Source: Nitrosopumilus sp.
GTDB lineage: Archaea > Thermoproteota > Nitrososphaeria > Nitrososphaerales > Nitrosopumilaceae
Reading direction: 5' to 3'
DNA: 64,000 nt
Assembly (NCBI GenBank): GCA_965249555.1
Contig: OZ252243.1
Location: 576,001 to 640,000, forward strand
Below, piece after piece: positions 1-64,000 of the stretch. Each line of letters begins with the position of its first letter. Position 1 is the stretch's first letter. A model generated the notes under the pieces. It made no database searches. It had not been told where the DNA came from and worked only from the letters and a program-made list of their open reading frames with translations. Made by a program: the position numbers and the translations under genes.

Positions 1-752
1 AATACTGCAGTCATCTGAGTTCCACCTGCCAACATTACTTTAGAAACATCAGAAGCAGCACTGAGCATTCCTGCAACAAAAGGAATCATGGGATCCCCAA
101 CTTTTGCAACAATACTGTAAGGATGATCAGAGTCAATTCTATCAAGTGCAGAACTGACAATTTGGTTTTTTAATTCAACAGGATTGTTTGGAATACTGGA
201 ACTTACTTTAGCGTCAAAACCCAAAGCTCTCAATACGGCTAATGCAGTGGTAGTTCCACCAGGAATGCTCTCACCAATTATCAGACAATCAGTTAGAGAT
301 GCCATACTTCTTCCGACAATTCTACCATAATCGACAGCATGAGACACTTGAGAATCAGTCATAGCATCTTGATTTGAAATATTTTTTCCAAAAGATAATC
401 CTGTTTCAATGAAAGGTAATTGAGGAGAGATCTTACTACCAGCATTAATTGTTAAATGAGGAATACTAGATGATTCCAAGGCAGTTTTTGTCAATATCCC
501 AGGGGTTGGCTTTCCATCAGGAGTCATTGGAATATCATCAATTGTTTTACAATATCCATAGTGCAGATATTCAGCATCAGCTGGGGGAGTAAACTGTATT
601 GAATTCTTGTCTGCACCTGCAAAGGTAATTCCGGGAACTTCACAAGTTTCAGTATATGAAATTACAAAAGAAAAAAGAAATCTTCCAGATTTAATAGTGT
701 CTAGAAAATTTTGAGCCTTTTCAACATTACCAAACAGTTCAAAATTTTCCAA
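1..752 (-). CDS. cobT: Nicotinate-nucleotide-dimethylbenzimidazole phosphoribosyltransferase, archaeal CobT-like (3' end outside window)
   Basis: Manual minus-strand translation from TTG at 752: MENFELFGN...FSFVISYTETCEVPGITFAG...TPPADAEYL...IGESIPGGTTTALAVL...VGDPMIP. These motifs match archaeal CobT. Confidence 0.8.
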   Translation of the reverse strand, partial: MENFELFGNVEKAQNFLDTIKSGRFLFSFVISYTETCEVPGITFAGADKNSIQFTPPADAEYLHYGYCKTIDDIPMTPDGKPTPGILTKTALESSSIPHLTINAGSKISPQLPFIETGLSFGKNISNQDAMTDSQVSHAVDYGRIVGRSMASLTDCLIIGESIPGGTTTALAVLRALGFDAKVSSSIPNNPVELKNQIVSSALDRIDSDHPYSIVAKVGDPMIPFVAGMLSAASDVSKVMLAGGTQMTAV

Positions 753-757
753 AAAAT

Positions 758-1369
758 TCACTGGTCCATCATTTCAAGGAACTGTTGTTCGGTTCGTTTT
801 TGCATTACAGGATTGGTAGTTTTTTCTTCTCCAATAGTTGATATTTCAGAATGGCCATAATTGTGCCCAGAATACAATACCAAATTATCATCTAAGGAAT
901 GGAGAACATCAAAAAGACTATGATAAAGCTCTTTTGCACTTCCACCAGGTAAATCAATTCTACCACAATTTCCAACAAACAATGTGTCACCTGAGAAAAT
1001 TTTGCCATCACCAATTAGACAGATGCTGTCTTTGGAATGACCAGGAGTATGTAGAACTTTTAATTTTGAATTGCCAAATTCGATATAATCTCCATCCTTT
1101 ACTGTAATGTCGTGTTTTAATTCAGAAGATTCATGCTGAATGATAGGAGCTTTGGTTGATTCAGCCATTGCTTCATTTCCTTGGGTATGATCAAAATGAT
1201 GATGTGTATTTACAATGTATTTAATTTTCAAATTATTTCTTTTTATGATCATTTCTAATTCCATTAGATCCCAGGACGGATCAATGAGAATTGCTTCACT
1301 GGTATCATCATCTTCAACAATGTAGGTAAAGTTTTGCATATTTCCAACTTGGATTTGGTGGACTTTCAT
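758..1369 (-). CDS. Metallo-beta-lactamase-fold hydrolase (glyoxalase II-like)
   Basis: THHHFDH, HTPGHS, FSGDTLF and GHNY motifs. Confidence 0.9.
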   Translation of the reverse strand: MKVHQIQVGNMQNFTYIVEDDDTSEAILIDPSWDLMELEMIIKRNNLKIKYIVNTHHHFDHTQGNEAMAESTKAPIIQHESSELKHDITVKDGDYIEFGNSKLKVLHTPGHSKDSICLIGDGKIFSGDTLFVGNCGRIDLPGGSAKELYHSLFDVLHSLDDNLVLYSGHNYGHSEISTIGEEKTTNPVMQKRTEQQFLEMMDQ

Positions 1370-2010
1370 AGGATATCCTCTTCAGCTTCAGGAGGAATTC
1401 CAATTTTTTCTGCATATAATTCTCCTGTCAAGTCTTTTCTTTTTGGGATTCCTTGTTTCATTTTATGAAATGTAACTGTCATGTCACATTTTGTGTAGAT
1501 GTTTGCAGTCTCTCCTGTTTGTGGATCTAATCCAGATGGCACATCTACTGCAAACTTGTAGCAATCTGTTTGATTGATGTAATTAATTGCAGATGCATAT
1601 GGCTCTCGAATCTCGCCAGTTATACCAGTACCTAAGATACCATCAACTATTACATCTGGTTTGAAATCAAAGTCAAAATCTCCTGACACTAGTTTCACAG
1701 ATGGCATTTTCTGCAAGATAGACCAATTCCAATTACTTTCCTCGGTTTTGATTTTATCAGGAGTGCCAAGAAGTATTACTGTAACTTTTGCATTGTAACC
1801 AGCTAAATGTCTTGCCATTACCAAACCATCACCGCCATTATTTCCCAATCCTGCAAAAATCAGAATATTTTTAGAGTCTACATTTCCAAGTTTGTCAACT
1901 AGTCGTCTAACTGATGCAGCACCTGCATTTTCCATCATGAACTTTTTTAAAAATCCCATGTCATGACCTTTGTTTTCAATTCGATACATTTGATCTACAG
2001 TAATTTCCAT
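1366..2010 (-). CDS. nnrE: NAD(P)H-hydrate epimerase (YjeF_N)
   Basis: MENAG, GLGNNGGDG, DGILGTG and AVDVPSG motifs. Confidence 0.92.
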   Translation of the reverse strand: MEITVDQMYRIENKGHDMGFLKKFMMENAGAASVRRLVDKLGNVDSKNILIFAGLGNNGGDGLVMARHLAGYNAKVTVILLGTPDKIKTEESNWNWSILQKMPSVKLVSGDFDFDFKPDVIVDGILGTGITGEIREPYASAINYINQTDCYKFAVDVPSGLDPQTGETANIYTKCDMTVTFHKMKQGIPKRKDLTGELYAEKIGIPPEAEEDIL

Positions 2011-2094
2011 GATTTACAAGAAAATCATATCCAAAATAAGAGTTGCGAAAATTTGACAGACAAGTTATATTCCTAGTTTGCTTTTTGGGACTCC

Positions 2095-3552
2095 GTGTTA
2101 AAACAATACTATACAGTAGTAGAGGAGTTTGATTCTAAAAAGGATTATGGTATTGAGATTAGAGAACAATATGCTGAATGTCTTTCAGTTCTAAAGAAAG
2201 AACAAAAAGTAAATCCATTAGAGATTGCACAAAAATATCTTAATTCATTCACAAAAAAACCAAGAAAATTTGAAACCAACAAAGACATTGCGTATCACAG
2301 TTTTGGCATTGCAAATAAAATTGAAATGCTCAAAAAACTCCCAAAAATACAAAAAGATGTTGTAATGGCACCAGAACAATTCTACAAACTAGAAACCATT
2401 CATTATTTTATAAGACAACACCGTGGCTCTCGTTACAAAAACATCAAACCAAAAAATGACGCAGGAACTGCAAATGCTTACGGATACAAACTATGGCAGT
2501 TTAACAACTGGCTTGCAGGAAAAACATTCGAGTTTTACACACAAGTTCAGATTGGTGAGGACACATTTCGACGTAAAAAGAAGAAAATTCAGATTCAAGA
2601 CGTTGAACACCTATTGAAAATGTATCAAGAACCATTTAGTTCAAAGGCTGATTTTCTAAAGGTAATCAAGGAATACTTGATGGATTCAATTCATGAGGAA
2701 AAAAGAGCAACTGTAGGTGGAATATCTCCTCATTCTAGATGTGGAACTGGAGAATACGATCTCTTTGAATGTAAAAAACCTCAACTTGTTGAACATGGCG
2801 GTAATGTGAATGTCATTGACAGAGAACTTAATCTAAACTCTGATGATGTTGGAGTTAGTACCATAAACAAATCAGGACAACCTGTATCTTTGTCTGGAAG
2901 TAGTTTTTCATCTCCATTATTCATTAGAAGATTAATTGATCTTGAACGTGTATATAGAGATCGAATCTCAAATGTAGAAACTCTATTGGCAATATCTTAT
3001 CTTTCATGTACTAATAATATTTCAGATTGTGCAGGATATGGAGAACCTAAATCCTTTACTCACACTGATTACAATTCAACAGTCTATTTCGCTGAGGGGA
3101 TTATTGGTTTTACTCAAGTTGGAGATAATACTATGACCATGCCAATAAATGATATTATAATTTATGTTCCTGCTGGTGTGAGTGAAATTAAGTTTTGTCT
3201 AACTCATTCAGATAATTTCAACAAAGCTGTGATTCCAACACTTGAAACATATTTTGAAGTAAAAGCTAGGAAATTTGGCAATACTTCATTGATCCCTCCT
3301 GAAAATCAAGAAGAATTAACCAGTAAAACTAACGTTAAAATTCTAACATACAAGTTTGATTCTAAAAGCATGGAGTCAATGTGGACATTTTCTATACGAC
3401 CTAGAGTTACACACACTATCCTCACTGAAGATAAAAGAAGCATATCTGCACGCTTTGGTTGTGCAATTTTACTTACAGGAAAGTCAGATAGAAAATCATC
3501 AAAGCCTTTAACTCAAGAAATAATTGAAAATCGGGAGAGATTCTCATCATGA
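2095..3552 (+). CDS. Chimeric ORF: N-terminal part of a tyrosine-integrase-like protein (aa ~1-206) fused in frame to the C-terminal half of an S8 (Y4bN/IetS-like) serine peptidase
   Basis: The C-half has ISPHSRCG..KPQLVEHGGN..SGSSFSSP..GYGEP, an S8 pattern with only the catalytic-Ser motif. The N-half (GTANAYGYKLWQFNNWL..IKEYLMD..HEEKRAT) resembles thaumarchaeal integrase N-domains from recall and has no catalytic domain. Junction at about 2712. Confidence 0.6.
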   Translation: MLKQYYTVVEEFDSKKDYGIEIREQYAECLSVLKKEQKVNPLEIAQKYLNSFTKKPRKFETNKDIAYHSFGIANKIEMLKKLPKIQKDVVMAPEQFYKLETIHYFIRQHRGSRYKNIKPKNDAGTANAYGYKLWQFNNWLAGKTFEFYTQVQIGEDTFRRKKKKIQIQDVEHLLKMYQEPFSSKADFLKVIKEYLMDSIHEEKRATVGGISPHSRCGTGEYDLFECKKPQLVEHGGNVNVIDRELNLNSDDVGVSTINKSGQPVSLSGSSFSSPLFIRRLIDLERVYRDRISNVETLLAISYLSCTNNISDCAGYGEPKSFTHTDYNSTVYFAEGIIGFTQVGDNTMTMPINDIIIYVPAGVSEIKFCLTHSDNFNKAVIPTLETYFEVKARKFGNTSLIPPENQEELTSKTNVKILTYKFDSKSMESMWTFSIRPRVTHTILTEDKRSISARFGCAILLTGKSDRKSSKPLTQEIIENRERFSS

Positions 3553-4172
3553 TGGAACGAAGTATCTTAAGATCAAGCAAAAAAATAGGCAAGTATGAAG
3601 CCCCGATTATAGAAAAATTAGAACCTTTTTTTCAAAATCAAGGTTTTCAAGTTGTTCCTCATGCACGATTGAATATTTCATGGGGCAATATTATTTCTGA
3701 TATTGATTTGTTATTGATTAAAGAAAATAAAATTGGAATTGTGGAAGTAAAATCATCTCATGATAATTTGAAAAGAGCAAAAAAACAAATTTCAAATATC
3801 AAAGATTATGTTGATTTTGCATATATTGCCACTGATTTTAAACCAAGAAAATTACCTACTCCAATAGCTGGTTGGATTTTTGTTAAAGATGAAGTTACAA
3901 TAATGAAATATCCGCAAACTATTGACAACGAACCTTCTCATTATTCTGTTGGCTCTCTACCAAAAAAATGTCTTGAACGACACTTGGATCATAAGAATAT
4001 CTCACCAAAAGGTATGTCAAAATATGAAATAACTACCAATATCATGTCTCTTCCAATAAAAAATCTCAAGGATGAAGTAAAATCAATTGCTACTTGTGGT
4101 CAGGAGTGTGATGTTAACTGTCCTATTTGGAAATTTGAAAAACTTTTGATTCCTAAATTATTATCTGGATAG
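3549..4172 (+). CDS. PD-(D/E)xK nuclease, sce7726-like, with C-terminal Cys cluster
   Basis: E..DIDLL..IVEVKSSHDNLKRAKKQ..DFAYI and C-terminal CGQECDVNCP. ATGA overlap with the upstream ORF. Confidence 0.65.
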   Translation: MMERSILRSSKKIGKYEAPIIEKLEPFFQNQGFQVVPHARLNISWGNIISDIDLLLIKENKIGIVEVKSSHDNLKRAKKQISNIKDYVDFAYIATDFKPRKLPTPIAGWIFVKDEVTIMKYPQTIDNEPSHYSVGSLPKKCLERHLDHKNISPKGMSKYEITTNIMSLPIKNLKDEVKSIATCGQECDVNCPIWKFEKLLIPKLLSG

Positions 4173-4366
4173 ACTTCAATGTTCTAAAAAAAATTGTTAA
4201 TTTAGGCTAAAAAGCCACTAATTTAAAAAAATCCTGTTGTGAATATTTACGATATTAAGAGCTTTGAATCTACGAAATATGTCTAAAATAGGCGTAAAAT
4301 TGAATGGTTTGCCAATATGTTTAGAGTCTAAATTCTTCTAATTCAATAATTATTACAGGTTTTATT

Positions 4367-5038
4367 CTAATTTCTCTTTGGCAAGAATGGAATCAAAGCC
4401 CGTACAAACTCCATGACATTTTTAGTTTGAAAGTATACAGTTCCTGGACCAATAATTTCCATTACTAGTGCTTCGCCTCCAAATAGAGTTGTCTTGAAGC
4501 TTCCATGTTTTGTCACTCTATATCCTGCAGTAGCACTTAGTGCAACTAGTTGATAATTATCAAGAATCATTTTCTCACCATCTTTGAGTGTAGTTTTGAT
4601 AATTCCACCCCAAGCATTGACAAACATGTCGCCGTGACCTACTGTCTTTAGCATGAACATGTTTGTTCCAAAGATTCCTTTGGTGAATCCTTGCCATTTA
4701 GTATCGAGTGTTAGTTCACCAGTAGATCCTACAAATGCACCAGACTGTACAATAAATTCTTCTTCAACTTTTATAATTTCTATATCTCCAAGCATATTTC
4801 CAGTTAATCCTAGCTTTGCATTGTCTTCTTCTGCAATGAATTCATTTACAAAAAATGATTCTCCACCCAGAGCTGCAGCTTTTAGGGATTTAAGAAAGCC
4901 ACCCTTTCTCATTTTAGTTTCAGTTTTGATGTTACCTTTGATGTATACCATAGCTGCGGCTTCTGCAGTTACTTTTTCTCCTTGGTTTAGTGTAAATTCA
5001 ATTAACCCCATTGGATTTTTTAGAATCTCATATTCCAT
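4367..5038 (-). CDS. AIM24/TIGR00266 family protein
   Basis: AEAAAMV, LGGESFFVNEF, QSGAFV and LFGGEALV..GPGTVYFQT motifs. Confidence 0.9.
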   Translation of the reverse strand: MEYEILKNPMGLIEFTLNQGEKVTAEAAAMVYIKGNIKTETKMRKGGFLKSLKAAALGGESFFVNEFIAEEDNAKLGLTGNMLGDIEIIKVEEEFIVQSGAFVGSTGELTLDTKWQGFTKGIFGTNMFMLKTVGHGDMFVNAWGGIIKTTLKDGEKMILDNYQLVALSATAGYRVTKHGSFKTTLFGGEALVMEIIGPGTVYFQTKNVMEFVRALIPFLPKRN

Positions 5039-5202
5039 TGTAATTAATTCTCTCAGAAGTTAATAAAATGATCAGTGATATACACAAATCCCAAAAAGTC
5101 CATTAGTCCTGTAAAGCCTGGACGAGAAGGGGTGTTTTGGTTCATTATTGCTATACATCGTATAGAAAAGAGTTGGCTAATGCAATACATCAGGAACTAA
5201 CG

Positions 5203-5312
5203 TACTGCAGAAACACCAGGACCTTAAGGACTTGGCTATAATCTTGTGAGTATTACAATTGTAATACTAACAGATCCTAAGGACTTACTGCAGCACCAGA
5301 ACTAAGGACTTG
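5203..5312 (+). repeat. Degenerate short direct repeats
   Basis: TAAGGACTT at 5225, 5278 and 5303. Longer units TACTGCAGAAACACCAGGACCTTAAGGACTTG (5203) and TACTGCAGCACCAGAACTAAGGACTTG (5286). Confidence 0.55.
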
Positions 5313-5371
5313 CTCCCCTCAATTAATGAAATTTGTAAATCTAATTATAATCTAATTTTGAATCGAATTTA

Positions 5372-6103
5372 TTGAGTTTACCAGCAGAATTTGAAAAAGA
5401 AGAAGAAAAGCCTGTAAACAGATTGATAGTTTGTATTTCTGCAATGACTATTTTTGGATTATACTATACAATAAAATTTAAGAAAACTCTAAAATGGTTA
5501 AGCCTAGTTTTTAGTCCTTACGTTATACTATTTTTAGGATATGTGATATTAGAGTTATTATTCATTAGTGGTTTTGAAGTACAAGAAAGAGATTACCATA
5601 TGTTAGACGTGATAGGTGTTATTGTTCAACTTATAGTATTCATAGGCTCTATTAGTTTAATGTATGACTGGGCTTCTAAATACAATCTAAAGAATTTTGG
5701 GTATGAATCAAAGAAAGAATGGAAGATGAATAAAAGAAATACAGTAGTACAAAAAGAATTAAAAAAAGATAAAGAAGAAAAACCTGTAAACAGATTGATA
5801 GTTTGTATCTTATCACCAACTATTTTTGGATTTATCTATGCAGAGAAATTTAACAAAAATCTAAAATTTCTAATGTTATTATCAATTCCTTTTGTTTTTA
5901 CGTTCTTACTAGTACTTACATACGCTATTGGTGATTTTGAAATACAGGAACCAAGAAAAATATTAGGATTTGATAATAGTATTGTTATTGCATTACTGTT
6001 TGTTTTTCCAATTATATTCATGTATCGTTGGGCTTCTCAATACAATCTAAAGAATTTTGGATTTAAATCAAAGAGACAATGGAATAAAAATAGAGAATTA
6101 TAA
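5372..6103 (+). CDS. Membrane protein made of two tandem homologous ~120 aa modules
   Basis: EEKPVNRLIVCI...WAS(K/Q)YNLKNFG occurs twice, with near-identical DNA at the module ends and hydrophobic helices between. Confidence 0.75.
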   Translation: MSLPAEFEKEEEKPVNRLIVCISAMTIFGLYYTIKFKKTLKWLSLVFSPYVILFLGYVILELLFISGFEVQERDYHMLDVIGVIVQLIVFIGSISLMYDWASKYNLKNFGYESKKEWKMNKRNTVVQKELKKDKEEKPVNRLIVCILSPTIFGFIYAEKFNKNLKFLMLLSIPFVFTFLLVLTYAIGDFEIQEPRKILGFDNSIVIALLFVFPIIFMYRWASQYNLKNFGFKSKRQWNKNREL

Positions 6104-6207
6104 TTTTAGAAAAAAGGTATGGTTATTTGATAGAGATTGTTATGATTGTAAAAATCATCTATGACTAAAATTACAATTTCAACTAAAATTATTTTGTAGA
6201 ATTTGGA

Positions 6208-6324
6208 TTAATCTAAGTAATCATCATCAATGTAGTTAACGCATTTGTGGTTAGATAGTGCGTAATCAGAATAAAGAACCAATCCACATCTTACACATTT
6301 TTGAGCGTCTTCAAAGTGAATCAT
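6208..6324 (-). CDS. 38-aa zinc-finger microprotein (below ORF-track cutoff)
   Basis: Manual translation MIHFEDAQKCVRCGLVLYSDYALSNHKCVNYIDDDYLD*, with a CxxC-x12-HxC pattern. Confidence 0.5.
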   Translation of the reverse strand: MIHFEDAQKCVRCGLVLYSDYALSNHKCVNYIDDDYLD

Positions 6325-6384
6325 TCAATACACTTTGTTGAATCTTGTTTGTAAAAATTATTTAGCGTACCTATTGCTTCAGGA

Positions 6385-6950
6385 CTAATGAGTTAAGAGA
6401 TATTTGGCTAATGGAAAGATCTTTTGTGTTTCAATAGCTCTGATTTTCTTAATTACAATTCCATATTCCTCATAGATTTTTTTAACTTCATTCCCATCAA
6501 TCCAGCCAAATGCAATAAGATGATAAGGTTCTGTTGCGTTGTCGTGTGTTTATGGATCTTCTCTGAAATACCGTTTTTATGTGGCATCAAGTTGACGAAT
6601 CAACCATGTCAGTTTTTTTAGTTTTTACATAGTAAATCTGTATGCCATCGCTAAACAGGCTTGTTTTCTGTACTTTTTCTATTTCCGTTTTGGTAATGAT
6701 TGTTTTACCATCATCTAGATTGTACTTGTTATCAGATAATTCTAATACGGTGATAGGTTCGATTGGGGATTCTATCAAGGATTCCGTGACCTGTTTTATT
6801 GGATACATGATCATTTTTGAACCAAAATGCGTGTAAAATATCTGCAGATCCTTTTATTCCAACCTGTTTCTTTATTTTCCTGATCAGGCGTTTTAGAGAT
6901 TCAGGATCCTCAAACAGTGCAGAAGGAATCGAAAATACCACATGGGAAGC
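6385..6950 (-). pseudogene. Decayed rolling-circle replication initiator (HUH Rep, archaeal plasmid/pleolipovirus-like)
   Basis: Motifs occur in order across frames: SHVVFSIP..VGIKGSADILHAFWF (6947-6815), then PYHLIAFGW..YGIVIKKIR..AKYLLTH* (6528-6385), interrupted by stops and frameshifts. Confidence 0.6.
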
Positions 6951-7066
6951 CCTTTGGTGCTAGATTGACCAGAGTCTGATTTAGAAATACATTTTAGGTA
7001 AAAAATAATTTTTTGCTCATTAATTCGAATGATTTATCAACTACCTCCATCTAAAATTGCTAGACG

Positions 7067-8332
7067 ATGAGTTCTACAGGAAAAATAATAATAATTGCAA
7101 TGGTAGTTATCATAATTGTTATTGCATTAGGTGTTGTAGTTGGAGGCTCAGATACAGAGATTAACGAGTCTACAGATTCAACAGTTCAAGAAATTTCAGA
7201 ATTATCAGGTGTTGTTAACATAGGATTAATTTTACCACTTTCAGGGGATTTAGCTACTCATGGCTTGGAAAACTTGGAAGGCTCAAAATTTGGCGTAATT
7301 GAGTTTAACAAGCATTTAGAGGAAATAGGAGCTCCATGGACACTTAAAATGACTTCAGAGGATTCTGCTACCAACCCAGTAATTGCATTAGAAAAATTAA
7401 CTGCATTAAACGCTAAAGGAATTAAAATGGTAGTTGGTCCTGAAACTAGCTCTAACATTAGAAACATCAAAGGATATTCAGATTCAAACAACATGTTACT
7501 AGTAAGTTGTTGTTCATCAGCTCCGGCTTTGGCTATTCCAAATGACAGTGTGTATCGTCTAGTTCCAGATGATTCTAATCAAGGCACTGCACTTTCAAAG
7601 TTAATTCAACATGAAGGAATTGATGTGCTAGTTCCTGTTTGGAGAGGAGATACATGGGGTGACGGATTAAGTGCTGCTACTACTAGTTCATTTGAAAAAC
7701 GAGGCGGAATTATAGATGATGGTATTCGTTATAATCCAGAGTCCCCAGAATTTTCGGCATCAACATCATTACTAGCTGAAAAAATACAAGGATATGTAGA
7801 TGAGTATGGAAAAGACAAAGTTGCTATTGTATTTTTAGGATTTGCGGAAATTTTACAATTTACACAATCAGCAGCAGAGCATGAGGTTTTGGATGATGTG
7901 AGATGGTTTGGACCAGGAGCTAATACTAAAGAACATAAATTAATTGATGACCCAATCGGTTTTGAGTTTTCAACTAATGTTCAATTTACTACAGTTCAAT
8001 TTGCAGCATCAAAAAATCCAACCTATGACAAAGTACAAGCTCATCTAACTGAGACACTTGGAACAGAGCCCAACACATTTGTGCATTCTTCATATGATGC
8101 TGTTTGGATTATTGGTCTTGCAATTCTTGAAACTCAAAGTACAGATGTTACTGCAATAAAATCAGTAATTTCAGATGTTGCAGAAAACTACAGTGGTGCA
8201 ATTGGTCCCACAATACTCAATGATGCAGGGGATTTAGCTCAGGCTGACTATGAAATATGGGGAATTAGAGGTGGAGAATGGGTATTGTTAGGACAATATA
8301 CCCAGTCTACAGATTCTATATCACTAAATTAG
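7067..8332 (+). CDS. livK: Branched-chain amino acid-type ABC transporter substrate-binding protein, N-terminal membrane anchor
   Basis: IGLILPLSGDLA, VVGPETSS, YRLVPDD and SYDAVW motifs; adjacent to LivFGHM-like genes. Confidence 0.8.
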   Translation: MSSTGKIIIIAMVVIIIVIALGVVVGGSDTEINESTDSTVQEISELSGVVNIGLILPLSGDLATHGLENLEGSKFGVIEFNKHLEEIGAPWTLKMTSEDSATNPVIALEKLTALNAKGIKMVVGPETSSNIRNIKGYSDSNNMLLVSCCSSAPALAIPNDSVYRLVPDDSNQGTALSKLIQHEGIDVLVPVWRGDTWGDGLSAATTSSFEKRGGIIDDGIRYNPESPEFSASTSLLAEKIQGYVDEYGKDKVAIVFLGFAEILQFTQSAAEHEVLDDVRWFGPGANTKEHKLIDDPIGFEFSTNVQFTTVQFAASKNPTYDKVQAHLTETLGTEPNTFVHSSYDAVWIIGLAILETQSTDVTAIKSVISDVAENYSGAIGPTILNDAGDLAQADYEIWGIRGGEWVLLGQYTQSTDSISLN

Positions 8333-9060
8333 GAAATTCCCAAGTACAACTTTCCAAGTTCAGGATGAGCCAATAATTCATCAGGTTTTCCTTTGAATAC
8401 ACCCTTACCACCGGCAAAAAGATAAACAAAATCACCTAAAGCTAGAGCCCTTTTGACATTTTGCTCCACTAGAATAACAGTAATTCCAAAATCATCTCTA
8501 ATCTGTTTAATTTTTGAGAGTACCTCATTAGCTAGTTTTGGAGAAAGACTGGCAGTTGGTTCATCAAAGAGCATTACATTTGGCTGTCGTATCAAGGCCA
8601 TACCCATAGCAAGCATTTGACGTTCTCCACCGCTGAGTGTATTTGATTTTGATTTTTCATATTTTTTCAGTATAGGAAAGGTTTCAAATATTTCAGGCAT
8701 TCTCTGATACACAAGTTTTGAATTTAGGGTATAACTAGCCATAATGAGATTTTCCTTTATAGTAAGATTAGAAAATACATTATCCACTTGTGGAAGATAT
8801 GCAATTTTTTTTCTAGCAATTTCATGTGGTGCAAGACTTGTAATTTTTTCACCATTATAACTAATTTCTCCAGAATATACAGTACACAATCCAAAAATAC
8901 TTTTGAGCAAAGTACTTTTTCCACTTCCGTTTGGTCCCACTACTATAGTAATTTCTTTTTCTTTTGCATCAAAATCTACATCAAAAAGAATATGATTATT
9001 TACATATCCAGAGTTTAGGGCATTGATATGAATAGTTGAAGGAATAGTTTTTTGTGACAT
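8329..9060 (-). CDS. livF: Branched-chain amino acid ABC transporter ATPase
   Basis: GPNGSGKST, LSGGERQMLAMG, DEPTASLSP and LVEQN motifs. Confidence 0.9.
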   Translation of the reverse strand: MSQKTIPSTIHINALNSGYVNNHILFDVDFDAKEKEITIVVGPNGSGKSTLLKSIFGLCTVYSGEISYNGEKITSLAPHEIARKKIAYLPQVDNVFSNLTIKENLIMASYTLNSKLVYQRMPEIFETFPILKKYEKSKSNTLSGGERQMLAMGMALIRQPNVMLFDEPTASLSPKLANEVLSKIKQIRDDFGITVILVEQNVKRALALGDFVYLFAGGKGVFKGKPDELLAHPELGKLYLGIS

Positions 9061-9819
9061 TTATTTTCCTAGATAAGATTCCATTACTTTTGGATGTTTA
9101 ATGACATCATCAGAACTTCCTTGTGCAATAATTTTTCCTCGATTCATTGCAAAGACATGATCTGCATATTGTAATGCAATATCTAATCTATGCTCAACAA
9201 TTAAAAATGTAATTTTTTGTTTTTTACAAAGACTGGAAATTTTATCAAATATCTCATGTGCCAATGTTGGATTTACTCCTGCAATAGGCTCATCCATAAG
9301 AATCATCGAAGCCCCAGACATCATTGCTCTACCCAATTCAAGAAGTTTTTGCTGACCACCACTTAGATTTTGACTTATGGTGTCCTTTTTTTCCACAAGA
9401 CTAACCATTTCCATTATCTCCATTGCTTTATCGGCAATTCTTTTCTCATCATTTTTCCATTTTGATTTTAATGGCGCCATAAGAAATGATTCACCAGCAT
9501 TATCACTGCTAGAAATCAAAAAATTCTCCATAGTTGTAAGAGTGTTAAATGGTTGAGGTATCTGCCAAGTTCTAACTAGACCAGTCTTGTAGGTATCAAA
9601 CAATCCTTTTTGAGTAATATCAGTTCCATTAAAAAGGATCTTACCATTATCAGGTTTCAAAAGTCCAGAAACCACATTGATGAGTGTGGTTTTTCCACTT
9701 CCATTTGGACCAATTAGCTGATATAATTTCCCTTTTTCTATTTCCATGTCAATCCCATCCAAAACAGTAAGACCATCAAAATGCTTGGTAATGCCCGAAA
9801 TAGATAAAATACTCATCAA
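9061..9819 (-). CDS. livG: Branched-chain amino acid ABC transporter ATPase
   Basis: GPNGSGKTT, RTWQIPQPF, LSGGQQKLLELGRA, DEPIAGVNP and VMESYLG motifs. Confidence 0.9.
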   Translation of the reverse strand: MMSILSISGITKHFDGLTVLDGIDMEIEKGKLYQLIGPNGSGKTTLINVVSGLLKPDNGKILFNGTDITQKGLFDTYKTGLVRTWQIPQPFNTLTTMENFLISSSDNAGESFLMAPLKSKWKNDEKRIADKAMEIMEMVSLVEKKDTISQNLSGGQQKLLELGRAMMSGASMILMDEPIAGVNPTLAHEIFDKISSLCKKQKITFLIVEHRLDIALQYADHVFAMNRGKIIAQGSSDDVIKHPKVMESYLGK

Positions 9820-9869
9820 AATCTCAAAGGCGTAAAGAAATTAAGGGTTTTCGATCTTGGAATGATAAC

Positions 9870-10796
9870 TTGGCTCTTGATCCAATATTTTCTGATGCTA
9901 TAATTTTTGCAAGTCTTTTAGCTCTACTCAGTATCGGACTTACACTCACATATCTTACGACTAGGGTTCCAAATTTTGCTCATGCGTCATTTGCTACTAT
10001 TGGTGTGTACATCGCATTAGTTGCATCAAGGGTTTGGGAGAGCACGCCATACATTGCGATTCCAATTGCGTTTATAATCTCAGGAATAGTGGCTGTTGTT
10101 TTGTATACTTTTATTTTAAAACCATTAATTCGTAAAGGTGCTTCTCAAGCAATTCAGATGGTGGCAACTTTGGCATTTGATTTAGTCGTAATTGCAATAC
10201 TAAATATTTTTGCAGATTATATTGTAAATACATATCGAGTTACATCCAGAGAATTTACACTACGAAGTTATGATGTAGAGTTTATGGGACTTCCATTGAT
10301 TGTTTTTGCAGCACCAATTACAATTGCCGTTTTAGCGATCACACTACACATAGTATTAAGGAAAACAAAATTTGGTATTGCAATGAGGGCTGCAACTGAA
10401 AATTCTGACTTGTCAGAAATAGTTGGAATTAATGTAAAGTTAATTTTTGGCATATCATGGCTCTTGGGAGGAGGTATAGCAGGAATAGCTGGTGCTTTAA
10501 TGTCATTATGGTTTCAAGGAGATCCGAATTTGGGTCCGCTGTTAATACCAAGTGTATTTGCAGCAAGTATTGTAGGGGGATTTTTCAGCATCTATGGTGC
10601 GATAGCTGGAGGTATACTAATTGGATTAACTGAAGTTTTAGGAACGAGATTTTTAGCAGGTGAATTTGGTTCTTGGTTGATTGCATACAGGCCATTAATT
10701 CCACTGGTGTTTATTGTAGTTACGTTACTATTAGCACCACGTGGATTGGCAGGAATAAACTGGTCAAGGTTGAGGAGACATGGCACTAGAAGCTGA
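9870..10796 (+). CDS. livH: Branched-chain amino acid ABC transporter permease
   Basis: GLTLTY..NFAHA, TKFGIAMRA and AASIVGG motifs. Confidence 0.9.
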   Translation: MALDPIFSDAIIFASLLALLSIGLTLTYLTTRVPNFAHASFATIGVYIALVASRVWESTPYIAIPIAFIISGIVAVVLYTFILKPLIRKGASQAIQMVATLAFDLVVIAILNIFADYIVNTYRVTSREFTLRSYDVEFMGLPLIVFAAPITIAVLAITLHIVLRKTKFGIAMRAATENSDLSEIVGINVKLIFGISWLLGGGIAGIAGALMSLWFQGDPNLGPLLIPSVFAASIVGGFFSIYGAIAGGILIGLTEVLGTRFLAGEFGSWLIAYRPLIPLVFIVVTLLLAPRGLAGINWSRLRRHGTRS

Positions 10797-11844
10797 AACA
10801 ATTTTCATTGTAGATTTGCTTGCAATTTTTGCAATCTATGTTATTGTTAATCTAAGCTTAAACATGGAATTTGGATATGCTGGAATTCCAAATTTTGGAA
10901 AAGTGTTAGCAGTTGGGGCAGGTGCATTTGTTGCAGCAGCAATTCCAGGTAGGATTTTTGCCAATATTGCAGGAATTGAGGGAGATTACATTGAAAATAA
11001 TTTAGCAATAGTTTCTGAAATTAATATCTGGTTAGTAGATAATACTGGAATTGGGTTTATTGTATTCTTTTTGACATTAGGTATTGCAGCAGCTGTAGGT
11101 GGCGGTCTAGGATTGATTACAGCATATCCGGCTATCCGATTACGAGGAGACTATCTTGCAATTTCATTGCTAGCTTTTGGTGAGAGTATTAGAATAATTG
11201 GGAATAATTTTACTCCACTAGTTGGCGGTACGCTTGGGGTTCAAGTACCAGATCCATTATCATTTCTTCCAGGAGAATTACGATTCCCAGTAGCAACTAT
11301 TGGATTAGTCCTAATTGCAATTGCTGTGTATGTGTTTAGCGAAAAAATGATTCGTTCACCATTAGGAAGAATGCTTCGTGCAGTTAGAGATAATGAAGTT
11401 GCAGCAGAAGCACTTGGAAAAAACACTACACATGTAAGAATTAAAATAATTATGGTATCTGCAGCACTTGCAGCGATTGCAGGTGCATTGTATGCATTTT
11501 ATGTTGGCGGAACGATTGCCTTTGCATACGATAGAGCAAGTTGGACCTTTTGGCCATTTCTTATGATTCTCATAGGAGGATTAGCAAATAACAAAGGAGT
11601 GCTTATTGGAACACTTTTATTTGTTACACTACGAAAATTCATCATATTTTTCAAAGATTCTTTTCAAGCATATGTTCCATTTGATGTTGTTTGGCTTGAC
11701 TTTTTATTACTTGGAATAATTTTGCTTGCAGTTTTATTGTATAGACCACAAGGGATTTTTATTGAAAAACCGACACCGACTATCTCTCTAAATGGAAGCA
11801 AGTCGTCAGGATTAAAGAAGATGTTTAATTTCTTTTTTAAATAG
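10780..11844 (+). CDS. livM: Branched-chain amino acid ABC transporter permease
   Basis: LNMEFGYAG, RLRGDYLAI, SPLGRMLRAVRDNEVAAEALG and YRPQGI motifs. Confidence 0.9.
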   Translation: MALEAETIFIVDLLAIFAIYVIVNLSLNMEFGYAGIPNFGKVLAVGAGAFVAAAIPGRIFANIAGIEGDYIENNLAIVSEINIWLVDNTGIGFIVFFLTLGIAAAVGGGLGLITAYPAIRLRGDYLAISLLAFGESIRIIGNNFTPLVGGTLGVQVPDPLSFLPGELRFPVATIGLVLIAIAVYVFSEKMIRSPLGRMLRAVRDNEVAAEALGKNTTHVRIKIIMVSAALAAIAGALYAFYVGGTIAFAYDRASWTFWPFLMILIGGLANNKGVLIGTLLFVTLRKFIIFFKDSFQAYVPFDVVWLDFLLLGIILLAVLLYRPQGIFIEKPTPTISLNGSKSSGLKKMFNFFFK

Positions 11845-11916
11845 AATAAGACAAATAAATATCAAGACAAGTGATTTAGCAAACGACTTTATCCTAGTTT
11901 TTTGATATTATCAAGT

Positions 11917-12531
11917 ATGACATTAAAAAATGTAAAACCGTCATTAAACAAGATTGCAAAATCGTTAGAGAGTATTCAAGAAGCAAGAGAATTTCTACTA
12001 AAAAATACAAGAGAAGTGATTATTCTCTGTAGCAGATCAATTATTGCAGTTCATAAAGGAGATTTAAAGACTGGAAAAAACAATTTGAAACAAGCAGACA
12101 AATTATTGAAAAAATACAAGAAAAAAGCAACAGGTGGGCTTGGAAGATATCTAATTACACCAGAACAGGAATTCGTAGAAGCTGCGTGTCTAATTGCAAT
12201 TGTGGAAAAAAAAGAAATTCCTTCAGATAAAAAATTGGCAGTAATGCCGGAATCATATGTTTTAGGATTGCTGGATTGTGTAGGTGAATTGAAAAGAATG
12301 GTATTTGATAAAATTAGAATTGGTAAGATTGATGAGGCTACAAGAATTTTTGAAGTAATGGAAAATTTGTATCTTCATCTTTACACTTTTTCATTATATG
12401 ATAAAGTAGTAAAAGAGGCTAGAAGAAAAATTGATGTAAATAGAATTTTAGTAGATGATGTCAGATCGGCAATTACAGAAGAGAAAAGGCGAACTGAACT
12501 AATCAAGACTTTGCAAAAACTAGAGAAATAA
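11917..12531 (+). CDS. Translin-family RNA-binding protein
   Basis: QEFVEA, YVLGLLDCVGELKR and RRKIDVNR motifs. ATG at 11917 preferred. Confidence 0.85.
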   Translation: MTLKNVKPSLNKIAKSLESIQEAREFLLKNTREVIILCSRSIIAVHKGDLKTGKNNLKQADKLLKKYKKKATGGLGRYLITPEQEFVEAACLIAIVEKKEIPSDKKLAVMPESYVLGLLDCVGELKRMVFDKIRIGKIDEATRIFEVMENLYLHLYTFSLYDKVVKEARRKIDVNRILVDDVRSAITEEKRRTELIKTLQKLEK

Positions 12532-12547
12532 TTTTTGAAATTGTGTA

Positions 12548-12632
12548 TGCGGGCGATGGGATTTGAACCCACGAACTCCTGAGAGACTAGCCCCTCAAGC
12601 TAGCGCCTTTGGCCAGGCTGGGCGACGCCCGC
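12548..12632 (-). tRNA. tRNA-Leu(GAG)
   Basis: Reverse complement GCGGGCG...CTAGC-TTGAGGG-GCTAG, long variable arm, GGTTCAAATCCC, CGCCCGCA. Confidence 0.95.
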
Positions 12633-12684
12633 AATGAAATTTCCTTGTATGGTTTTTATAATCCTTGATTACTTTTTTGTTCGT

Positions 12685-12921
12685 ATGTTAATTCCTGTTA
12701 GATGTTTTACATGTGGAAATTTAGTTGCCGATAAATTTGAAGATTATCAAAATAAAGTAAAATCTGGAGAAAATCCAGAAAAAGTTCTCGATTCTTTGGG
12801 ACTTGAGAGATATTGTTGTAGAAGGATGCTTTTGACTACTGTTGAGACAATTCAACAAGTAATTCCATTCTATGAAGCAATTCAGAAAAGAAAACAGGAA
12901 GTTCAAGCTGAGTTAGAATAA
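12685..12921 (+). CDS. rpoN: RNA polymerase subunit N (Rpo10)
   Basis: MLIPVRCFTCG...RYCCRRM. True start is the ATG at 12685. Confidence 0.97.
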   Translation: MLIPVRCFTCGNLVADKFEDYQNKVKSGENPEKVLDSLGLERYCCRRMLLTTVETIQQVIPFYEAIQKRKQEVQAELE

Positions 12922-12922
12922 C

Positions 12923-14161
12923 TTGTCCAAGATTTCTTCTATTGAAGGACGTATTTTATACAATAGTAGAGGAAGCAAGACAATTGAGATAGATGTAAAG
13001 TCAGAAGGTAAATTTTTAGGAAGAGTTTGTGCGCCATCAGGTGCAAGTGTAGGAAAATATGAAGCAGTTAGTTTTCCTAATGGAAAACCAGAAGAAAGTC
13101 TTGGAATTATACAAGAAAATTCTCAAAAATTCATAGGATTAGAATCCTCAGATCTTAAAGGAGTTCACGATGCTCTGAAAAGTTTGGATAATTCTACAAA
13201 CTATTCAAAAATTGGAGGAGCACTTGCTTTTGCGGTAACAATTGCATCAATGGAATCAGCATCAAAAGCGTCAGGACAACCATTGTTTAAAACACTATCA
13301 TCAGAACCCTCATTCAAATTTCCATTTCCGATAGGAAATATTTTGGGAGGTGGAGCACATGCAGGACCTGGAACACCAGACATTCAAGAGATTTTGATTT
13401 GCGCCATAGGTTCAAAGACCATAGAAGATGCAATTGAAACTAACTTGGCAGTACATAAAGAATTGCGCAGTGTTTTAGAAAATGAAGATTCCAGCTTTAC
13501 TAATGGAAGAGGTGATGAAGGTGGATGGGCACCAAAATTGGAAAATCAAAAGGCATTAGAGATTTCTGCAAAAGCTTGTGAGAATTTAGGATTTACTTTA
13601 GGAAAAGAGGTATCATTGGGAGTAGACTTTGCATCATCTACACAATGGAATGCAGAAAAACAAAAGTACGTTTATGACAGATCTGGATTTGAAAATTCTA
13701 CTGGAGAACAGATTGATTTTGCAGCAAATATTATTGAAAAATATAAATTAATTTATGCAGAGGATGCAGTTCACGAAGAAGCATTTGAGGATATGGCAGA
13801 ACTAACAGCCAAATTCCCCAACATACTGATTACAGGAGATGATCTGACAGTTACAAGTAAAGACATTCTGACAAAAGCAATTGATTCAAAATCATGTAAC
13901 GCAGCAATTCTTAAAGTAAATCAAGCAGGTAGTCTTTATGATGCTCTTGAATTTGCCAGTGTTGCACATCAAAACAATATCAAATTAATCACATCACACA
14001 GATCGGGAGAGTCAACTGATTCACAAATATCGCATATAGGAATTGCAACAAAATCAAAAATGCTCAAAGTTGGGGTAGTTGGAGGAGAAAGAATAGCAAA
14101 ACTCAATGAACTATTACGCCTATCAGAGCATGATTTAATACGCGGTATGGCAGAGATTTAA
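12923..14161 (+). CDS. eno: Enolase
   Basis: NSRG, APSGASVG, GDEGG, LKVNQAG and SHRSGES motifs. Confidence 0.95.
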   Translation: MSKISSIEGRILYNSRGSKTIEIDVKSEGKFLGRVCAPSGASVGKYEAVSFPNGKPEESLGIIQENSQKFIGLESSDLKGVHDALKSLDNSTNYSKIGGALAFAVTIASMESASKASGQPLFKTLSSEPSFKFPFPIGNILGGGAHAGPGTPDIQEILICAIGSKTIEDAIETNLAVHKELRSVLENEDSSFTNGRGDEGGWAPKLENQKALEISAKACENLGFTLGKEVSLGVDFASSTQWNAEKQKYVYDRSGFENSTGEQIDFAANIIEKYKLIYAEDAVHEEAFEDMAELTAKFPNILITGDDLTVTSKDILTKAIDSKSCNAAILKVNQAGSLYDALEFASVAHQNNIKLITSHRSGESTDSQISHIGIATKSKMLKVGVVGGERIAKLNELLRLSEHDLIRGMAEI

Positions 14162-14168
14162 AATCGTC

Positions 14169-14792
14169 ATGAGTCAACAAGCAGAAGCAACAGACATCAA
14201 GAAGAAGATCCTAGCTACTGGAATTAGAGTAGGAACTCAAGTAAAAACAAAATTCATGAGACCATTCATCACCACAGCCAGTCCCGAAGGACTCTACATG
14301 CTTGATTTAGACATAACATTAGAGAAAATCAAAACAGCAGCAAAATTCATCAATAGAGTGGGAACAGACAATCTCATTGTATGTACAGGAAGACGATATG
14401 CAGAGACACCAATTGAAAAATTCTGTGAGATGTTAGATGCTAAAAAACTCCTTGGAAGATTCATGCCAGGAACTTTGACAAATCCCTCATTACCATATTA
14501 CATTGAACCAAAATTAGTCTTAATTTCAGATCCACAAGTTGATGAGCAAGCAATCACAGAAGCAACTAATGCAGGTATTCCTGTAATAGGAATTGCAAAT
14601 ACAGATAACATTACATCAAAACTAGATGTAATTATTCCAGCAAACAACAGAGGAAGAAAAGCTCTGGCAACAGTTTACTGGTTATTGGTGCGTCAAATCC
14701 TCATTGAAAGAGGAGAACTAAAGGAAAATGAATCAATGAAATATGAAATTGATGATTTTGAAACAAAGATTACCGAAGAGGAAACCGAATAA
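14169..14792 (+). CDS. rps2: 30S ribosomal protein S2
   Basis: GRFMPGTLTNP, DPQVDEQAITEA and IPANNRG motifs. Confidence 0.97.
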   Translation: MSQQAEATDIKKKILATGIRVGTQVKTKFMRPFITTASPEGLYMLDLDITLEKIKTAAKFINRVGTDNLIVCTGRRYAETPIEKFCEMLDAKKLLGRFMPGTLTNPSLPYYIEPKLVLISDPQVDEQAITEATNAGIPVIGIANTDNITSKLDVIIPANNRGRKALATVYWLLVRQILIERGELKENESMKYEIDDFETKITEEETE

Positions 14793-14818
14793 ATCACTCA
14801 AAATTCCAAAGTGTTCAC

Positions 14819-15766
14819 TTGAAATCTAAAGCTTCGGCACCAGGAAAAGTTATTCTTTTTGGAGAACATTTTGTAGTATATGGAGTAAAAGCAATTCTTT
14901 GTGCAATCAATAAGAGAATTACTGTCACTGCAGAGAAGATTGAAGAGTATAAAATTTCTATTAAATCAAACATAGGGGATTTAATTTTAGAGCCAAACCA
15001 ACCTATTTCAGAAATTAATTCCCCACTGAAACCGTTTTATTATTTAGCAAACAAAATGTTACAAACACAAAATCAGACCACGGGAATTGAAATTATAGTA
15101 GAATCAGATATTCCATTGGGAGTGGGTTTAGGTTCATCATCTGCTTGTTGTGTTGCAGGTGCTGCAGCAATTTCAAGATTATTTACAGAGACATCCAAGG
15201 AAGAAATTCTTGAACTTGCAATTGCAGCTGAAAAAACAATTTTTCAAAACACTTCAGGAGCAGATTGCACAGTTTGTACATATGGAGGCATTATGGAATA
15301 TGATAAGAAAAATGGATTTACCAAAATAGAATCTGAATCCAATTTTCATCTAGTAATTGCAAATTCAAACATAAAACATTCTACAGAATCAGTAGTTGCA
15401 GGAGTAAAACAGTTCAAAGAGAAAAATGAAGCAGAATTTTCAAAGTTATGCAATGATGAATCAAAATTAGTTGAAGATGTTTTGAAATTATTAAAAGATA
15501 ACAACATCAAAGAATTGGGGCAAAAAATAATTCAGAACCAAGGGTATCTAGAAAGGATAGGAGTTTCAAATGAAAAATTAAGAGACATGATCATGATAGG
15601 GCAAAAATCATCTTTTGGGGCAAAAATTACGGGTGCTGGAGGAGGCGGATGCATCTTTGCATTAACAGACGAAACAAATTTGGAGCATTCCATCAATCAA
15701 TTCAGAGAGAAAAATTATGACTGTTTTTCAGTGAAAATTGATTTCAAAGGACTGGATACTTTTTAA
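14819..15766 (+). CDS. mvk: Mevalonate kinase
   Basis: APGKVILFGEH, PLGVGLGSSSA and KITGAGGGG motifs. Confidence 0.95.
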   Translation: MKSKASAPGKVILFGEHFVVYGVKAILCAINKRITVTAEKIEEYKISIKSNIGDLILEPNQPISEINSPLKPFYYLANKMLQTQNQTTGIEIIVESDIPLGVGLGSSSACCVAGAAAISRLFTETSKEEILELAIAAEKTIFQNTSGADCTVCTYGGIMEYDKKNGFTKIESESNFHLVIANSNIKHSTESVVAGVKQFKEKNEAEFSKLCNDESKLVEDVLKLLKDNNIKELGQKIIQNQGYLERIGVSNEKLRDMIMIGQKSSFGAKITGAGGGGCIFALTDETNLEHSINQFREKNYDCFSVKIDFKGLDTF

Positions 15767-15789
15767 TTGACTGCACAATTTGAAAAAAT

Positions 15790-16542
15790 ATGATTCTAAT
15801 AAAATTGGGCGGCTCAGTTATCACAAATAAAGAAAAATCATTATCAGCCAGAAGAAAAACAACAGATAATCTTGCTAAGAGTCTAAAAAAAATTGATGAA
15901 TCAATGATTGTTGTTCATGGAGGAGGTTCCTATGGACATTACTGGTCTATAAAATATGATATGCACACCAAAGGAAAAAAATATGATCTTAGAGGAGTTG
16001 CAATTGTAAAAAATTCAATGATTGAGTTAAACAAGATCGTTTTGGATTCATTGTTAAAAAATAAATTAAATCCATATTGTTTTCCCCCAGCCAGTTTTAT
16101 GTTAGGTAACAAACCGATTTCAAAAAAGGTTAAAGAAATTGAAAAAATTGCAAAAACAGGCTTAATTCCAGTCACATATGGAGATGCATTATGGTATGGT
16201 CAGAAAAAAACATACATTTTATCAGGTGACAAGATTATGACTCATCTTGCAAAAATTTTAAAACCAAGACTCAGTATTTTTGTTCTAAATGAAGATGGAT
16301 TGTATTCTGATCTAAAATCAAAAAAATTGATTTATGAATTAAAGGGTGAACGTCCTTTAATTTCAGAAAACAAAAAGGATGTTACTGGTGGAATGGTTAG
16401 AAAAGTTGAGGAAGCCTCAAAGATTTCAAAAATGGGAATGAATGTCTTTTTTGTAAATGGGAACAAACCTGAAAGAATTGTAAAAGCGGTTAAAAACAGG
16501 AAATTTGAAGGAACATTGTTTAGAGGAAAAAGAAATGCCTGA
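15790..16542 (+). CDS. Isopentenyl phosphate kinase
   Basis: KLGGSVIT, HGGGSYGH, SGD and DVTGGM motifs; isoprenoid gene context. Confidence 0.9.
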   Translation: MILIKLGGSVITNKEKSLSARRKTTDNLAKSLKKIDESMIVVHGGGSYGHYWSIKYDMHTKGKKYDLRGVAIVKNSMIELNKIVLDSLLKNKLNPYCFPPASFMLGNKPISKKVKEIEKIAKTGLIPVTYGDALWYGQKKTYILSGDKIMTHLAKILKPRLSIFVLNEDGLYSDLKSKKLIYELKGERPLISENKKDVTGGMVRKVEEASKISKMGMNVFFVNGNKPERIVKAVKNRKFEGTLFRGKRNA

Positions 16543-17185
16543 AGAATTTGTAATTTTAGTTGATGAGAATGATAACCCAATTGGTACTGAAGAAAAAGTA
16601 AAGTGTCATTTGCCAAATGGAAAATTGCACAGGGCATTTACTGCTTTATTATTTGATAAGGATGGCAGACTAGTAATTACAAGACGAGCAAAAGAAAAGA
16701 TGTTGTGGCCAAGTGATTGGGATGGGACATTTGCAAGTCACCCAAGAGAATCTGAAACTTTTGTGTCATCAGGTGAAAGAAGAATGCCAGAAGAATTAGG
16801 AATTGATGGGAAATTAGATTATTTACACAAATTTGAGTATCATGTATCTTTCAAAGATGTGGGTTCTGAAAATGAAATTTGTGGAACATTAATTGGAATA
16901 ATCGATGAATCCATAGAACTAAAAGAAATTGAAGGAGAGATAGATGAAATTAAGTGGATTTCTGCAGAGGAATTACTTTTAGAATTAAAGAGCAATCCTC
17001 AAATTTATTGTCCTTGGATGCTTATTGCTTTAGGATTACTTGATAAATCTGAGCAATCCATGCTTGAAAAGCATGGAAATGTCTTATCTACATGGATGAA
17101 TAGTGAAGTTCATGATAGATTGCATGAAGCAATCAAGACACATTTACCGAAAGACAAATGGAGATTAGTAAATGAAAAAAACTAA
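16535..17185 (+). CDS. idi: Isopentenyl-diphosphate delta-isomerase, type 1 (Nudix)
   Basis: LHRAF, ASHP, EELG, ENEIC and CPW motifs. Start ATG 16535. Confidence 0.92.
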   Translation: MPEEFVILVDENDNPIGTEEKVKCHLPNGKLHRAFTALLFDKDGRLVITRRAKEKMLWPSDWDGTFASHPRESETFVSSGERRMPEELGIDGKLDYLHKFEYHVSFKDVGSENEICGTLIGIIDESIELKEIEGEIDEIKWISAEELLLELKSNPQIYCPWMLIALGLLDKSEQSMLEKHGNVLSTWMNSEVHDRLHEAIKTHLPKDKWRLVNEKN

Positions 17186-18152
17186 TCAAATTGAAAAAAA
17201 TGCAAAAATAGTAAACAAGTCTCTAAATTCAAAACTAAAAGGAAATCCAAAGAAACTCTATGACGCAGCAGGACATCTGATTATTCATGGTGGAAAAAGA
17301 CTTAGACCATACATGGTAATTAAAAGTTGTCAAATTTTAGGAGGAAAAGTTTCCAATGCAATGCTAGCTGCAAGTGCTGTAGAAATGGTTCACAACTTTA
17401 CTTTGGTTCATGATGATATCATGGATAATGATGAAATGCGTCACGGAGTTCCAACGGTACATAAAAAATTTGGAATGTCAGTTGCAATTCTTGCTGGTGA
17501 TGTTTTATTTTCAAAAGCATTTCAAATAATTACTGAATCAAAATTATCATCAGATGCTACCACTAAATTAGTTTCCAGATTAGCAAAAGCATGTGTAGAT
17601 GTATGTGAAGGTCAGTTACTTGATGTAAAGATGGCAGAAGAGAAGAAAATTCCGACGCAAACAGAATACATTACAATGATTAGCAAAAAAACTGCAGCAT
17701 TATTTGATGTATCATGTGCAATGGGAGCTATTTGTGCTACAAACAAATCAGATGATATTTCAAACCTCTCATCATTTGGAAAAAATTTGGGAATTGCATT
17801 TCAGATAACTGATGATCTCATAGGAGTTATGGGAGATCCTAAAATTACAAAGAAACCTGTTGGAAATGATCTTAGGGAAGGTAAAAAATCACTTCCAATT
17901 TTGATGGCAATAAAATCAGCAAAAGGTAAAAATAAAAAAATAATTCTAAAGGCATTTGGAAATTCAAAGGCAACAAGAAATGATCTAAATAAGGCGGTAG
18001 GTGTAATTCGCTCTCTTGGAATTGAAGAAAATGTTAGAAAACAGGCTCTAAAATACGCAGATAAAGCAGAAAAATCGTTGGCAAGGTATTTGGGCTCTGC
18101 TAAAACAGAGTTAATTACATTATTGGATTTTGTAGTAAAGAGAAGTGTATAG
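17172..18152 (+). CDS. Geranylgeranyl diphosphate synthase
   Basis: GGKRLRP, HDDIMDNDEMR and FQITDD motifs. Confidence 0.92.
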   Translation: MKKTNQIEKNAKIVNKSLNSKLKGNPKKLYDAAGHLIIHGGKRLRPYMVIKSCQILGGKVSNAMLAASAVEMVHNFTLVHDDIMDNDEMRHGVPTVHKKFGMSVAILAGDVLFSKAFQIITESKLSSDATTKLVSRLAKACVDVCEGQLLDVKMAEEKKIPTQTEYITMISKKTAALFDVSCAMGAICATNKSDDISNLSSFGKNLGIAFQITDDLIGVMGDPKITKKPVGNDLREGKKSLPILMAIKSAKGKNKKIILKAFGNSKATRNDLNKAVGVIRSLGIEENVRKQALKYADKAEKSLARYLGSAKTELITLLDFVVKRSV

Positions 18153-18172
18153 TTACAACAGGTAGAACTAGT

Positions 18173-19882
18173 ATGAATGAAGAATTAAAGAAAGAAATTA
18201 GGAAGATGGCTCTTCAAAATGCGTTTGAGCATGGAGGACAAACTCAAGATAAAATAATTTTGGGAAAAATTCTTGGAACTAAGCCAGAATTTAGAACTAA
18301 AGTAAAAGAAATTACAGGGGATATTTCTGAAATTGTTGCTAATGTAAATCAACTATCATCTGAAGAACAGAAAAAAGAAATTGAGGAAAACTTTCCAGAA
18401 ATTTTAATACCAAAAGAAAAAATCAAAGAAAGAGAAGGTCTTCCAGAATTAGAAGGTGCTGAACAAGGAAAAGTTGTTACAAGATTTCCTCCAGAACCAA
18501 ATGGCTATCCACACATAGGACATGCAAAAGCTGCTATCATTAATTCAGAATATGCAAAGATGTATGGTGGAAAATTTATTCTAAGAATGGATGATACAAA
18601 TCCAGAAGCAGAAAGAATGGAGTATCATGCAGCCATCAAAGTTGGACTAGAGTGGATAGGAATAAAATTTGACATAGTGAAAAGTACTTCAGATGACATG
18701 GAAGTATTTTATGAGAAAGGTATGGAATTAATCAATTCAGGAAATGCTTACGTTTGCACTTGTAAAAGAGATACCGTCAGCAAGAACAGAAGAGAAAGAA
18801 AAGCCTGCAAGTGTAGTATGAAAGATATTGATAAAAATAATGAAAATTGGGAAAAGATGAAACAGAAATTCAAACCTGGTGATGCAATTGTAAGATTTCG
18901 CGGAGACATGAAAGCAGATAATGCAGTCATGCGAGATCCAGTATTATTCAGAATTATTGATGAAAGTCATTACACGTTACGTGAAAAATATAGAATTTGG
19001 CCTAGCTATGATTTTTCAGTTGCAATTGAAGATAGCATTGATGGAGTCACACATGCTTTTCGTTCTAAAGAATTTGAGCTAAGAGAAGAGCTAATTGATG
19101 CAATTTTAGATGCGTTAAATATGAGAAAACCATACCAAGGGTTTTTCTCCAGGCTAGAATTCAAAGGAATGCCTATTTCAAAAAGAATCATCAAGCCCTT
19201 AATTGAAACAGGCAAGGTTTCATGGTATGATGATCCAAGACTTCCAACTCTTGAGGCACTTAGAAGAAGGGGAATCAGACCTGAGGCCATCAGAAAATTT
19301 ATCCTGTCTTTAGGCTTAACCAAAGCAAATACTCTTGCACCATTTGATGCACTTGAAGCATTTAATCGAAAATTGGTTGATGCTGAGAGCACAAGATTAT
19401 TCATGGTAAGCAATGCAAGAAAATTAACAGTAAAAAATTTACCAGTCTCATCAGTTGAGATTCCCAATCACCCAATTAATGACATGGGAAAAAGAAAAAT
19501 TGAGATTGATGGGAATTTCTATATTTCAGGAGATGATGCACAAGACATCAAACAAGGAACGCAGATTAGACTTTTAGGATTAGGAAATGTTTCCATAACA
19601 AAAGAAGGTACAGAATTTGAAGGCGAATTTGTCGAAGATGGAAAAACAACAGACATACCAAAAATTCAATGGGTTTCACAAAAAACTGCACATGAAATTA
19701 AGATGATTATTCCAAAAACATTATTCAACGGAGAAGAATTTAACGAAGATAGTTTAGAAGAATTAGATGTCTATACAGAACCACATTATCTACAATTAAA
19801 AGAAGGAGAAGAAATTCAATTTGTTAGATTTGGATATTGTAGAAAAGATTCACAGAATCAAGCAATTTTTACACACAAGTGA
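18173..19882 (+). CDS. gltX: Glutamyl-tRNA synthetase
   Basis: TRFPPEPNGYPHIGH, DDTNP, ISKR, DDPRLPTL and QFVRFGY motifs. Confidence 0.97.
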   Translation: MNEELKKEIRKMALQNAFEHGGQTQDKIILGKILGTKPEFRTKVKEITGDISEIVANVNQLSSEEQKKEIEENFPEILIPKEKIKEREGLPELEGAEQGKVVTRFPPEPNGYPHIGHAKAAIINSEYAKMYGGKFILRMDDTNPEAERMEYHAAIKVGLEWIGIKFDIVKSTSDDMEVFYEKGMELINSGNAYVCTCKRDTVSKNRRERKACKCSMKDIDKNNENWEKMKQKFKPGDAIVRFRGDMKADNAVMRDPVLFRIIDESHYTLREKYRIWPSYDFSVAIEDSIDGVTHAFRSKEFELREELIDAILDALNMRKPYQGFFSRLEFKGMPISKRIIKPLIETGKVSWYDDPRLPTLEALRRRGIRPEAIRKFILSLGLTKANTLAPFDALEAFNRKLVDAESTRLFMVSNARKLTVKNLPVSSVEIPNHPINDMGKRKIEIDGNFYISGDDAQDIKQGTQIRLLGLGNVSITKEGTEFEGEFVEDGKTTDIPKIQWVSQKTAHEIKMIIPKTLFNGEEFNEDSLEELDVYTEPHYLQLKEGEEIQFVRFGYCRKDSQNQAIFTHK

Positions 19883-19888
19883 TCAGAT

Positions 19889-20758
19889 ATGAAAATAGCG
19901 CGATTACTACATGGAAATATTGAAACATATGGCTTTGTAAAAGGAGATAAAGTATCTACAAAAGATGAAATAACTTTTCTAACAGGAGTCCCAATTCCGT
20001 ATAATGTGAAAGATTTTCTTTTTGATGGATGGTATGATGAAATTAAAAATAAAATTGAAGATTTGCCATACAAAGAAAATATTTCAAAATTTAAATTATT
20101 ATCACCAATCCCAAATCCAAACAAAATAATCTGTTTGGCATTCAACTATGCTGACCATGCTGAAGAACAGGGACTACAAGCACCTGAAGATCCAGTTATT
20201 GTAATTAAACCACGAACAGCACTAACTAGTACTGAATCAGATATCGTATGCCCAGATTTTGTTTCAAAGTTAGATTATGAGGTAGAATTAGCCGTGATAA
20301 TTGGAAAAAACTGCAAAAATGTGAGTGTAGAGGATGCATCAAAGGCAGTATTTGGATACATGATATTCAATGACGTTTCGGCAAGAGATATTCAATTCAA
20401 AGACAAACAATTCACCAGAGGAAAGGGTTTTGACACATTTGCACCATGTGGACCATGGATTACAACATCTGATGAAATCCAGAATGCTCAAAATCTAAAA
20501 CTGACAACCAAAATTAATGGAGAATTAAGACAAAACTCTTCTACAAACAAAATGTTTATAAAAATTCCAGAAATTATTTCAAAAATTTCCAAAGTCATGA
20601 CTTTGGAGAAAGGAGATATTATTTCTACTGGAACACCTGCGGGAGTAGCATTAAACAATCCAAATGTAGTATTTTTGAAAGACGGGGATAAAGTGGAAAT
20701 GGAAATTGAAGGGCTTGGAATTTTGAATAACACAATAAAATTCGTTAAATCAGATTAA
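19889..20758 (+). CDS. Fumarylacetoacetate hydrolase family protein
   Basis: DYEVELAV, NDVSARD, KGFDTFAPCGP and TGTPAGV motifs. Confidence 0.93.
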   Translation: MKIARLLHGNIETYGFVKGDKVSTKDEITFLTGVPIPYNVKDFLFDGWYDEIKNKIEDLPYKENISKFKLLSPIPNPNKIICLAFNYADHAEEQGLQAPEDPVIVIKPRTALTSTESDIVCPDFVSKLDYEVELAVIIGKNCKNVSVEDASKAVFGYMIFNDVSARDIQFKDKQFTRGKGFDTFAPCGPWITTSDEIQNAQNLKLTTKINGELRQNSSTNKMFIKIPEIISKISKVMTLEKGDIISTGTPAGVALNNPNVVFLKDGDKVEMEIEGLGILNNTIKFVKSD

Positions 20759-21531
20759 ACCAAAGACTTTTTCATTAAATGAAATGAAATTTTAGGTTCC
20801 AATGAATCAAAAATTGGTAATTGTTCTCTAGTCAAAATTTGTATTCGGTCATAGTTTTCTTTCAGACCGTAATTTTGTAGAAAGGAAATTATTTGCAATG
20901 TAGTGTTTTGTGAGCCTGAAAATAATGTAACAATTAAAGTCTTATCAAAATGTTCAGAATCAGTAAGAATTGCAATTGAATTTTTGCCATCCATATTAGA
21001 TTTGACAATTTTATTTTGTTCATGAAATGCAGATAGTGTGGAATCATCAATGGAAAGCCATCTCCAAGATTTCACATAATGGGAGTAGAATTGACGATTT
21101 AGAGATTTTTCAAAGTGGACATTATGATTTGGATTTCTTTTTGGCATAAGAGAGTAAAAATTCCAAGTTTGAAAGATGTCATAATCTAAAGAATTTGCCA
21201 TAGAGTGAGATGAAATGTTTTGAGTGTCAATTAGCATAAAGGAAAATAAGATACCCTTTTCTTTTCCGATTGATTCAGCATGTTTTACCAGTTCAGATGC
21301 AATTTTTTGTCCACGAAAATTAGGATCAATCCTAATCCCTTCAATCCAAATTTGGTCTTTGGAATAAAATGCATGACATATTCCTACGGGAAACTGTTTT
21401 TCAAATAGGAGTAAATTACCTTCAGATAACCAGGAATCCCAAACTTGATCTACATAATCTCCCCAAGAAAAAGTGTCTTTACAAAACTTCAAAATTGGAA
21501 TTTTATCCAAATCATTTGCTTCTCTGATCAT
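20755..21531 (-). CDS. GNAT-family N-acetyltransferase
   Basis: WIEGIRIDPNFRGQKIASEL acetyl-CoA motif. Start probably 21531. Confidence 0.85.
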   Translation of the reverse strand: MIREANDLDKIPILKFCKDTFSWGDYVDQVWDSWLSEGNLLLFEKQFPVGICHAFYSKDQIWIEGIRIDPNFRGQKIASELVKHAESIGKEKGILFSFMLIDTQNISSHSMANSLDYDIFQTWNFYSLMPKRNPNHNVHFEKSLNRQFYSHYVKSWRWLSIDDSTLSAFHEQNKIVKSNMDGKNSIAILTDSEHFDKTLIVTLFSGSQNTTLQIISFLQNYGLKENYDRIQILTREQLPIFDSLEPKISFHLMKKSLV

Positions 21532-21582
21532 CACAGTCACTATGTACAAAGCAATATTAAGAATAATCAAACAAAAATTACA

Positions 21583-21891
21583 ATGGGAAAAATCATAGCC
21601 GGTAAAATATCAGATATTCCTCCTGGAAAGATGATCAAGGTATCTATTGATGGAAGAGATGTCTTAGTTGCAAATATTGATGGAGAATATTGTGCAACAG
21701 ACGATTCTTGTACTCATTCAGGTTCCAGCCTATCAGAAGGGAAATTGGATGGATGTTCAATCACATGTGGTTGGCACGGCGCGCAATTTGATTGTAAAAC
21801 AGGAAAATTGGTTAAATTCCCAGCAAAAATTAGAGATTTAACATCATACAACGTCGTAGTAGAATCAGACGATGTGTTTGTAGAGATGTGA
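21583..21891 (+). CDS. Rieske-type [2Fe-2S] ferredoxin
   Basis: CTH...CGWHG. Start ATG 21583. Confidence 0.92.
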   Translation: MGKIIAGKISDIPPGKMIKVSIDGRDVLVANIDGEYCATDDSCTHSGSSLSEGKLDGCSITCGWHGAQFDCKTGKLVKFPAKIRDLTSYNVVVESDDVFVEM

Positions 21892-21927
21892 CTATATACT
21901 TCTAATTTTTAAGAAAAGGTGTAAAAA

Positions 21928-22197
21928 ATGGTAGACGAGGCTCAAAATAAAGAATCAATGAAAGAAGCAATTGAAACATTAAATCAGATCATTTCAAGTA
22001 ACTCTACTCCAAAGACAATAAGAAAATCAATTTCAGATTTGATTGTAGATTTGAATAAGGAAGAATATTCACTATCAGTAAGAGCTGCAAATACAATTAG
22101 TTTACTAGATGATGTAACACAAGATCCCAACATGCCATCATATGTAAGAACACAGTTGTGGCAAGCAGTTTCAAAATTAGAAAGTATAAGAGAATAA
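21928..22197 (+). CDS. UPF0147 family protein
   Basis: TPKTIRK..DPNMPSYVRTQLWQAVSKLE. Confidence 0.9.
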   Translation: MVDEAQNKESMKEAIETLNQIISSNSTPKTIRKSISDLIVDLNKEEYSLSVRAANTISLLDDVTQDPNMPSYVRTQLWQAVSKLESIRE

Positions 22198-22222
22198 ATT
22201 CTCGCTAGTGTGAATAAAACTA

Positions 22223-22981
22223 TTGAAAATTGATGAATATTTAGAAACACTTCCAGAAAATTTACTTAGTGGAGAAGATGTTCAATTACCAGAAAAATCT
22301 TTTAGAGAAATTTTCAAGTTTGCAGGTTTGGGGGAAAATGATATTTTTTATCATTTAGGTTGTGGCAATGAAAAAGGGATAGAGATTGCAATAAAGGAGT
22401 TCAAAGTAAAAAAGGCTGTAGGAATAGACAACAATCCTGAAAAAATCCAACAGGGAAAAGAAGTTCTTGAGCAAAAAAATATTCAAGGACAGTTAATTTG
22501 TAAGAATATAGAAGAATCAGATATCTCAGATGCGTCAGTTATTTTGTTTTGGTTTACAGATGATAATATAATTAATCAGATGTTGAAAAAATTTGAAAAT
22601 CTAAAACCAGAAACAAAAATAATTACAATTTGGGGGCCACTTCCAGATTGCCTTCCAGATAAAGTAAATTTCCCATACATTATCAACAAAATACCATTCA
22701 AAAAAGCGCAAAGTATGCAAGAACAAGTATTAGCAATTTTTGGTGTAAAATGTATAGATTTTGTCACAGCATGGGAATTTGCAGAAAGATACACAAAATC
22801 CATTGGAACTCAAACTAAAAATGATCGATTTTTAACAATCATACAGACATTGATAATTTGGATCAATGCTAAAAAATTAGGAGTAGCATGTGGTGAAGGG
22901 ATTCCAGAGCCTATTCAAACTTATATCAATATAATGAAAATGCAATTTGATATTGATTTTGAATATCTTTTAAGGGAATAA
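22223..22981 (+). CDS. Class I SAM-dependent methyltransferase-like protein
   Basis: FYHLGCG..AVGID motif-I-like region. Confidence 0.75.
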   Translation: MKIDEYLETLPENLLSGEDVQLPEKSFREIFKFAGLGENDIFYHLGCGNEKGIEIAIKEFKVKKAVGIDNNPEKIQQGKEVLEQKNIQGQLICKNIEESDISDASVILFWFTDDNIINQMLKKFENLKPETKIITIWGPLPDCLPDKVNFPYIINKIPFKKAQSMQEQVLAIFGVKCIDFVTAWEFAERYTKSIGTQTKNDRFLTIIQTLIIWINAKKLGVACGEGIPEPIQTYINIMKMQFDIDFEYLLRE

Positions 22982-23021
22982 TCTGTATAATCCTTTTATT
23001 TTGTTTTGAAATGAGAAGAGT

Positions 23022-23369
23022 ATGGATGCCAGAATTAACATCAATGTCTCTGCAGTGGATTATGATAAAACAAGTAAGGCATTAACTCATCAATTGGTTC
23101 TTTTGGAAGAAATGGTTCACAGTAAGGATGATTTTGTCATGACTGATTCAGAATTTGCTTTTGGATGGCACTTTTTTGTATTAAGTGTAAACAAGTCGCT
23201 TGTTGAAAAATTAATGGAAATGATGGGACCTGATTTTCAGAAATTAAAAGGGAGAGGAGTTGAAAAAAAATTTCTGACATGGTTAACAAAGAATGTAGAG
23301 ACCAAGTCTCCGCGATTCAAACTTGCTATCAAAGAAGAAATGGAATCTGGTAAATTCGGTATCTTTTAA
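23022..23369 (+). CDS. Conserved hypothetical protein
   Basis: Clean 115-aa ORF continuing the operon; no recognised motif. Confidence 0.7.
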   Translation: MDARININVSAVDYDKTSKALTHQLVLLEEMVHSKDDFVMTDSEFAFGWHFFVLSVNKSLVEKLMEMMGPDFQKLKGRGVEKKFLTWLTKNVETKSPRFKLAIKEEMESGKFGIF

Positions 23370-23468
23370 AAATTATGTAGGCCCTCTAGGTGACTTGTCA
23401 TATTAGTTCAAGGTCCTTACAATTTTAGGCATAAAAATGGACGCAGGTAAGCGTAATGTTAGATGAGA

Positions 23469-24581
23469 TTATTTTATCCTATATCGAAGTATGGCTAAAA
23501 CTGAATCATCAATTTCTAATTTTTTAATTATTTTTGGAGAAACTACAAACTCAATCTTAGCTGATGTATTTTTTGCAATCTCCATCATTTTCATAATATT
23601 TTTGAATTGAGAAGTAGTGTGATAGTTTGCAGAAACAATTAGCGTATCTACTGCTCCAATTTCTAATGCCTTGAAAATAATATTATTTCTTTTTGCAGTT
23701 AATCCTTCTTTGACTAGATTTTCATATTTTTCAATAATTTCTCTAACATATTTTCGTCTATGCTGATATAGATGATGGATTATTTTCTTATCAATATCAT
23801 TTTTTGGAGTGGAAAAAGATATAGTTTCTACAAATCGACATTTTTTTACCAACTCTGAATCAAGTTCATCATAAAATTCTGTTTTTGCAAGTCCAATTCC
23901 TCCCAACAAGAGTAATTCAGAATTTGAATCCATCATTCGGACTTTGTTTGCAACTTTCTTGAAGAAAACATGGATTTTGGTTTGTCTTGCTCTTAGAAAT
24001 CTACCCTGACTCTGTCCACCTTTTCTATGTCTTCCTTGTAGGTAAATTCTAAGTTTAGCTTCTTGGATTATTTGACTACCATGAAATTTCTGTATTTTTG
24101 CTGATTTTTGATCAAGTGTTACTAACAAAACATCATAATTGGTTTTCAAAATATCATTGAATGGTTTGATGAATGGTTTTTTACTTGCCATGTAGATATA
24201 AGGAAGTCTTTTGGAGGTGCCAATCACTTTGATGTTCACTTTACCATTTCTTATCCATCCAAAAATGCAGAGGGTTTTTGTAAACTTGCCTACAGAAACT
24301 GGATTTTCTCTAAGTTCTGTGATTCTACTTTCAATTTTTGATTCTATTTTTTCAAACGACTCATTCCTCTTTGTTTCCTGTAGCAAAGATATGGTTTCTT
24401 GTCCCTTGCCATACGGATAATAGATAGACACGCATGGTAAATTGATCTGTTTTATCTCGTGGAGGAATTGATTTAGGGATAGCCACTCAGTTGATGAAAC
24501 CTCAGAAGATTCCAGATTGTTTTTCACATATTTGCATTTTTTCTTTCGTAAAAAAACTAATGCATTTAGAATTAAAGACAC
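23469..24581 (-). CDS. aRF1/eRF1-family paralogue (baeRF-like) with intact GGQ
   Basis: GRHRKGGQSQGRF..FFKKVA, ALEIGAVDTLIVS and AILRY motifs. N-domain lacks NIKS and YxCxxxF. Confidence 0.82.
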   Translation of the reverse strand: MSLILNALVFLRKKKCKYVKNNLESSEVSSTEWLSLNQFLHEIKQINLPCVSIYYPYGKGQETISLLQETKRNESFEKIESKIESRITELRENPVSVGKFTKTLCIFGWIRNGKVNIKVIGTSKRLPYIYMASKKPFIKPFNDILKTNYDVLLVTLDQKSAKIQKFHGSQIIQEAKLRIYLQGRHRKGGQSQGRFLRARQTKIHVFFKKVANKVRMMDSNSELLLLGGIGLAKTEFYDELDSELVKKCRFVETISFSTPKNDIDKKIIHHLYQHRRKYVREIIEKYENLVKEGLTAKRNNIIFKALEIGAVDTLIVSANYHTTSQFKNIMKMMEIAKNTSAKIEFVVSPKIIKKLEIDDSVLAILRYRIK

Positions 24582-24618
24582 AAATTATACATTGGAGAAT
24601 TAATTTTCGGGATAAAAC

Positions 24619-25047
24619 ATGCTTTTCAAAAACATTCTAGTTCCATACGATGGCTCAGGTCATTCAAAACATGCATTCAAAGTAGCTTTGGACATGGCAA
24701 AAAAATACAATTCCAAGCTTTCGATGGTTACTGTCTTGGATATGTCTCCCGGATATTGGGCTCATACCAACCTTTGGGATAAAGCAGTAGGTGGGACTAA
24801 AAATCTTGTAGCAAAAGAGTTTGAATCATTTGAATCTACTGCAAAAAAAGCCAAAGTTTCATTTCGTTCTGAAATTATAGAAAGCAAGTCTGTAACAAAA
24901 ACAATAGTATCTCATTCAAAATCCAAGAAAATTGATCTAATAGTAATGGGTGCTCAGGGAATAACAGGTTGGGATAAATTAGTTCTAGGCAGTGTTACAG
25001 ATAGTGTCGCTCACCGAGTAAGATGCCCAGTTCTTATTGTACGATAA
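24619..25047 (+). CDS. Universal stress protein
   Basis: ILVPYDGS, DLIVMG and LGSVTDSV..CPVLIV motifs. Confidence 0.95.
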   Translation: MLFKNILVPYDGSGHSKHAFKVALDMAKKYNSKLSMVTVLDMSPGYWAHTNLWDKAVGGTKNLVAKEFESFESTAKKAKVSFRSEIIESKSVTKTIVSHSKSKKIDLIVMGAQGITGWDKLVLGSVTDSVAHRVRCPVLIVR

Positions 25048-25121
25048 CTTCATCGTTGAAATCCTTAGAGTCTTGAACCTTTTTGGAGATAATTTAGTAC
25101 GTCAAGGGTCTGGGTTTTAGT

Positions 25122-25679
25122 TCAAGACTCTAACCATTTCAATATCTCAAAAATGTGTTTGTCAGGAGGGAATATTGGATAAAAGACCTTAACTATCTTA
25201 TAATCCTTAACAACCAGTGTTAATCGTTTGTACATTTTCTTGTCCTCAACATTAAACGTTGGAATGTTGAGTCTTTTTTGAAATTCCAATTTGCTGTCAG
25301 ATACTAAAATTTGTGATAATTTTCTTCTGGAAGACAATTGCTCCAAATCATAAATTGGTTGAGAAGAAATTCCAATTGAAATAGCATTAAATTTTTCAAG
25401 GGTAGCATTATTTTCACTGAATGAAATGTTTTGAGGAGTACATCCACGTGCACCAGGAATATCATTCCAACCTAATGGAAGATCTTTTCCTGGCATTATC
25501 ATCATTGGGAAAAAATACAAAATTCCGTATTCTCTATCAATGTTTGACAAATCAAAAAAACTATCTTTTGTAGATGGTAAAATGATGTCAGGTATTTGTC
25601 GTCCTAAAAGATGATTTGCAGTTCCATCGTTTTCAGGAATAGGCAGGTTGTTAGGAAGTTTTGTAAATTCATCGTTCAT
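25122..25679 (-). CDS. Peroxiredoxin/redoxin (BCP-like)
   Basis: WNDIPGARGCTPQ, YKRLTL and FYPIFPPD motifs. Start moved to ATG 25679 to avoid the tRNA. Confidence 0.88.
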   Translation of the reverse strand: MNDEFTKLPNNLPIPENDGTANHLLGRQIPDIILPSTKDSFFDLSNIDREYGILYFFPMMIMPGKDLPLGWNDIPGARGCTPQNISFSENNATLEKFNAISIGISSQPIYDLEQLSSRRKLSQILVSDSKLEFQKRLNIPTFNVEDKKMYKRLTLVVKDYKIVKVFYPIFPPDKHIFEILKWLES

Positions 25680-25730
25680 TTGATAATTGGAATAATACTG
25701 AATCCTATAAGACTTGAAGTGAAAAGTGTA

Positions 25731-25803
25731 GGCCCTCGAGGGGAATCGAACCCCTGTCCGGGGATCCACAATCCCCTATACTAGCCACTGTACTACGAGG
25801 GCC
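25731..25803 (-). tRNA. tRNA-His(GTG), encoded G-1
   Basis: Reverse complement G-GCCCTCG...GGGGA-TTGTGGA-TCCCC...GGTTCGATTCC..CGAGGGC-C. Confidence 0.95.
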
Positions 25804-26075
25804 ACCAAAAGGAAAAATTGTTTATCCTGTAATAATCTTTGAGTTCTAACTGAGAATTAGGCTGTAGATTTATTATTGACTTGTTTGAATTTGAAATATG
25901 CGGTTATGGTGGCTTGCAATGGCAATAGCAATCGGACTAACATGGGTTGGAATGAATTACATACTTCCGTTCAAATAGCCTCAAATTCAAAAATAATTTT
26001 CAATTTTACAACTAGAATTTTTTCATAAAGGTTCAGCGATCGCTTTAAATTTGTTGTATAAGGGTATTTTTCAAC

Positions 26076-27098
26076 TTGAGAAAAGGATTCATTGCCAATA
26101 GATTGCGTTCAGGAAAAAAATCGATAGAGATTCCTATAAAAAGTGAAGTTGAAATCATACAAGCTAAAAAATTTAATTGGATTGATTTACAAAATCCAGA
26201 TAGGAAAGATGTTGAAAAATTAGCTGAACAATATCATTTCAATGCATTAAACATTGAAGATTGTATGACCAGATTTGAACTTCCAAAGCTAGATAGTTAT
26301 GATGATCATTTCTTTGTAATTCTTCATTTTCCACCACTAGCACAAAAAATAGGAATATCAAAAAATAGTCAGTTATCCATATTTCTTGGAAAAGATTTCC
26401 TAGTTACAGTCCATCAAGGAGATCTAAAACCACTAGTGGAACTGGTAGAAATATGTAAAACAGATTCAGATCAACAAAGAAAAGATAGATTATTAGGAAA
26501 ATCTCCAGGAGTGTTACTTCATGAAATCATCGATGTGCTAGTAGATGATCTTCTACATACATCTAGAAAGATAATTGCAAATCTGGATGAAATGGAGGAT
26601 ATAGTATTTGATGAAAAAAAACCAGTAGCAAGAAGTATTGCTTTACTCAGAAGGGAAATTAACAGATTACGAAGGATAGCTAATCCATTAAAGAAATTTG
26701 TATTAGAAATTGCAAAAAATATTAAAAGATTTACTGAAAGAGAGGATGAAGAACTCACGTTATTTTTTGATGATATTATTGACCACATAGACAAAGTAAT
26801 TGAAACATTAGAAGAATCAAGAGAAACTATGGAAATTTACAAAGATACAGACTTTGTGTTAAGTACTGAAAAAACAAACAAAGTACTGGCTGTATTAACT
26901 ATTATCTTCACACTGGCAATTCCATCAACAGTAATTGGGACATTTTATGGAATGAATATTAATTTACCAGGAGGAATTGGGGATGATTCAATGATTTTAG
27001 GTCCATTTACATCTTTGATAATTATTGTTCTGGCATCAGCAATTCCTGCGATCATGATGTTTGCATATTTCAAAAAACTAGGCTGGATTAGTAGTTAA
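26076..27098 (+). CDS. corA: CorA-family Mg2+/Co2+ transporter
   Basis: WIDLQNP and FYGMN signature with two C-terminal TM helices. Confidence 0.93.
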   Translation: MRKGFIANRLRSGKKSIEIPIKSEVEIIQAKKFNWIDLQNPDRKDVEKLAEQYHFNALNIEDCMTRFELPKLDSYDDHFFVILHFPPLAQKIGISKNSQLSIFLGKDFLVTVHQGDLKPLVELVEICKTDSDQQRKDRLLGKSPGVLLHEIIDVLVDDLLHTSRKIIANLDEMEDIVFDEKKPVARSIALLRREINRLRRIANPLKKFVLEIAKNIKRFTEREDEELTLFFDDIIDHIDKVIETLEESRETMEIYKDTDFVLSTEKTNKVLAVLTIIFTLAIPSTVIGTFYGMNINLPGGIGDDSMILGPFTSLIIIVLASAIPAIMMFAYFKKLGWISS

Positions 27099-27207
27099 AA
27101 CAAGAATATTCCATAATTTTTTCTGGTGTCAACTATGAATTTATTCCATAAAAGTCAGGATCGTTTGGAATTATAATTGATAAATACCAGAGAATTCAAC
27201 ATAATTT

Positions 27208-27474
27208 ATGGTTAAAATCAAAGTACGAAGCGGAAGAGGTACAAGAATTATCGATGTAGATAGTGATGCTACCAAATGGACTGGAACTCAGTTTAAAGCA
27301 ATTCAAGCAGCAAGAAAAAAAGCAGCTGAAGATGCTGGGGTAAAGTACGTGACTTCTGGCAGAGGAACTGGTAGAAAAAAATTAGCTGACACTCCTGAAC
27401 CAAAAGATAGAGTAAAGTACAAAGGTAGAATTAGCTCCGGTAGAGGAACAGGTTCAAGAAAAAGTTCAAGCTAA
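27208..27474 (+). CDS. Small basic protein with three SGRGT motifs
   Basis: 88 aa, K/R-rich, followed by T-rich terminator-like tract. Confidence 0.75.
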   Translation: MVKIKVRSGRGTRIIDVDSDATKWTGTQFKAIQAARKKAAEDAGVKYVTSGRGTGRKKLADTPEPKDRVKYKGRISSGRGTGSRKSSS

Positions 27475-27538
27475 GAAAAAATACCACTTTTTCATTTTTA
27501 ATATTTTTTCTTTGTATTATTTGCTAGATTTTGTTTTG

Positions 27539-28204
27539 CTATATTTTGATATTAGGATTTCCAGCTTTGAGCTTTTCCCAATCTGCAAGAAAGTTTTCTA
27601 AACCAATTTTTGTCAATGGATGTTGCATCATCTTATCTAATACTGCAGGAGGTAAAGTTACTACATCTGCTCCAATTTTTGCAGCATCAACTACATGTAT
27701 TGGATGACGAATACTTGCAACAAGTATCTCAGTTTCAAAATCATAATTGTCAAATATTTCTCGTATATCTTCAATTAGATGCATTCCATCTTGCCCAATA
27801 TCATCTAGTCTTCCAATAAATGGACTAACATATTTTGCACCAGATTTTGCAGCAAGCAGAGCCTGATTTGGAGAAAATATCAATGTAACATTAACAGGAA
27901 TTCCTTCTGATGAAAGTGATTTGCATGCTTTCAGACCATCAGGAGTCATAGGAACTTTAACAACCACATTATCTCCATATTCACGAAGACGTTTGCCTTC
28001 TTCCATCATTCCAGAGTATTCTGTACTTACAACTTCAAGACTCACATCACCTTTGATAATTTTTGTAATCTCTTCCATTGCATCTTTAGGATTACCTTTT
28101 TCTTTTGATAACAAAGAAGGGTTAGTTGTGATTCCATCTAGTAATCCCATATCATTGAATTTTTTTATAGATTCTAGATTAGCAGTGTCAAGAAAAATTT
28201 TCAT
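27539..28204 (-). CDS. tal: Transaldolase / fructose-6-phosphate aldolase
   Basis: FLDTAN, GITTNPS, VKVP, NVTLIFS and SPFIGRLDD motifs. Confidence 0.93.
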
Positions 28205-29175
28205 AATTTTTTGCTCCTAATTTCTTTGACTTGTTTTACCATATTAAAAGATGTTATTCCATGCTTTTCAAAGAGTAAATGAACTTCTTTGTCTCTAGCA
28301 GATTCACCAAACATATCCTGAGCCCCAATTCTCTTTATTGGCACAGGATATGATTCAGAAACAGATTCTGCAACTGCAGAGCCCATTCCACCAAAAATAT
28401 TGTGCTCTTCAGTAGTAACTATGCAACCTGTTTCTCTTGCTGCTTTTTCTAAAATTTCATTATCAATTGGTTTTATTGAAAACATATCCAAAACTCTACA
28501 AGAGACACCTTCTTGCTGTAATGATTCAGCCGCCTCTAAAGCCATTTTAACAGTTATTCCACATGCTGCAATAGTGCAATCAGAGCCATCTCTTAGAGTA
28601 ATACTTTTTCCAATTTGAAAATCTTGAGATTCTGAATGAATCAAAGGAGTTTTGGATCTTGCCATTCGCATGTAAAATGGACCATACTCATTGGCCATTA
28701 AGTGAGTTAATTTAGAAACTGAAATAGTATCAGATGGAATAAAAACTCGGAAATTAGGAATAACTCTCATTATTGCAATGTCCTCAAGTTGTTGATGAGA
28801 ACCTCCATCAGGCCCAACAGACAAACCTCCATGAGAGACAACTAATTTTACATCAAGTCCTTTTTTGCCTTGTGGTGAAGGATAAGCAATATTATTTCGA
28901 ATTTGATCAACTGCTCTTCCTGGCAAAAATATTGCATAAGTACTAGCAAAAGAAATTTTTCCAGACGCTGCCAATCCAGCAGAAACTGTAACAAGATTTG
29001 CCTCAGCAATCCCAACATTGAAAAATCTATCAGGAAATTCTTTTCCAAAGCCAGATGTCTTTAGTGAATCAGTTGTGTCTGCACCTAAAACTACAACATT
29101 TGGATTCTCTTTTCCAATTTGAATCAAAGTTTTAGAGTATTCTGAACGCATATCAGTCATTATTGGTTCATTCAA
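28201..29175 (-). CDS. Transketolase C-terminal subunit
   Basis: [15 protein letters not shown] and [10 protein letters not shown] motifs. Confidence 0.93.
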
Positions 29176-30848
29176 ATGTATCCTGCCTCCTGTGCAATTT
29201 TTTTAATTTGTTCTTGTTTGTCTTGTATAACATGCAAACCAATCCATTTATTCACTAAATCAGTTCCGCCCAACTCGTGTGCTCTATCAAGTAAAACATG
29301 TCTTCTAGATTTTAAAACCTCATCTCTAAAGCCTTTAATTGCGGCTCGCACATCTTGTTGTCCAATAATAGCACCACCCCCAACAAAGACACGAGCTCCA
29401 TCTGCAAATATAGAACCAATATTTTCAAGGTTTACCCCTCCATCAGCCTCAATATAGCCTGAGAAATTATGTTCTTTTAAAATAGAATTCAACCTAGCCA
29501 TCTTTGTGTGAGTTTCTTCAATGTATTTTTGACCAGATTTTCCAGGTACTACAGACATTACAATTAGTTGATCAAGTGAAGGCAAGAATTTGTAAGACCA
29601 TTCGGGTAATTCAGTATCAGGATTTATTGCAAAACCCACACCAACTTGATTTTGTTTTAATAAATCATAAATTTCTCCAAAACTAGATTCATCAGTTACT
29701 TCAGCATGAACTGTAATAATGTCACTACCTGCATCAATGTAATCTTTGACATGTTTCACAGGTTCATTGATCATCAAGTGTGAATCAAATGGAATCACAG
29801 TAAGATGTCGTAGTTCTTTGATTTTGGTATGATCAAAAGTTTTGTTTGGAACAAATTGGCCATCCATCACATCAAGATGAATATAATCAGCTCTGCCAGA
29901 AACACATTTTTTAATTTCATTTTCCAGATTTGTCATATCACCTGCAATGATAGATGGTGCAATCATAAACTGTGAATCCAATTCATGATTAATTATAGGA
30001 ACTATATCAGAGTCAGGAGCTTTTCCATGCCATAGTGGATTATCCTCCATATGTTCAACGGATTTACCTTTAATTGTTCTTGATATTATTATGGTAGGTA
30101 TTCCTTTTGTTGCATTTGCTTTTGCAATGGCAGCATTAATTTGTTCTACTCTATGTCCATCAATCTCAATTACATTCCAACCAAAGGATCTCCACTTGTC
30201 ACCAGTCTTCCAACGTGATGCATCTTTCCACATTTCAGAAAGATCATCACCTTCTAATTTTTCATCAAGTGGCATTATTTGTTCAGTATAGGAATCTTGT
30301 TGAATGAAATTTCTATCAAGAAAGGCAGTAAGATTATCAACCTTGTATTTTGCAGCAGTCATAGCAGCCTCCCAAATTTGGCCCTCGTTGGACTCCCCAT
30401 CTCCAATGATAGTATAAACATGATAATCTTTTGAATTAATTTTTGCAGCAAGTGCAACTCCGATAGAATAAGATAATCCTGTACCCAAAGATCCGCCACA
30501 GAATTCCACACCGGGACATTTTAGGTCAGGATGTCCCTGTAATTTACTACCAAATTTTCGCAGAGTTTCAAGTTCAGATTCTGGAAAATATCCTGCAACT
30601 GCCATGTTTGAAAATAAGCCAGGAGCAGCATGACCTTTAGATAAAACTAAACGATCTCGGTCTTCCCATTGAGGATTATTAGGATCAAATTTCAGGTATT
30701 TGTAAAATAAACAACCCAAAATTTCAGCCATAGAGAAAGAACCTCCAGGATGACCAGAACCAGCAAGATTGGTTGCTTTAATCACTAATTTACGGGCTCT
30801 GAGGATATTTTTCTTAATTTGATAATAATTAAGCCCCATCTCGATCAT
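29172..30848 (-). CDS. Transketolase N-terminal subunit fused to ribulose-phosphate 3-epimerase
   Basis: GSGHPGG, LSKGH and GDGE (TPP) motifs, then IAPSI, HLDVMDGQFVPN, DSHLM and ADGG (Rpe). Confidence 0.93.
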   Translation of the reverse strand: MIEMGLNYYQIKKNILRARKLVIKATNLAGSGHPGGSFSMAEILGCLFYKYLKFDPNNPQWEDRDRLVLSKGHAAPGLFSNMAVAGYFPESELETLRKFGSKLQGHPDLKCPGVEFCGGSLGTGLSYSIGVALAAKINSKDYHVYTIIGDGESNEGQIWEAAMTAAKYKVDNLTAFLDRNFIQQDSYTEQIMPLDEKLEGDDLSEMWKDASRWKTGDKWRSFGWNVIEIDGHRVEQINAAIAKANATKGIPTIIISRTIKGKSVEHMEDNPLWHGKAPDSDIVPIINHELDSQFMIAPSIIAGDMTNLENEIKKCVSGRADYIHLDVMDGQFVPNKTFDHTKIKELRHLTVIPFDSHLMINEPVKHVKDYIDAGSDIITVHAEVTDESSFGEIYDLLKQNQVGVGFAINPDTELPEWSYKFLPSLDQLIVMSVVPGKSGQKYIEETHTKMARLNSILKEHNFSGYIEADGGVNLENIGSIFADGARVFVGGGAIIGQQDVRAAIKGFRDEVLKSRRHVLLDRAHELGGTDLVNKWIGLHVIQDKQEQIKKIAQEAGYI

Positions 30849-30915
30849 TATCTTTGTAAATTTAATAAAAATCTATTTCTGAAAAATTTTAATTTGATCG
30901 CCACTATATGGTATT

Positions 30916-31293
30916 ATGGAAATTAAAGAAAATATTCCAATTGTAGTTTTTGACAATCAATGTTACTTGTGTGTAAAATTTGCCAGATTTGTTGATTTTT
31001 TTTCAAGAGGTAAAATGACAATGGTAGGGCACTATTCAGATTTTGGAACAAAGATAAGAAATGAAATTCTAGATGAATCTGCTTTAGAGATGTTTTGGTT
31101 TATTGATAAAAAAAGAGCATATGGCGGAAGAGCAGCATTATTTCCATTAATAAAATCAATGTTTTCTAAAAAAATAAAAAATTCATCAACTATGAAAATT
31201 GATGAAAATTGTAACCAAGACTGCAAAACCGTTAAAGCGGTTTTTTTGAGATCATCAAGTCTGCTCACAAATAGCAGAAAAATAGATCTCTAG
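30916..31293 (+). CDS. DCC1-like thiol-disulfide oxidoreductase (DUF393)
   Basis: FDNQCYLC (DxxCxxC) motif. Confidence 0.8.
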   Translation: MEIKENIPIVVFDNQCYLCVKFARFVDFFSRGKMTMVGHYSDFGTKIRNEILDESALEMFWFIDKKRAYGGRAALFPLIKSMFSKKIKNSSTMKIDENCNQDCKTVKAVFLRSSSLLTNSRKIDL

Positions 31294-31325
31294 TAAATCT
31301 AAATAATACTTCAAAACTCAAACAC

Positions 31326-32801
31326 ATGATGAAGATAAAAACTGAAAGTTCTACAAAAAAGAAAACACAACTTCTTTGTGGTTTTGTATTAGAAAATTCA
31401 AACAAGGTTCTAGGGTTGGGAAAATTTGACGCTAAAACATCCTCAGCAATCAATCAATCTCTAAATGACATGCAAGGAAAATTAGGAAGATTAAACATTA
31501 TTCCAGTACCAGGAAAAAAACCTGCACAAAGAATTCTACTTGCAGGATTAGGAAAAAAAGAAAACATAACAAAAGACACTATCAGATTAGTTTCTGGTAA
31601 AATTGCACAAAAAGCAAGAGAGTTAAAACTTGAAGAATTTTCAATAATAACACCTCCAAGTTTTGTAACTGATCAAATTTCATCAGTTTCACAGATTGTT
31701 GAAGGATCAAAAATGGCTCTTTACAAATTTGACAAATTCAAGGCAGAAAAAGCTGATAATTCACCAGATCTAACTATCATAGTTTCAAAATCAAACAAAA
31801 CATCACAAGCAATCAAAACGGCTGTAATTATTGCAGATGGTGCCATATTTACAAAAAGTATTGCCAATTTACCTCCAAACGAATGTACCCCAAGTACATT
31901 AGCAAATTTTGCAAAAATGATTTCAAAAAAGAACAAGATGAAATGCAGTATAATTTCTAACCCTGAATTAAAAAAGAAAGGTTTTGGCGGAATTACAGCA
32001 GTAGGACAAGGAAGTAAAAATGAGCCTAAACTAATTGTTTTAGAACATAATCGTGGAACAAGAAATGAAAAACCAATTGTTCTAGTTGGTAAAGCAGTAA
32101 CATTTGACACAGGAGGAATTTCGTTAAAGCCTGGTGATAAAATGGATCAGATGAAGTTTGACAAATGTGGAGGCTGTACAGTTCTTGGAATAATGAAAGC
32201 AGTTTCAGAATTAAAACTACCAATCAATGTTGTTGGAATTGTTCCATCAGTTGAAAATATGCCTAGTGGAGAAGCATACAGACCAGGAGATATCATAAAG
32301 TTGTATAGTGGAAAAACTGCAGAGATTCTCAACACAGATGCTGAGGGCAGATTAATTTTAGCAGATGCATTATCATATGGAGAAAAACATTATTCACCAA
32401 AAGCAATTATTGATTTTGCAACTCTAACTGGAGCATGCATTATAGCATTAGGTACCAATGTAGCAGGAATTGTATCAAACAATGAAAAACTAACAAAGAA
32501 AATTAATGAATCTTCTAAAAGAACAATGGAAGAAGTTTGGGAGCTTCCATTAAATCAGGACTATATGGATATGATAAAATCAGAAGTTGCAGATATGAAA
32601 AATATTGGGACAGGCAGAGCCGCTGGAACTATCACTGCTGCAGCATTTTTGAGAAGTGCAATTGAAAATACTCCATGGACTCATATTGATATTGCAGGAG
32701 TTGCATGGACACAAATAGCTACGAAAGAAAAATCATACAATCCAAAGGGTGCGACAGGTTTTGGCGTAAGGTTGATTCTAGATTATTTACAAAATCTATA
32801 G
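31326..32801 (+). CDS. pepA: Leucyl aminopeptidase (M17)
   Basis: GKAVTFDTGGISLK, NTDAEGRL, ATLTGA and HIDIAG motifs. Confidence 0.96.
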   Translation: MMKIKTESSTKKKTQLLCGFVLENSNKVLGLGKFDAKTSSAINQSLNDMQGKLGRLNIIPVPGKKPAQRILLAGLGKKENITKDTIRLVSGKIAQKARELKLEEFSIITPPSFVTDQISSVSQIVEGSKMALYKFDKFKAEKADNSPDLTIIVSKSNKTSQAIKTAVIIADGAIFTKSIANLPPNECTPSTLANFAKMISKKNKMKCSIISNPELKKKGFGGITAVGQGSKNEPKLIVLEHNRGTRNEKPIVLVGKAVTFDTGGISLKPGDKMDQMKFDKCGGCTVLGIMKAVSELKLPINVVGIVPSVENMPSGEAYRPGDIIKLYSGKTAEILNTDAEGRLILADALSYGEKHYSPKAIIDFATLTGACIIALGTNVAGIVSNNEKLTKKINESSKRTMEEVWELPLNQDYMDMIKSEVADMKNIGTGRAAGTITAAAFLRSAIENTPWTHIDIAGVAWTQIATKEKSYNPKGATGFGVRLILDYLQNL

Positions 32802-32803
32802 AA

Positions 32804-32932
32804 CTAATAGCCTCTACTATTTCTATCAGGTGTACCAACATTTGGATTTCTAAAACCATGTTTTTCCATCATATGGTTAAGAAATCGGATATCATCAGAA
32901 AATGACTCACCACATACGGTACAATTTTGCAT
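32804..32932 (-). CDS. 42-aa C2H2 zinc-finger microprotein
   Basis: Manual translation MQNCTVCGESFSDDIRFLNHMMEKHGFRNPNVGTPDRNSRGY*, with canonical CxxC-x3-F-x8-H-x4-H spacing. Confidence 0.65.
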   Translation of the reverse strand: MQNCTVCGESFSDDIRFLNHMMEKHGFRNPNVGTPDRNSRGY

Positions 32933-32989
32933 TGAAATCACAATCAAAGCAATTAATTCAATATTAAAAGATTGATTGAAAATTAGAAA

Positions 32990-33106
32990 ATGCCAGCACT
33001 GTTGCTTCCCAAGAGCTCTCGCATCTTAGTAGCACAACAGCGACGTCAGGTTTGACTTCCAAGTTCGGAACGGGATTGGGTCGCACCCTAACGCTATGGC
33101 CGGCTT
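32990..33106 (-). rRNA. rrf: 5S rRNA (stand-alone)
   Basis: Reverse complement GCCGGCCATAGCG...CCCGTTCCGAAC..GGAAGTCAAACC...GGGAAGC..GTGCTGGC. Ends are approximate. Confidence 0.93.
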
Positions 33107-33200
33107 GAAAAATGTTGTCAGATTCTCATCTATTAACGTAACGCCAGATTTCAAATGTGCTCAAAATAGGTATAAAACAAAGAAAATACAGAGTTACAGC

Positions 33201-34988
33201 ATGACACACAGGGTTGCTGTTTTAGATCAAGATCTATGTCAGCCAAAAAAATGTGGTTTAGAGTGCATAAAATACTGCCCAATTAACAAATCAGGAGCAG
33301 ATTGTATTGTTATTAGTGAGACATCAAAAAAAGCTCAGATCGATGAAGACATTTGTAATGGTTGTGGAATATGTGTCAAAGTATGTCCATTTGATGCAAT
33401 AACTATTGTAAATCTAGCAAGTGAGTTAGCTACAGATAAAATTCATCAATACGGTCCAAACTCATTTCGACTATTCAAACTACCCACTCCAAAGAAAGGA
33501 GAAGTTGTTGGATTATTAGGAAGAAATGGGATGGGGAAAAGTACTGTAGTTAACATACTATCAGGAAATCTAAAACCAAATCTTGGGAGATATGAAAATC
33601 CACCGGAATGGGATGAGATTTTAAAATATTATAGTGGAACCGAACTTAAACAACATTTTGAAAAAATTGAACGAAAAGAAATTCGTGCATCAATAAAACC
33701 TCAACAAGTTCATCATATAGCACAAGCATTTGATGGAACAGGAAAAGAACTCATTGACAAATATGATGAAAGATGTGTATCTAGAGAGTTGATCAAAGAA
33801 TTAGGATTGGAGAATTCTATGGAGCAGAATTTAAAGGAACTCAGTGGTGGTGAACTACAGAGATTAGCAGTAGCTACTGCTGCATCAAAAGATACAGAGT
33901 TTTACTTTTTTGATGAACCATCATCATACAATGATGTTTTTCAAAGAATTGGAGTTGCTCGAGTAATACAGAATTTAGCAAGAATTGGAAAAAGTGTAAT
34001 GGTAGTTGAACATGATTTAACATTGTTAGATTTTCTTAGTGATTATATCGAAGTGTTATATGGTGAACCCGCTGCATACGGAATAGTTTCAAGTGTTTTA
34101 TCTACCAAAGTAGGAATCAATGTTTTTCTTGATGGGTATTTACCAACAGAAAATGTCAGATTTAGAGATAAGAAATTTTCTTTTGATGTATCATCATCAA
34201 CTACTGATGTGTTTCAAGAGGGAAGTGATGTTATCACTTACCCAAAACTTGAGAAAAAATATCATTCATTTTCAGTAACAATTGAGCCTGGTCGAGTAAG
34301 AAAAGGTGAAGTTTTAGGAATTATGGGAGCAAATGCACTTGGAAAAACAACTATGATGAAAATGATTGCTGGAGTTGAAAAGCCAGATTCTGGCAGTATT
34401 GACAAGAAAATAAAGATAGCATACAAACCACAATATCTTCAAAATGATATGGATGTAGAAGTTATAGCATTATTAGATAAAGCAAATGGTAGTCCAATTG
34501 AAGGTAGTCTTGAAGAAGAGCAAATAGTTGAACCGCTAAAAATTAAAAAACTATACAATAAATCAATCAGGAATCTTTCTGGAGGAGAATTACAAAAAGT
34601 TGCAGTTGTATCATGTCTGTTACAAAAAGTAGATCTTTATGCATTAGATGAGCCATCAGCATTTTTAGATGTAGAGGATAGGATTGCAGTAGCAAAATTT
34701 TTACAAAAATTTGTTCGCTCTTTTGGAAAATCAGCAATCGTAATTGATCACGATTTGCAGTTGATGGATCTGGTTTCTGACACAATGATAATCTTTGAGG
34801 GTGAATCAGGAATATCTGGTCAGGCTACAGCCCCAATGCCAAAAGCAGATGCTATGAATAGATTTCTAAAATCACTTGATATGTCCTTTAGAAGGGATGA
34901 AAGAAGTCTCAGACCACGTGTAAACAAACTAGAAAGCAGATTAGACAAAGATCAGAAATCATCTGGAAATTACTATTACAAGAATTGA
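33201..34988 (+). CDS. rli1: Ribosome recycling ATPase ABCE1/Rli1
   Basis: N-terminal Fe-S Cys clusters and two ABC cassettes (LSGGELQ twice). Start ATG 33201. Confidence 0.96.
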   Translation: MTHRVAVLDQDLCQPKKCGLECIKYCPINKSGADCIVISETSKKAQIDEDICNGCGICVKVCPFDAITIVNLASELATDKIHQYGPNSFRLFKLPTPKKGEVVGLLGRNGMGKSTVVNILSGNLKPNLGRYENPPEWDEILKYYSGTELKQHFEKIERKEIRASIKPQQVHHIAQAFDGTGKELIDKYDERCVSRELIKELGLENSMEQNLKELSGGELQRLAVATAASKDTEFYFFDEPSSYNDVFQRIGVARVIQNLARIGKSVMVVEHDLTLLDFLSDYIEVLYGEPAAYGIVSSVLSTKVGINVFLDGYLPTENVRFRDKKFSFDVSSSTTDVFQEGSDVITYPKLEKKYHSFSVTIEPGRVRKGEVLGIMGANALGKTTMMKMIAGVEKPDSGSIDKKIKIAYKPQYLQNDMDVEVIALLDKANGSPIEGSLEEEQIVEPLKIKKLYNKSIRNLSGGELQKVAVVSCLLQKVDLYALDEPSAFLDVEDRIAVAKFLQKFVRSFGKSAIVIDHDLQLMDLVSDTMIIFEGESGISGQATAPMPKADAMNRFLKSLDMSFRRDERSLRPRVNKLESRLDKDQKSSGNYYYKN

Positions 34989-35821
34989 CTCGAATGCTAA
35001 AAAAAGCACTAGAGAATGCTCTAACATCAGAAGAAAGTGATGAATTAATCTCAGCCTTTGATCAGATTGGAGATATAATTATTGTAAGAATTCCTGATTC
35101 TCTATTATCAAAGAAAAAAATCATTGGTGAAACTTTGCTAAATGAGGTAAAAGTTGCTAGAAGTGTTTTTTATCAGGCATCAGATGTAGAAGGAGATTTT
35201 CGTACACGTAACCTAGAGATCCTTGCAGGCGAAGAAAATACTGAAACAGAATATAAGGAATTTGGCTGTAAATTTGTAGTAGATGTTGAAAATGCATTTT
35301 TTTCACCTAGACTTTCGACAGAAAGGGAGAGAATTGCAAATTTAGTTCAGGATGGAGAGGAAATTACCAACATGTTTGCAGGAGTAGGGATGTTTTCCAT
35401 AATGGCTGCAAAAAAGAAAAAATGTACTGTTTACAGTATTGACATCAATCCAGTTGCATCAAAGTTGTGTGAAAAAAATATTGAATTAAACAAACTTGTT
35501 GGAAAAGTAATTTCAATTAATGGCGATGCATCAGAAATTATCAAAGAACAGCTAGTTAACAAATCTGATAGGACATTGATGTTGTTGCCTGAAAGATCTG
35601 ATGAGTTTTTAGAATCTGCAATAAATACAACCAAAAATGGAGGCGTTATCCATTACTATTCACATATCCACGCAGACAAAAAATCAGAAGCAGGAAAACT
35701 CTCAGAAGAGCATTACCTTCAAGTTACACCAGTACAATCAGAAATTCTAGGTTCAAAAATTGTCAGAGCAGTGGGTCCCAGATATTATCAGACAGTAGTA
35801 GATGTAAAAATTTCAAAATAG
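34985..35821 (+). CDS. Trm5/Tyw2 (Met-10+) family tRNA methyltransferase
   Basis: FFSPRLSTERERI, MFAGVG, DINP and IHYY motifs. Confidence 0.88.
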   Translation: MTRMLKKALENALTSEESDELISAFDQIGDIIIVRIPDSLLSKKKIIGETLLNEVKVARSVFYQASDVEGDFRTRNLEILAGEENTETEYKEFGCKFVVDVENAFFSPRLSTERERIANLVQDGEEITNMFAGVGMFSIMAAKKKKCTVYSIDINPVASKLCEKNIELNKLVGKVISINGDASEIIKEQLVNKSDRTLMLLPERSDEFLESAINTTKNGGVIHYYSHIHADKKSEAGKLSEEHYLQVTPVQSEILGSKIVRAVGPRYYQTVVDVKISK

Positions 35822-35822
35822 A

Positions 35823-36041
35823 CTAATCATCAGATGTAATTGATGCAGACGATGATTTTGTTGTTGCCATCACATATCCAATCCATGCAACTACTGCAAG
35901 AATTGCACCTGCAAGCATCAATACAGATAATTGTAATACAATGGGACTCCATTCAGAGAGCATCAACAAGTATGCATAAAGAAAGAATCCGCCTATGCAA
36001 AGAATGAAAATGGTGATGCCGGTCCCTTTACGTTTGTCCAT
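35823..36041 (-). CDS. Small two-TM membrane protein
   Basis: Two hydrophobic helices; WIGYVMATT motif. Confidence 0.75.
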   Translation of the reverse strand: MDKRKGTGITIFILCIGGFFLYAYLLMLSEWSPIVLQLSVLMLAGAILAVVAWIGYVMATTKSSSASITSDD

Positions 36042-36078
36042 TACGAAGAATTTTTTGTGAGTTATTTATTGGTTTGAA

Positions 36079-36576
36079 CTAGTTCAATTCTATGGCCATT
36101 AGATATGCATCTTCACCATCTCTATAGTAGGCATTGAGTTGTTGTCTAATAACAAAACCAAGTTTTTCATATAGCCTTACAGCATCATTATTACTACATC
36201 TGACTTCCAGGTGAAATTCATCACAATTTTTTAATTTAATGCCCTTTACTGATTCTTCAACAAGTACATTTCCTATTCCTTTCTTTCTATAATCATCAAG
36301 AACTGCAATAGACACTACATGACCTTTTTTTACAAATCCCAATTTCTTAAAATTTGAAAAACCATATTCAGTTTTACACATGATATAACCAACATGTTTT
36401 ACTCCAATTTCTGCAACAATAAATGCCTCAGGAATTTCTGCAAGTAAACTCTCATAGAAATAATCAGAATAGTGTTCAGGGAGAGTTTTCAAATTAATTT
36501 CCATTACAGGGATTAGATCGCTTGGTTCTGCTCGTCTAATATTGCAATCACCTAATTGTCTTAGAATTACTTGCAT
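36079..36576 (-). CDS. rimI: N-terminal acetyltransferase (RimI/Ard1)
   Basis: LPEHY, GHVVSIAV, LEVRCSN and YYRDGEDAYLM motifs. Confidence 0.93.
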   Translation of the reverse strand: MQVILRQLGDCNIRRAEPSDLIPVMEINLKTLPEHYSDYFYESLLAEIPEAFIVAEIGVKHVGYIMCKTEYGFSNFKKLGFVKKGHVVSIAVLDDYRKKGIGNVLVEESVKGIKLKNCDEFHLEVRCSNNDAVRLYEKLGFVIRQQLNAYYRDGEDAYLMAIELN

Positions 36577-36650
36577 GTTTTAGGATATTTGTATCAATAT
36601 TTAATTTTAAACCAGAAAGCCATTTAATAGAAAGATTTAGTCTTAAACAG

Positions 36651-37742
36651 ATGGAAGAGAATTCACAAGAAGAGGTTATTTCATTCGTAAATTCCATATT
36701 TGAGGTCAGTGATTTTGTTAAAGCGGAATTTTCATTAGAATTTAGAATTGAAGATTTAGAATTCAAATCAAAGTTTGAGGATTTGGCAAGAAAATTAGAG
36801 AATCGGAGTTATATCTGCAAATTAGAAGAAGTGAATGGTTCAAAACATATCATCATTCAAAAATTCACTCCAAAAAAACAGAGAAAATGGCTGAATACAT
36901 CATGGACTCCTCGAATTTTGTTTGCAATTGTCATTTCATTTGTTATGATTGATGGTTACTATAGAACATCTGGAACAAATTCAATTGTAGAAATTGGGGA
37001 TCCGCTAGTGATTGCAGGAGTCTATACATTATCATTGTTAGGAATTTTAGGAGTTCATGAACTGGGTCACATTCTTGCATCCAGAGCACACAAACTAAAA
37101 ACAACTTGGCCTTATTTTATTCCAGGATTACCTATAATTGGAATTCCCACATTTGGTGCATTTATCCAAGCAAAAGGATTAACGATTAATCGAGAAATTT
37201 TATTTGATGTTGCTATTGCAGGGCCTATTGCAGGACTTGTAATTGCAATAATAGTTTCAATATATGCAGCATATACTGCGCCAATTTTAGATCCAGAGAT
37301 TGCTGCAGGATTATTTGCTGAATTTAAATTAATTGAATGGGATATGGGAGAGCCATTGTTAATGACTGCTAGTTTGGCAATGTTCGGTAAGGGAGGAGAG
37401 GGACATGAAGTAATTATGACTCCCTTAATGTTTGCAGCATGGATTGGATTTTTAATTACATTTCTAAATTTATTGCCAGCATGGCAATTAGACGGAGGAC
37501 ATATGGCACGAACATTACTTAGTCCAAAAATGCACAAATATGCAACTTATGGAAGTATGATAATTCTTGTTTTGTTAAATTATTGGATAATGGCAATATT
37601 GATTCTTGTAATGAGTTCAAGAACCCCTAGTGCGTCTCCACTGGATAATGTTTCACCACTTTCAAGAAACAGAAAACTTGCATACGTTGGAATTATAGTA
37701 CTAGCAGTTTTATGCGCACCATTACCATCAGGTCTTTTGTAA
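36651..37742 (+). CDS. M50 site-2 protease family
   Basis: HELGH, AGP and NLLPAWQLDGGH motifs. Confidence 0.93.
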   Translation: MEENSQEEVISFVNSIFEVSDFVKAEFSLEFRIEDLEFKSKFEDLARKLENRSYICKLEEVNGSKHIIIQKFTPKKQRKWLNTSWTPRILFAIVISFVMIDGYYRTSGTNSIVEIGDPLVIAGVYTLSLLGILGVHELGHILASRAHKLKTTWPYFIPGLPIIGIPTFGAFIQAKGLTINREILFDVAIAGPIAGLVIAIIVSIYAAYTAPILDPEIAAGLFAEFKLIEWDMGEPLLMTASLAMFGKGGEGHEVIMTPLMFAAWIGFLITFLNLLPAWQLDGGHMARTLLSPKMHKYATYGSMIILVLLNYWIMAILILVMSSRTPSASPLDNVSPLSRNRKLAYVGIIVLAVLCAPLPSGLL

Positions 37743-37748
37743 ATTATT

Positions 37749-38831
37749 TTATCTTAACAAAAGTCTAGCGCCATCTGCAACTACTGCAACTTTTTGTTTT
37801 GCACCTTGTGTTTTGAGGATATAGTCTAGCGAGTATTTTATGCCTTGCAAAGAAATCATGTCAAGTTTCTTTGCATAAAACTCTGGAAGAATTGAAACTA
37901 GACCAATTTGAAAATTCTTTTGAACTTCTGAAAGAAACAACAAATCCTCCATTCCACTAATGTATTTAGTAGGATTTTGAAGTTGTTCCAAAGTTAATCT
38001 ATCTTCAATGTATTGCTGAATTGCATCAGAGCCTAAACCACCCTTACATTCAGCCACTAAAATAGCAAGACCATCCTTTTTGATTGCGTTTGAGCAATTC
38101 CAAAGTGAAGAGAGAGATTTTCCCAGACTGTCATTACTTGCATCTTTACCAGTACTAATTACCATTGTTTTATGTTGACCTATTTCTTTGATTGAATGTG
38201 ATTCCATAATTTTGGTTGCAGAAAGAGTTTCTGAGGGATGGCCTATGGAAAAATCAATTATGCCTTTAGAATTTGCAACTATTTCAATTCCTTGAATTTC
38301 AAAATTATTGGTAAATTTTTTTGCCTCTTCCAAACTTTCAGGATATTGCCCAGGGGTTGGAAGATTTCCTTGCCTTTTTGCATATGCTGAAAGCATTGAT
38401 TCTAGACCAAATTTTTTGATAAGACGAGTAGAAATGGTTTCATAGCCAAATAGACCATCAAATTCCATTTCAGCCATGAAGACAAGATTGGAATTTGAAA
38501 TCTCAACATCATCGAATTCATTAATTGAACTTCCTTCAGGTAATCCTGCTTTGACTAAATTTAGGATTTTTTTGTCAGTTAGAATTTTTGGAAAAGGTTT
38601 TGATTTTTGCTCACACAAAGTAAACAATGATGAAATAATTTTTTGAATGGATTTTGAATTATGTAAAACTACAAGTTCCATTGGTTTTGATAAATCAAGT
38701 GAATTGAGTTTTTCATTAATCACTGAATCCTCCAAAATTTCACCTTCAGAATCAATTTTTTGCCCTAAATTCTCTGCTCTTATATCCAAAACAACGTCTG
38801 TAATACCATAATTCAACCAGATTTCAGGCAT
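37749..38831 (-). CDS. LarA (lactate racemase)-like domain protein
   Basis: N-terminal IWLNYG and ILVAECKGGLGS resemble the LarA fold; degenerate. Confidence 0.55.
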   Translation of the reverse strand: MPEIWLNYGITDVVLDIRAENLGQKIDSEGEILEDSVINEKLNSLDLSKPMELVVLHNSKSIQKIISSLFTLCEQKSKPFPKILTDKKILNLVKAGLPEGSSINEFDDVEISNSNLVFMAEMEFDGLFGYETISTRLIKKFGLESMLSAYAKRQGNLPTPGQYPESLEEAKKFTNNFEIQGIEIVANSKGIIDFSIGHPSETLSATKIMESHSIKEIGQHKTMVISTGKDASNDSLGKSLSSLWNCSNAIKKDGLAILVAECKGGLGSDAIQQYIEDRLTLEQLQNPTKYISGMEDLLFLSEVQKNFQIGLVSILPEFYAKKLDMISLQGIKYSLDYILKTQGAKQKVAVVADGARLLLR

Positions 38832-38881
38832 AATTCATACACAATACAAACCAAAATAAATCCAGTGTAGTTAATTTTGGT

Positions 38882-39487
38882 ATGGACTTTGTTAAAGAGT
38901 TTGCAACATTTTTGCATCAAAATGGCATTATAAAGTTTGGAGACTTTACACTTGCTAGTGGAAAAAAGAGTTCATACTATGTAGATTTGAAGCTAGTTCC
39001 AAGCTATCCTCATGAATTTAGAAAAATGGTAAAATATCTTGAAAATGAGATTGCAGAAAATATTGGATTAGACAATTTTGATTCTATTGTTTCAGTACCA
39101 ACAGGTGGTTTGGTAATTGCATCAGCATTAGCTATAGAAACAGTAAAGCCACTAATCTATGTAAGAAGTAAACCAAAAGATCATGGGACTTCAAAATCAG
39201 TTGAAGGAAAAATTCATGAAGGAATGAAAGTGATCATGATTGATGATGTTGCAACTACTGGTGGTTCAGTTGCAAATGCAATAAAATCACTAAAAGAAGT
39301 CAATATTTCCGTAAAAGATGCATATGTAATTGTGAATAGAATGGAGGGAGCAGATGAGGCCTTATCTGAATTAGGGGTAACGATGCATTCAATTCTGAAT
39401 ATTTTGCAAATTACAGAAGAATTGTATGAACAAAATCTTGTAGATGAGAGTATTTTAGAAAAAGTGAGAAATCAGATCAGTAAATGA
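38882..39487 (+). CDS. pyrE: Orotate phosphoribosyltransferase
   Basis: FTLASGKKSSYYVD, KDHGT and IDDVATTGGS motifs. Confidence 0.96.
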   Translation: MDFVKEFATFLHQNGIIKFGDFTLASGKKSSYYVDLKLVPSYPHEFRKMVKYLENEIAENIGLDNFDSIVSVPTGGLVIASALAIETVKPLIYVRSKPKDHGTSKSVEGKIHEGMKVIMIDDVATTGGSVANAIKSLKEVNISVKDAYVIVNRMEGADEALSELGVTMHSILNILQITEELYEQNLVDESILEKVRNQISK

Positions 39488-39942
39488 GTTTTGGCAGCTC
39501 AGACAAATGCCTTCCAATCATCGTTCAGATATAACTCTGATTCTTCATTGCAGCCAGTAAATTTTGGATTCGCTTGTTTTAAAACTAATGGAAATTATAT
39601 GGGCCCGAAGGGCTTTAGGACATTTTAACTGTTATTTTAGACCCATAAAATTATGAATTATTATAATTTTAGAAATATCTGTATTACAGCAAGTTGAGTA
39701 CTAATTGAGCATGAATATTTAACATAGTTTAATTTTTGTTAATTGTGTCTAGTCAAGTTGATGACAGTTCAATCTGGAAATCAAGTGCATGATGTACAGA
39801 AAAAAAATCCATAGATATTGATATTCCTAAAGGACAAACACTAAAAGAATAAGAGATAGTTTCAACTTTTAGTGAGTATTTTAAAAATGCAGATGAATTT
39901 GTAAATGATTATCCAAATTATCTCTGTAGGCAACATTCAGAC

Positions 39943-40194
39943 ATGCAAAAATTCAAGTTAGAAAGAATTCCAGATGTAACCTTAAGTGGTTTTGGAGTAA
40001 AACGAGAAGACAAATGGGGTTATGAACTTTATACACCTATTTTATGGAAACTCAAATGTGAATGTGGTCATGAAATCAATGTGGGTACCTCAAAAATCAA
40101 TCCGTCTAGAGAGCAATGTTTTTCATGCAATCTGGGACTACACTTTAACAATCCTTTTTTGATCTGGTTGAAGGTTTCATTGTTTAACAGTTGA
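39943..40194 (+). CDS. Zn-ribbon-containing hypothetical protein, possibly a truncated remnant
   Basis: CECG..CFSC. Upstream DNA (~39760-39940) reads like interrupted coding sequence. Confidence 0.4.
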   Translation: MQKFKLERIPDVTLSGFGVKREDKWGYELYTPILWKLKCECGHEINVGTSKINPSREQCFSCNLGLHFNNPFLIWLKVSLFNS

Positions 40195-40425
40195 TTCCAC
40201 TAATTCAGGGAATTGTGCTTGCTTTAGTCCAATATCTTGTTGGAATTTTTGAATTTCTAATGCATAATGGTGTGCATTTTTGTAATCACGATCAAATTTA
40301 GCTTTTTTATATGCCTCCCAACATTGTTGTAATTCATTCCATACCATGCTTATATCCATACCAGATTTTGTTTGAATTGGTTTATCAAATTTTATCATGA
40401 CTAGTATATTGAAATAAGTATTCAA
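40177..40425 (-). CDS. Small hypothetical protein
   Basis: Helical 70-80 aa ORF; start uncertain. Confidence 0.55.
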   Translation of the reverse strand: MNTYFNILVMIKFDKPIQTKSGMDISMVWNELQQCWEAYKKAKFDRDYKNAHHYALEIQKFQQDIGLKQAQFPELVESTVKQ

Positions 40426-40469
40426 GTCACATGTAAAAAATGATTTAGTAATTGTCTAATGTTGGTTAG

Positions 40470-40940
40470 CTAAATAGAATTTTTCAATTTTAAAGCAGTT
40501 TCCTTGTTGGATAATGCAATTTCATTATGAGGGTCAAGTTCTAAGACCTTATTAAAATGCCATATCGAATTAGCATACATGCCTAATTCACCTAAAACAA
40601 GTCCTTTATTGAGAAGAGATGATATTGAATATGGATCAATTTTTAATGATTCATCATAACAACGAAGTGCATTTGTGTAATCTTCCATGGCATGATATGC
40701 AACTCCTTTATTTGACCAGGCGTTGTAATTATTAGAATCTATTTTCAATGCTTTATCATAACATTGTATTGCCTCTTCAAATTTATTGATATTTCCTAGT
40801 GTAACACCTTTATCAATTAATATATCAACATTGAATGGATTTTTCTTTAATATGGCATTGAAATATTCTAATGCATCTTCAAAATTTTCATCCTCACATA
40901 AATTATAGGTATGATTAAGTAATTCGGTTAGATCATTCAT
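40470..40940 (-). CDS. Tetratricopeptide-repeat protein
   Basis: Repeated (W/L)xxKG..L......EAI.CYDKAL.IDP units. Confidence 0.9.
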   Translation of the reverse strand: MNDLTELLNHTYNLCEDENFEDALEYFNAILKKNPFNVDILIDKGVTLGNINKFEEAIQCYDKALKIDSNNYNAWSNKGVAYHAMEDYTNALRCYDESLKIDPYSISSLLNKGLVLGELGMYANSIWHFNKVLELDPHNEIALSNKETALKLKNSI

Positions 40941-40977
40941 TATATTTTTTATCCATACTAAGCTAATAACATTTCTG

Positions 40978-41818
40978 TCAAGTAATTTTATTTATAAAAT
41001 CACTAAATTCCTTTTTGGCAGGATATGGGATTTTTTCACTTACAAATACAGAGAATTTGAACCGTTTTTTAATTATATTTACAAAATCTTCATGTCCTGA
41101 TGGGTAAAGTTGATGTTTAAATTGCCATAAAAAACCATTATTTTCTTCAATAAATTTTCTATGTGGTTCCATCCATCTGCCTGCAAAAACAGGGGTTATT
41201 CCAAAATGATTACACATGCGAATTTTTATTGCGATTTCCTTAATGGGTGTTAGATATAATCTATTTTTTACCTCTACACCAATTATAAGATTTTTCCTTT
41301 TATGACGTGCAATAACATCTAAACTATGTTTAGATTCAATCCAAGGTTTTCTATTAAATTCTCTAGCATCTCTAGGTACCAATATTTCAAAATTTTGAAT
41401 ACATAATTCCTTTTTTTACTAGATCATGCAAATGTTCACCAAGTACATCTGTGATCTTTTTTGAAGAATATTGTTCAATCCATAATGCATAACTTTCTAT
41501 CTTTTTTTCAATTTTTGCTTGAAATATCTTGCCACTAAATTCATTCAAAAAATAAAATTTTGGGAGGCCTTTCTCTACACGATATTTTATAAAAAATAAT
41601 TTTCCAATTTTTTCTAATTTATTCAATGAATTTTGAACCTGACTAGGTGTGTAATCATTTTCCAACATCACTACAATTGCACTTTCATGTCTAGGGGTTA
41701 TTTTGGGCCTATTGAAAAAATCATAAAAAATAGACAGTATTTTTCTTTCAATTTCTCGCAAACATCTTATTTTTTGTTTGAAATTTAATTTTTCGCAAAA
41801 ATTAACCAAAATTCCCAT
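40978..41818 (-). pseudogene. Frameshifted PD-(D/E)xK endonuclease-like gene (ORFs 41387-41818 and 40978-41382)
   Basis: Removing one base from the T7 tract at 41411-41417 gives a continuous EHLHDLVKKELCIQNFEILVPRDAREF..SLDVIARH..GVEVKNR. Confidence 0.7.
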
Positions 41819-41938
41819 CTAATTTCATCTGTTTTTGGATGTGCTAGGTTCAATTTTACCACATCCGTGATCTGTGTATAGTTAGATCAAAGATCTTATT
41901 ACAGGAGGATTACTGATCTGACTGTAGGTAGACCATAG

Positions 41939-42532
41939 ATGACGAAGTTTAAAACAAAAGAAGAAACCATGCAATTACGATACATGCTAGAAAATCCAGC
42001 ATTTACTCAAAGACAGATGGCTAGAGATATTGACATCAATCACGGGGCAAGGATAAGTAGTTTTGTAAGATGGCTTGAAAGTTTCAAGTATGTTAGAAAG
42101 ACAATAGATCCAAAAGGAAAGGTAATTTATGAAGTTCCATCTAGACAAGCGCTATTAACTTTCTATAATAGATTTAGAAGTATGCAGGATGACAAAATAG
42201 GAACATACACCATAGGACCTGATCCAGATTTTACAATGAAACATCTAAGTGAAAACGGTGCAATAATGTGTTTAACAAGTGCATTAGGTTTCTATGATAA
42301 TTATTCAAGAGACCCAGAATTGCATGCATATATAAAAAATACAGCATTGCTTGAAGAAATTCAATCATCAGAAGGAAAAGTAAAAGTTCATCTATACTGG
42401 TACAAACATCCCGATGATTCAAGGGTGGAAGATGGTATTCACATTACATCCCCCACTAGAACAATCATGGATCTTTATTGTAACAATATGGCTTATTTAG
42501 CTGAACGTCTAATTGCACGGAGATGGCAATAA
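41939..42532 (+). CDS. AbiEi-like antitoxin (HTH plus C-terminal AbiEi-type domain)
   Basis: FTQRQMARDIDI HTH, CLTSALGFY and ITSPTRTIMDL. Directly abuts a nucleotidyltransferase gene. Confidence 0.6.
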   Translation: MTKFKTKEETMQLRYMLENPAFTQRQMARDIDINHGARISSFVRWLESFKYVRKTIDPKGKVIYEVPSRQALLTFYNRFRSMQDDKIGTYTIGPDPDFTMKHLSENGAIMCLTSALGFYDNYSRDPELHAYIKNTALLEEIQSSEGKVKVHLYWYKHPDDSRVEDGIHITSPTRTIMDLYCNNMAYLAERLIARRWQ

Positions 42533-43264
42533 GTGAGCTATGATGATTATGATGAAAAATTTACAGATGCAAGTTTTGATGAATTAAAGAAATTTCTAGA
42601 ATGGATGAATGTAAAAAAAGGCATATACCACACAATAATTGGAGGATGGGCAGTTTATGCATACAAACAAGCACTAGGTTCAAAAGATATTGACGTTGTA
42701 ATGCCAACAGATAAAGATCTTAATGATATATTATTAACAGAATATTTTCCAGCCAGGGGATATAATGTAAAAAAAGATAAATATTTCAATCCAAAATATT
42801 ATGTAAAAGAAATAGAAGATAAAGGTAGAACAAAAGAGATCATTGTTGATGTGTTTATTGGAAGTTTTTCAAAAGAGGATGAAGAAGGATTTGGAATAAG
42901 ATTTCATTGGGGGAAAGTTTTAGAATATCAAGAATTAAAGGAAATAGAAGGGCTTTCATTTTATGTTCCCAAGCGTGAATTGTTAATATTTTTGAAGATA
43001 ATAGCATCCTTAGAACGGGCTTCTAAATACGATAAAACAGGAGATGGAAATATTCCTTCTAAAATTTGGAAGGATTACCACGACATAGCAATATTAATTT
43101 CATTAAAAGAATTAGACACAAAATTATTGAAAAACTTTCTAGAGGAATCAAATGTTCAACAATATGTGCATAGATTTCTCATAAAATATAAAACAGAATA
43201 TTCTCAAATATTAGATGATCTAGGCATGAAATATCAAGATATAGAAGAATGCTTCAATGAATAA
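42533..43264 (+). CDS. AbiEii/MenT-like nucleotidyltransferase (type IV TA toxin-like)
   Basis: IIGGWAV..SKDID..VDVF..LKI..KDYHDI motifs. Confidence 0.72.
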   Translation: MSYDDYDEKFTDASFDELKKFLEWMNVKKGIYHTIIGGWAVYAYKQALGSKDIDVVMPTDKDLNDILLTEYFPARGYNVKKDKYFNPKYYVKEIEDKGRTKEIIVDVFIGSFSKEDEEGFGIRFHWGKVLEYQELKEIEGLSFYVPKRELLIFLKIIASLERASKYDKTGDGNIPSKIWKDYHDIAILISLKELDTKLLKNFLEESNVQQYVHRFLIKYKTEYSQILDDLGMKYQDIEECFNE

Positions 43265-43268
43265 AGAA

Positions 43269-44020
43269 TTACGCAGAATCAAACATAGTTTTAATTTCCT
43301 TAAACCTATCTCTTTTCCGTTTCATGATATTTTTTAAAATTCTCTTGGATTCTAAATTCCATACGTGACTTGTGAAGAAATTATGTAATGTTATAATATC
43401 TCGATCATCATCATCTTGTCGTATGTGAACAGTTTGATCAAAGAATTGATCTAATATTTCATCTGTTAACTCCAATAATTTTTCATTAACTTCAAAGTTT
43501 TCAAAATACATGTCTAAAATTTTTGTCTCTTTTTTTAATTCAATTTTTTTAGTTAAAACATGATCAATTAATGCTTGAAAATAAGTTGTAACAAAGAGCA
43601 ATCGGGCATATTTTTTCTTTCATGTTAGCCTTTTTACTACCATAATGGAATTGTTTTCACAGTAGATTTTTACCAGATATGGATATAACAACAATCTATA
43701 ATCATCTTCAATTTCACCTTCTGAAAAAATTCTAGTATATTCAGAACCTCCAGGCATGTATTTGCTTATACTTCCATATGGTTTTGCAGGATTTTGCTCA
43801 ATTGCAGCTGCCATGGCCTGAATAGCATCATTAGCAGGAATGACTTTATCTTTCCCATAAACAAGATATTTGTTTAGAGTTTCATCTCCGCGAAAGTCTT
43901 CTTTATCTTGTTTTTTCCAGCATTGGAATCCTCTTTGATTAAATTCACAAAGTTGTTTACAAGTAATGCAAAATCATTTTCAGGTAATAGTTTTCTTTTT
44001 TGTTGAGTTACACTCTAATC
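43269..44020 (-). pseudogene. AIPR-family (abortive infection phage resistance-like) C-terminal remnant
   Basis: Fragments NDFAL / QRGF..FRGDETLNKYL..IPANDAIQAMAAAIEQNPAKPYGS..PGGSEYTRIF..LYPYL / LFVTTYF, split by frameshifts. Family assignment is from recall. Confidence 0.5.
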
Positions 44021-44202
44021 ATAATTTGGATTAAGAGACATTTCTAGTTGTCCTGCATATTTTTTCTTTGTTGCCTTGTCTCGTATTGCAGTAGTGTAAT
44101 TTTCAAAGGGGCAATATCTTGCAATTCTTCTAGATTGTACATATTCTCTTGAGCCAACTCCCAGTAAGAAGTATGGAACTAGATAAATGGCTAGTTATGG
44201 CA

Positions 44203-44276
44203 TGGGCCCGAAGGGCTTCGATCCCTTGGCTCACCGGTTATGAGCCGGTTACTCTACCAAGCTGAGTTACGGGCCC
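44203..44276 (-). tRNA. tRNA-Ile2(CAT) (agmatidine type; elongator Met not fully excluded)
   Basis: Reverse complement GGGCCCG...ACCGG-CTCATAA-CCGGT...CGGGCCCA. The GGGCCC acceptor stem is typical of archaeal tRNA-Ile. Confidence 0.85.
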
Positions 44277-44317
44277 TAAGCAGATGAATTTTTTCTTAGA
44301 TATAAAATGTTATGAGA

Positions 44318-44950
44318 TTAACAGTATTCTTCATAACAACCATCAAGCAACAAGTTTTGTGCAGAAATAGATTTGTCTGCAATTTCAAGCAAGTTGTTAG
44401 AGTCAGCTGAAGATTTTTCCAGTATATTTCTCCATGATGCAGTATGTCTAATGTCAGCTTCTGTATGGAGTTTGAAGTATTCTGTTGCTTCATCACCAGT
44501 CATTCCGTAGAATTCTGCCAATCCATCAAGTTTTGTTTGACTGATTTTAGGAATTTCTTTTTCAAAAGCATACATTGCACATGCACCGCCCTCATAGGTA
44601 TTCATTAATTCATTCAAATCAGAGACAGCCTTACGGGTTTTAGCTAATCCAGTGTATAAAGTAAGTTCATCCTCAGATACACCAAGTTCCCCTGCAAAGT
44701 CAATCCATGGTTTTACATGATCAGATTCTTCTTGTTGGTTTGCAATTAATTCACTAATTACAGAATCAGGTGCTTGCTCAATAATTGGAGTCATAAAAGA
44801 TGGAACTGCTTTTACAAGTTGAAAATATTCCTTAGAATAACCTGCCAAAGATTCCTGTGTTAACTTTCCATCAGACCACATCTGGTAAAATGGATGTTTT
44901 AGTAGACTTTGCTCCTCAATCATTTCATCAATTCTTTTTATTATATTCAT
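44318..44950 (-). CDS. PqqC/TenA/CADD-like di-iron protein
   Basis: LLKHPFYQMWSDGKL, QEESDH, YAFE and HTEADIRH motifs. Confidence 0.85.
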   Translation of the reverse strand: MNIIKRIDEMIEEQSLLKHPFYQMWSDGKLTQESLAGYSKEYFQLVKAVPSFMTPIIEQAPDSVISELIANQQEESDHVKPWIDFAGELGVSEDELTLYTGLAKTRKAVSDLNELMNTYEGGACAMYAFEKEIPKISQTKLDGLAEFYGMTGDEATEYFKLHTEADIRHTASWRNILEKSSADSNNLLEIADKSISAQNLLLDGCYEEYC

Positions 44951-45029
44951 GTCTCATCTTTAAATCTGCCAATAAAAAATCTTTGTGGTTTACAAAAGAT
45001 TTTATGGACAAAATACTGAATTTTTGTGG

Positions 45030-45123
45030 GTTCCAGTGGTGTAGACCGGTCAAGCATTTTGCCCTTTCAAGGCAAAGATCCCGGGTTCAAAATCAAACGA
45101 TGAAAATCCCGGCTGGAGCACCA
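45030..45123 (+). tRNA. tRNA-Glu(TTC) with 15-nt non-canonical intron at 59/60 (45092-45106) and encoded CCA
   Basis: GTTCCAG/CTGGAGC acceptor; TTGCC-CTTTCAA-GGCAA anticodon arm. The T arm CCGGG-TTCA-AAA-TC-AAAC-GA-TGAA-AAT-CCCGG forms a bulge-helix-bulge. Confidence 0.9.
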
Positions 45124-45137
45124 AGATTTAATTACTA

Positions 45138-46016
45138 TTGAAAAAGTTTTTTGATCAGACCATTTTGGATAAAAAAAATATCGAGATTAATCCCCTACTT
45201 GAGACATATGGTAAATATGTTGAAAAAATAGATCAGGCTTTGAAGAAAGAACTAGATCTTTATTCTGAATCAGAATTCATTGAACCGCTAAAATATTCCT
45301 TAGATGGGGGAAAGCGAATCAGGCCCATTATTCTGACTCTGGCTGCTGAAAGCGTGGGTGAAATTGATGAGAATATATTTTCAGCATCATGCGCTGTTGA
45401 ATTTTTACATATGGAATCAATCATTCATGATGACATTATCGATAATGAAACCATGAGAAGGCAAAAGGATCCATTCCATATCAAATATGGATACAACACA
45501 AGCGTCCTTACTGGGGACTTTGTTTTAGGATTAATTCTTGCAATATCTTCTAGATTAAACAATCCTAGAATTACAAAAGATTTGGCTACCACTGCCATGT
45601 TGATGAGTGAAGGAGAAATGATTGAAAGCAGATTAGAAACCAGTGAAGACGTTACATTTGCAGATTACCTCAAAGTAATTGAATACAAAACAGCGACTGC
45701 ATTTGAAGTTGCAGCCAGAATAGGTGCAATTATTGCAAATGGAACAGAAGAGCAAATTGAGGCACTGACTGGATATGGAAAAAATATTGGAATTGCATAT
45801 CAGATTAGAGATGATTTGTTAGATTGGAAAAATGAAGACAAATTGTTTAATCTGTTAATCAAGAAAAGTTTAGACCCAAGAGATGTTTTTGATAAAATGG
45901 AAGATATGTTAAAAGAATATTCTGAAAAAGCAAGATCTCATTTAAGAAAGCTTCCAGATAATGATGCGAAGATAAATCTAGATAATTTAATCAAGTTTAC
46001 TTCGTTTAAGGCGTAA
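45138..46016 (+). CDS. Polyprenyl diphosphate synthase
   Basis: GGKRIRP, HDDIID..RR and YQIRDDLLD motifs. Confidence 0.92.
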   Translation: MKKFFDQTILDKKNIEINPLLETYGKYVEKIDQALKKELDLYSESEFIEPLKYSLDGGKRIRPIILTLAAESVGEIDENIFSASCAVEFLHMESIIHDDIIDNETMRRQKDPFHIKYGYNTSVLTGDFVLGLILAISSRLNNPRITKDLATTAMLMSEGEMIESRLETSEDVTFADYLKVIEYKTATAFEVAARIGAIIANGTEEQIEALTGYGKNIGIAYQIRDDLLDWKNEDKLFNLLIKKSLDPRDVFDKMEDMLKEYSEKARSHLRKLPDNDAKINLDNLIKFTSFKA

Positions 46017-47490
46017 AGTCTGAACTGATTACTGGAGTTGCAAACTCTACAAATTGCATAAGGGGTTCTGGGAATACACCAAATCCTATCAAGAAGATCA
46101 TTGAGAAGATCATTACAGCAATAATTGGTTTTGATTCTTTAACCCTCTTCTCTTTTTCTCCTTCAAAGTACATCTTTCTGGTAATCCAACCATAGTAAGC
46201 AAGTGATAATGCACTGTTAAGTACACCAGCTATTGCAAGCCATGGTGCCCACCACAATGTAGAGCCAGCATCTAGTGCACTGCCAAACAACATCAACTTA
46301 CTCCAAAATCCTGAAAGTGGGGGAACACCAGCCAGGGCGAATAGCGAGATAACCAAAGCCAGAGCAGTGATTGGCATTCTTCTTCCAAGTCCCTGTAGCT
46401 TATCGAGATGAGTTACTGCAAGAGTTGTTACAATCCCTGCAATTGCAATAAAGGCCATACCTTTCATTACGGCATGATTTAGAATATGATACAGCGAACC
46501 TTGTAAACCAAGGGAACTATGTGGTGCAACTGCCAGTCCAATCAAAATGTATCCGGCGTGTGCAATACTGGAATATGCCAACATTCTAGTGAGATTCTTT
46601 TGCATGATTGCAGCAATATTACCAATAGTCATCGTCATTACTGCAAGAACACCAAGAGCTAATGTCCAATCAAGATTTAGGACAACCATGCCAAGAACGA
46701 TAATTCTAATTGCTGCAGCAAATCCTACTTTCTTTGTTCCTGCTGCAAGAAGGGCGGCAATTGGTGGTGGCGCTCCCTCATATGTGTCAGGAAGCCATTG
46801 ATGGAAAGGTACGAGTCCCATCTTGAATCCGAATCCTGCAATAAACATTCCAACTGAAAGTAAAGCAAGTGGCAACAGGGACGGATCAAGTGTAGAATAG
46901 CCTTGAATTACCTCCCCAATGTTTGTAGAACCAGTTAATCCATATGAGATTGAAATTCCGTAAACTATGATTGCAGATGATAATGCACCAAACAAGAAAT
47001 ACTTTAGAGCAGCTTCATTTGAGCTTGGATTCTTTTTAATAAATCCAACCAAAATGTATGTTGGAAGACTCATGAGCTCCCATGCAACAAACAACATTAC
47101 CAAGTCAGTAGAATATGCTACTAACACCATACCAATTGTTGCAAGTAGAATTAGAGAATAGTATACAGCAGGAGAGTTGTGTTTTCTCATATAATTAAAA
47201 GAGCCAACAGTAGTGAACAAAGCAACAATTAGCATTGCAATTGCAAATAATCCACCAAAGGCATCATCTACAAGTACATCTTCTGAGAAAAGAGCAGCTG
47301 GTGCTACATTATCATTAATGAACTGGTATCCAACGTAACCAATAGATACAATTAATGCCGCAAATGCAATTACAGCATAAAATGAGTTAGAGCCTTGCTC
47401 TTTTCTTGCAATGCTAATAATTGGAATAAGGATTCCAACGGTTCCAAGGATTGCCATTATTACCAGTGGGGTGGAAGTAATCTCTAACAT
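46006..47490 (-). CDS. nuoN: NADH-quinone oxidoreductase subunit N
   Basis: EAALKYF, PFHQWLPDTYEG and RMLAYSSIAHAGY motifs. Confidence 0.95.
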   Translation of the reverse strand: MLEITSTPLVIMAILGTVGILIPIISIARKEQGSNSFYAVIAFAALIVSIGYVGYQFINDNVAPAALFSEDVLVDDAFGGLFAIAMLIVALFTTVGSFNYMRKHNSPAVYYSLILLATIGMVLVAYSTDLVMLFVAWELMSLPTYILVGFIKKNPSSNEAALKYFLFGALSSAIIVYGISISYGLTGSTNIGEVIQGYSTLDPSLLPLALLSVGMFIAGFGFKMGLVPFHQWLPDTYEGAPPPIAALLAAGTKKVGFAAAIRIIVLGMVVLNLDWTLALGVLAVMTMTIGNIAAIMQKNLTRMLAYSSIAHAGYILIGLAVAPHSSLGLQGSLYHILNHAVMKGMAFIAIAGIVTTLAVTHLDKLQGLGRRMPITALALVISLFALAGVPPLSGFWSKLMLFGSALDAGSTLWWAPWLAIAGVLNSALSLAYYGWITRKMYFEGEKEKRVKESKPIIAVMIFSMIFLIGFGVFPEPLMQFVEFATPVISSDFTP

Positions 47491-47500
47491 CTCATATCAC

Positions 47501-49597
47501 CTATATCAACAATATCAGAACTACGAATAGTAATCCTGCTCCAAATACAAATAGATAAGATTGTGAGACACCAGTTTGTGATCCTTGTACAACTTTAGCA
47601 CTCCATCCAACTGCTTTCTGGAATCCATCGTTCATACCATAATCTATTGCCGTTCTTTCAAAGTATCTGAATACACCTCTTGCCAACCACAATGGTGTTG
47701 TAACAAAGCACCAGTATATGACTGCATTAAGATACCATCGATTTAAGAGAAGTTTGTGAATTCCATAAAAGAACAGATTAGAGTTTACAAATTTTACAGG
47801 ATCAACCCATCTGCCAATATAGAAGATGTAACCCAATCCAGCGCCTATTGCAAATGCTGCCAATGATGAACCAACTGCAACAGGATTAAGTCCTTGCAAG
47901 AATTCCGGTAGAATTGATGATTCTACTGCATAATGCTCAGTGTGAATGCCAAAGGAATTTTCAAGATAGTCTACAAACGTATGATGAAGCCCATCTTCGA
48001 ATGATAATCCAACAAGACCGATTCCAATGGTAAGAACTGCAAGAATTCCATATGGAATCCACATGGATAATGGCGCTTCATGTATATGATGTCCATCTTC
48101 TTCCATCTTTTCGATGTGTCTGCTCTTCTTTCCAAAGAAGACCAGTCCCATCATTCTCATAGTATAGAAAGCAGTAATGACTGCAGTTAATACAGCAATT
48201 GCATACAACGGCATTGCCCATTCATTTCCAGACTCGTAGACTGCTGCAAATATTGCATCCTTGCTCCAGAAACCTGTTGTGATAAATGGAGCACCCATCA
48301 ATCCAAGACCAGCTGCCCACATGAATGCATAAGTTTTCTTCATCTGTTTTCTTAGACCGCCCATATCTGTCATAAATCTAGAACCAACAACATGTAACAG
48401 AGAGCCTGCTGCCATGAATAACGAAGCTTTGAACATTGCATGAGAAATTAAATGAAAGAATCCTGCGGTGTAACCATCAACATACTGATAAGACAGTCCT
48501 GCAACACCTAATGCCATCATCATATAACCAATTTGAGAGCCAGTAGAATAAGCAAGAACCTTCTTAATTTCAGGATTGACCATTGCTTGTGTTGCAAGTA
48601 ATAGTGCTGTAATTGCGCCAACCCAGGCAACAATCTCAAAGAATTGATCTGCAAGAATTCCTGCGGCTCCCAATGCAAATACAAGTGGGCCAATTCTTGC
48701 AACTAAGAACACGCCTGCCTTTACCATAGTGGCTGCGTGAATCAATGCAGATACGGCAGTAGGACCAGTCATTGCTTCTAGCAACCACTCGTTTAGTGGG
48801 AATTGTGCTGATTTCCCTACAGCTCCTCCAAAGATTAAGACAAATGCTGGAACCAAAAGCCCTTGAGAGGCCATTGTAACTGCCCATTCAGTATCCCCGA
48901 TTAATTCTTTGAATCCAAAAGTACCTGCATACAAAAATATCAAAAGCATACCTGCAATCATCATTACATCTCCAACTTTGGTCATGATGAATGCCTTCAT
49001 ACCGGCATGAGTTGGAGAATAGTAATCCAACATACCAAGGACAGTACGCCCTTCAGTACCAACATGATCTTTCTTCTTGTCACGATACCAAAAGCTGATC
49101 AATGCATATGACGCAAGCCCTACACCTTCCCATCCAAAGAATACTTGAAGCAAGTTATCAGACATGACAATTAACTGCATTGAACCAATGAAGAACATCA
49201 TCCAGAACCAGAATCTTGTAATGTCTTTATCGCCTTTCATGTATCCTGTACTGTAAATCAAAATGAGAAACGAAATCCAGCCAACAACGTTTGACATTAT
49301 TATGGAAAGTGGATCTGCCAAGACGCCGGCTTTGAGACCAAGTGACTCTATCCATGGAATTTGATTATGTATTTCTCCTGCCTCTAAAGCAATTGGAATC
49401 ATTGATAATGCAGATAATGCACTCATCAAAGCAAATCCAACTGCAACATAACCAGTTGCATGTTTTGAAAAGTTGCCAGTTACATTTTTTGATAATTTAG
49501 CAATTCCAGGAATTATCAGAGCTGCTGCAAATGGAAGAATCCAAACTAACCAAGCACTTGTTGCTCCGGTTTCAAATCCCATTAATTCAGCTGCCAT
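47501..49597 (-). CDS. nuoL: NADH-quinone oxidoreductase subunit L
   Basis: GKSAQFPL.EWL.EAM.GPTAVSALIHAATMV and KKVLAYST motifs. Confidence 0.95.
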   Translation of the reverse strand: MAAELMGFETGATSAWLVWILPFAAALIIPGIAKLSKNVTGNFSKHATGYVAVGFALMSALSALSMIPIALEAGEIHNQIPWIESLGLKAGVLADPLSIIMSNVVGWISFLILIYSTGYMKGDKDITRFWFWMMFFIGSMQLIVMSDNLLQVFFGWEGVGLASYALISFWYRDKKKDHVGTEGRTVLGMLDYYSPTHAGMKAFIMTKVGDVMMIAGMLLIFLYAGTFGFKELIGDTEWAVTMASQGLLVPAFVLIFGGAVGKSAQFPLNEWLLEAMTGPTAVSALIHAATMVKAGVFLVARIGPLVFALGAAGILADQFFEIVAWVGAITALLLATQAMVNPEIKKVLAYSTGSQIGYMMMALGVAGLSYQYVDGYTAGFFHLISHAMFKASLFMAAGSLLHVVGSRFMTDMGGLRKQMKKTYAFMWAAGLGLMGAPFITTGFWSKDAIFAAVYESGNEWAMPLYAIAVLTAVITAFYTMRMMGLVFFGKKSRHIEKMEEDGHHIHEAPLSMWIPYGILAVLTIGIGLVGLSFEDGLHHTFVDYLENSFGIHTEHYAVESSILPEFLQGLNPVAVGSSLAAFAIGAGLGYIFYIGRWVDPVKFVNSNLFFYGIHKLLLNRWYLNAVIYWCFVTTPLWLARGVFRYFERTAIDYGMNDGFQKAVGWSAKVVQGSQTGVSQSYLFVFGAGLLFVVLILLI

Positions 49598-49600
49598 AAT

Positions 49601-51154
49601 CTAAACCCCCAAAACCCCACTCATGTACGGAAGTATTGTTTTGTAGAAAATATCCGGATAAATTCCCAGAACAATGGAAAATCCTGCCAAGACCATCATT
49701 GGTGCAGTCATGTACCAGCTTCCTTCTTTCACATTTTCAAGATGTTCGGGAGTTTTTCCAAAGAATACGCGTTTTAGCATCCAGAGAAGATAAGACATTG
49801 TAAGAACAGTTGCAACAAGACCCAAGCCGAATCCTACTGCCCTAAGTGTAGAACCCTCTTCAAGTGCAGTCTCTAATGCACCAGCAAAGAGAATCCACTC
49901 TCCCATGAAACCGCTGGTTGGCGGTACACCCATTATAGTCAAGGCACCAATCACTGCACATACTGCCGTAATTGGCATCTTTCCTGCCAATCCTCCAAGT
50001 TTAGAGATACTTCGGGTTCCGACTTTGACGATAATGATTCCAGCCATCATGAAGAGAATGCCTTTTCCAATAGCGTGTGTCACATACATCATCTCTGCAC
50101 CAGTAAGACCAAGTACGGAAATTGTACCAATACCAAACAAGAGATAGCCCATTTGGCTGATACTAGAGTAAGCAAGAAGACGTTTCAGGTCATCTTGCAT
50201 CAGTGCCATTGCACCACCATAAATCATTGTTACAAGACCCCAAATGTAGAACCATATTGATAGGTCTGCAAATGTTGCAGGTAAGAATTCAACAATTAAT
50301 CTGAAAAGACCATAAGCGCCAATTCCGATCATGGCTGGAGACAGTAATGCACTAATTGGTGTTGGTGCAGCTCCGTGGACATATGGAAGCCAGATGTGGA
50401 ACATAAAGACTGCTAGCTTAACACCAAGACCTAACGCAATTGCAACTGCAGAAAACATTGCAATGTCTTGAGGAATTTCTGATTCATTAATATCTGCAAA
50501 GTCAAAACTTCCAACAGTGAGACCAATCATCAAAAATCCCAATAGCAAAACAACTGCACCTGCATGAGTCCAAAACAAGAACATCAAACCAATCTTTCTT
50601 CTTTGACCAGCACCCCAGAGTGCAACCAGGAAGAAGCCAGGAATCAACATGATCTCAAAGAATACAAAGAATTCAATCAGGTTTGTTGCAAGAACGGTTC
50701 CAAGCATTCCCATCGCAAAGAGAAGATAAAGTGCAAAGTACAATCCTGATTTGGCATTTACGTAATTTGTAAGAGCAGTTGATTCAACTACTGCAGTTTG
50801 TTCGCCCCCAGATGAATGGATGTTATTTTCTTCTTCGAATTGATGATGGAATATGTGAAGCATGTATGGCTTTGAGTAAAGTGCCAGGATTGTAGATAGA
50901 ACATAAATCATTATTGCAAATGGTGATGCTAAACCATCCAGCAAGAAACCAAACTCACCAAACTGGGTTGTCCACGGATAATGCTCCTCTACAGTTCCAG
51001 AAAGTGCGGCATTGATGATTAGAATTGTTGCATAAAGCAGGACTGCAAATGTAAACCACATTGCAGGTGTAGGACCAAACTTTCTTCCAATAATGTATGC
51101 GACAGGAGCTAACAGTAGAGGCAGTATAACTGCCTGCAATAATGCATATTCCAT
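49601..51154 (-). CDS. nuoM: NADH-quinone oxidoreductase subunit M
   Basis: HIWLPYVHGAAP and DLKRLLAYSSISQMG motifs. Confidence 0.93.
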   Translation of the reverse strand: MEYALLQAVILPLLLAPVAYIIGRKFGPTPAMWFTFAVLLYATILIINAALSGTVEEHYPWTTQFGEFGFLLDGLASPFAIMIYVLSTILALYSKPYMLHIFHHQFEEENNIHSSGGEQTAVVESTALTNYVNAKSGLYFALYLLFAMGMLGTVLATNLIEFFVFFEIMLIPGFFLVALWGAGQRRKIGLMFLFWTHAGAVVLLLGFLMIGLTVGSFDFADINESEIPQDIAMFSAVAIALGLGVKLAVFMFHIWLPYVHGAAPTPISALLSPAMIGIGAYGLFRLIVEFLPATFADLSIWFYIWGLVTMIYGGAMALMQDDLKRLLAYSSISQMGYLLFGIGTISVLGLTGAEMMYVTHAIGKGILFMMAGIIIVKVGTRSISKLGGLAGKMPITAVCAVIGALTIMGVPPTSGFMGEWILFAGALETALEEGSTLRAVGFGLGLVATVLTMSYLLWMLKRVFFGKTPEHLENVKEGSWYMTAPMMVLAGFSIVLGIYPDIFYKTILPYMSGVLGV

Positions 51155-51459
51155 TATCCCTTCAGGCTCCTAAAGTCTGCAATATCGACATTTTGATACA
51201 TTCGATAAGCTACGATAATCAATGAAAGTCCGATTGCCACTTCTGCTGCTGCAATTGCAATTGAGAATAAGGCCAAAGTCTGACCGCCACTGTCAGGTAT
51301 GAATCTACCAAATGCGACAAGGTTAAGATTTGCAGCATTGATAATTATTTCAATTGCAAATAACATTCGAATAAAGTTACGTTTTACTGCAAGACCGTAA
51401 ATTCCTATGCCCAAAAGAGCAACAGAGACTAGTGTAAAATCAATTAGTTCGTTGGCCAT
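51154..51459 (-). CDS. nuoK: NADH-quinone oxidoreductase subunit K
   Basis: RNFIRML..E..IAAAEVAIGL. Start ATG 51459. Confidence 0.95.
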   Translation of the reverse strand: MANELIDFTLVSVALLGIGIYGLAVKRNFIRMLFAIEIIINAANLNLVAFGRFIPDSGGQTLALFSIAIAAAEVAIGLSLIIVAYRMYQNVDIADFRSLKG

Positions 51460-51952
51460 CTTCCACATCCACACGTCTAGCTAAAACTAGTGCACCAGTT
51501 ACAGTACCTGCCAAAATTAAACCCATCAAAATTAACGCAGGCCAGTAATAAATTACAAAGTCGGCGCCAATATCTCTAAAATCAACTGGGGGTTCATCAG
51601 TAGTTATTGTTTTGATTCCAGAATCTACAAATACTGCACCTAGTGACACCATTACGATAAGCATCAAACCAATTCCTGCAAACTTTCTTCTCTTGTCTTC
51701 AATTTTTTTGAAGATTAACTCTCTTTTTACTAACATGACAGTAAATAAAATTAAAACAGCAATAGAGCCAACATAGACTGCTATTTGGAATAACGCGACA
51801 AATGGTGCATCTAGCAATAAAAAGAATCCAGCAATTCCACCAAGAGTTCCCATCAAGGCAATTGAGCCGTAAATTAATGATCTCATTTCAAGTGCAGCAA
51901 TTGCAGAACCGATTGTAATTACAGTTAGTGCAAGAAATGCAACATCAGCCAT
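51440..51952 (-). CDS. nuoJ: NADH-quinone oxidoreductase subunit J
   Basis: APFVALFQIAVYVGSIAVLILF motif. Confidence 0.95.
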   Translation of the reverse strand: MADVAFLALTVITIGSAIAALEMRSLIYGSIALMGTLGGIAGFFLLLDAPFVALFQIAVYVGSIAVLILFTVMLVKRELIFKKIEDKRRKFAGIGLMLIVMVSLGAVFVDSGIKTITTDEPPVDFRDIGADFVIYYWPALILMGLILAGTVTGALVLARRVDVEDGQRTN

Positions 51953-52442
51953 GTGATGCGCCTCTATCAGTAATTATGATTTCACTATCTTGTGCAACAA
52001 ATGGCTTTACCTGAAGCTGGGCAGGAGTATAGATTAAACCCTCTTTGGAAAACGAAGATAGTTCATAGTCATTAGTCATGTATAGCGCATAAAATGGGCA
52101 TGCATCAACACAGAGACCACAGAAAACACATTTGCCATAATCAATCTGAGGCATGATTGCTTTTTTGTTGTGTTTATGCTCTTCTGGAACCTTTACCATT
52201 GCAATTGCTTCGGCAACCCCTTCACATGCAATGGAGCACAACTGACAGCCAGTACAGTGATCATGAAATAACAGATGGCGCCCCTTTAGTCCTGCAATTC
52301 CTACACCAGTTGATGGATCAAATTGATATCCATCTCCTACAAACTTTAGTTTCTCTTCAGGGTAGCGAAGTGTAAATCGCTTTACTGCAAGATGCTTAAC
52401 TCCCGAGTTTAATGCGCGGATAATACCTGTAGCAGTTCCCAT
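51945..52442 (-). CDS. nuoI: NADH-quinone oxidoreductase subunit I
   Basis: TLRYPE and two CxxCxxCxxxC clusters. Confidence 0.95.
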   Translation of the reverse strand: MGTATGIIRALNSGVKHLAVKRFTLRYPEEKLKFVGDGYQFDPSTGVGIAGLKGRHLLFHDHCTGCQLCSIACEGVAEAIAMVKVPEEHKHNKKAIMPQIDYGKCVFCGLCVDACPFYALYMTNDYELSSFSKEGLIYTPAQLQVKPFVAQDSEIIITDRGASHG

Positions 52443-53755
52443 TATTGTAACCCTCCTGGCCCAAGCACTCCAGCGTAAAGCAAACCAAGTGCAATAAAGA
52501 TGTTAATGAAACAAAGGCCAATAAGCTTGGTCCAACCAAGATTCAACAACAGATCAACTCTGACTCTTGGGAACACACCTCTTGGCAATATTATAAAGAA
52601 AATCACTCCAGCTGTTTTGAGAACAAACCAAAGTGTTCCATTAAGCATTTCTTGTGTTATTGTCTCATGAAGTAACGGTCCCAATCCATCAACAGTGAGA
52701 GTGATAGGACCCATTTCAATCCCTTCAGTAATAATTTGCTCTGGGAATGCAGGTACAACCATTGGTCCATTCCAACCACCAAGGAACAAGACAACAAACA
52801 AGGCTGCAAACGCATAAAGTTTCAGATAGGATCCTAGTTGGACAAGCCCATACATCATTCCTGAGAGTTCTGTTAACCATCCGGCTACAATTTCACTTTC
52901 TGCTTCTGGCAGGTCAAATGGAATTCTTTCTAATTCTGCAAGCATTGTAATAAAAAAGACAATAGCACCAATTGGTAAAAATATAATCCAGGGGAAACTA
53001 GATTGACTTGCTGAAATTTCAGACAGGTTTAGAGTTCCAGTCAGCATAACAACTCCCAGCAAAGACAGGATTAACGGAATTTCAAATGAGACCATTTGGA
53101 ACAAGGCTCTGATGCCTCCAATGAATGGATACTTGCTGTTTGCAGACCATGCAGAAAGAATTGTGATTATTGGAAAGAATCCAATTACTGCAAATACTCC
53201 AAGTAATCCCAAGTCAACATCTGCAACTACCCAACCGGGAGCTACTGGAATTAACGCAACAAATGCGGCTGCTGTTGCAACAAAGAGTACTGGCGCTGCC
53301 CAGAAAATTGGTTTGTCAGCTTTTGCAGGAATAATAATTTCTTTAGAAATTAATTTCAGCCCATCACCCATTAACTGTAAAATACCTTCAACTTTTCCGC
53401 AGTAGAAAGGACCAACCCTTAGTTGTATTTTTGCCATCATCTTTCTTTCAACGAAAATTACAGAAGCCGCCAATAATGCTGCAAAACCAAATCCGGGAAA
53501 TGCCATTACTCTGAAGATATCAGTTGTCAGGAATGCATGTATTATTGGAAGAAGGCGTGTGGGGTTTACCAAAGCAGAAAATGCAAGAAATGGCGTAAGT
53601 AGTTCTCCATCAATTACAGGCAATGGAATGACAAATAAAATCATGAAGATTGCCGGAACACCAACTAAAACCAATAACAGCAAGATCCAGAAAATATTGT
53701 CAAGTAATGATTGGATAAATCCACTTAGTTTGAAATTTGGTGCAATAACTGACAT
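52442..53755 (-). CDS. nuoH: NADH-quinone oxidoreductase subunit H
   Basis: ERK..Q.RVGP, DGLKL.SKE and RIPFDLPEAESE motifs. Confidence 0.95.
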   Translation of the reverse strand: MSVIAPNFKLSGFIQSLLDNIFWILLLLVLVGVPAIFMILFVIPLPVIDGELLTPFLAFSALVNPTRLLPIIHAFLTTDIFRVMAFPGFGFAALLAASVIFVERKMMAKIQLRVGPFYCGKVEGILQLMGDGLKLISKEIIIPAKADKPIFWAAPVLFVATAAAFVALIPVAPGWVVADVDLGLLGVFAVIGFFPIITILSAWSANSKYPFIGGIRALFQMVSFEIPLILSLLGVVMLTGTLNLSEISASQSSFPWIIFLPIGAIVFFITMLAELERIPFDLPEAESEIVAGWLTELSGMMYGLVQLGSYLKLYAFAALFVVLFLGGWNGPMVVPAFPEQIITEGIEMGPITLTVDGLGPLLHETITQEMLNGTLWFVLKTAGVIFFIILPRGVFPRVRVDLLLNLGWTKLIGLCFINIFIALGLLYAGVLGPGGLQ

Positions 53756-54940
53756 TTACCTGTCTGCCTCCACTGGCCAATAATTAAGACTCCAATAAAC
53801 TGATGGCATGTTGCCAAGTTTTTCACCTTTGAGAAGATATGGTAATGCAATCAGGTTTCTAAAGGAGGGAACACTCATCTTTAATCTGTATGGTTCAGGT
53901 TTGCCATCTGAAACAATATAGTAGCCTAAAGAACCCCGACCAGACTCTACACGTTTGTATACTGTATCAAATCCTTTCCCTTTTGGATTTGGTTTTAGTT
54001 TAACTCTAACAGAACCGGACTTTGGCATTTTTTGTAATGCTTGTCTAATTATGTTGCAGCTTTCCATCATGTCAAGCCACGGGATTTTGGATCTTGCATA
54101 AGCATCTCCTGCTGTCATCACGTTAGTGTGAATGTCCAACTCATCATAAACATCGTAAGGTTCTTTCTTTCTAAGATCAAAATCAACGCCACTTGCACGA
54201 AGTACAGAACCAGTTGTTCCAAGTCTAATTGCATCTTGGCGCGATAGTACACCAGTATCTTGGGTTCTTGAAATTAGAATTGGGTTGTCATAAAAGACTG
54301 CAGCATATTCTTTGATACGTTTTTCAAAATAGTTGACTTGACGTAAACAGACATCTTCAAAGTTTGGTGGCAAGTCATTTCTTACTCCGCCAGGAATAAA
54401 ATGTGCATGTGTGACTCTAGCACCAGTCATTTTTTCCATTAGATCAATTAAGAGCTCACGGTCACCTGCGGGCCACATAAACATTGTAGAATGTCCTAAG
54501 AAAATTCCATAAATTGCAAGCCAATACATTATGTAGATACACCTGTTTAGCTCAGCTGCAATGACTCTGACATACTGTGCACGCTCAGGAACTTCAATTC
54601 CAAGAAGTTCTTCAACTCCCAATACATATGGATAAAGAACATTACATGAATCATGGATTACTGGTCTTTCCAAGTGAGGGACATTTGTGATATAGTTTCT
54701 ATATTCTGCCATTTTTTCTTCTCCGCGGTGTACGTATCCAGGATCAGGATCGCAGGCAACAATATAGTCACCATCAATTTGTACAATAAGTCTCATGTGA
54801 CCAGAACCCGGATGCTGTGGTCCAACATTAAGAGTCATGATTCTCTCATCAACTTTTTTGAGTGCTAATCCTGGTGGTAACCAATCAGATGATGGTTTTT
54901 CCATCTGTATTTCTGATGATGCTGGTAATTCTGTAGTCAT
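53756..54940 (-). CDS. nuoD: NADH-quinone oxidoreductase subunit D
   Basis: GPQHPGSGHMRL, GYVHRGEEK and C-terminal EADR. Start ATG 54940. Confidence 0.95.
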   Translation of the reverse strand: MTTELPASSEIQMEKPSSDWLPPGLALKKVDERIMTLNVGPQHPGSGHMRLIVQIDGDYIVACDPDPGYVHRGEEKMAEYRNYITNVPHLERPVIHDSCNVLYPYVLGVEELLGIEVPERAQYVRVIAAELNRCIYIMYWLAIYGIFLGHSTMFMWPAGDRELLIDLMEKMTGARVTHAHFIPGGVRNDLPPNFEDVCLRQVNYFEKRIKEYAAVFYDNPILISRTQDTGVLSRQDAIRLGTTGSVLRASGVDFDLRKKEPYDVYDELDIHTNVMTAGDAYARSKIPWLDMMESCNIIRQALQKMPKSGSVRVKLKPNPKGKGFDTVYKRVESGRGSLGYYIVSDGKPEPYRLKMSVPSFRNLIALPYLLKGEKLGNMPSVYWSLNYWPVEADR

Positions 54941-54942
54941 CT

Positions 54943-55539
54943 CTATCTTCCCTTTATTGCAAAGTCCTTTCGAAGTGGAGGCAAGTCTGCCCAATCTTCT
55001 GGCAAAAGTAATCTTCTGTTATCAGGATGGTTTTCAAAGAAAACACCAAACATTTCAAAAACTTCCCGTTCATGAAACTCTACACTGTAAAATATATCTC
55101 TAAGACTGGGAAGTTTTGTCGCGTCATTTCCAGGAATTGGATTTTCTTCTCGTTGGGCCCTAGTAGATAGGGCGATAATTTGTCTTGCTAATGAAGAATC
55201 AGAATAAGAGCCAATATGATAGACAACTTCAATCTCTTTGTCTTGCGGATAGTCTACGCCTGAAACAGATTCTACATGATCATAGTTTAATGCATCACGG
55301 ATGAACTCTGCAACGTCATGGATATTTTCCCGACTTGCACTAATTCCAATCCTATCTTCTTTAACAAATGTAACTGCAACTTTATCACCGAATTTTTCAG
55401 TTATCTTATCGGAAATTCCTTTCTCAAATGCAGGTAATTCTACTGATTCTTCTGGTTTTTTTGCTACGGGTTTAGGCGGAGGAGGTGTTTTTACTTCAGG
55501 TTTAGCATCAGCAGGAGGATTTTCAGTCTCGGCACTCAT
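54943..55539 (-). CDS. nuoC: NADH-quinone oxidoreductase subunit C
   Basis: EREVFEMFGVFFENHPDNRRLLLPEDW..PLRKDF motif. Confidence 0.95.
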   Translation of the reverse strand: MSAETENPPADAKPEVKTPPPPKPVAKKPEESVELPAFEKGISDKITEKFGDKVAVTFVKEDRIGISASRENIHDVAEFIRDALNYDHVESVSGVDYPQDKEIEVVYHIGSYSDSSLARQIIALSTRAQREENPIPGNDATKLPSLRDIFYSVEFHEREVFEMFGVFFENHPDNRRLLLPEDWADLPPLRKDFAIKGR

Positions 55540-55555
55540 TATACAAACTTCCTAG
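55539..55555 (-). other. Possible orphan 3' end of nuoB (..RKFV*), candidate att site or breakpoint
   Basis: Minus strand CT AGG AAG TTT GTA TAA, with the stop overlapping the nuoC ATG (TAATG), but no nuoB ORF upstream. Similarity to the Nitrosopumilus NuoB C-terminus is from recall. Confidence 0.45.
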
Positions 55556-56236
55556 ATGTCATACATTTTAGCGTTTATTTGGGATTTTATGTATATACCA
55601 GAAGATCGATATTGGGCAAGATCTGTCATTTTTCCAGATATTAGTATGTGATTTTACTATTAAAACAAATGGTTTTGAAAATTCAGCGATTGCTGGATCA
55701 GTTTTTGATAACGCTTCTTTGGTATTTCGGCATTGTGGAAACCATTCATTTTTGACACGTTTGCAGACTAGATTCATCTGTTTGGATCCATTGGAAATGC
55801 TTTGTGACAAGAAAAAAGAGAGGTCACAAACATGTGATGGTTCTCTCCAAAAATACCAAAAAACAAGATGTTAAAAAATGCAAAATCTGCAAACATCATT
55901 TTTTTCTTTTCTAATTATTAATTATGACAATTTCATCATCAAATTAGTAGAATATTTTATTTACACACAAAAGCTAAACCCCCATTTTAATTCTTCAAAA
56001 AAAATTTAGGATGTAATTACAGTTTCTTTATCAAGTTTTCTTTCAAGTTCCACTATAGTTGTTGAGTTAACATCTAAGAGTACATTTTACCAAATATAAA
56101 ATTTATCAGTATCTACTGAAAAAACGTGGGTTTTTCTTTTATGTCTACACCAGTTATTTGTGAAAGAGTAACAACAATATTATCTAAAGTGTAATCTGAT
56201 ATTCCTTCTTTAACAATGATTTGTAATTTTTTCAAG

Positions 56237-56467
56237 TTACTTCTCGACGATTGTCAGATCAACCAAATTGTTACCAAATTTCTTTTCAATCTCGTGTGAT
56301 ACTTTGATGGCATCTTCCCAACTTGAGAATGTTTTTAGTGCAGTATGATCATAACTTTTATCCTTTACAGTCTTGTTTTTAAAATCAGGCATTAAAAGTT
56401 GAGTTTTTTTGCATGAATCCTCATCAATACAAGTCAAACGAAATTCAAAAACAGGCATTAGAAACAT
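56237..56467 (-). CDS. Small hypothetical protein
   Basis: 76-aa ORF with GGAGG just upstream, among decayed small genes. Confidence 0.5.
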   Translation of the reverse strand: MFLMPVFEFRLTCIDEDSCKKTQLLMPDFKNKTVKDKSYDHTALKTFSSWEDAIKVSHEIEKKFGNNLVDLTIVEK

Positions 56468-56971
56468 TCCTCCTTTAATTCCAAATAATAATGTAGGTTC
56501 AAACTAAACAATACATTCATCCCATAAACCCTCTCTAATTCTGTTTGGAATTGTTTGTTCTATTAACTGCTTTTCTATGAATACAGTTTTCATGATACAA
56601 ATCATCTGTTTCATTTAGATAGGATGTGGTTCATATATTTATGATGATCTTAATTAATATGCAGTTAAATATCAAACCAATTTTATTTCCTTATTATCAT
56701 AGGAATTATTTGAATATGGGTGTTCCAATCAGATACAAAACACCAATAAGAAATGACACATAGAATCTTGCTAGGGATTTTTATTTGTTTTGTAATCATT
56801 CCAATGAACAAAACATAATGAGATCCTTTGCTTTCTCTATTTGAATAATTTGAGAAATCGGTTAAAAATGAGAATTGATTATGTCCATGTCTCAATTATC
56901 TAATATTATAACTACAGGATCACATATAAAAATTTTAAAGATTTATACCATACTGATTATGTTTGTATAAT

Positions 56972-57946
56972 ATGAAATTTTTAGATGAAGATAGATTATT
57001 AGCAGAAGTAGAGTTAGAACCAACACAGGGTTCACGTTTCCAACCAACAGGATTCCCATCATTAGGATCTGCAGAATTCACAACTGTGGATAACGAAGGC
57101 AAAAATATTAACTCACTTTTAGTAGAATCTACACAATCAATGGCAAACAGATTAGAAGTTGTTTGTATGAATGATACAAAAACTGAACTTGTAGAAACAC
57201 TTTCTGATTTACCTGTAATAAAATTAAATGATTCAAATGGGAATTTTATAACAAATTCCATACTTGAAGCACATCGCATGAATTCATCATACCTACTAAA
57301 AGGAGAAAAAGGTAAATTGCTTCATAAGATATCAACCGATCTAGACATAACGGATAACAAAACACATGTTCCAAATATTTCAAAATTTGCAGAATTTGTT
57401 TTCAAATATGATACAAACTCCATTTTACACGGATTGTTTTTAGCTAACTCTGACATAGCAGGTGGTAGATACAAACTTACTCGTTCTCTTTCCTCATTTA
57501 TTGAAGCATCAAATATCAAAGTCAGTGTAAGTGGAGGAGTAAAGCTTGATCACATTGATCCAAAAGGTGGTGAAGGTGGAGCAGAAAAAGGATACGGGCA
57601 CATACCATACTCTAGAACAGAATACACAGCAGAATCAATAAAGGCATACTTTAGTATAGATTTGTCACTTATTCGTTCATATGGTCTATCTAATGTTGCA
57701 AATGAATTTCTATTGACATTTGCAATGTGGAAGATTCAATCTTTTCTTAAAACAGGACTACGACTTCGCACTGCATGTGATCTGAAAGTAAAAAATACCT
57801 TGGCTGTAACGTATCCAAACAACGTAACCATTCCAAGTCTAGATGAATTAGATACAGACTTGAGAAACAGTATAAAAAAATGTAAAAATGAAGGACTTTT
57901 TTGTACGGATCCGATAATCGTAGAACATATAGAGACAAAAAAGTAA
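56972..57946 (+). CDS. csb1: Type I-G CRISPR backbone Cas7 (Csb1)
   Basis: RFQPTGFP.LG, LLVESTQSMANRLE, LEAHRMNS.Y, SGGVK.D, G.GHIPY.R and GLRLRTACDL motifs. Start ATG 56972. Confidence 0.93.
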   Translation: MKFLDEDRLLAEVELEPTQGSRFQPTGFPSLGSAEFTTVDNEGKNINSLLVESTQSMANRLEVVCMNDTKTELVETLSDLPVIKLNDSNGNFITNSILEAHRMNSSYLLKGEKGKLLHKISTDLDITDNKTHVPNISKFAEFVFKYDTNSILHGLFLANSDIAGGRYKLTRSLSSFIEASNIKVSVSGGVKLDHIDPKGGEGGAEKGYGHIPYSRTEYTAESIKAYFSIDLSLIRSYGLSNVANEFLLTFAMWKIQSFLKTGLRLRTACDLKVKNTLAVTYPNNVTIPSLDELDTDLRNSIKKCKNEGLFCTDPIIVEHIETKK

Positions 57947-57956
57947 TGGAACCAAA

Positions 57957-59429
57957 TTGTTTTGTATTAGAATCTGTTTTTTAAGTGGAGCTTATCATGC
58001 AACTCCATGGGGTAAACATGTCAACGAAGGAATTCCAGAATGGCCGCCATCTAGTTGGCGTCTTCTGCGTGCAATCATAGCGTCATGGAAAAACACATGT
58101 TCAGATATAACAGAGGATACAGTATGGCCAATTTTGCAAAAATTAATACAAGAACCCCCAGAGTATTATCTTCCAGATGCAAGTGTCTCTCACACACGTC
58201 ATTACATGCCAACATACAATAAACCAACATTAATCATGAATACATTTGTAGTTACGGGAGACAGACCGTTAGACATAATATGGAAATATGTGGAATTAGA
58301 AAAAAATGAAATTGATACTCTTGAAAAAATTTTAAAGAATATGCATTATTTTGGACGTGCAGAGTCATGGTGTACTGCAGGCATACAAGTAAAACCAAAT
58401 GAACCAAATTGTAGCAAGTTTGATGAACAGAGCATCCCAAAAGATGTAGAGTTGGTAAGAGTTTTGGTTCCAAACAAAGGTGTAAAATTTAAAGATTTTT
58501 CAGAACAATTCAAAGAATTAAAAAAAAATAATACAGACAACATAAGTGTAACTACTCAACAATTACAAGACAAGGGATTCATAGATCCGCCAGGTGCAAG
58601 ATGGATTCGCTATACCAGACCAGTGAATTGTTTTGAAGCAAAGACAAACGATACAGTCACAACTGAAACATTATCAAAAGTAACACTGATTCGTTATGCA
58701 GTAGTAAATACAGTTAGGCCAGAAATCAAAGACACATTACGCGTCGGAGATTTAGCAAGAACCGCTTGCATGTCCAGATACGGTAAAAAGAAAAATGGCG
58801 GTACATCAAAAATATTTTCAGGTAAAGATGAAAATAAAAAGCCGTTAGAAGGTCACAAACATGCTTTTTATCTACCAACATACGAGACACAGAATAAAGA
58901 GATAGATCATATTACCATTTTTGCAAAAGGTGGGTTTAATGCAGATGAGTTAGATGTATTATTCTCGTTGAAGAGATTATACCGATATGATTTGATGGAC
59001 ATACGCCTGATCTTTGAAGATTGTGGTACGGTTGATAATTTTACAGACATTCCCATATTTAAAAAAGAGCGTGTTTGGGTATCTACCACGCCGATGGTTC
59101 TTTCTAGACACATCAAATATCGCGGAACGGGATCAAACAAACATATGGTTGATGGTCCCAAAGAACAAATTTCTAATGAAATAAAACAAAGATACGATTC
59201 TTCATATAAAATTAAAGACATACAAATAGATGAAAAACCAACAAACATGCATAATACAAATATCAAACCATTTGATTTTTTCAGATGGCGAAATCATGGA
59301 AGAGTGGGAAGTGATAAGACATACAAAGTTAGATTAGAGTTTGAAGAACCTGTAAAAGGACCAATTACATTGGGATATGGATCACATTTTGGATTGGGCA
59401 TGTTTGTACCAGAGGATTATCATGAATAA
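57957..59429 (+). CDS. csb2: Type I-G Csb2 (Cas5/Cas6 fusion)
   Basis: YHATPWG.HVNEG.PEWPPS.WRLLRA, HTRHYMP, YFGRAESW, H.HAFYLP and GPITLGYGSHFGLGMF motifs. Confidence 0.93.
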   Translation: MFCIRICFLSGAYHATPWGKHVNEGIPEWPPSSWRLLRAIIASWKNTCSDITEDTVWPILQKLIQEPPEYYLPDASVSHTRHYMPTYNKPTLIMNTFVVTGDRPLDIIWKYVELEKNEIDTLEKILKNMHYFGRAESWCTAGIQVKPNEPNCSKFDEQSIPKDVELVRVLVPNKGVKFKDFSEQFKELKKNNTDNISVTTQQLQDKGFIDPPGARWIRYTRPVNCFEAKTNDTVTTETLSKVTLIRYAVVNTVRPEIKDTLRVGDLARTACMSRYGKKKNGGTSKIFSGKDENKKPLEGHKHAFYLPTYETQNKEIDHITIFAKGGFNADELDVLFSLKRLYRYDLMDIRLIFEDCGTVDNFTDIPIFKKERVWVSTTPMVLSRHIKYRGTGSNKHMVDGPKEQISNEIKQRYDSSYKIKDIQIDEKPTNMHNTNIKPFDFFRWRNHGRVGSDKTYKVRLEFEEPVKGPITLGYGSHFGLGMFVPEDYHE

Positions 59430-61782
59430 TTCACCAAACTACAAAAACTTTGAAGCTTTTTTTAAAAAAGCTACAGGATATGATCCCTATCCTTATCAGA
59501 TCAAACTTGCAGAATCCCAAATACCAGCAGTGATTAATGTACCTACAGGTGCAGGTAAGACAGAAGCTGCAATATTATCATTATGGATGTGGAGAAGGGA
59601 ATTAAAAGATGAAAATACACCAACCAGATTAATTTATTGTCTTCCCATGAGAGTGTTAGTGGAGCAGACCGTTCAGAGAGTGAGGAAATGGATCGAAAAT
59701 TTAGGATTAGATGATGTAATTGGAGTAATATCGCTTATTGGAGGTAGTAAGTATGAAGAATTCCAAAAACACCCCAGTAAAAAATACATCATCATAGGCA
59801 CACAAGATATGCTTATTTCAAGTGCACTTAATCGAGCATATGGAAAGAGTCCATATGCATGGCCCGCCTTTTTTGGTCTGTTTAATAATGACTGTATGTG
59901 GATCATGGATGAAATACAGATTATGGAAAATGGTCTCCCAACATCACTACAATTAGATGTATTTCGTAAGCAATTTAAAACATATGGATCATCAAAGACA
60001 GTTTGGATGTCTGCCACAATAAACAAAGATTGGCTGAAAACGATAAATTTTGACGGCATAAAGGATTCAGAGATTTGTAGTCTGGGTAAAGAAGATAAAA
60101 ATCATGAAGAGTTAAAAAAGCGCAACGAGGCAGCAAAAACACTTCACACCGCAGACATTGAATTTAAAAAATATGATAGCAAAGTTGTAAAATATCTGTA
60201 CAGTCTACACAAAAAAGGAACAACTACTGCCATCATGGTAAACACGGTTAAAAGAGCGCAAGAACTGTATGATCTATTTAAAAAAGAAGGATTAGAATGC
60301 AAATTAATTCATTCTAGGTTTAGAGAGAAAGACAGATCCGAATTAAATAAATGGATAAATAACTTGGGCAAAGAGGAAGTCATCATATCAACACAGGTAC
60401 TAGAAGCAGGAGTAGATATTTCTGTTCGTACAATGATCACAGAGATTGCACCATGGGCAAACATGGTACAACGTTTTGGAAGATGCAATAGAACTGGGGA
60501 ATTAGACCAAGCTGACATATACTGGATAGATCTACCTGACAAATTATTTGCACCATATGAAGAAAAAGATATGGAACTTGCAAAAGAAAAATTAAAAGAG
60601 CTGGACAACAAGTCAGTATCTCCAATTAATCTTCCAGACATCACAGAACAGAAAATTTTTGATGTCATACTACGAAAAAGAGATTTGGTGGATCTGTTTG
60701 ACAATGCATCTGACATATCTGGGAATTATGTAGATGCCTCAAGATTTGTACGTACAATTAAGCAGCAATTAAATGTCGAAGTATTTTGGAGAGATGATCT
60801 AACAAATAATGAAGAAGTGCAGAAACAAAACAGACATGAACGCAATGAGATATGCAGTGTTCCAATATATGATCTAAAAGAATTTCTAAAAAAAGCAAAA
60901 GTGGCATACTCGTGGAATAATGTAGAAGAGAAATGGGAGAGGATTAAAGCAGGTAAAATTTTTCCCGGACAAGTAGTTATGATAGATAGCAAAAAAGGAG
61001 GATATTCAAAAACATATGGATGGAAAAAAGAAATTGGAGAAAAAGTAGAGGCATGCCAAACATCAGATAAAAAAAATGATTCAAATGGATATGATGCACA
61101 ATCAGAATCAAAGAATCCAGTAACGCTAGAAGAACACACCAGTCATGTATCAGAAGAGATGAAAACCATACTAGCCAAATTGAAAATCATAGATAAGGAC
61201 ATCAAAGATATCATGACTACTGCTGCCAGATATCATGACATTGGTAAGATACACAATGTATTTCAAGACACATTAAAAAAAGGAATCATAGATAATGAGA
61301 TTGCCAAAACCAAAATATGGGCCAAGAGCCAAAAAATGAGTAAACATTCCATACCAGGTTTCAGACATGAGGTAGTCAGTGCACTAGTATATCTTAAACA
61401 ACCAGGCATAACACAAGATAAAAAATTGCAGAATCTTGTGGCATATCTTATAGTTTCACATCATGGAAAAGTTAGACTCTCATTAAGAGATGTAATTAAG
61501 AAAAAATATGAGGTAAAAGACCAGAAATATTTGTTAGGAATAAATGTAAATGGTGAGACCATACCAGAATTCTCTAGCGATGCAGTATCTGTCAAGGCAA
61601 CTGAAATAGACGTTTTATTAGCAAAAATTGGTCAAAACAATACATCAGAACCATCATGGGTAGAAAGAGCATTGTCTTTACGTGATGAGTATGGACCATT
61701 CCGTCTTGGATATCTTGAATCGTTACTCAGAGCAGCAGACACACTTGCCAGTCAAAAAGAGAGTGAAAGAAGATATGACTAG
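59422..61782 (+). CDS. cas3: Type I-G Cas3: SF2 helicase with C-terminal HD nuclease
   Basis: PTGAGKT, DEIQ, MSAT, HSRF, TQVLEAGVD and QRFGRCNR, then LEEH, HDIGK, RHE, SHHGK and RAAD. Start ATG 59422. Confidence 0.95.
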   Translation: MNNSPNYKNFEAFFKKATGYDPYPYQIKLAESQIPAVINVPTGAGKTEAAILSLWMWRRELKDENTPTRLIYCLPMRVLVEQTVQRVRKWIENLGLDDVIGVISLIGGSKYEEFQKHPSKKYIIIGTQDMLISSALNRAYGKSPYAWPAFFGLFNNDCMWIMDEIQIMENGLPTSLQLDVFRKQFKTYGSSKTVWMSATINKDWLKTINFDGIKDSEICSLGKEDKNHEELKKRNEAAKTLHTADIEFKKYDSKVVKYLYSLHKKGTTTAIMVNTVKRAQELYDLFKKEGLECKLIHSRFREKDRSELNKWINNLGKEEVIISTQVLEAGVDISVRTMITEIAPWANMVQRFGRCNRTGELDQADIYWIDLPDKLFAPYEEKDMELAKEKLKELDNKSVSPINLPDITEQKIFDVILRKRDLVDLFDNASDISGNYVDASRFVRTIKQQLNVEVFWRDDLTNNEEVQKQNRHERNEICSVPIYDLKEFLKKAKVAYSWNNVEEKWERIKAGKIFPGQVVMIDSKKGGYSKTYGWKKEIGEKVEACQTSDKKNDSNGYDAQSESKNPVTLEEHTSHVSEEMKTILAKLKIIDKDIKDIMTTAARYHDIGKIHNVFQDTLKKGIIDNEIAKTKIWAKSQKMSKHSIPGFRHEVVSALVYLKQPGITQDKKLQNLVAYLIVSHHGKVRLSLRDVIKKKYEVKDQKYLLGINVNGETIPEFSSDAVSVKATEIDVLLAKIGQNNTSEPSWVERALSLRDEYGPFRLGYLESLLRAADTLASQKESERRYD

Positions 61783-63865
61783 GATAACACTTGAGTGCAC
61801 ATCAACGTTACTATCAGACTATTTCAAAGCTCTAGGCATATTTCGAATCATGACAGAACAAAGCGATTCTAATATTACAGCATATTGGAGATATGATAAA
61901 TTTGTTTTGGAAACAAGCATGAGTGAAGAAGAAATTTTGGAGTTTATTTTAAAACAATACAAGCCGACGCCTATAATCACACCGTGGAGTTATAACAAAT
62001 ACATAAAAACAAAAGCATCAATCAAAACAAAATTAGATGCAAAAGATGATAGGTTTGAATCATATCGTACGGTAATACAAGAAATAGACAAAATTAATGA
62101 AATGTTCTGCAAGATTTTAAATCTAAATGAAATGAAAAAAGATACCATAACTAAAAAAACAAAGTTGTTATTTTTGCAACTATGTAGAAATAATTTTCCA
62201 GATGAAGCATTATCTTGGCTAGATGTAAATGTTGTGCTAGATGGAACAGATGCAAAATTTGCACCAATTACAGGATCGGGTGGAAATGACGGTAATTTTG
62301 ATATGGCTGAAAACTTTGTCAAGTATCTAATAGAGATGTTTGATCATAATGAAGAATCCAAAAACTTGCTGAAAGAATCACTCTTTGGAGGATCAAGTAA
62401 ATTGGAAGAAACAACTATGATAGGTCACAACCCAGATGGGAATAGTAGTGCAACATCAGGACAAGGTTTTGAAGGTAGATCACTGTCAAACAAGTGGGAT
62501 TACATACTGATGTTAGAAGGAATAATCTCGTTTGCAGGAAATCTGGCTAGACGTCAATCTCAAGGGAAAGGGAAAGCAGTATTTCCATTTACAACAGATG
62601 GCTCACATGTTGGCTATGCAACTGCATCAGATGATGAAAGGGATATCAGAGGTGAGATATGGTTGCCAATATGGAATAATCCTGCCACGTATAGAGAGAT
62701 CGCACATATGTTTAGTGAAGGACGGGTTCAGCTTAATGGAAAACAAGCTGGGACAGGAACAGAGTTTGCACGTGCCATAGTTAGTTTAGGTGTGGAAAGA
62801 GGGATATCGGCATTTCAAAGATTCAGTATTGTGCAAAGAAAAGGAGACGCATATTATTACATCAATGCAGGTAAAATACACACCGCAGATGAATCTGCAG
62901 TTTATTTATTAAGTGAGTTGGATAATTGGTATAATCCAATTTATCAAAAGAGCCAATCAAAAGAGAGTCCAGTGTCGATAAAACGGCATGTCAGAAATTT
63001 TGAAAACGAAGTGATGGAATTTTGCAAATATAGAAAAAAAGAACATCTCTTAAAAATAATGATTCAGGTTGGAAAGATAGAAAAACAGACATCATTGAGC
63101 AAAGAATTAAACCCATTACAGGAACTATCTGCGCAGTGGCTTGATGAGAGCTATGACAATTCAGTGGAATTTAGACTGGCAGCATCCATTGCATCAATAA
63201 AATCAGATAACAACGTAGGAGGAATACGAGAAAACTTGGAAGATATACAATATGGAGAAAGATGGGAACATAAAAAAGAATCAACAACATCTGTGTGGAA
63301 AGAAAATGATGATCTATTAAGGAATATGGGTCGTGTATTGCAAAGACGTGGAATAGATGGTAAAATAAAATCATTGGATGCCATACCAATTAAGGGGATC
63401 ATACCTGCAAGAATGGAGGATATTATAAAATTTCTCAGAGGAGAAGTAGATATGAGAAAAATAAATGACCTAGTTCTTCCGTTATCCATGATATCAATAA
63501 ATCAAAAGACAGAATATCCTTGGAAATCTATGAATAATGATGATATTTACGATATGCCAATACCAGAAGCATATATCATAATGAAGTTGATATGTCCTCC
63601 AGATAGAGATGAAAAAATCCCATACGACACATCAATACTAAATATGTTACATGCAGGAAGATTTGATGATGCTTATGCAAAAACAGCATACATACTACAT
63701 TCACACATGCGATCACCATTAAAATATTCAAAAATAAACGGCATGCCTAAAATATTGATTTCAGATATCATTAAAAAAAATATAATGGCGTCACTATTGT
63801 TTCCAATTTCAAAACATGATAGACAGAAAATGTTGCGTATGGTTACAGTTCAACAAAATTCATAG
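61775..63865 (+). CDS. csx17: Type I-G large subunit Cas8g (Csx17)
   Basis: YFKALGIFR, YKPTPIITPW, GSGGNDGNFD, NKWDYILMLEG, RGEIWLPIW, GVERGISAFQRF and EFRLAASIASI motifs. Start ATG 61775. Confidence 0.92.
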   Translation: MTRITLECTSTLLSDYFKALGIFRIMTEQSDSNITAYWRYDKFVLETSMSEEEILEFILKQYKPTPIITPWSYNKYIKTKASIKTKLDAKDDRFESYRTVIQEIDKINEMFCKILNLNEMKKDTITKKTKLLFLQLCRNNFPDEALSWLDVNVVLDGTDAKFAPITGSGGNDGNFDMAENFVKYLIEMFDHNEESKNLLKESLFGGSSKLEETTMIGHNPDGNSSATSGQGFEGRSLSNKWDYILMLEGIISFAGNLARRQSQGKGKAVFPFTTDGSHVGYATASDDERDIRGEIWLPIWNNPATYREIAHMFSEGRVQLNGKQAGTGTEFARAIVSLGVERGISAFQRFSIVQRKGDAYYYINAGKIHTADESAVYLLSELDNWYNPIYQKSQSKESPVSIKRHVRNFENEVMEFCKYRKKEHLLKIMIQVGKIEKQTSLSKELNPLQELSAQWLDESYDNSVEFRLAASIASIKSDNNVGGIRENLEDIQYGERWEHKKESTTSVWKENDDLLRNMGRVLQRRGIDGKIKSLDAIPIKGIIPARMEDIIKFLRGEVDMRKINDLVLPLSMISINQKTEYPWKSMNNDDIYDMPIPEAYIIMKLICPPDRDEKIPYDTSILNMLHAGRFDDAYAKTAYILHSHMRSPLKYSKINGMPKILISDIIKKNIMASLLFPISKHDRQKMLRMVTVQQNS

Positions 63866-63945
63866 ACAGAAATAGAGTTACAATATAAAGATTCAACATT
63901 TTTACAAGTTGATGAATTTTATAGATTTACAGACTTGTTAAGCAA

Positions 63946-63981
63946 TCTTCAATGAAGCCATAATTTTTTGTTATGGCAATC
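63946..63981 (-). CRISPR. Single type I-G-like CRISPR repeat at the window edge (array probably continues beyond 64000)
   Basis: Minus strand GATTGCCATAACAAAAAATTATGGCTTCATTGAAGA, with a GCCATAA/TTATGGC hairpin followed by ..TCATTGAAG as in I-G repeats. Lies 80 bp after csx17; only one copy is visible. Confidence 0.65.
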
Positions 63982-64000
63982 AGTGTAGATACTTTGTTCC

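Follow-up and report, generated by a model that had tools for sequence, protein, structure and literature searches.

Type I-G CRISPR-Cas systems (formerly I-U) are mostly bacterial, and their PAM is TTN-type. In the canonical form, as in Geobacter sulfurreducens and Thioalkalivibrio, the genes are ordered cas3-csx17-csb1-csb2-cas4/1-cas2; we found this order in 67 of 76 loci from outside the Nitrosopumilaceae, including that of Thioalkalivibrio halophilus. Marine ammonia-oxidising archaea seldom carry CRISPR, and their dealings with viruses are poorly understood. A different arrangement has been described from myxobacteria, in which csb1-csb2 are followed by cas3-csx17 or cas3-cas8u1, and type I-G arrays are printed with 36-nt repeats ending TTGAAGC (PMC11237760, in the sections available). 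Our literature search found no type I-G or I-U system named in Nitrosopumilus or Thaumarchaeota; supplementary subtype tables (including those of bioRxiv 10.1101/2025.08.23.671958) may list one, and the sponge-symbiont literature, in its accessible portions, reports cas genes without a subtype.

An earlier note on a 64-kb stretch of archaeal DNA (hereafter the window) had described four closely packed, intact genes, csb1-csb2-cas3-csx17, assigned them to type I-G in a Nitrosopumilus-like host, and proposed a horizontally acquired, possibly interference-only module carried on a mobile element. The host attribution is borne out by the same-genus genomes G343 and G374, which are Nitrosopumilus sp. 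We are highly confident that these genes form the effector part of a complete type I-G CRISPR-Cas system carried on a Nitrosopumilus chromosome.

Effector genes, array and adaptation genes

The gene content and type read from the window hold up: all six cas genes of the locus are full length and score above curated NCBIfam cut-offs, the signature families included. On the plus strand, csb1 (cas7g; 56972..57946) matches TIGR02570 at 87 bits (cut-off 38) and PF09617 at 123 bits; its ORF opens at a TTG at 56963, with an in-frame ATG at 56972 and, as read from the sequence, a TTTATA box ~25-30 nt upstream of that ATG. Next on this strand is csb2 (57957..59429), a Cas5-Cas6 fusion whose match to TIGR02165 (189 bits, cut-off 45) is full length, spanning residues 1-486 of 492. 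Csb2 is the predicted crRNA-processing subunit, and no ORF between nuoC and nuoB gave a Cas6 match that would mark a separate cas6. The third plus-strand gene, cas3g (59377..61782; TIGR02621, 705 bits, cut-off 400), encodes an N-terminal helicase and a C-terminal HD nuclease (residues 584-792), with Walker A, DExx and HD residues at positions that do not vary across a family alignment of 15 sequences, confirming the intact motifs reported from the window. Last comes the gene for the large subunit, csx17 (cas8g1; 61682..63865, plus strand; TIGR04113, 525 bits, cut-off 150); the TIGR04113 match begins at residue 39 of the ORF, and the real start probably lies some 30-40 codons inside it.

Downstream, on the opposite strand, the window contains a single repeat (63947..63982). 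A type I-G repeat had been noticed here, and it is indeed present with its 7-bp hairpin kept, but we interpret it as the diverged terminal (trailer-end) repeat, because only 24 of its 36 positions agree with the array consensus (29 of 36 with the G370/G328 repeat type). The oldest spacer starts at 63983..64000 (minus strand) and the locus continues beyond the window, whose base 64000 is genome position 640000. The array itself, 48 repeats of 36 nt on the minus strand, occupies genome 640019-643538, that is, 19-3538 bases past the window end. Its repeat, which reads ATTTCTGTAACGATAAAGTTACAGCCCCATTGAAGC, consists of 36 nt with a 7-bp hairpin and a 12-nt tail, ending TTGAAGC; 44 of the 48 copies are exact consensus, and the remaining ones depart from it at 1, 1, 1 and 4 positions. 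There are 45 unique spacers, most of them 35-44 nt long, and three trailer-end spacers have been duplicated by recombination. The array is followed, still on the minus strand, by a leader (genome 643539-643791) homologous to that of genome G303 and bearing a 73-nt insertion at 643692-643801, by cas2 (genome 643792-644139; PF09827, 65 bits), and by a cas4g/cas1g fusion (genome 644084-645769; NF049935, 731 bits, cut-off 560). The lack of adaptation genes is therefore correct as far as the 64-kb window goes, since cas1, cas2 and cas4 are found neither within it at large nor in the 1.4 kb upstream of csb1, but it is an artefact of the window edge. Taken with its neighbourhood, the locus has the features of type I-G: Csx17, Csb1 with Csb2, a Cas3g with C-terminal HD, a Cas4-Cas1 fusion with Cas2, and a 36-nt repeat.

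On the accepted model for type I-G, transcription of the array would start from the leader beside cas2, and Csb2 would cut each repeat at the foot of its 7-bp hairpin to leave a handle derived from ...ATTGAAGC. Csb1 (Cas7) would form the backbone, Csx17 (Cas8g) would read the PAM, and Cas3g would unwind and degrade the target. Cas4/1-Cas2 would pick PAM-flanked prespacers and integrate them at the leader-proximal repeat, duplicating its 36 bp. Expression, crRNA ends, the PAM of this particular system and current activity are likewise predicted.

Mapping spacers to viruses, which the earlier note had suggested as a route to the PAM, yielded no virus match. The whole array compared with 50,697 phage records gave chance-level hits only (11 records, E 0.09-0.3, from Enterococcus and Pasteurella phages), and queries of viral_contigs with a single 28-nt stretch of spacer and with a degenerate pattern of 26 nt had 0 matches each. 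Within the genome itself the spacers have no full self-target, the best match being 21 of 35 nt and located in a second array. Among 150 genus genomes the array found no provirus target; what it matched were arrays whose repeats are related, and one spacer matched nuoA. The second CRISPR system of the same genome is of type I-B and is riddled with IS elements.

Position of the locus in the nuo operon

The studied genome (G000) is one 2.23-Mb contig, 99.97% complete, in which the locus forms a 14.6-kb insertion between nuoB and nuoC. Read along the plus strand, the layout is nuoC (minus), a mosaic intergenic stretch, csb1-csb2-cas3-csx17 (plus), and then the array trailer, 48 repeats, leader, cas2, cas4/1, nuoB and nuoA (all minus). 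The left flank is nuoC (54943..55539, minus strand; NCBIfam NuoC match), beyond which lie nuoD, nuoH and nuoI on the same strand (NCBIfam NuoD/H/I matches); the right flank is nuoB (genome 646113-646637, minus strand; NuoB, 202 bits), followed by nuoA (genome 646677-647051, minus strand; PF00507, 71 bits). The operon for complex I, an essential respiratory operon, tolerates this 14.6-kb insert. The low GC content remarked on earlier is real (0.30-0.35 over the locus), yet the surrounding window has the same GC.

The 1.4 kb between nuoC and csb1 (55540..56962) proved to be a mosaic by blastn. Relatives also have its first ~104 bp, conserved there upstream of nuoC; 56305-56630 matches genome 2108599-2108917 at 89% identity, and 56720-56900, beside csb1, is a solo IS end fragment of ~180 bp; besides the self-match, the stretch hit 27 places in its own genome, ~25 of them through 56720-56900. 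Three small ORFs upstream of csb1 in this interval had no family match. Public (Logan) contigs show a depth spike and breaks at 56326-56868, with no joints reported, and fail to bridge this stretch because of the repeat there; support for the nuoC-csb1 junction accordingly comes from the one-contig assembly and from synteny with G303.

In most of 40 genus genomes compared, the gap between nuoB and nuoC is <300 bp. Wider gaps, of 0.6-3.7 kb, occur in G259, G110, G195 and G322, and those of the last three contain TnpB, a ParE toxin or IS transposases. The nuoB-nuoC junction is a recurrent insertion site in the genus. The suggestion of a mobile element survives in part: the locus lies at an insertion hotspot of the nuo operon and has the remnant of an IS end next to csb1, but no carrying element could be defined.

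Type I-G systems of relatives

Compared with canonical type I-G systems, the Nitrosopumilus locus encodes an identical set of six protein families, each scoring above its NCBIfam I-G cut-off, and shares the C-terminal HD of Cas3, the Cas5-Cas6 fusion in Csb2, the fusion of Cas4 to Cas1 and a 36-nt repeat ending ATTGAAGC. In contrast, its effector order is csb1-csb2-cas3-csx17, its effector operon converges on the array trailer rather than lying upstream of cas4/1, and its host is archaeal and AT-rich. The order had been called permuted, and relative to the Geobacter type it is; nevertheless 10 of the 15 other loci in the family have it, which makes it the more frequent arrangement there, and it is shared with myxobacterial systems, which also have 36-bp repeats with a TTGAAGC tail and arrays scattered away from cas genes (PMC11237760, same sections). 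Those systems belong to another phylum and domain, and the one Myxococcota row kept in our Cas3g tree falls far from the Nitrosopumilaceae clade.

Csx17 was present in 13 of 400 other Nitrosopumilaceae genomes and in 1 of 177 genomes from other families of the class, in keeping with the patchy occurrence that had been expected. A complete type I-G system is found in ~3% of the sampled Nitrosopumilaceae and represents a lineage specific to the family, in which the effector genes come in two orders: order A, that of the studied locus, occurs in G343, G110, G372, G381, G041, G016, G145, G135 and G052, and order B in G303, G291, G370, G374 and again G052. With the exception of G135, the family Cas3g sequences form one clade (support 100) that is sister to Chloroflexota, where the closest sequences from outside the family are only 41-43% identical, and a recent bacterial acquisition is not supported. 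All the other Nitrosopumilaceae systems have 36-nt repeats of the form ...GGCCCCATTGAAGC, but they occupy other chromosomal sites, with nuo genes inside 20-kb windows only in G303. In G343, whose effectors are 51-64% identical to those studied here, cas4/1-cas2 differ in following csx17 directly on the same strand.

The congener G303 has the order nuoA-nuoB-array-cas4/1-cas2-array-cas3-csx17-csb1-csb2-nuoC. It shares with the studied genome the nuoB-nuoC site, a 36/36 identical repeat, a homologous leader, and Cas4/1 and Cas2 proteins that are 78-90% and 83-89% identical, respectively, but has a different effector cassette, only 36-48% identical. Judged from these sequence comparisons, the studied locus is a mosaic. 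It has the adaptation module, leader and repeat in common with G303, whereas its effector cassette, which is inverted, belongs to the second of the family's two lineages. Because its cas4/1 is frameshifted, the G303 locus may be decaying.

Insertion scars and competing explanations

We scanned the studied genome for exact direct-repeat pairs of at least 26 nt, at a distance of 60-90, whose insert is unlike the neighbouring periods. This identified about 12 (12-13) locus-specific insertions ('scars'), with a target duplication of 35-39 nt around an insert of 32-43 nt, for a total added length of 69-75 nt. The exact duplications span 28-39 nt, with 35-39 nt in 8 of 13 sites. Among the sites hit are large repeat-protein genes, an IS copy, a recombinase pseudogene and the leader of the CRISPR system itself. 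Six inserts were copied from the chromosome of the same genome; these measure 32-36 nt, the corresponding duplication (distance minus insert) is 36-39 nt as against the 36-nt repeat, and in four of the six sources TT stands just 5' of the copied stretch, the one hint seen of a TTN-type PAM. Empty sites confirm the insertions at 1268457 (vs G357 and G322), 1219275 (vs four paralogous IS copies), 16547 (vs neighbouring tandem units) and 643692 (vs the G303 leader). A search for empty sites of 16547 and 19053 in five relatives found no orthologue, and site 23778 lies in a multicopy IS, where alignments to relatives, at 66-73% identity, gave no decision. Sites 19053 and 202366 were kept but are weaker, their inserts being 0.40-0.47 identical to the next period. 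The same filter left 0 scars in the Cas1-less congener G357 (1.88 Mb), a comparison of one genome on each side.

The scar sequences suggest off-target spacer integration by the acquisition enzyme. Such 'non-canonical' integration by Cas1-Cas2, or neo-CRISPR, has been reported (Nivala, Shipman and Church 2018, as cited in 10.1101/148544 and PMC7054753), and is likewise characterized there by a repeat-length target duplication around a spacer-length insert at non-CRISPR sites. Unlike those events, the ones seen here are natural and archaeal, would be the work of a type I-G Cas4/1 fusion, and number ~12 in one genome, half of them with host-chromosome inserts. On balance we lean, if only somewhat, towards a combined account in which Cas4/1-Cas2 recently mis-integrated about a dozen spacer-sized pieces, half from its own chromosome and each between duplications of ~36-37 bp, and effector cassettes from two deeply diverged type I-G lineages were swapped behind a conserved adaptation module, leader and repeat at the nuo hotspot. 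If this is true, the genome is a natural record of the type I-G integrase, preserving its ruler length, its 32-36-nt prespacers and a TT-flanked source, and a live example of new repeat pairs being seeded; scars made by the integrase would be rare natural data on how a Cas4/1 fusion integrates spacers off target and captures self-spacers.

A CRISPR-independent origin of the ~72-nt scars, through an error of replication or repair or through a mobile mechanism not yet described, is possible though the less probable reading. It would accommodate the narrow range of total added length (69-75 nt), the exactly known inserts (32-36 nt) being shorter than most array spacers (35-44 nt), one site where a 28-nt duplication accompanies a 42-nt insert as if in compensation, and one insert that, with the letters read by eye, resembles the 3' portion of a tRNA gene, with a hairpin; the control, moreover, is one genome only. 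However, the six sites of known source hold their duplication at 36-39 nt, the length of the type I-G repeat, as the insert varies over 32-36 nt, and the TT beside four of the six sources and the scarless state of G357 under the same filter point to the integrase. The scars also bear on whether the system is a decaying relic whose genes look intact but are no longer used. Spacers with no virus match, the recombination that duplicated three of them at the trailer end, the broken cas4/1 in the homologous G303 locus and the IS-ridden type I-B system would all fit disuse. We nevertheless think it unlikely, given six full-length ORFs with catalytic residues in place, 44 of 48 repeats identical, and scar duplications that are perfect or nearly so, pointing to recent action of the integrase.

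Two further explanations concern the locus as a whole, and both seem to us very improbable. An interference-only module on a mobile element, served by arrays in trans, had seemed plausible from a window without cas1, cas2 or cas4 and with an IS-end fragment adjoining csb1; it is already refuted by cas4/1-cas2, the leader and 48 repeats directly past csx17, a finding the earlier note had itself named as decisive, and the nuoB-nuoC interval has no element borders, integrase or transfer genes flanking the cassette. Slimmer still is the chance of a misassembled bacterial fragment or contamination, which the same note had raised against itself. Type I-G is indeed mostly bacterial, the closest outside relatives are Chloroflexota, and public contigs break just upstream of csb1. 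Against this, the genome is a single contig at 99.97% completeness, contig depth is equal over nuo and cas genes (~7000 in run X2 and ~10000 in X3, which may be the source sample of the assembly), GC matches the remainder of the window, type I-G also occupies the nuoB-nuoC site in G303, and the Cas3g lies inside the family-specific clade.

Several pairs that passed the scan were set aside. In G357 the six passing pairs were orphan CRISPR arrays or tandem repeats. In the studied genome, candidate 162032 was traced to a 36-nt tandem protein repeat and 1459985 to a tandem duplication of 69 nt, and 1608017, whose 26-nt duplication resembles the type I-G repeat, is more likely a decayed mini-array.

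The type I-G locus and its relatives

Four plus-strand ORFs at 56963–63865 of the window encode, in order, Csb1/Cas7g, Csb2 (a Cas5-Cas6 fusion), Cas3g and Csx17/Cas8g1, and each exceeds the curated cut-off of its NCBIfam model (TIGR02570, 87 bits against 38; TIGR02165, 189 against 45; TIGR02621, 705 against 400; and TIGR04113, 525 against 150, respectively). Pfam also backs the Csb1 and Cas3 assignments and places the HD domain of Cas3 at its C-terminus, while the window protein's Walker A, DExx and HD residues fall in invariant columns of an alignment of 15 Cas3g proteins from the family Nitrosopumilaceae. The earlier note's description of four intact genes thus holds. The in-frame ATG of csb1 is at 56972, and the TTTATA about 25–30 nt 5' of it may be an archaeal promoter yielding a leaderless mRNA.

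That note also saw a repeat on the opposite strand after csx17. A single hairpin repeat does lie at 63947–63982, but it shares only 24 of 36 positions with the repeat of the actual array, which comprises 48 repeats of 36 nt at genome positions 640019–643538 of the single 2,230,439 bp contig. Forty-four of these repeats equal the consensus exactly, the others deviating at 1, 1, 1 and 4 positions; spacers are 35–44 nt long and number 48, counting one that adjoins the terminal repeat, with 45 unique. Read on the minus strand, the repeat ends in ATTGAAGC, folds as a 7 bp hairpin and matches the 36-bp, TTGAAGC-tailed I-G repeats described in the accessible part of PMC11237760. The array is followed by a 253 bp leader, cas2 and a fused Cas4g/Cas1g of 561 aa (NF049935, 731 bits, cut-off 560), so that the minus strand reads cas4/1, cas2, leader, array, diverged terminal repeat, with the effector operon converging on the trailer end of the array. 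The locus had been proposed to be possibly interference-only, a reading that the note itself would have abandoned on finding cas4/1-cas2 just past the array; that is where they lie, the proposal is refuted, and the apparent absence of adaptation genes is an artefact of the window edge. The locus is a complete system of a known type, I-G, in a family-specific lineage.

Of 400 other family genomes, 13 carry Csx17 (eight of 98 within the genus, which is Nitrosopumilus, and four of 27 genera). A sample of the class recovered the same 13, here among 223 family genomes, plus one genome out of 17 in another family and none of 160 genomes from 18 further families; these counts describe genome samples, in which absence means not found among the genomes searched. 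The gene order had been called permuted, which is true relative to the loci surveyed outside the family: of the 80 best among at least 596 Cas3g matches (contigs from one genome per species, a survey silent on more distant I-G systems), 76 were non-Nitrosopumilaceae, and cas3 came first in all 67 whose order could be read, the other nine being too short. Within the family, however, tblastn of the window proteins against 15 other loci from 13 genomes showed csb1-csb2-cas3-csx17 to be the commoner order (10/15), with cas3-csx17-csb1-csb2 in the remaining five. Since csb1-csb2 followed by cas3-csx17 is also printed for myxobacteria in the accessible part of PMC11237760, the window order is a known arrangement. 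An additional small gene is present in the cas3-first loci of the family; it resembles roughly the first 150–180 residues of Csb2 (32–38% identity) and had no match in a Pfam search; examples lie on three stretches of DNA, at L018 4832–5371 (from the congener G303), L015 6524–6958 and L016 15596–16051.

Two unrooted Cas3g trees (FastTree, 93 rows; IQ-TREE LG+C20 PMSF quick search, 42 rows) agree in uniting all family proteins except the long-branched G135 in one clade (support 100), sister in these unrooted trees to a Dehalococcoidia/Caldilineaceae clade (support 99). The family clade comprises two subclades, one of csb1-first loci only, including the window, and one holding all cas3-first loci with two csb1-first loci at its base. 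Unrooted trees give no direction for an inter-domain transfer, and a recent bacterial acquisition is unsupported: any such transfer would be old, because Cas3g proteins outside the family are at most 41–43% identical among the matches listed and the GC content of the locus equals that of its surroundings.

We found no paper on type I-G/I-U in Nitrosopumilus, Nitrosopumilaceae or Thaumarchaeota, the subtype tables of bioRxiv 10.1101/2025.08.23.671958 lying outside the search; that preprint, in its accessible part, subtypes Nitrososphaeria CRISPR-Cas with tables in supplements. As far as their accessible parts go, PMC6697440 describes sponge-associated Nitrosopumilus bins with arrays and cas genes but no subtype, PMC9289680 restricts cas1, cas2 and cas3 to genomes from sponges, and PMC6563490 reports thaumarchaeal mobile elements with I-B and type III-related systems.

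A recurrent insertion site in the nuo operon

A noteworthy feature of this system is that it lies within the nuo operon, where insertions recur. On the minus strand, nuoA and nuoB lie just past cas4/1 and nuoC, nuoD, nuoH and nuoI just before csb1, giving a nuoB–nuoC gap of 14.6 kb. A search of 40 genus genomes for each of the two proteins, NuoB and NuoC, put this distance at < 300 bp in most, with nuoB at a contig start in two; the gap is 3.7 kb in G322 (IS6-like and IS630-like transposases), 2.4 kb in G195 (a ParE-family toxin), 2.1 kb in G110 (TnpB/OrfB_IS605) and 0.6 kb in G259. The I-G system of G303 also sits between nuoB and nuoC, in the order nuoA-nuoB, second array, cas4/1 (frameshifted), cas2, 39-repeat array, cas3-csx17-csb1-csb2, nuoC-nuoD. 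A solo IS end of about 180 bp, from an element with about 25 genome copies, adjoins csb1.

Misassembly, which would make the locus a foreign fragment, is unlikely given the single-contig genome, the synteny with G303 and the public contigs, which are equally deep across nuo and cas genes and include one that spans all four cas genes (56868–64000). No public contig bridges 56326–56868, the break falling at the IS end beside csb1. Three public runs of one study, maybe the source sample, contain 97–98% of sampled words.

Comparison with G303 and with G343, whose I-G system occupies a different chromosomal site, divides the locus in two. G303 shares the repeat (36/36, against 33/36 in G343) and a homologous leader, though none of 38 spacers, and is nearer in Cas4/1 (78–90% against 76% identity) and Cas2 (83–89% against 58%), whereas G343 is nearer in Csb1 (60% against 48%), Csb2 (64% against 36%), Cas3 (56% against 43%) and Csx17 (51% against 36%). 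The window locus is thus a mosaic, its adaptation side like G303 and its effector side like G343, and the swapping of effector cassettes alongside an adaptation module that stays the same is worth noting. The repeats of csb1-first and cas3-first loci are nearly the same, with ends ATTTCC...GGCCCCATTGAAGC, a similarity that would allow both cassette types to work with one set of crRNAs.

Several further observations concern this neighbourhood. Mobile-element debris flanks the operon a second time upstream of nuoA, at genome 647245–650629 (8245–11629 of the stretch L002), with a truncated IS110-family transposase, a DUF3800 gene and tyrosine-recombinase fragments split by a 74-nt duplication-bearing insertion. 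Large arrays with I-G-type repeats lie a few kb from nuoA/nuoB at G328:C1:1632000-1643100 and G303:C1:1174302-1176091; as the family search gave no Csx17 match in G328, this genome may have orphan arrays or ones that rely on a different large subunit. Extra nuoB copies occur in some congeners (six matches in G385, two in G234). One spacer, present twice (genome 640502–640540 and 640652–640690), matches nuoA of several congeners at 84–88% over 37–40 nt and the genome's own nuoA at 29/37, where most mismatches fall on third codon positions, and thus derives from a foreign nuoA allele.

Scars resembling off-target spacer integration

Also noteworthy are about 12 scars that resemble off-target spacer integrations, some with self-derived inserts. 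Scanning the genome outside both arrays for exact direct repeats of at least 26 nt at distances of 30–400 gave 51 isolated pairs, 15 of them 69–75 nt apart, where evenly spread distances would give about one. Two were dropped as tandem duplications, leaving those at genome 16547, 19053, 23778, 202366, 305877, 643692, 649261, 1219275, 1268457, 1882077, 1948572, 2050963 and 2053378. Every scar is an exact 28–39-nt duplication around 32–43 nt unlike the flanks, 69–75 nt in total. Empty sites exist for four: at 1268457 the G357 and G322 orthologues are shorter by exactly 72 nt, at 1219275 four paralogous IS copies are 71 nt shorter, at 16547 the adjacent tandem units are without 75 nt, and the sequence duplicated at 643692 is single-copy in the G303 leader. 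Position 1608017 is a possible decayed mini-array, and at 1884690–1884801, 1.24 Mb from the cas genes and about 2.6 kb from scar 1882077, lies an isolated repeat-spacer-repeat with the exact I-G repeat.

Six inserts copy other places on the same chromosome: those of 23778 (32/32), 305877 (33/33), 1219275 (35/35), 1268457 (32/34), 1948572 (32/33) and 2050963 (36/36; insert at genome 2050998–2051035). The source of the last, window 25745–25780 (genome 601745–601780), resembles by eye a tRNA gene's T-arm end. In these six, distance minus insert is 36–39 nt, and TT directly precedes the copied stretch in four of the sources.

The genome holds a second cas1, in a type I-B locus with a 30-nt repeat; in length the duplications agree with the 36-nt repeat of the I-G array and not with the I-B one. 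As a control, the source genome and the whole 1,884,960 bp G357 contig, from a close relative in the genus that gave no Cas1 match, were passed through one filter. This common filter returned 13 pairs at 69–75 nt in the source genome, namely 12 scars and the true repeat pair (16547 was removed because its target is locally multicopy), and six in G357, comprising four orphan CRISPR arrays with one shared repeat, a low-complexity tandem and a diverged tandem duplication, hence no locus-specific scar, in a comparison of one genome with one.

Nivala and colleagues are said to have described off-target integration in 2018. On balance we lean towards the integrase as the source of the scars, which the scar-free, Cas1-less genome favours, one set against one. 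A CRISPR-independent process adding about 72 nt may instead be responsible: the inserts of known source (32–36 nt) are shorter than most array spacers (35–44 nt), the total added length varies little, one scar pairs 28 nt with 42 nt, and the inserts of 19053 and 202366 are partly similar to the next period; the lack of scars in G357 speaks against such a process.

The I-B locus (genome 1,609,811–1,624,500, on stretches L143 and L144) contains about 60 repeats of 30 nt (CTTTCAATCCTATGATAGTTCAATTCAAAC), followed by cas4, an IS1595 transposase, cas1b, an IS66 transposase, cas6, cas8b, cas7, cas5 and cas3, the IS copies being interspersed with the adaptation genes. Its cas1b match begins at profile position 33, and no cas2 ORF of at least 90 aa was seen in the locus. 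The orphan arrays of G357, at G357:C1:16241-16570 and 883264–885550, are small and have another 36-nt repeat, GTTTCAATCTTTATTGTA[A/C]TAGAAATCTATTCAGAG. Finally, very long tandem arrays of units of about 492 bp occur in giant ORFs at genome 3,700–17,700 and 680,000–705,700; those near 16–19 kb have 2037 and 1747 codons, and the 75-nt scar 16547 lies inside one such unit.
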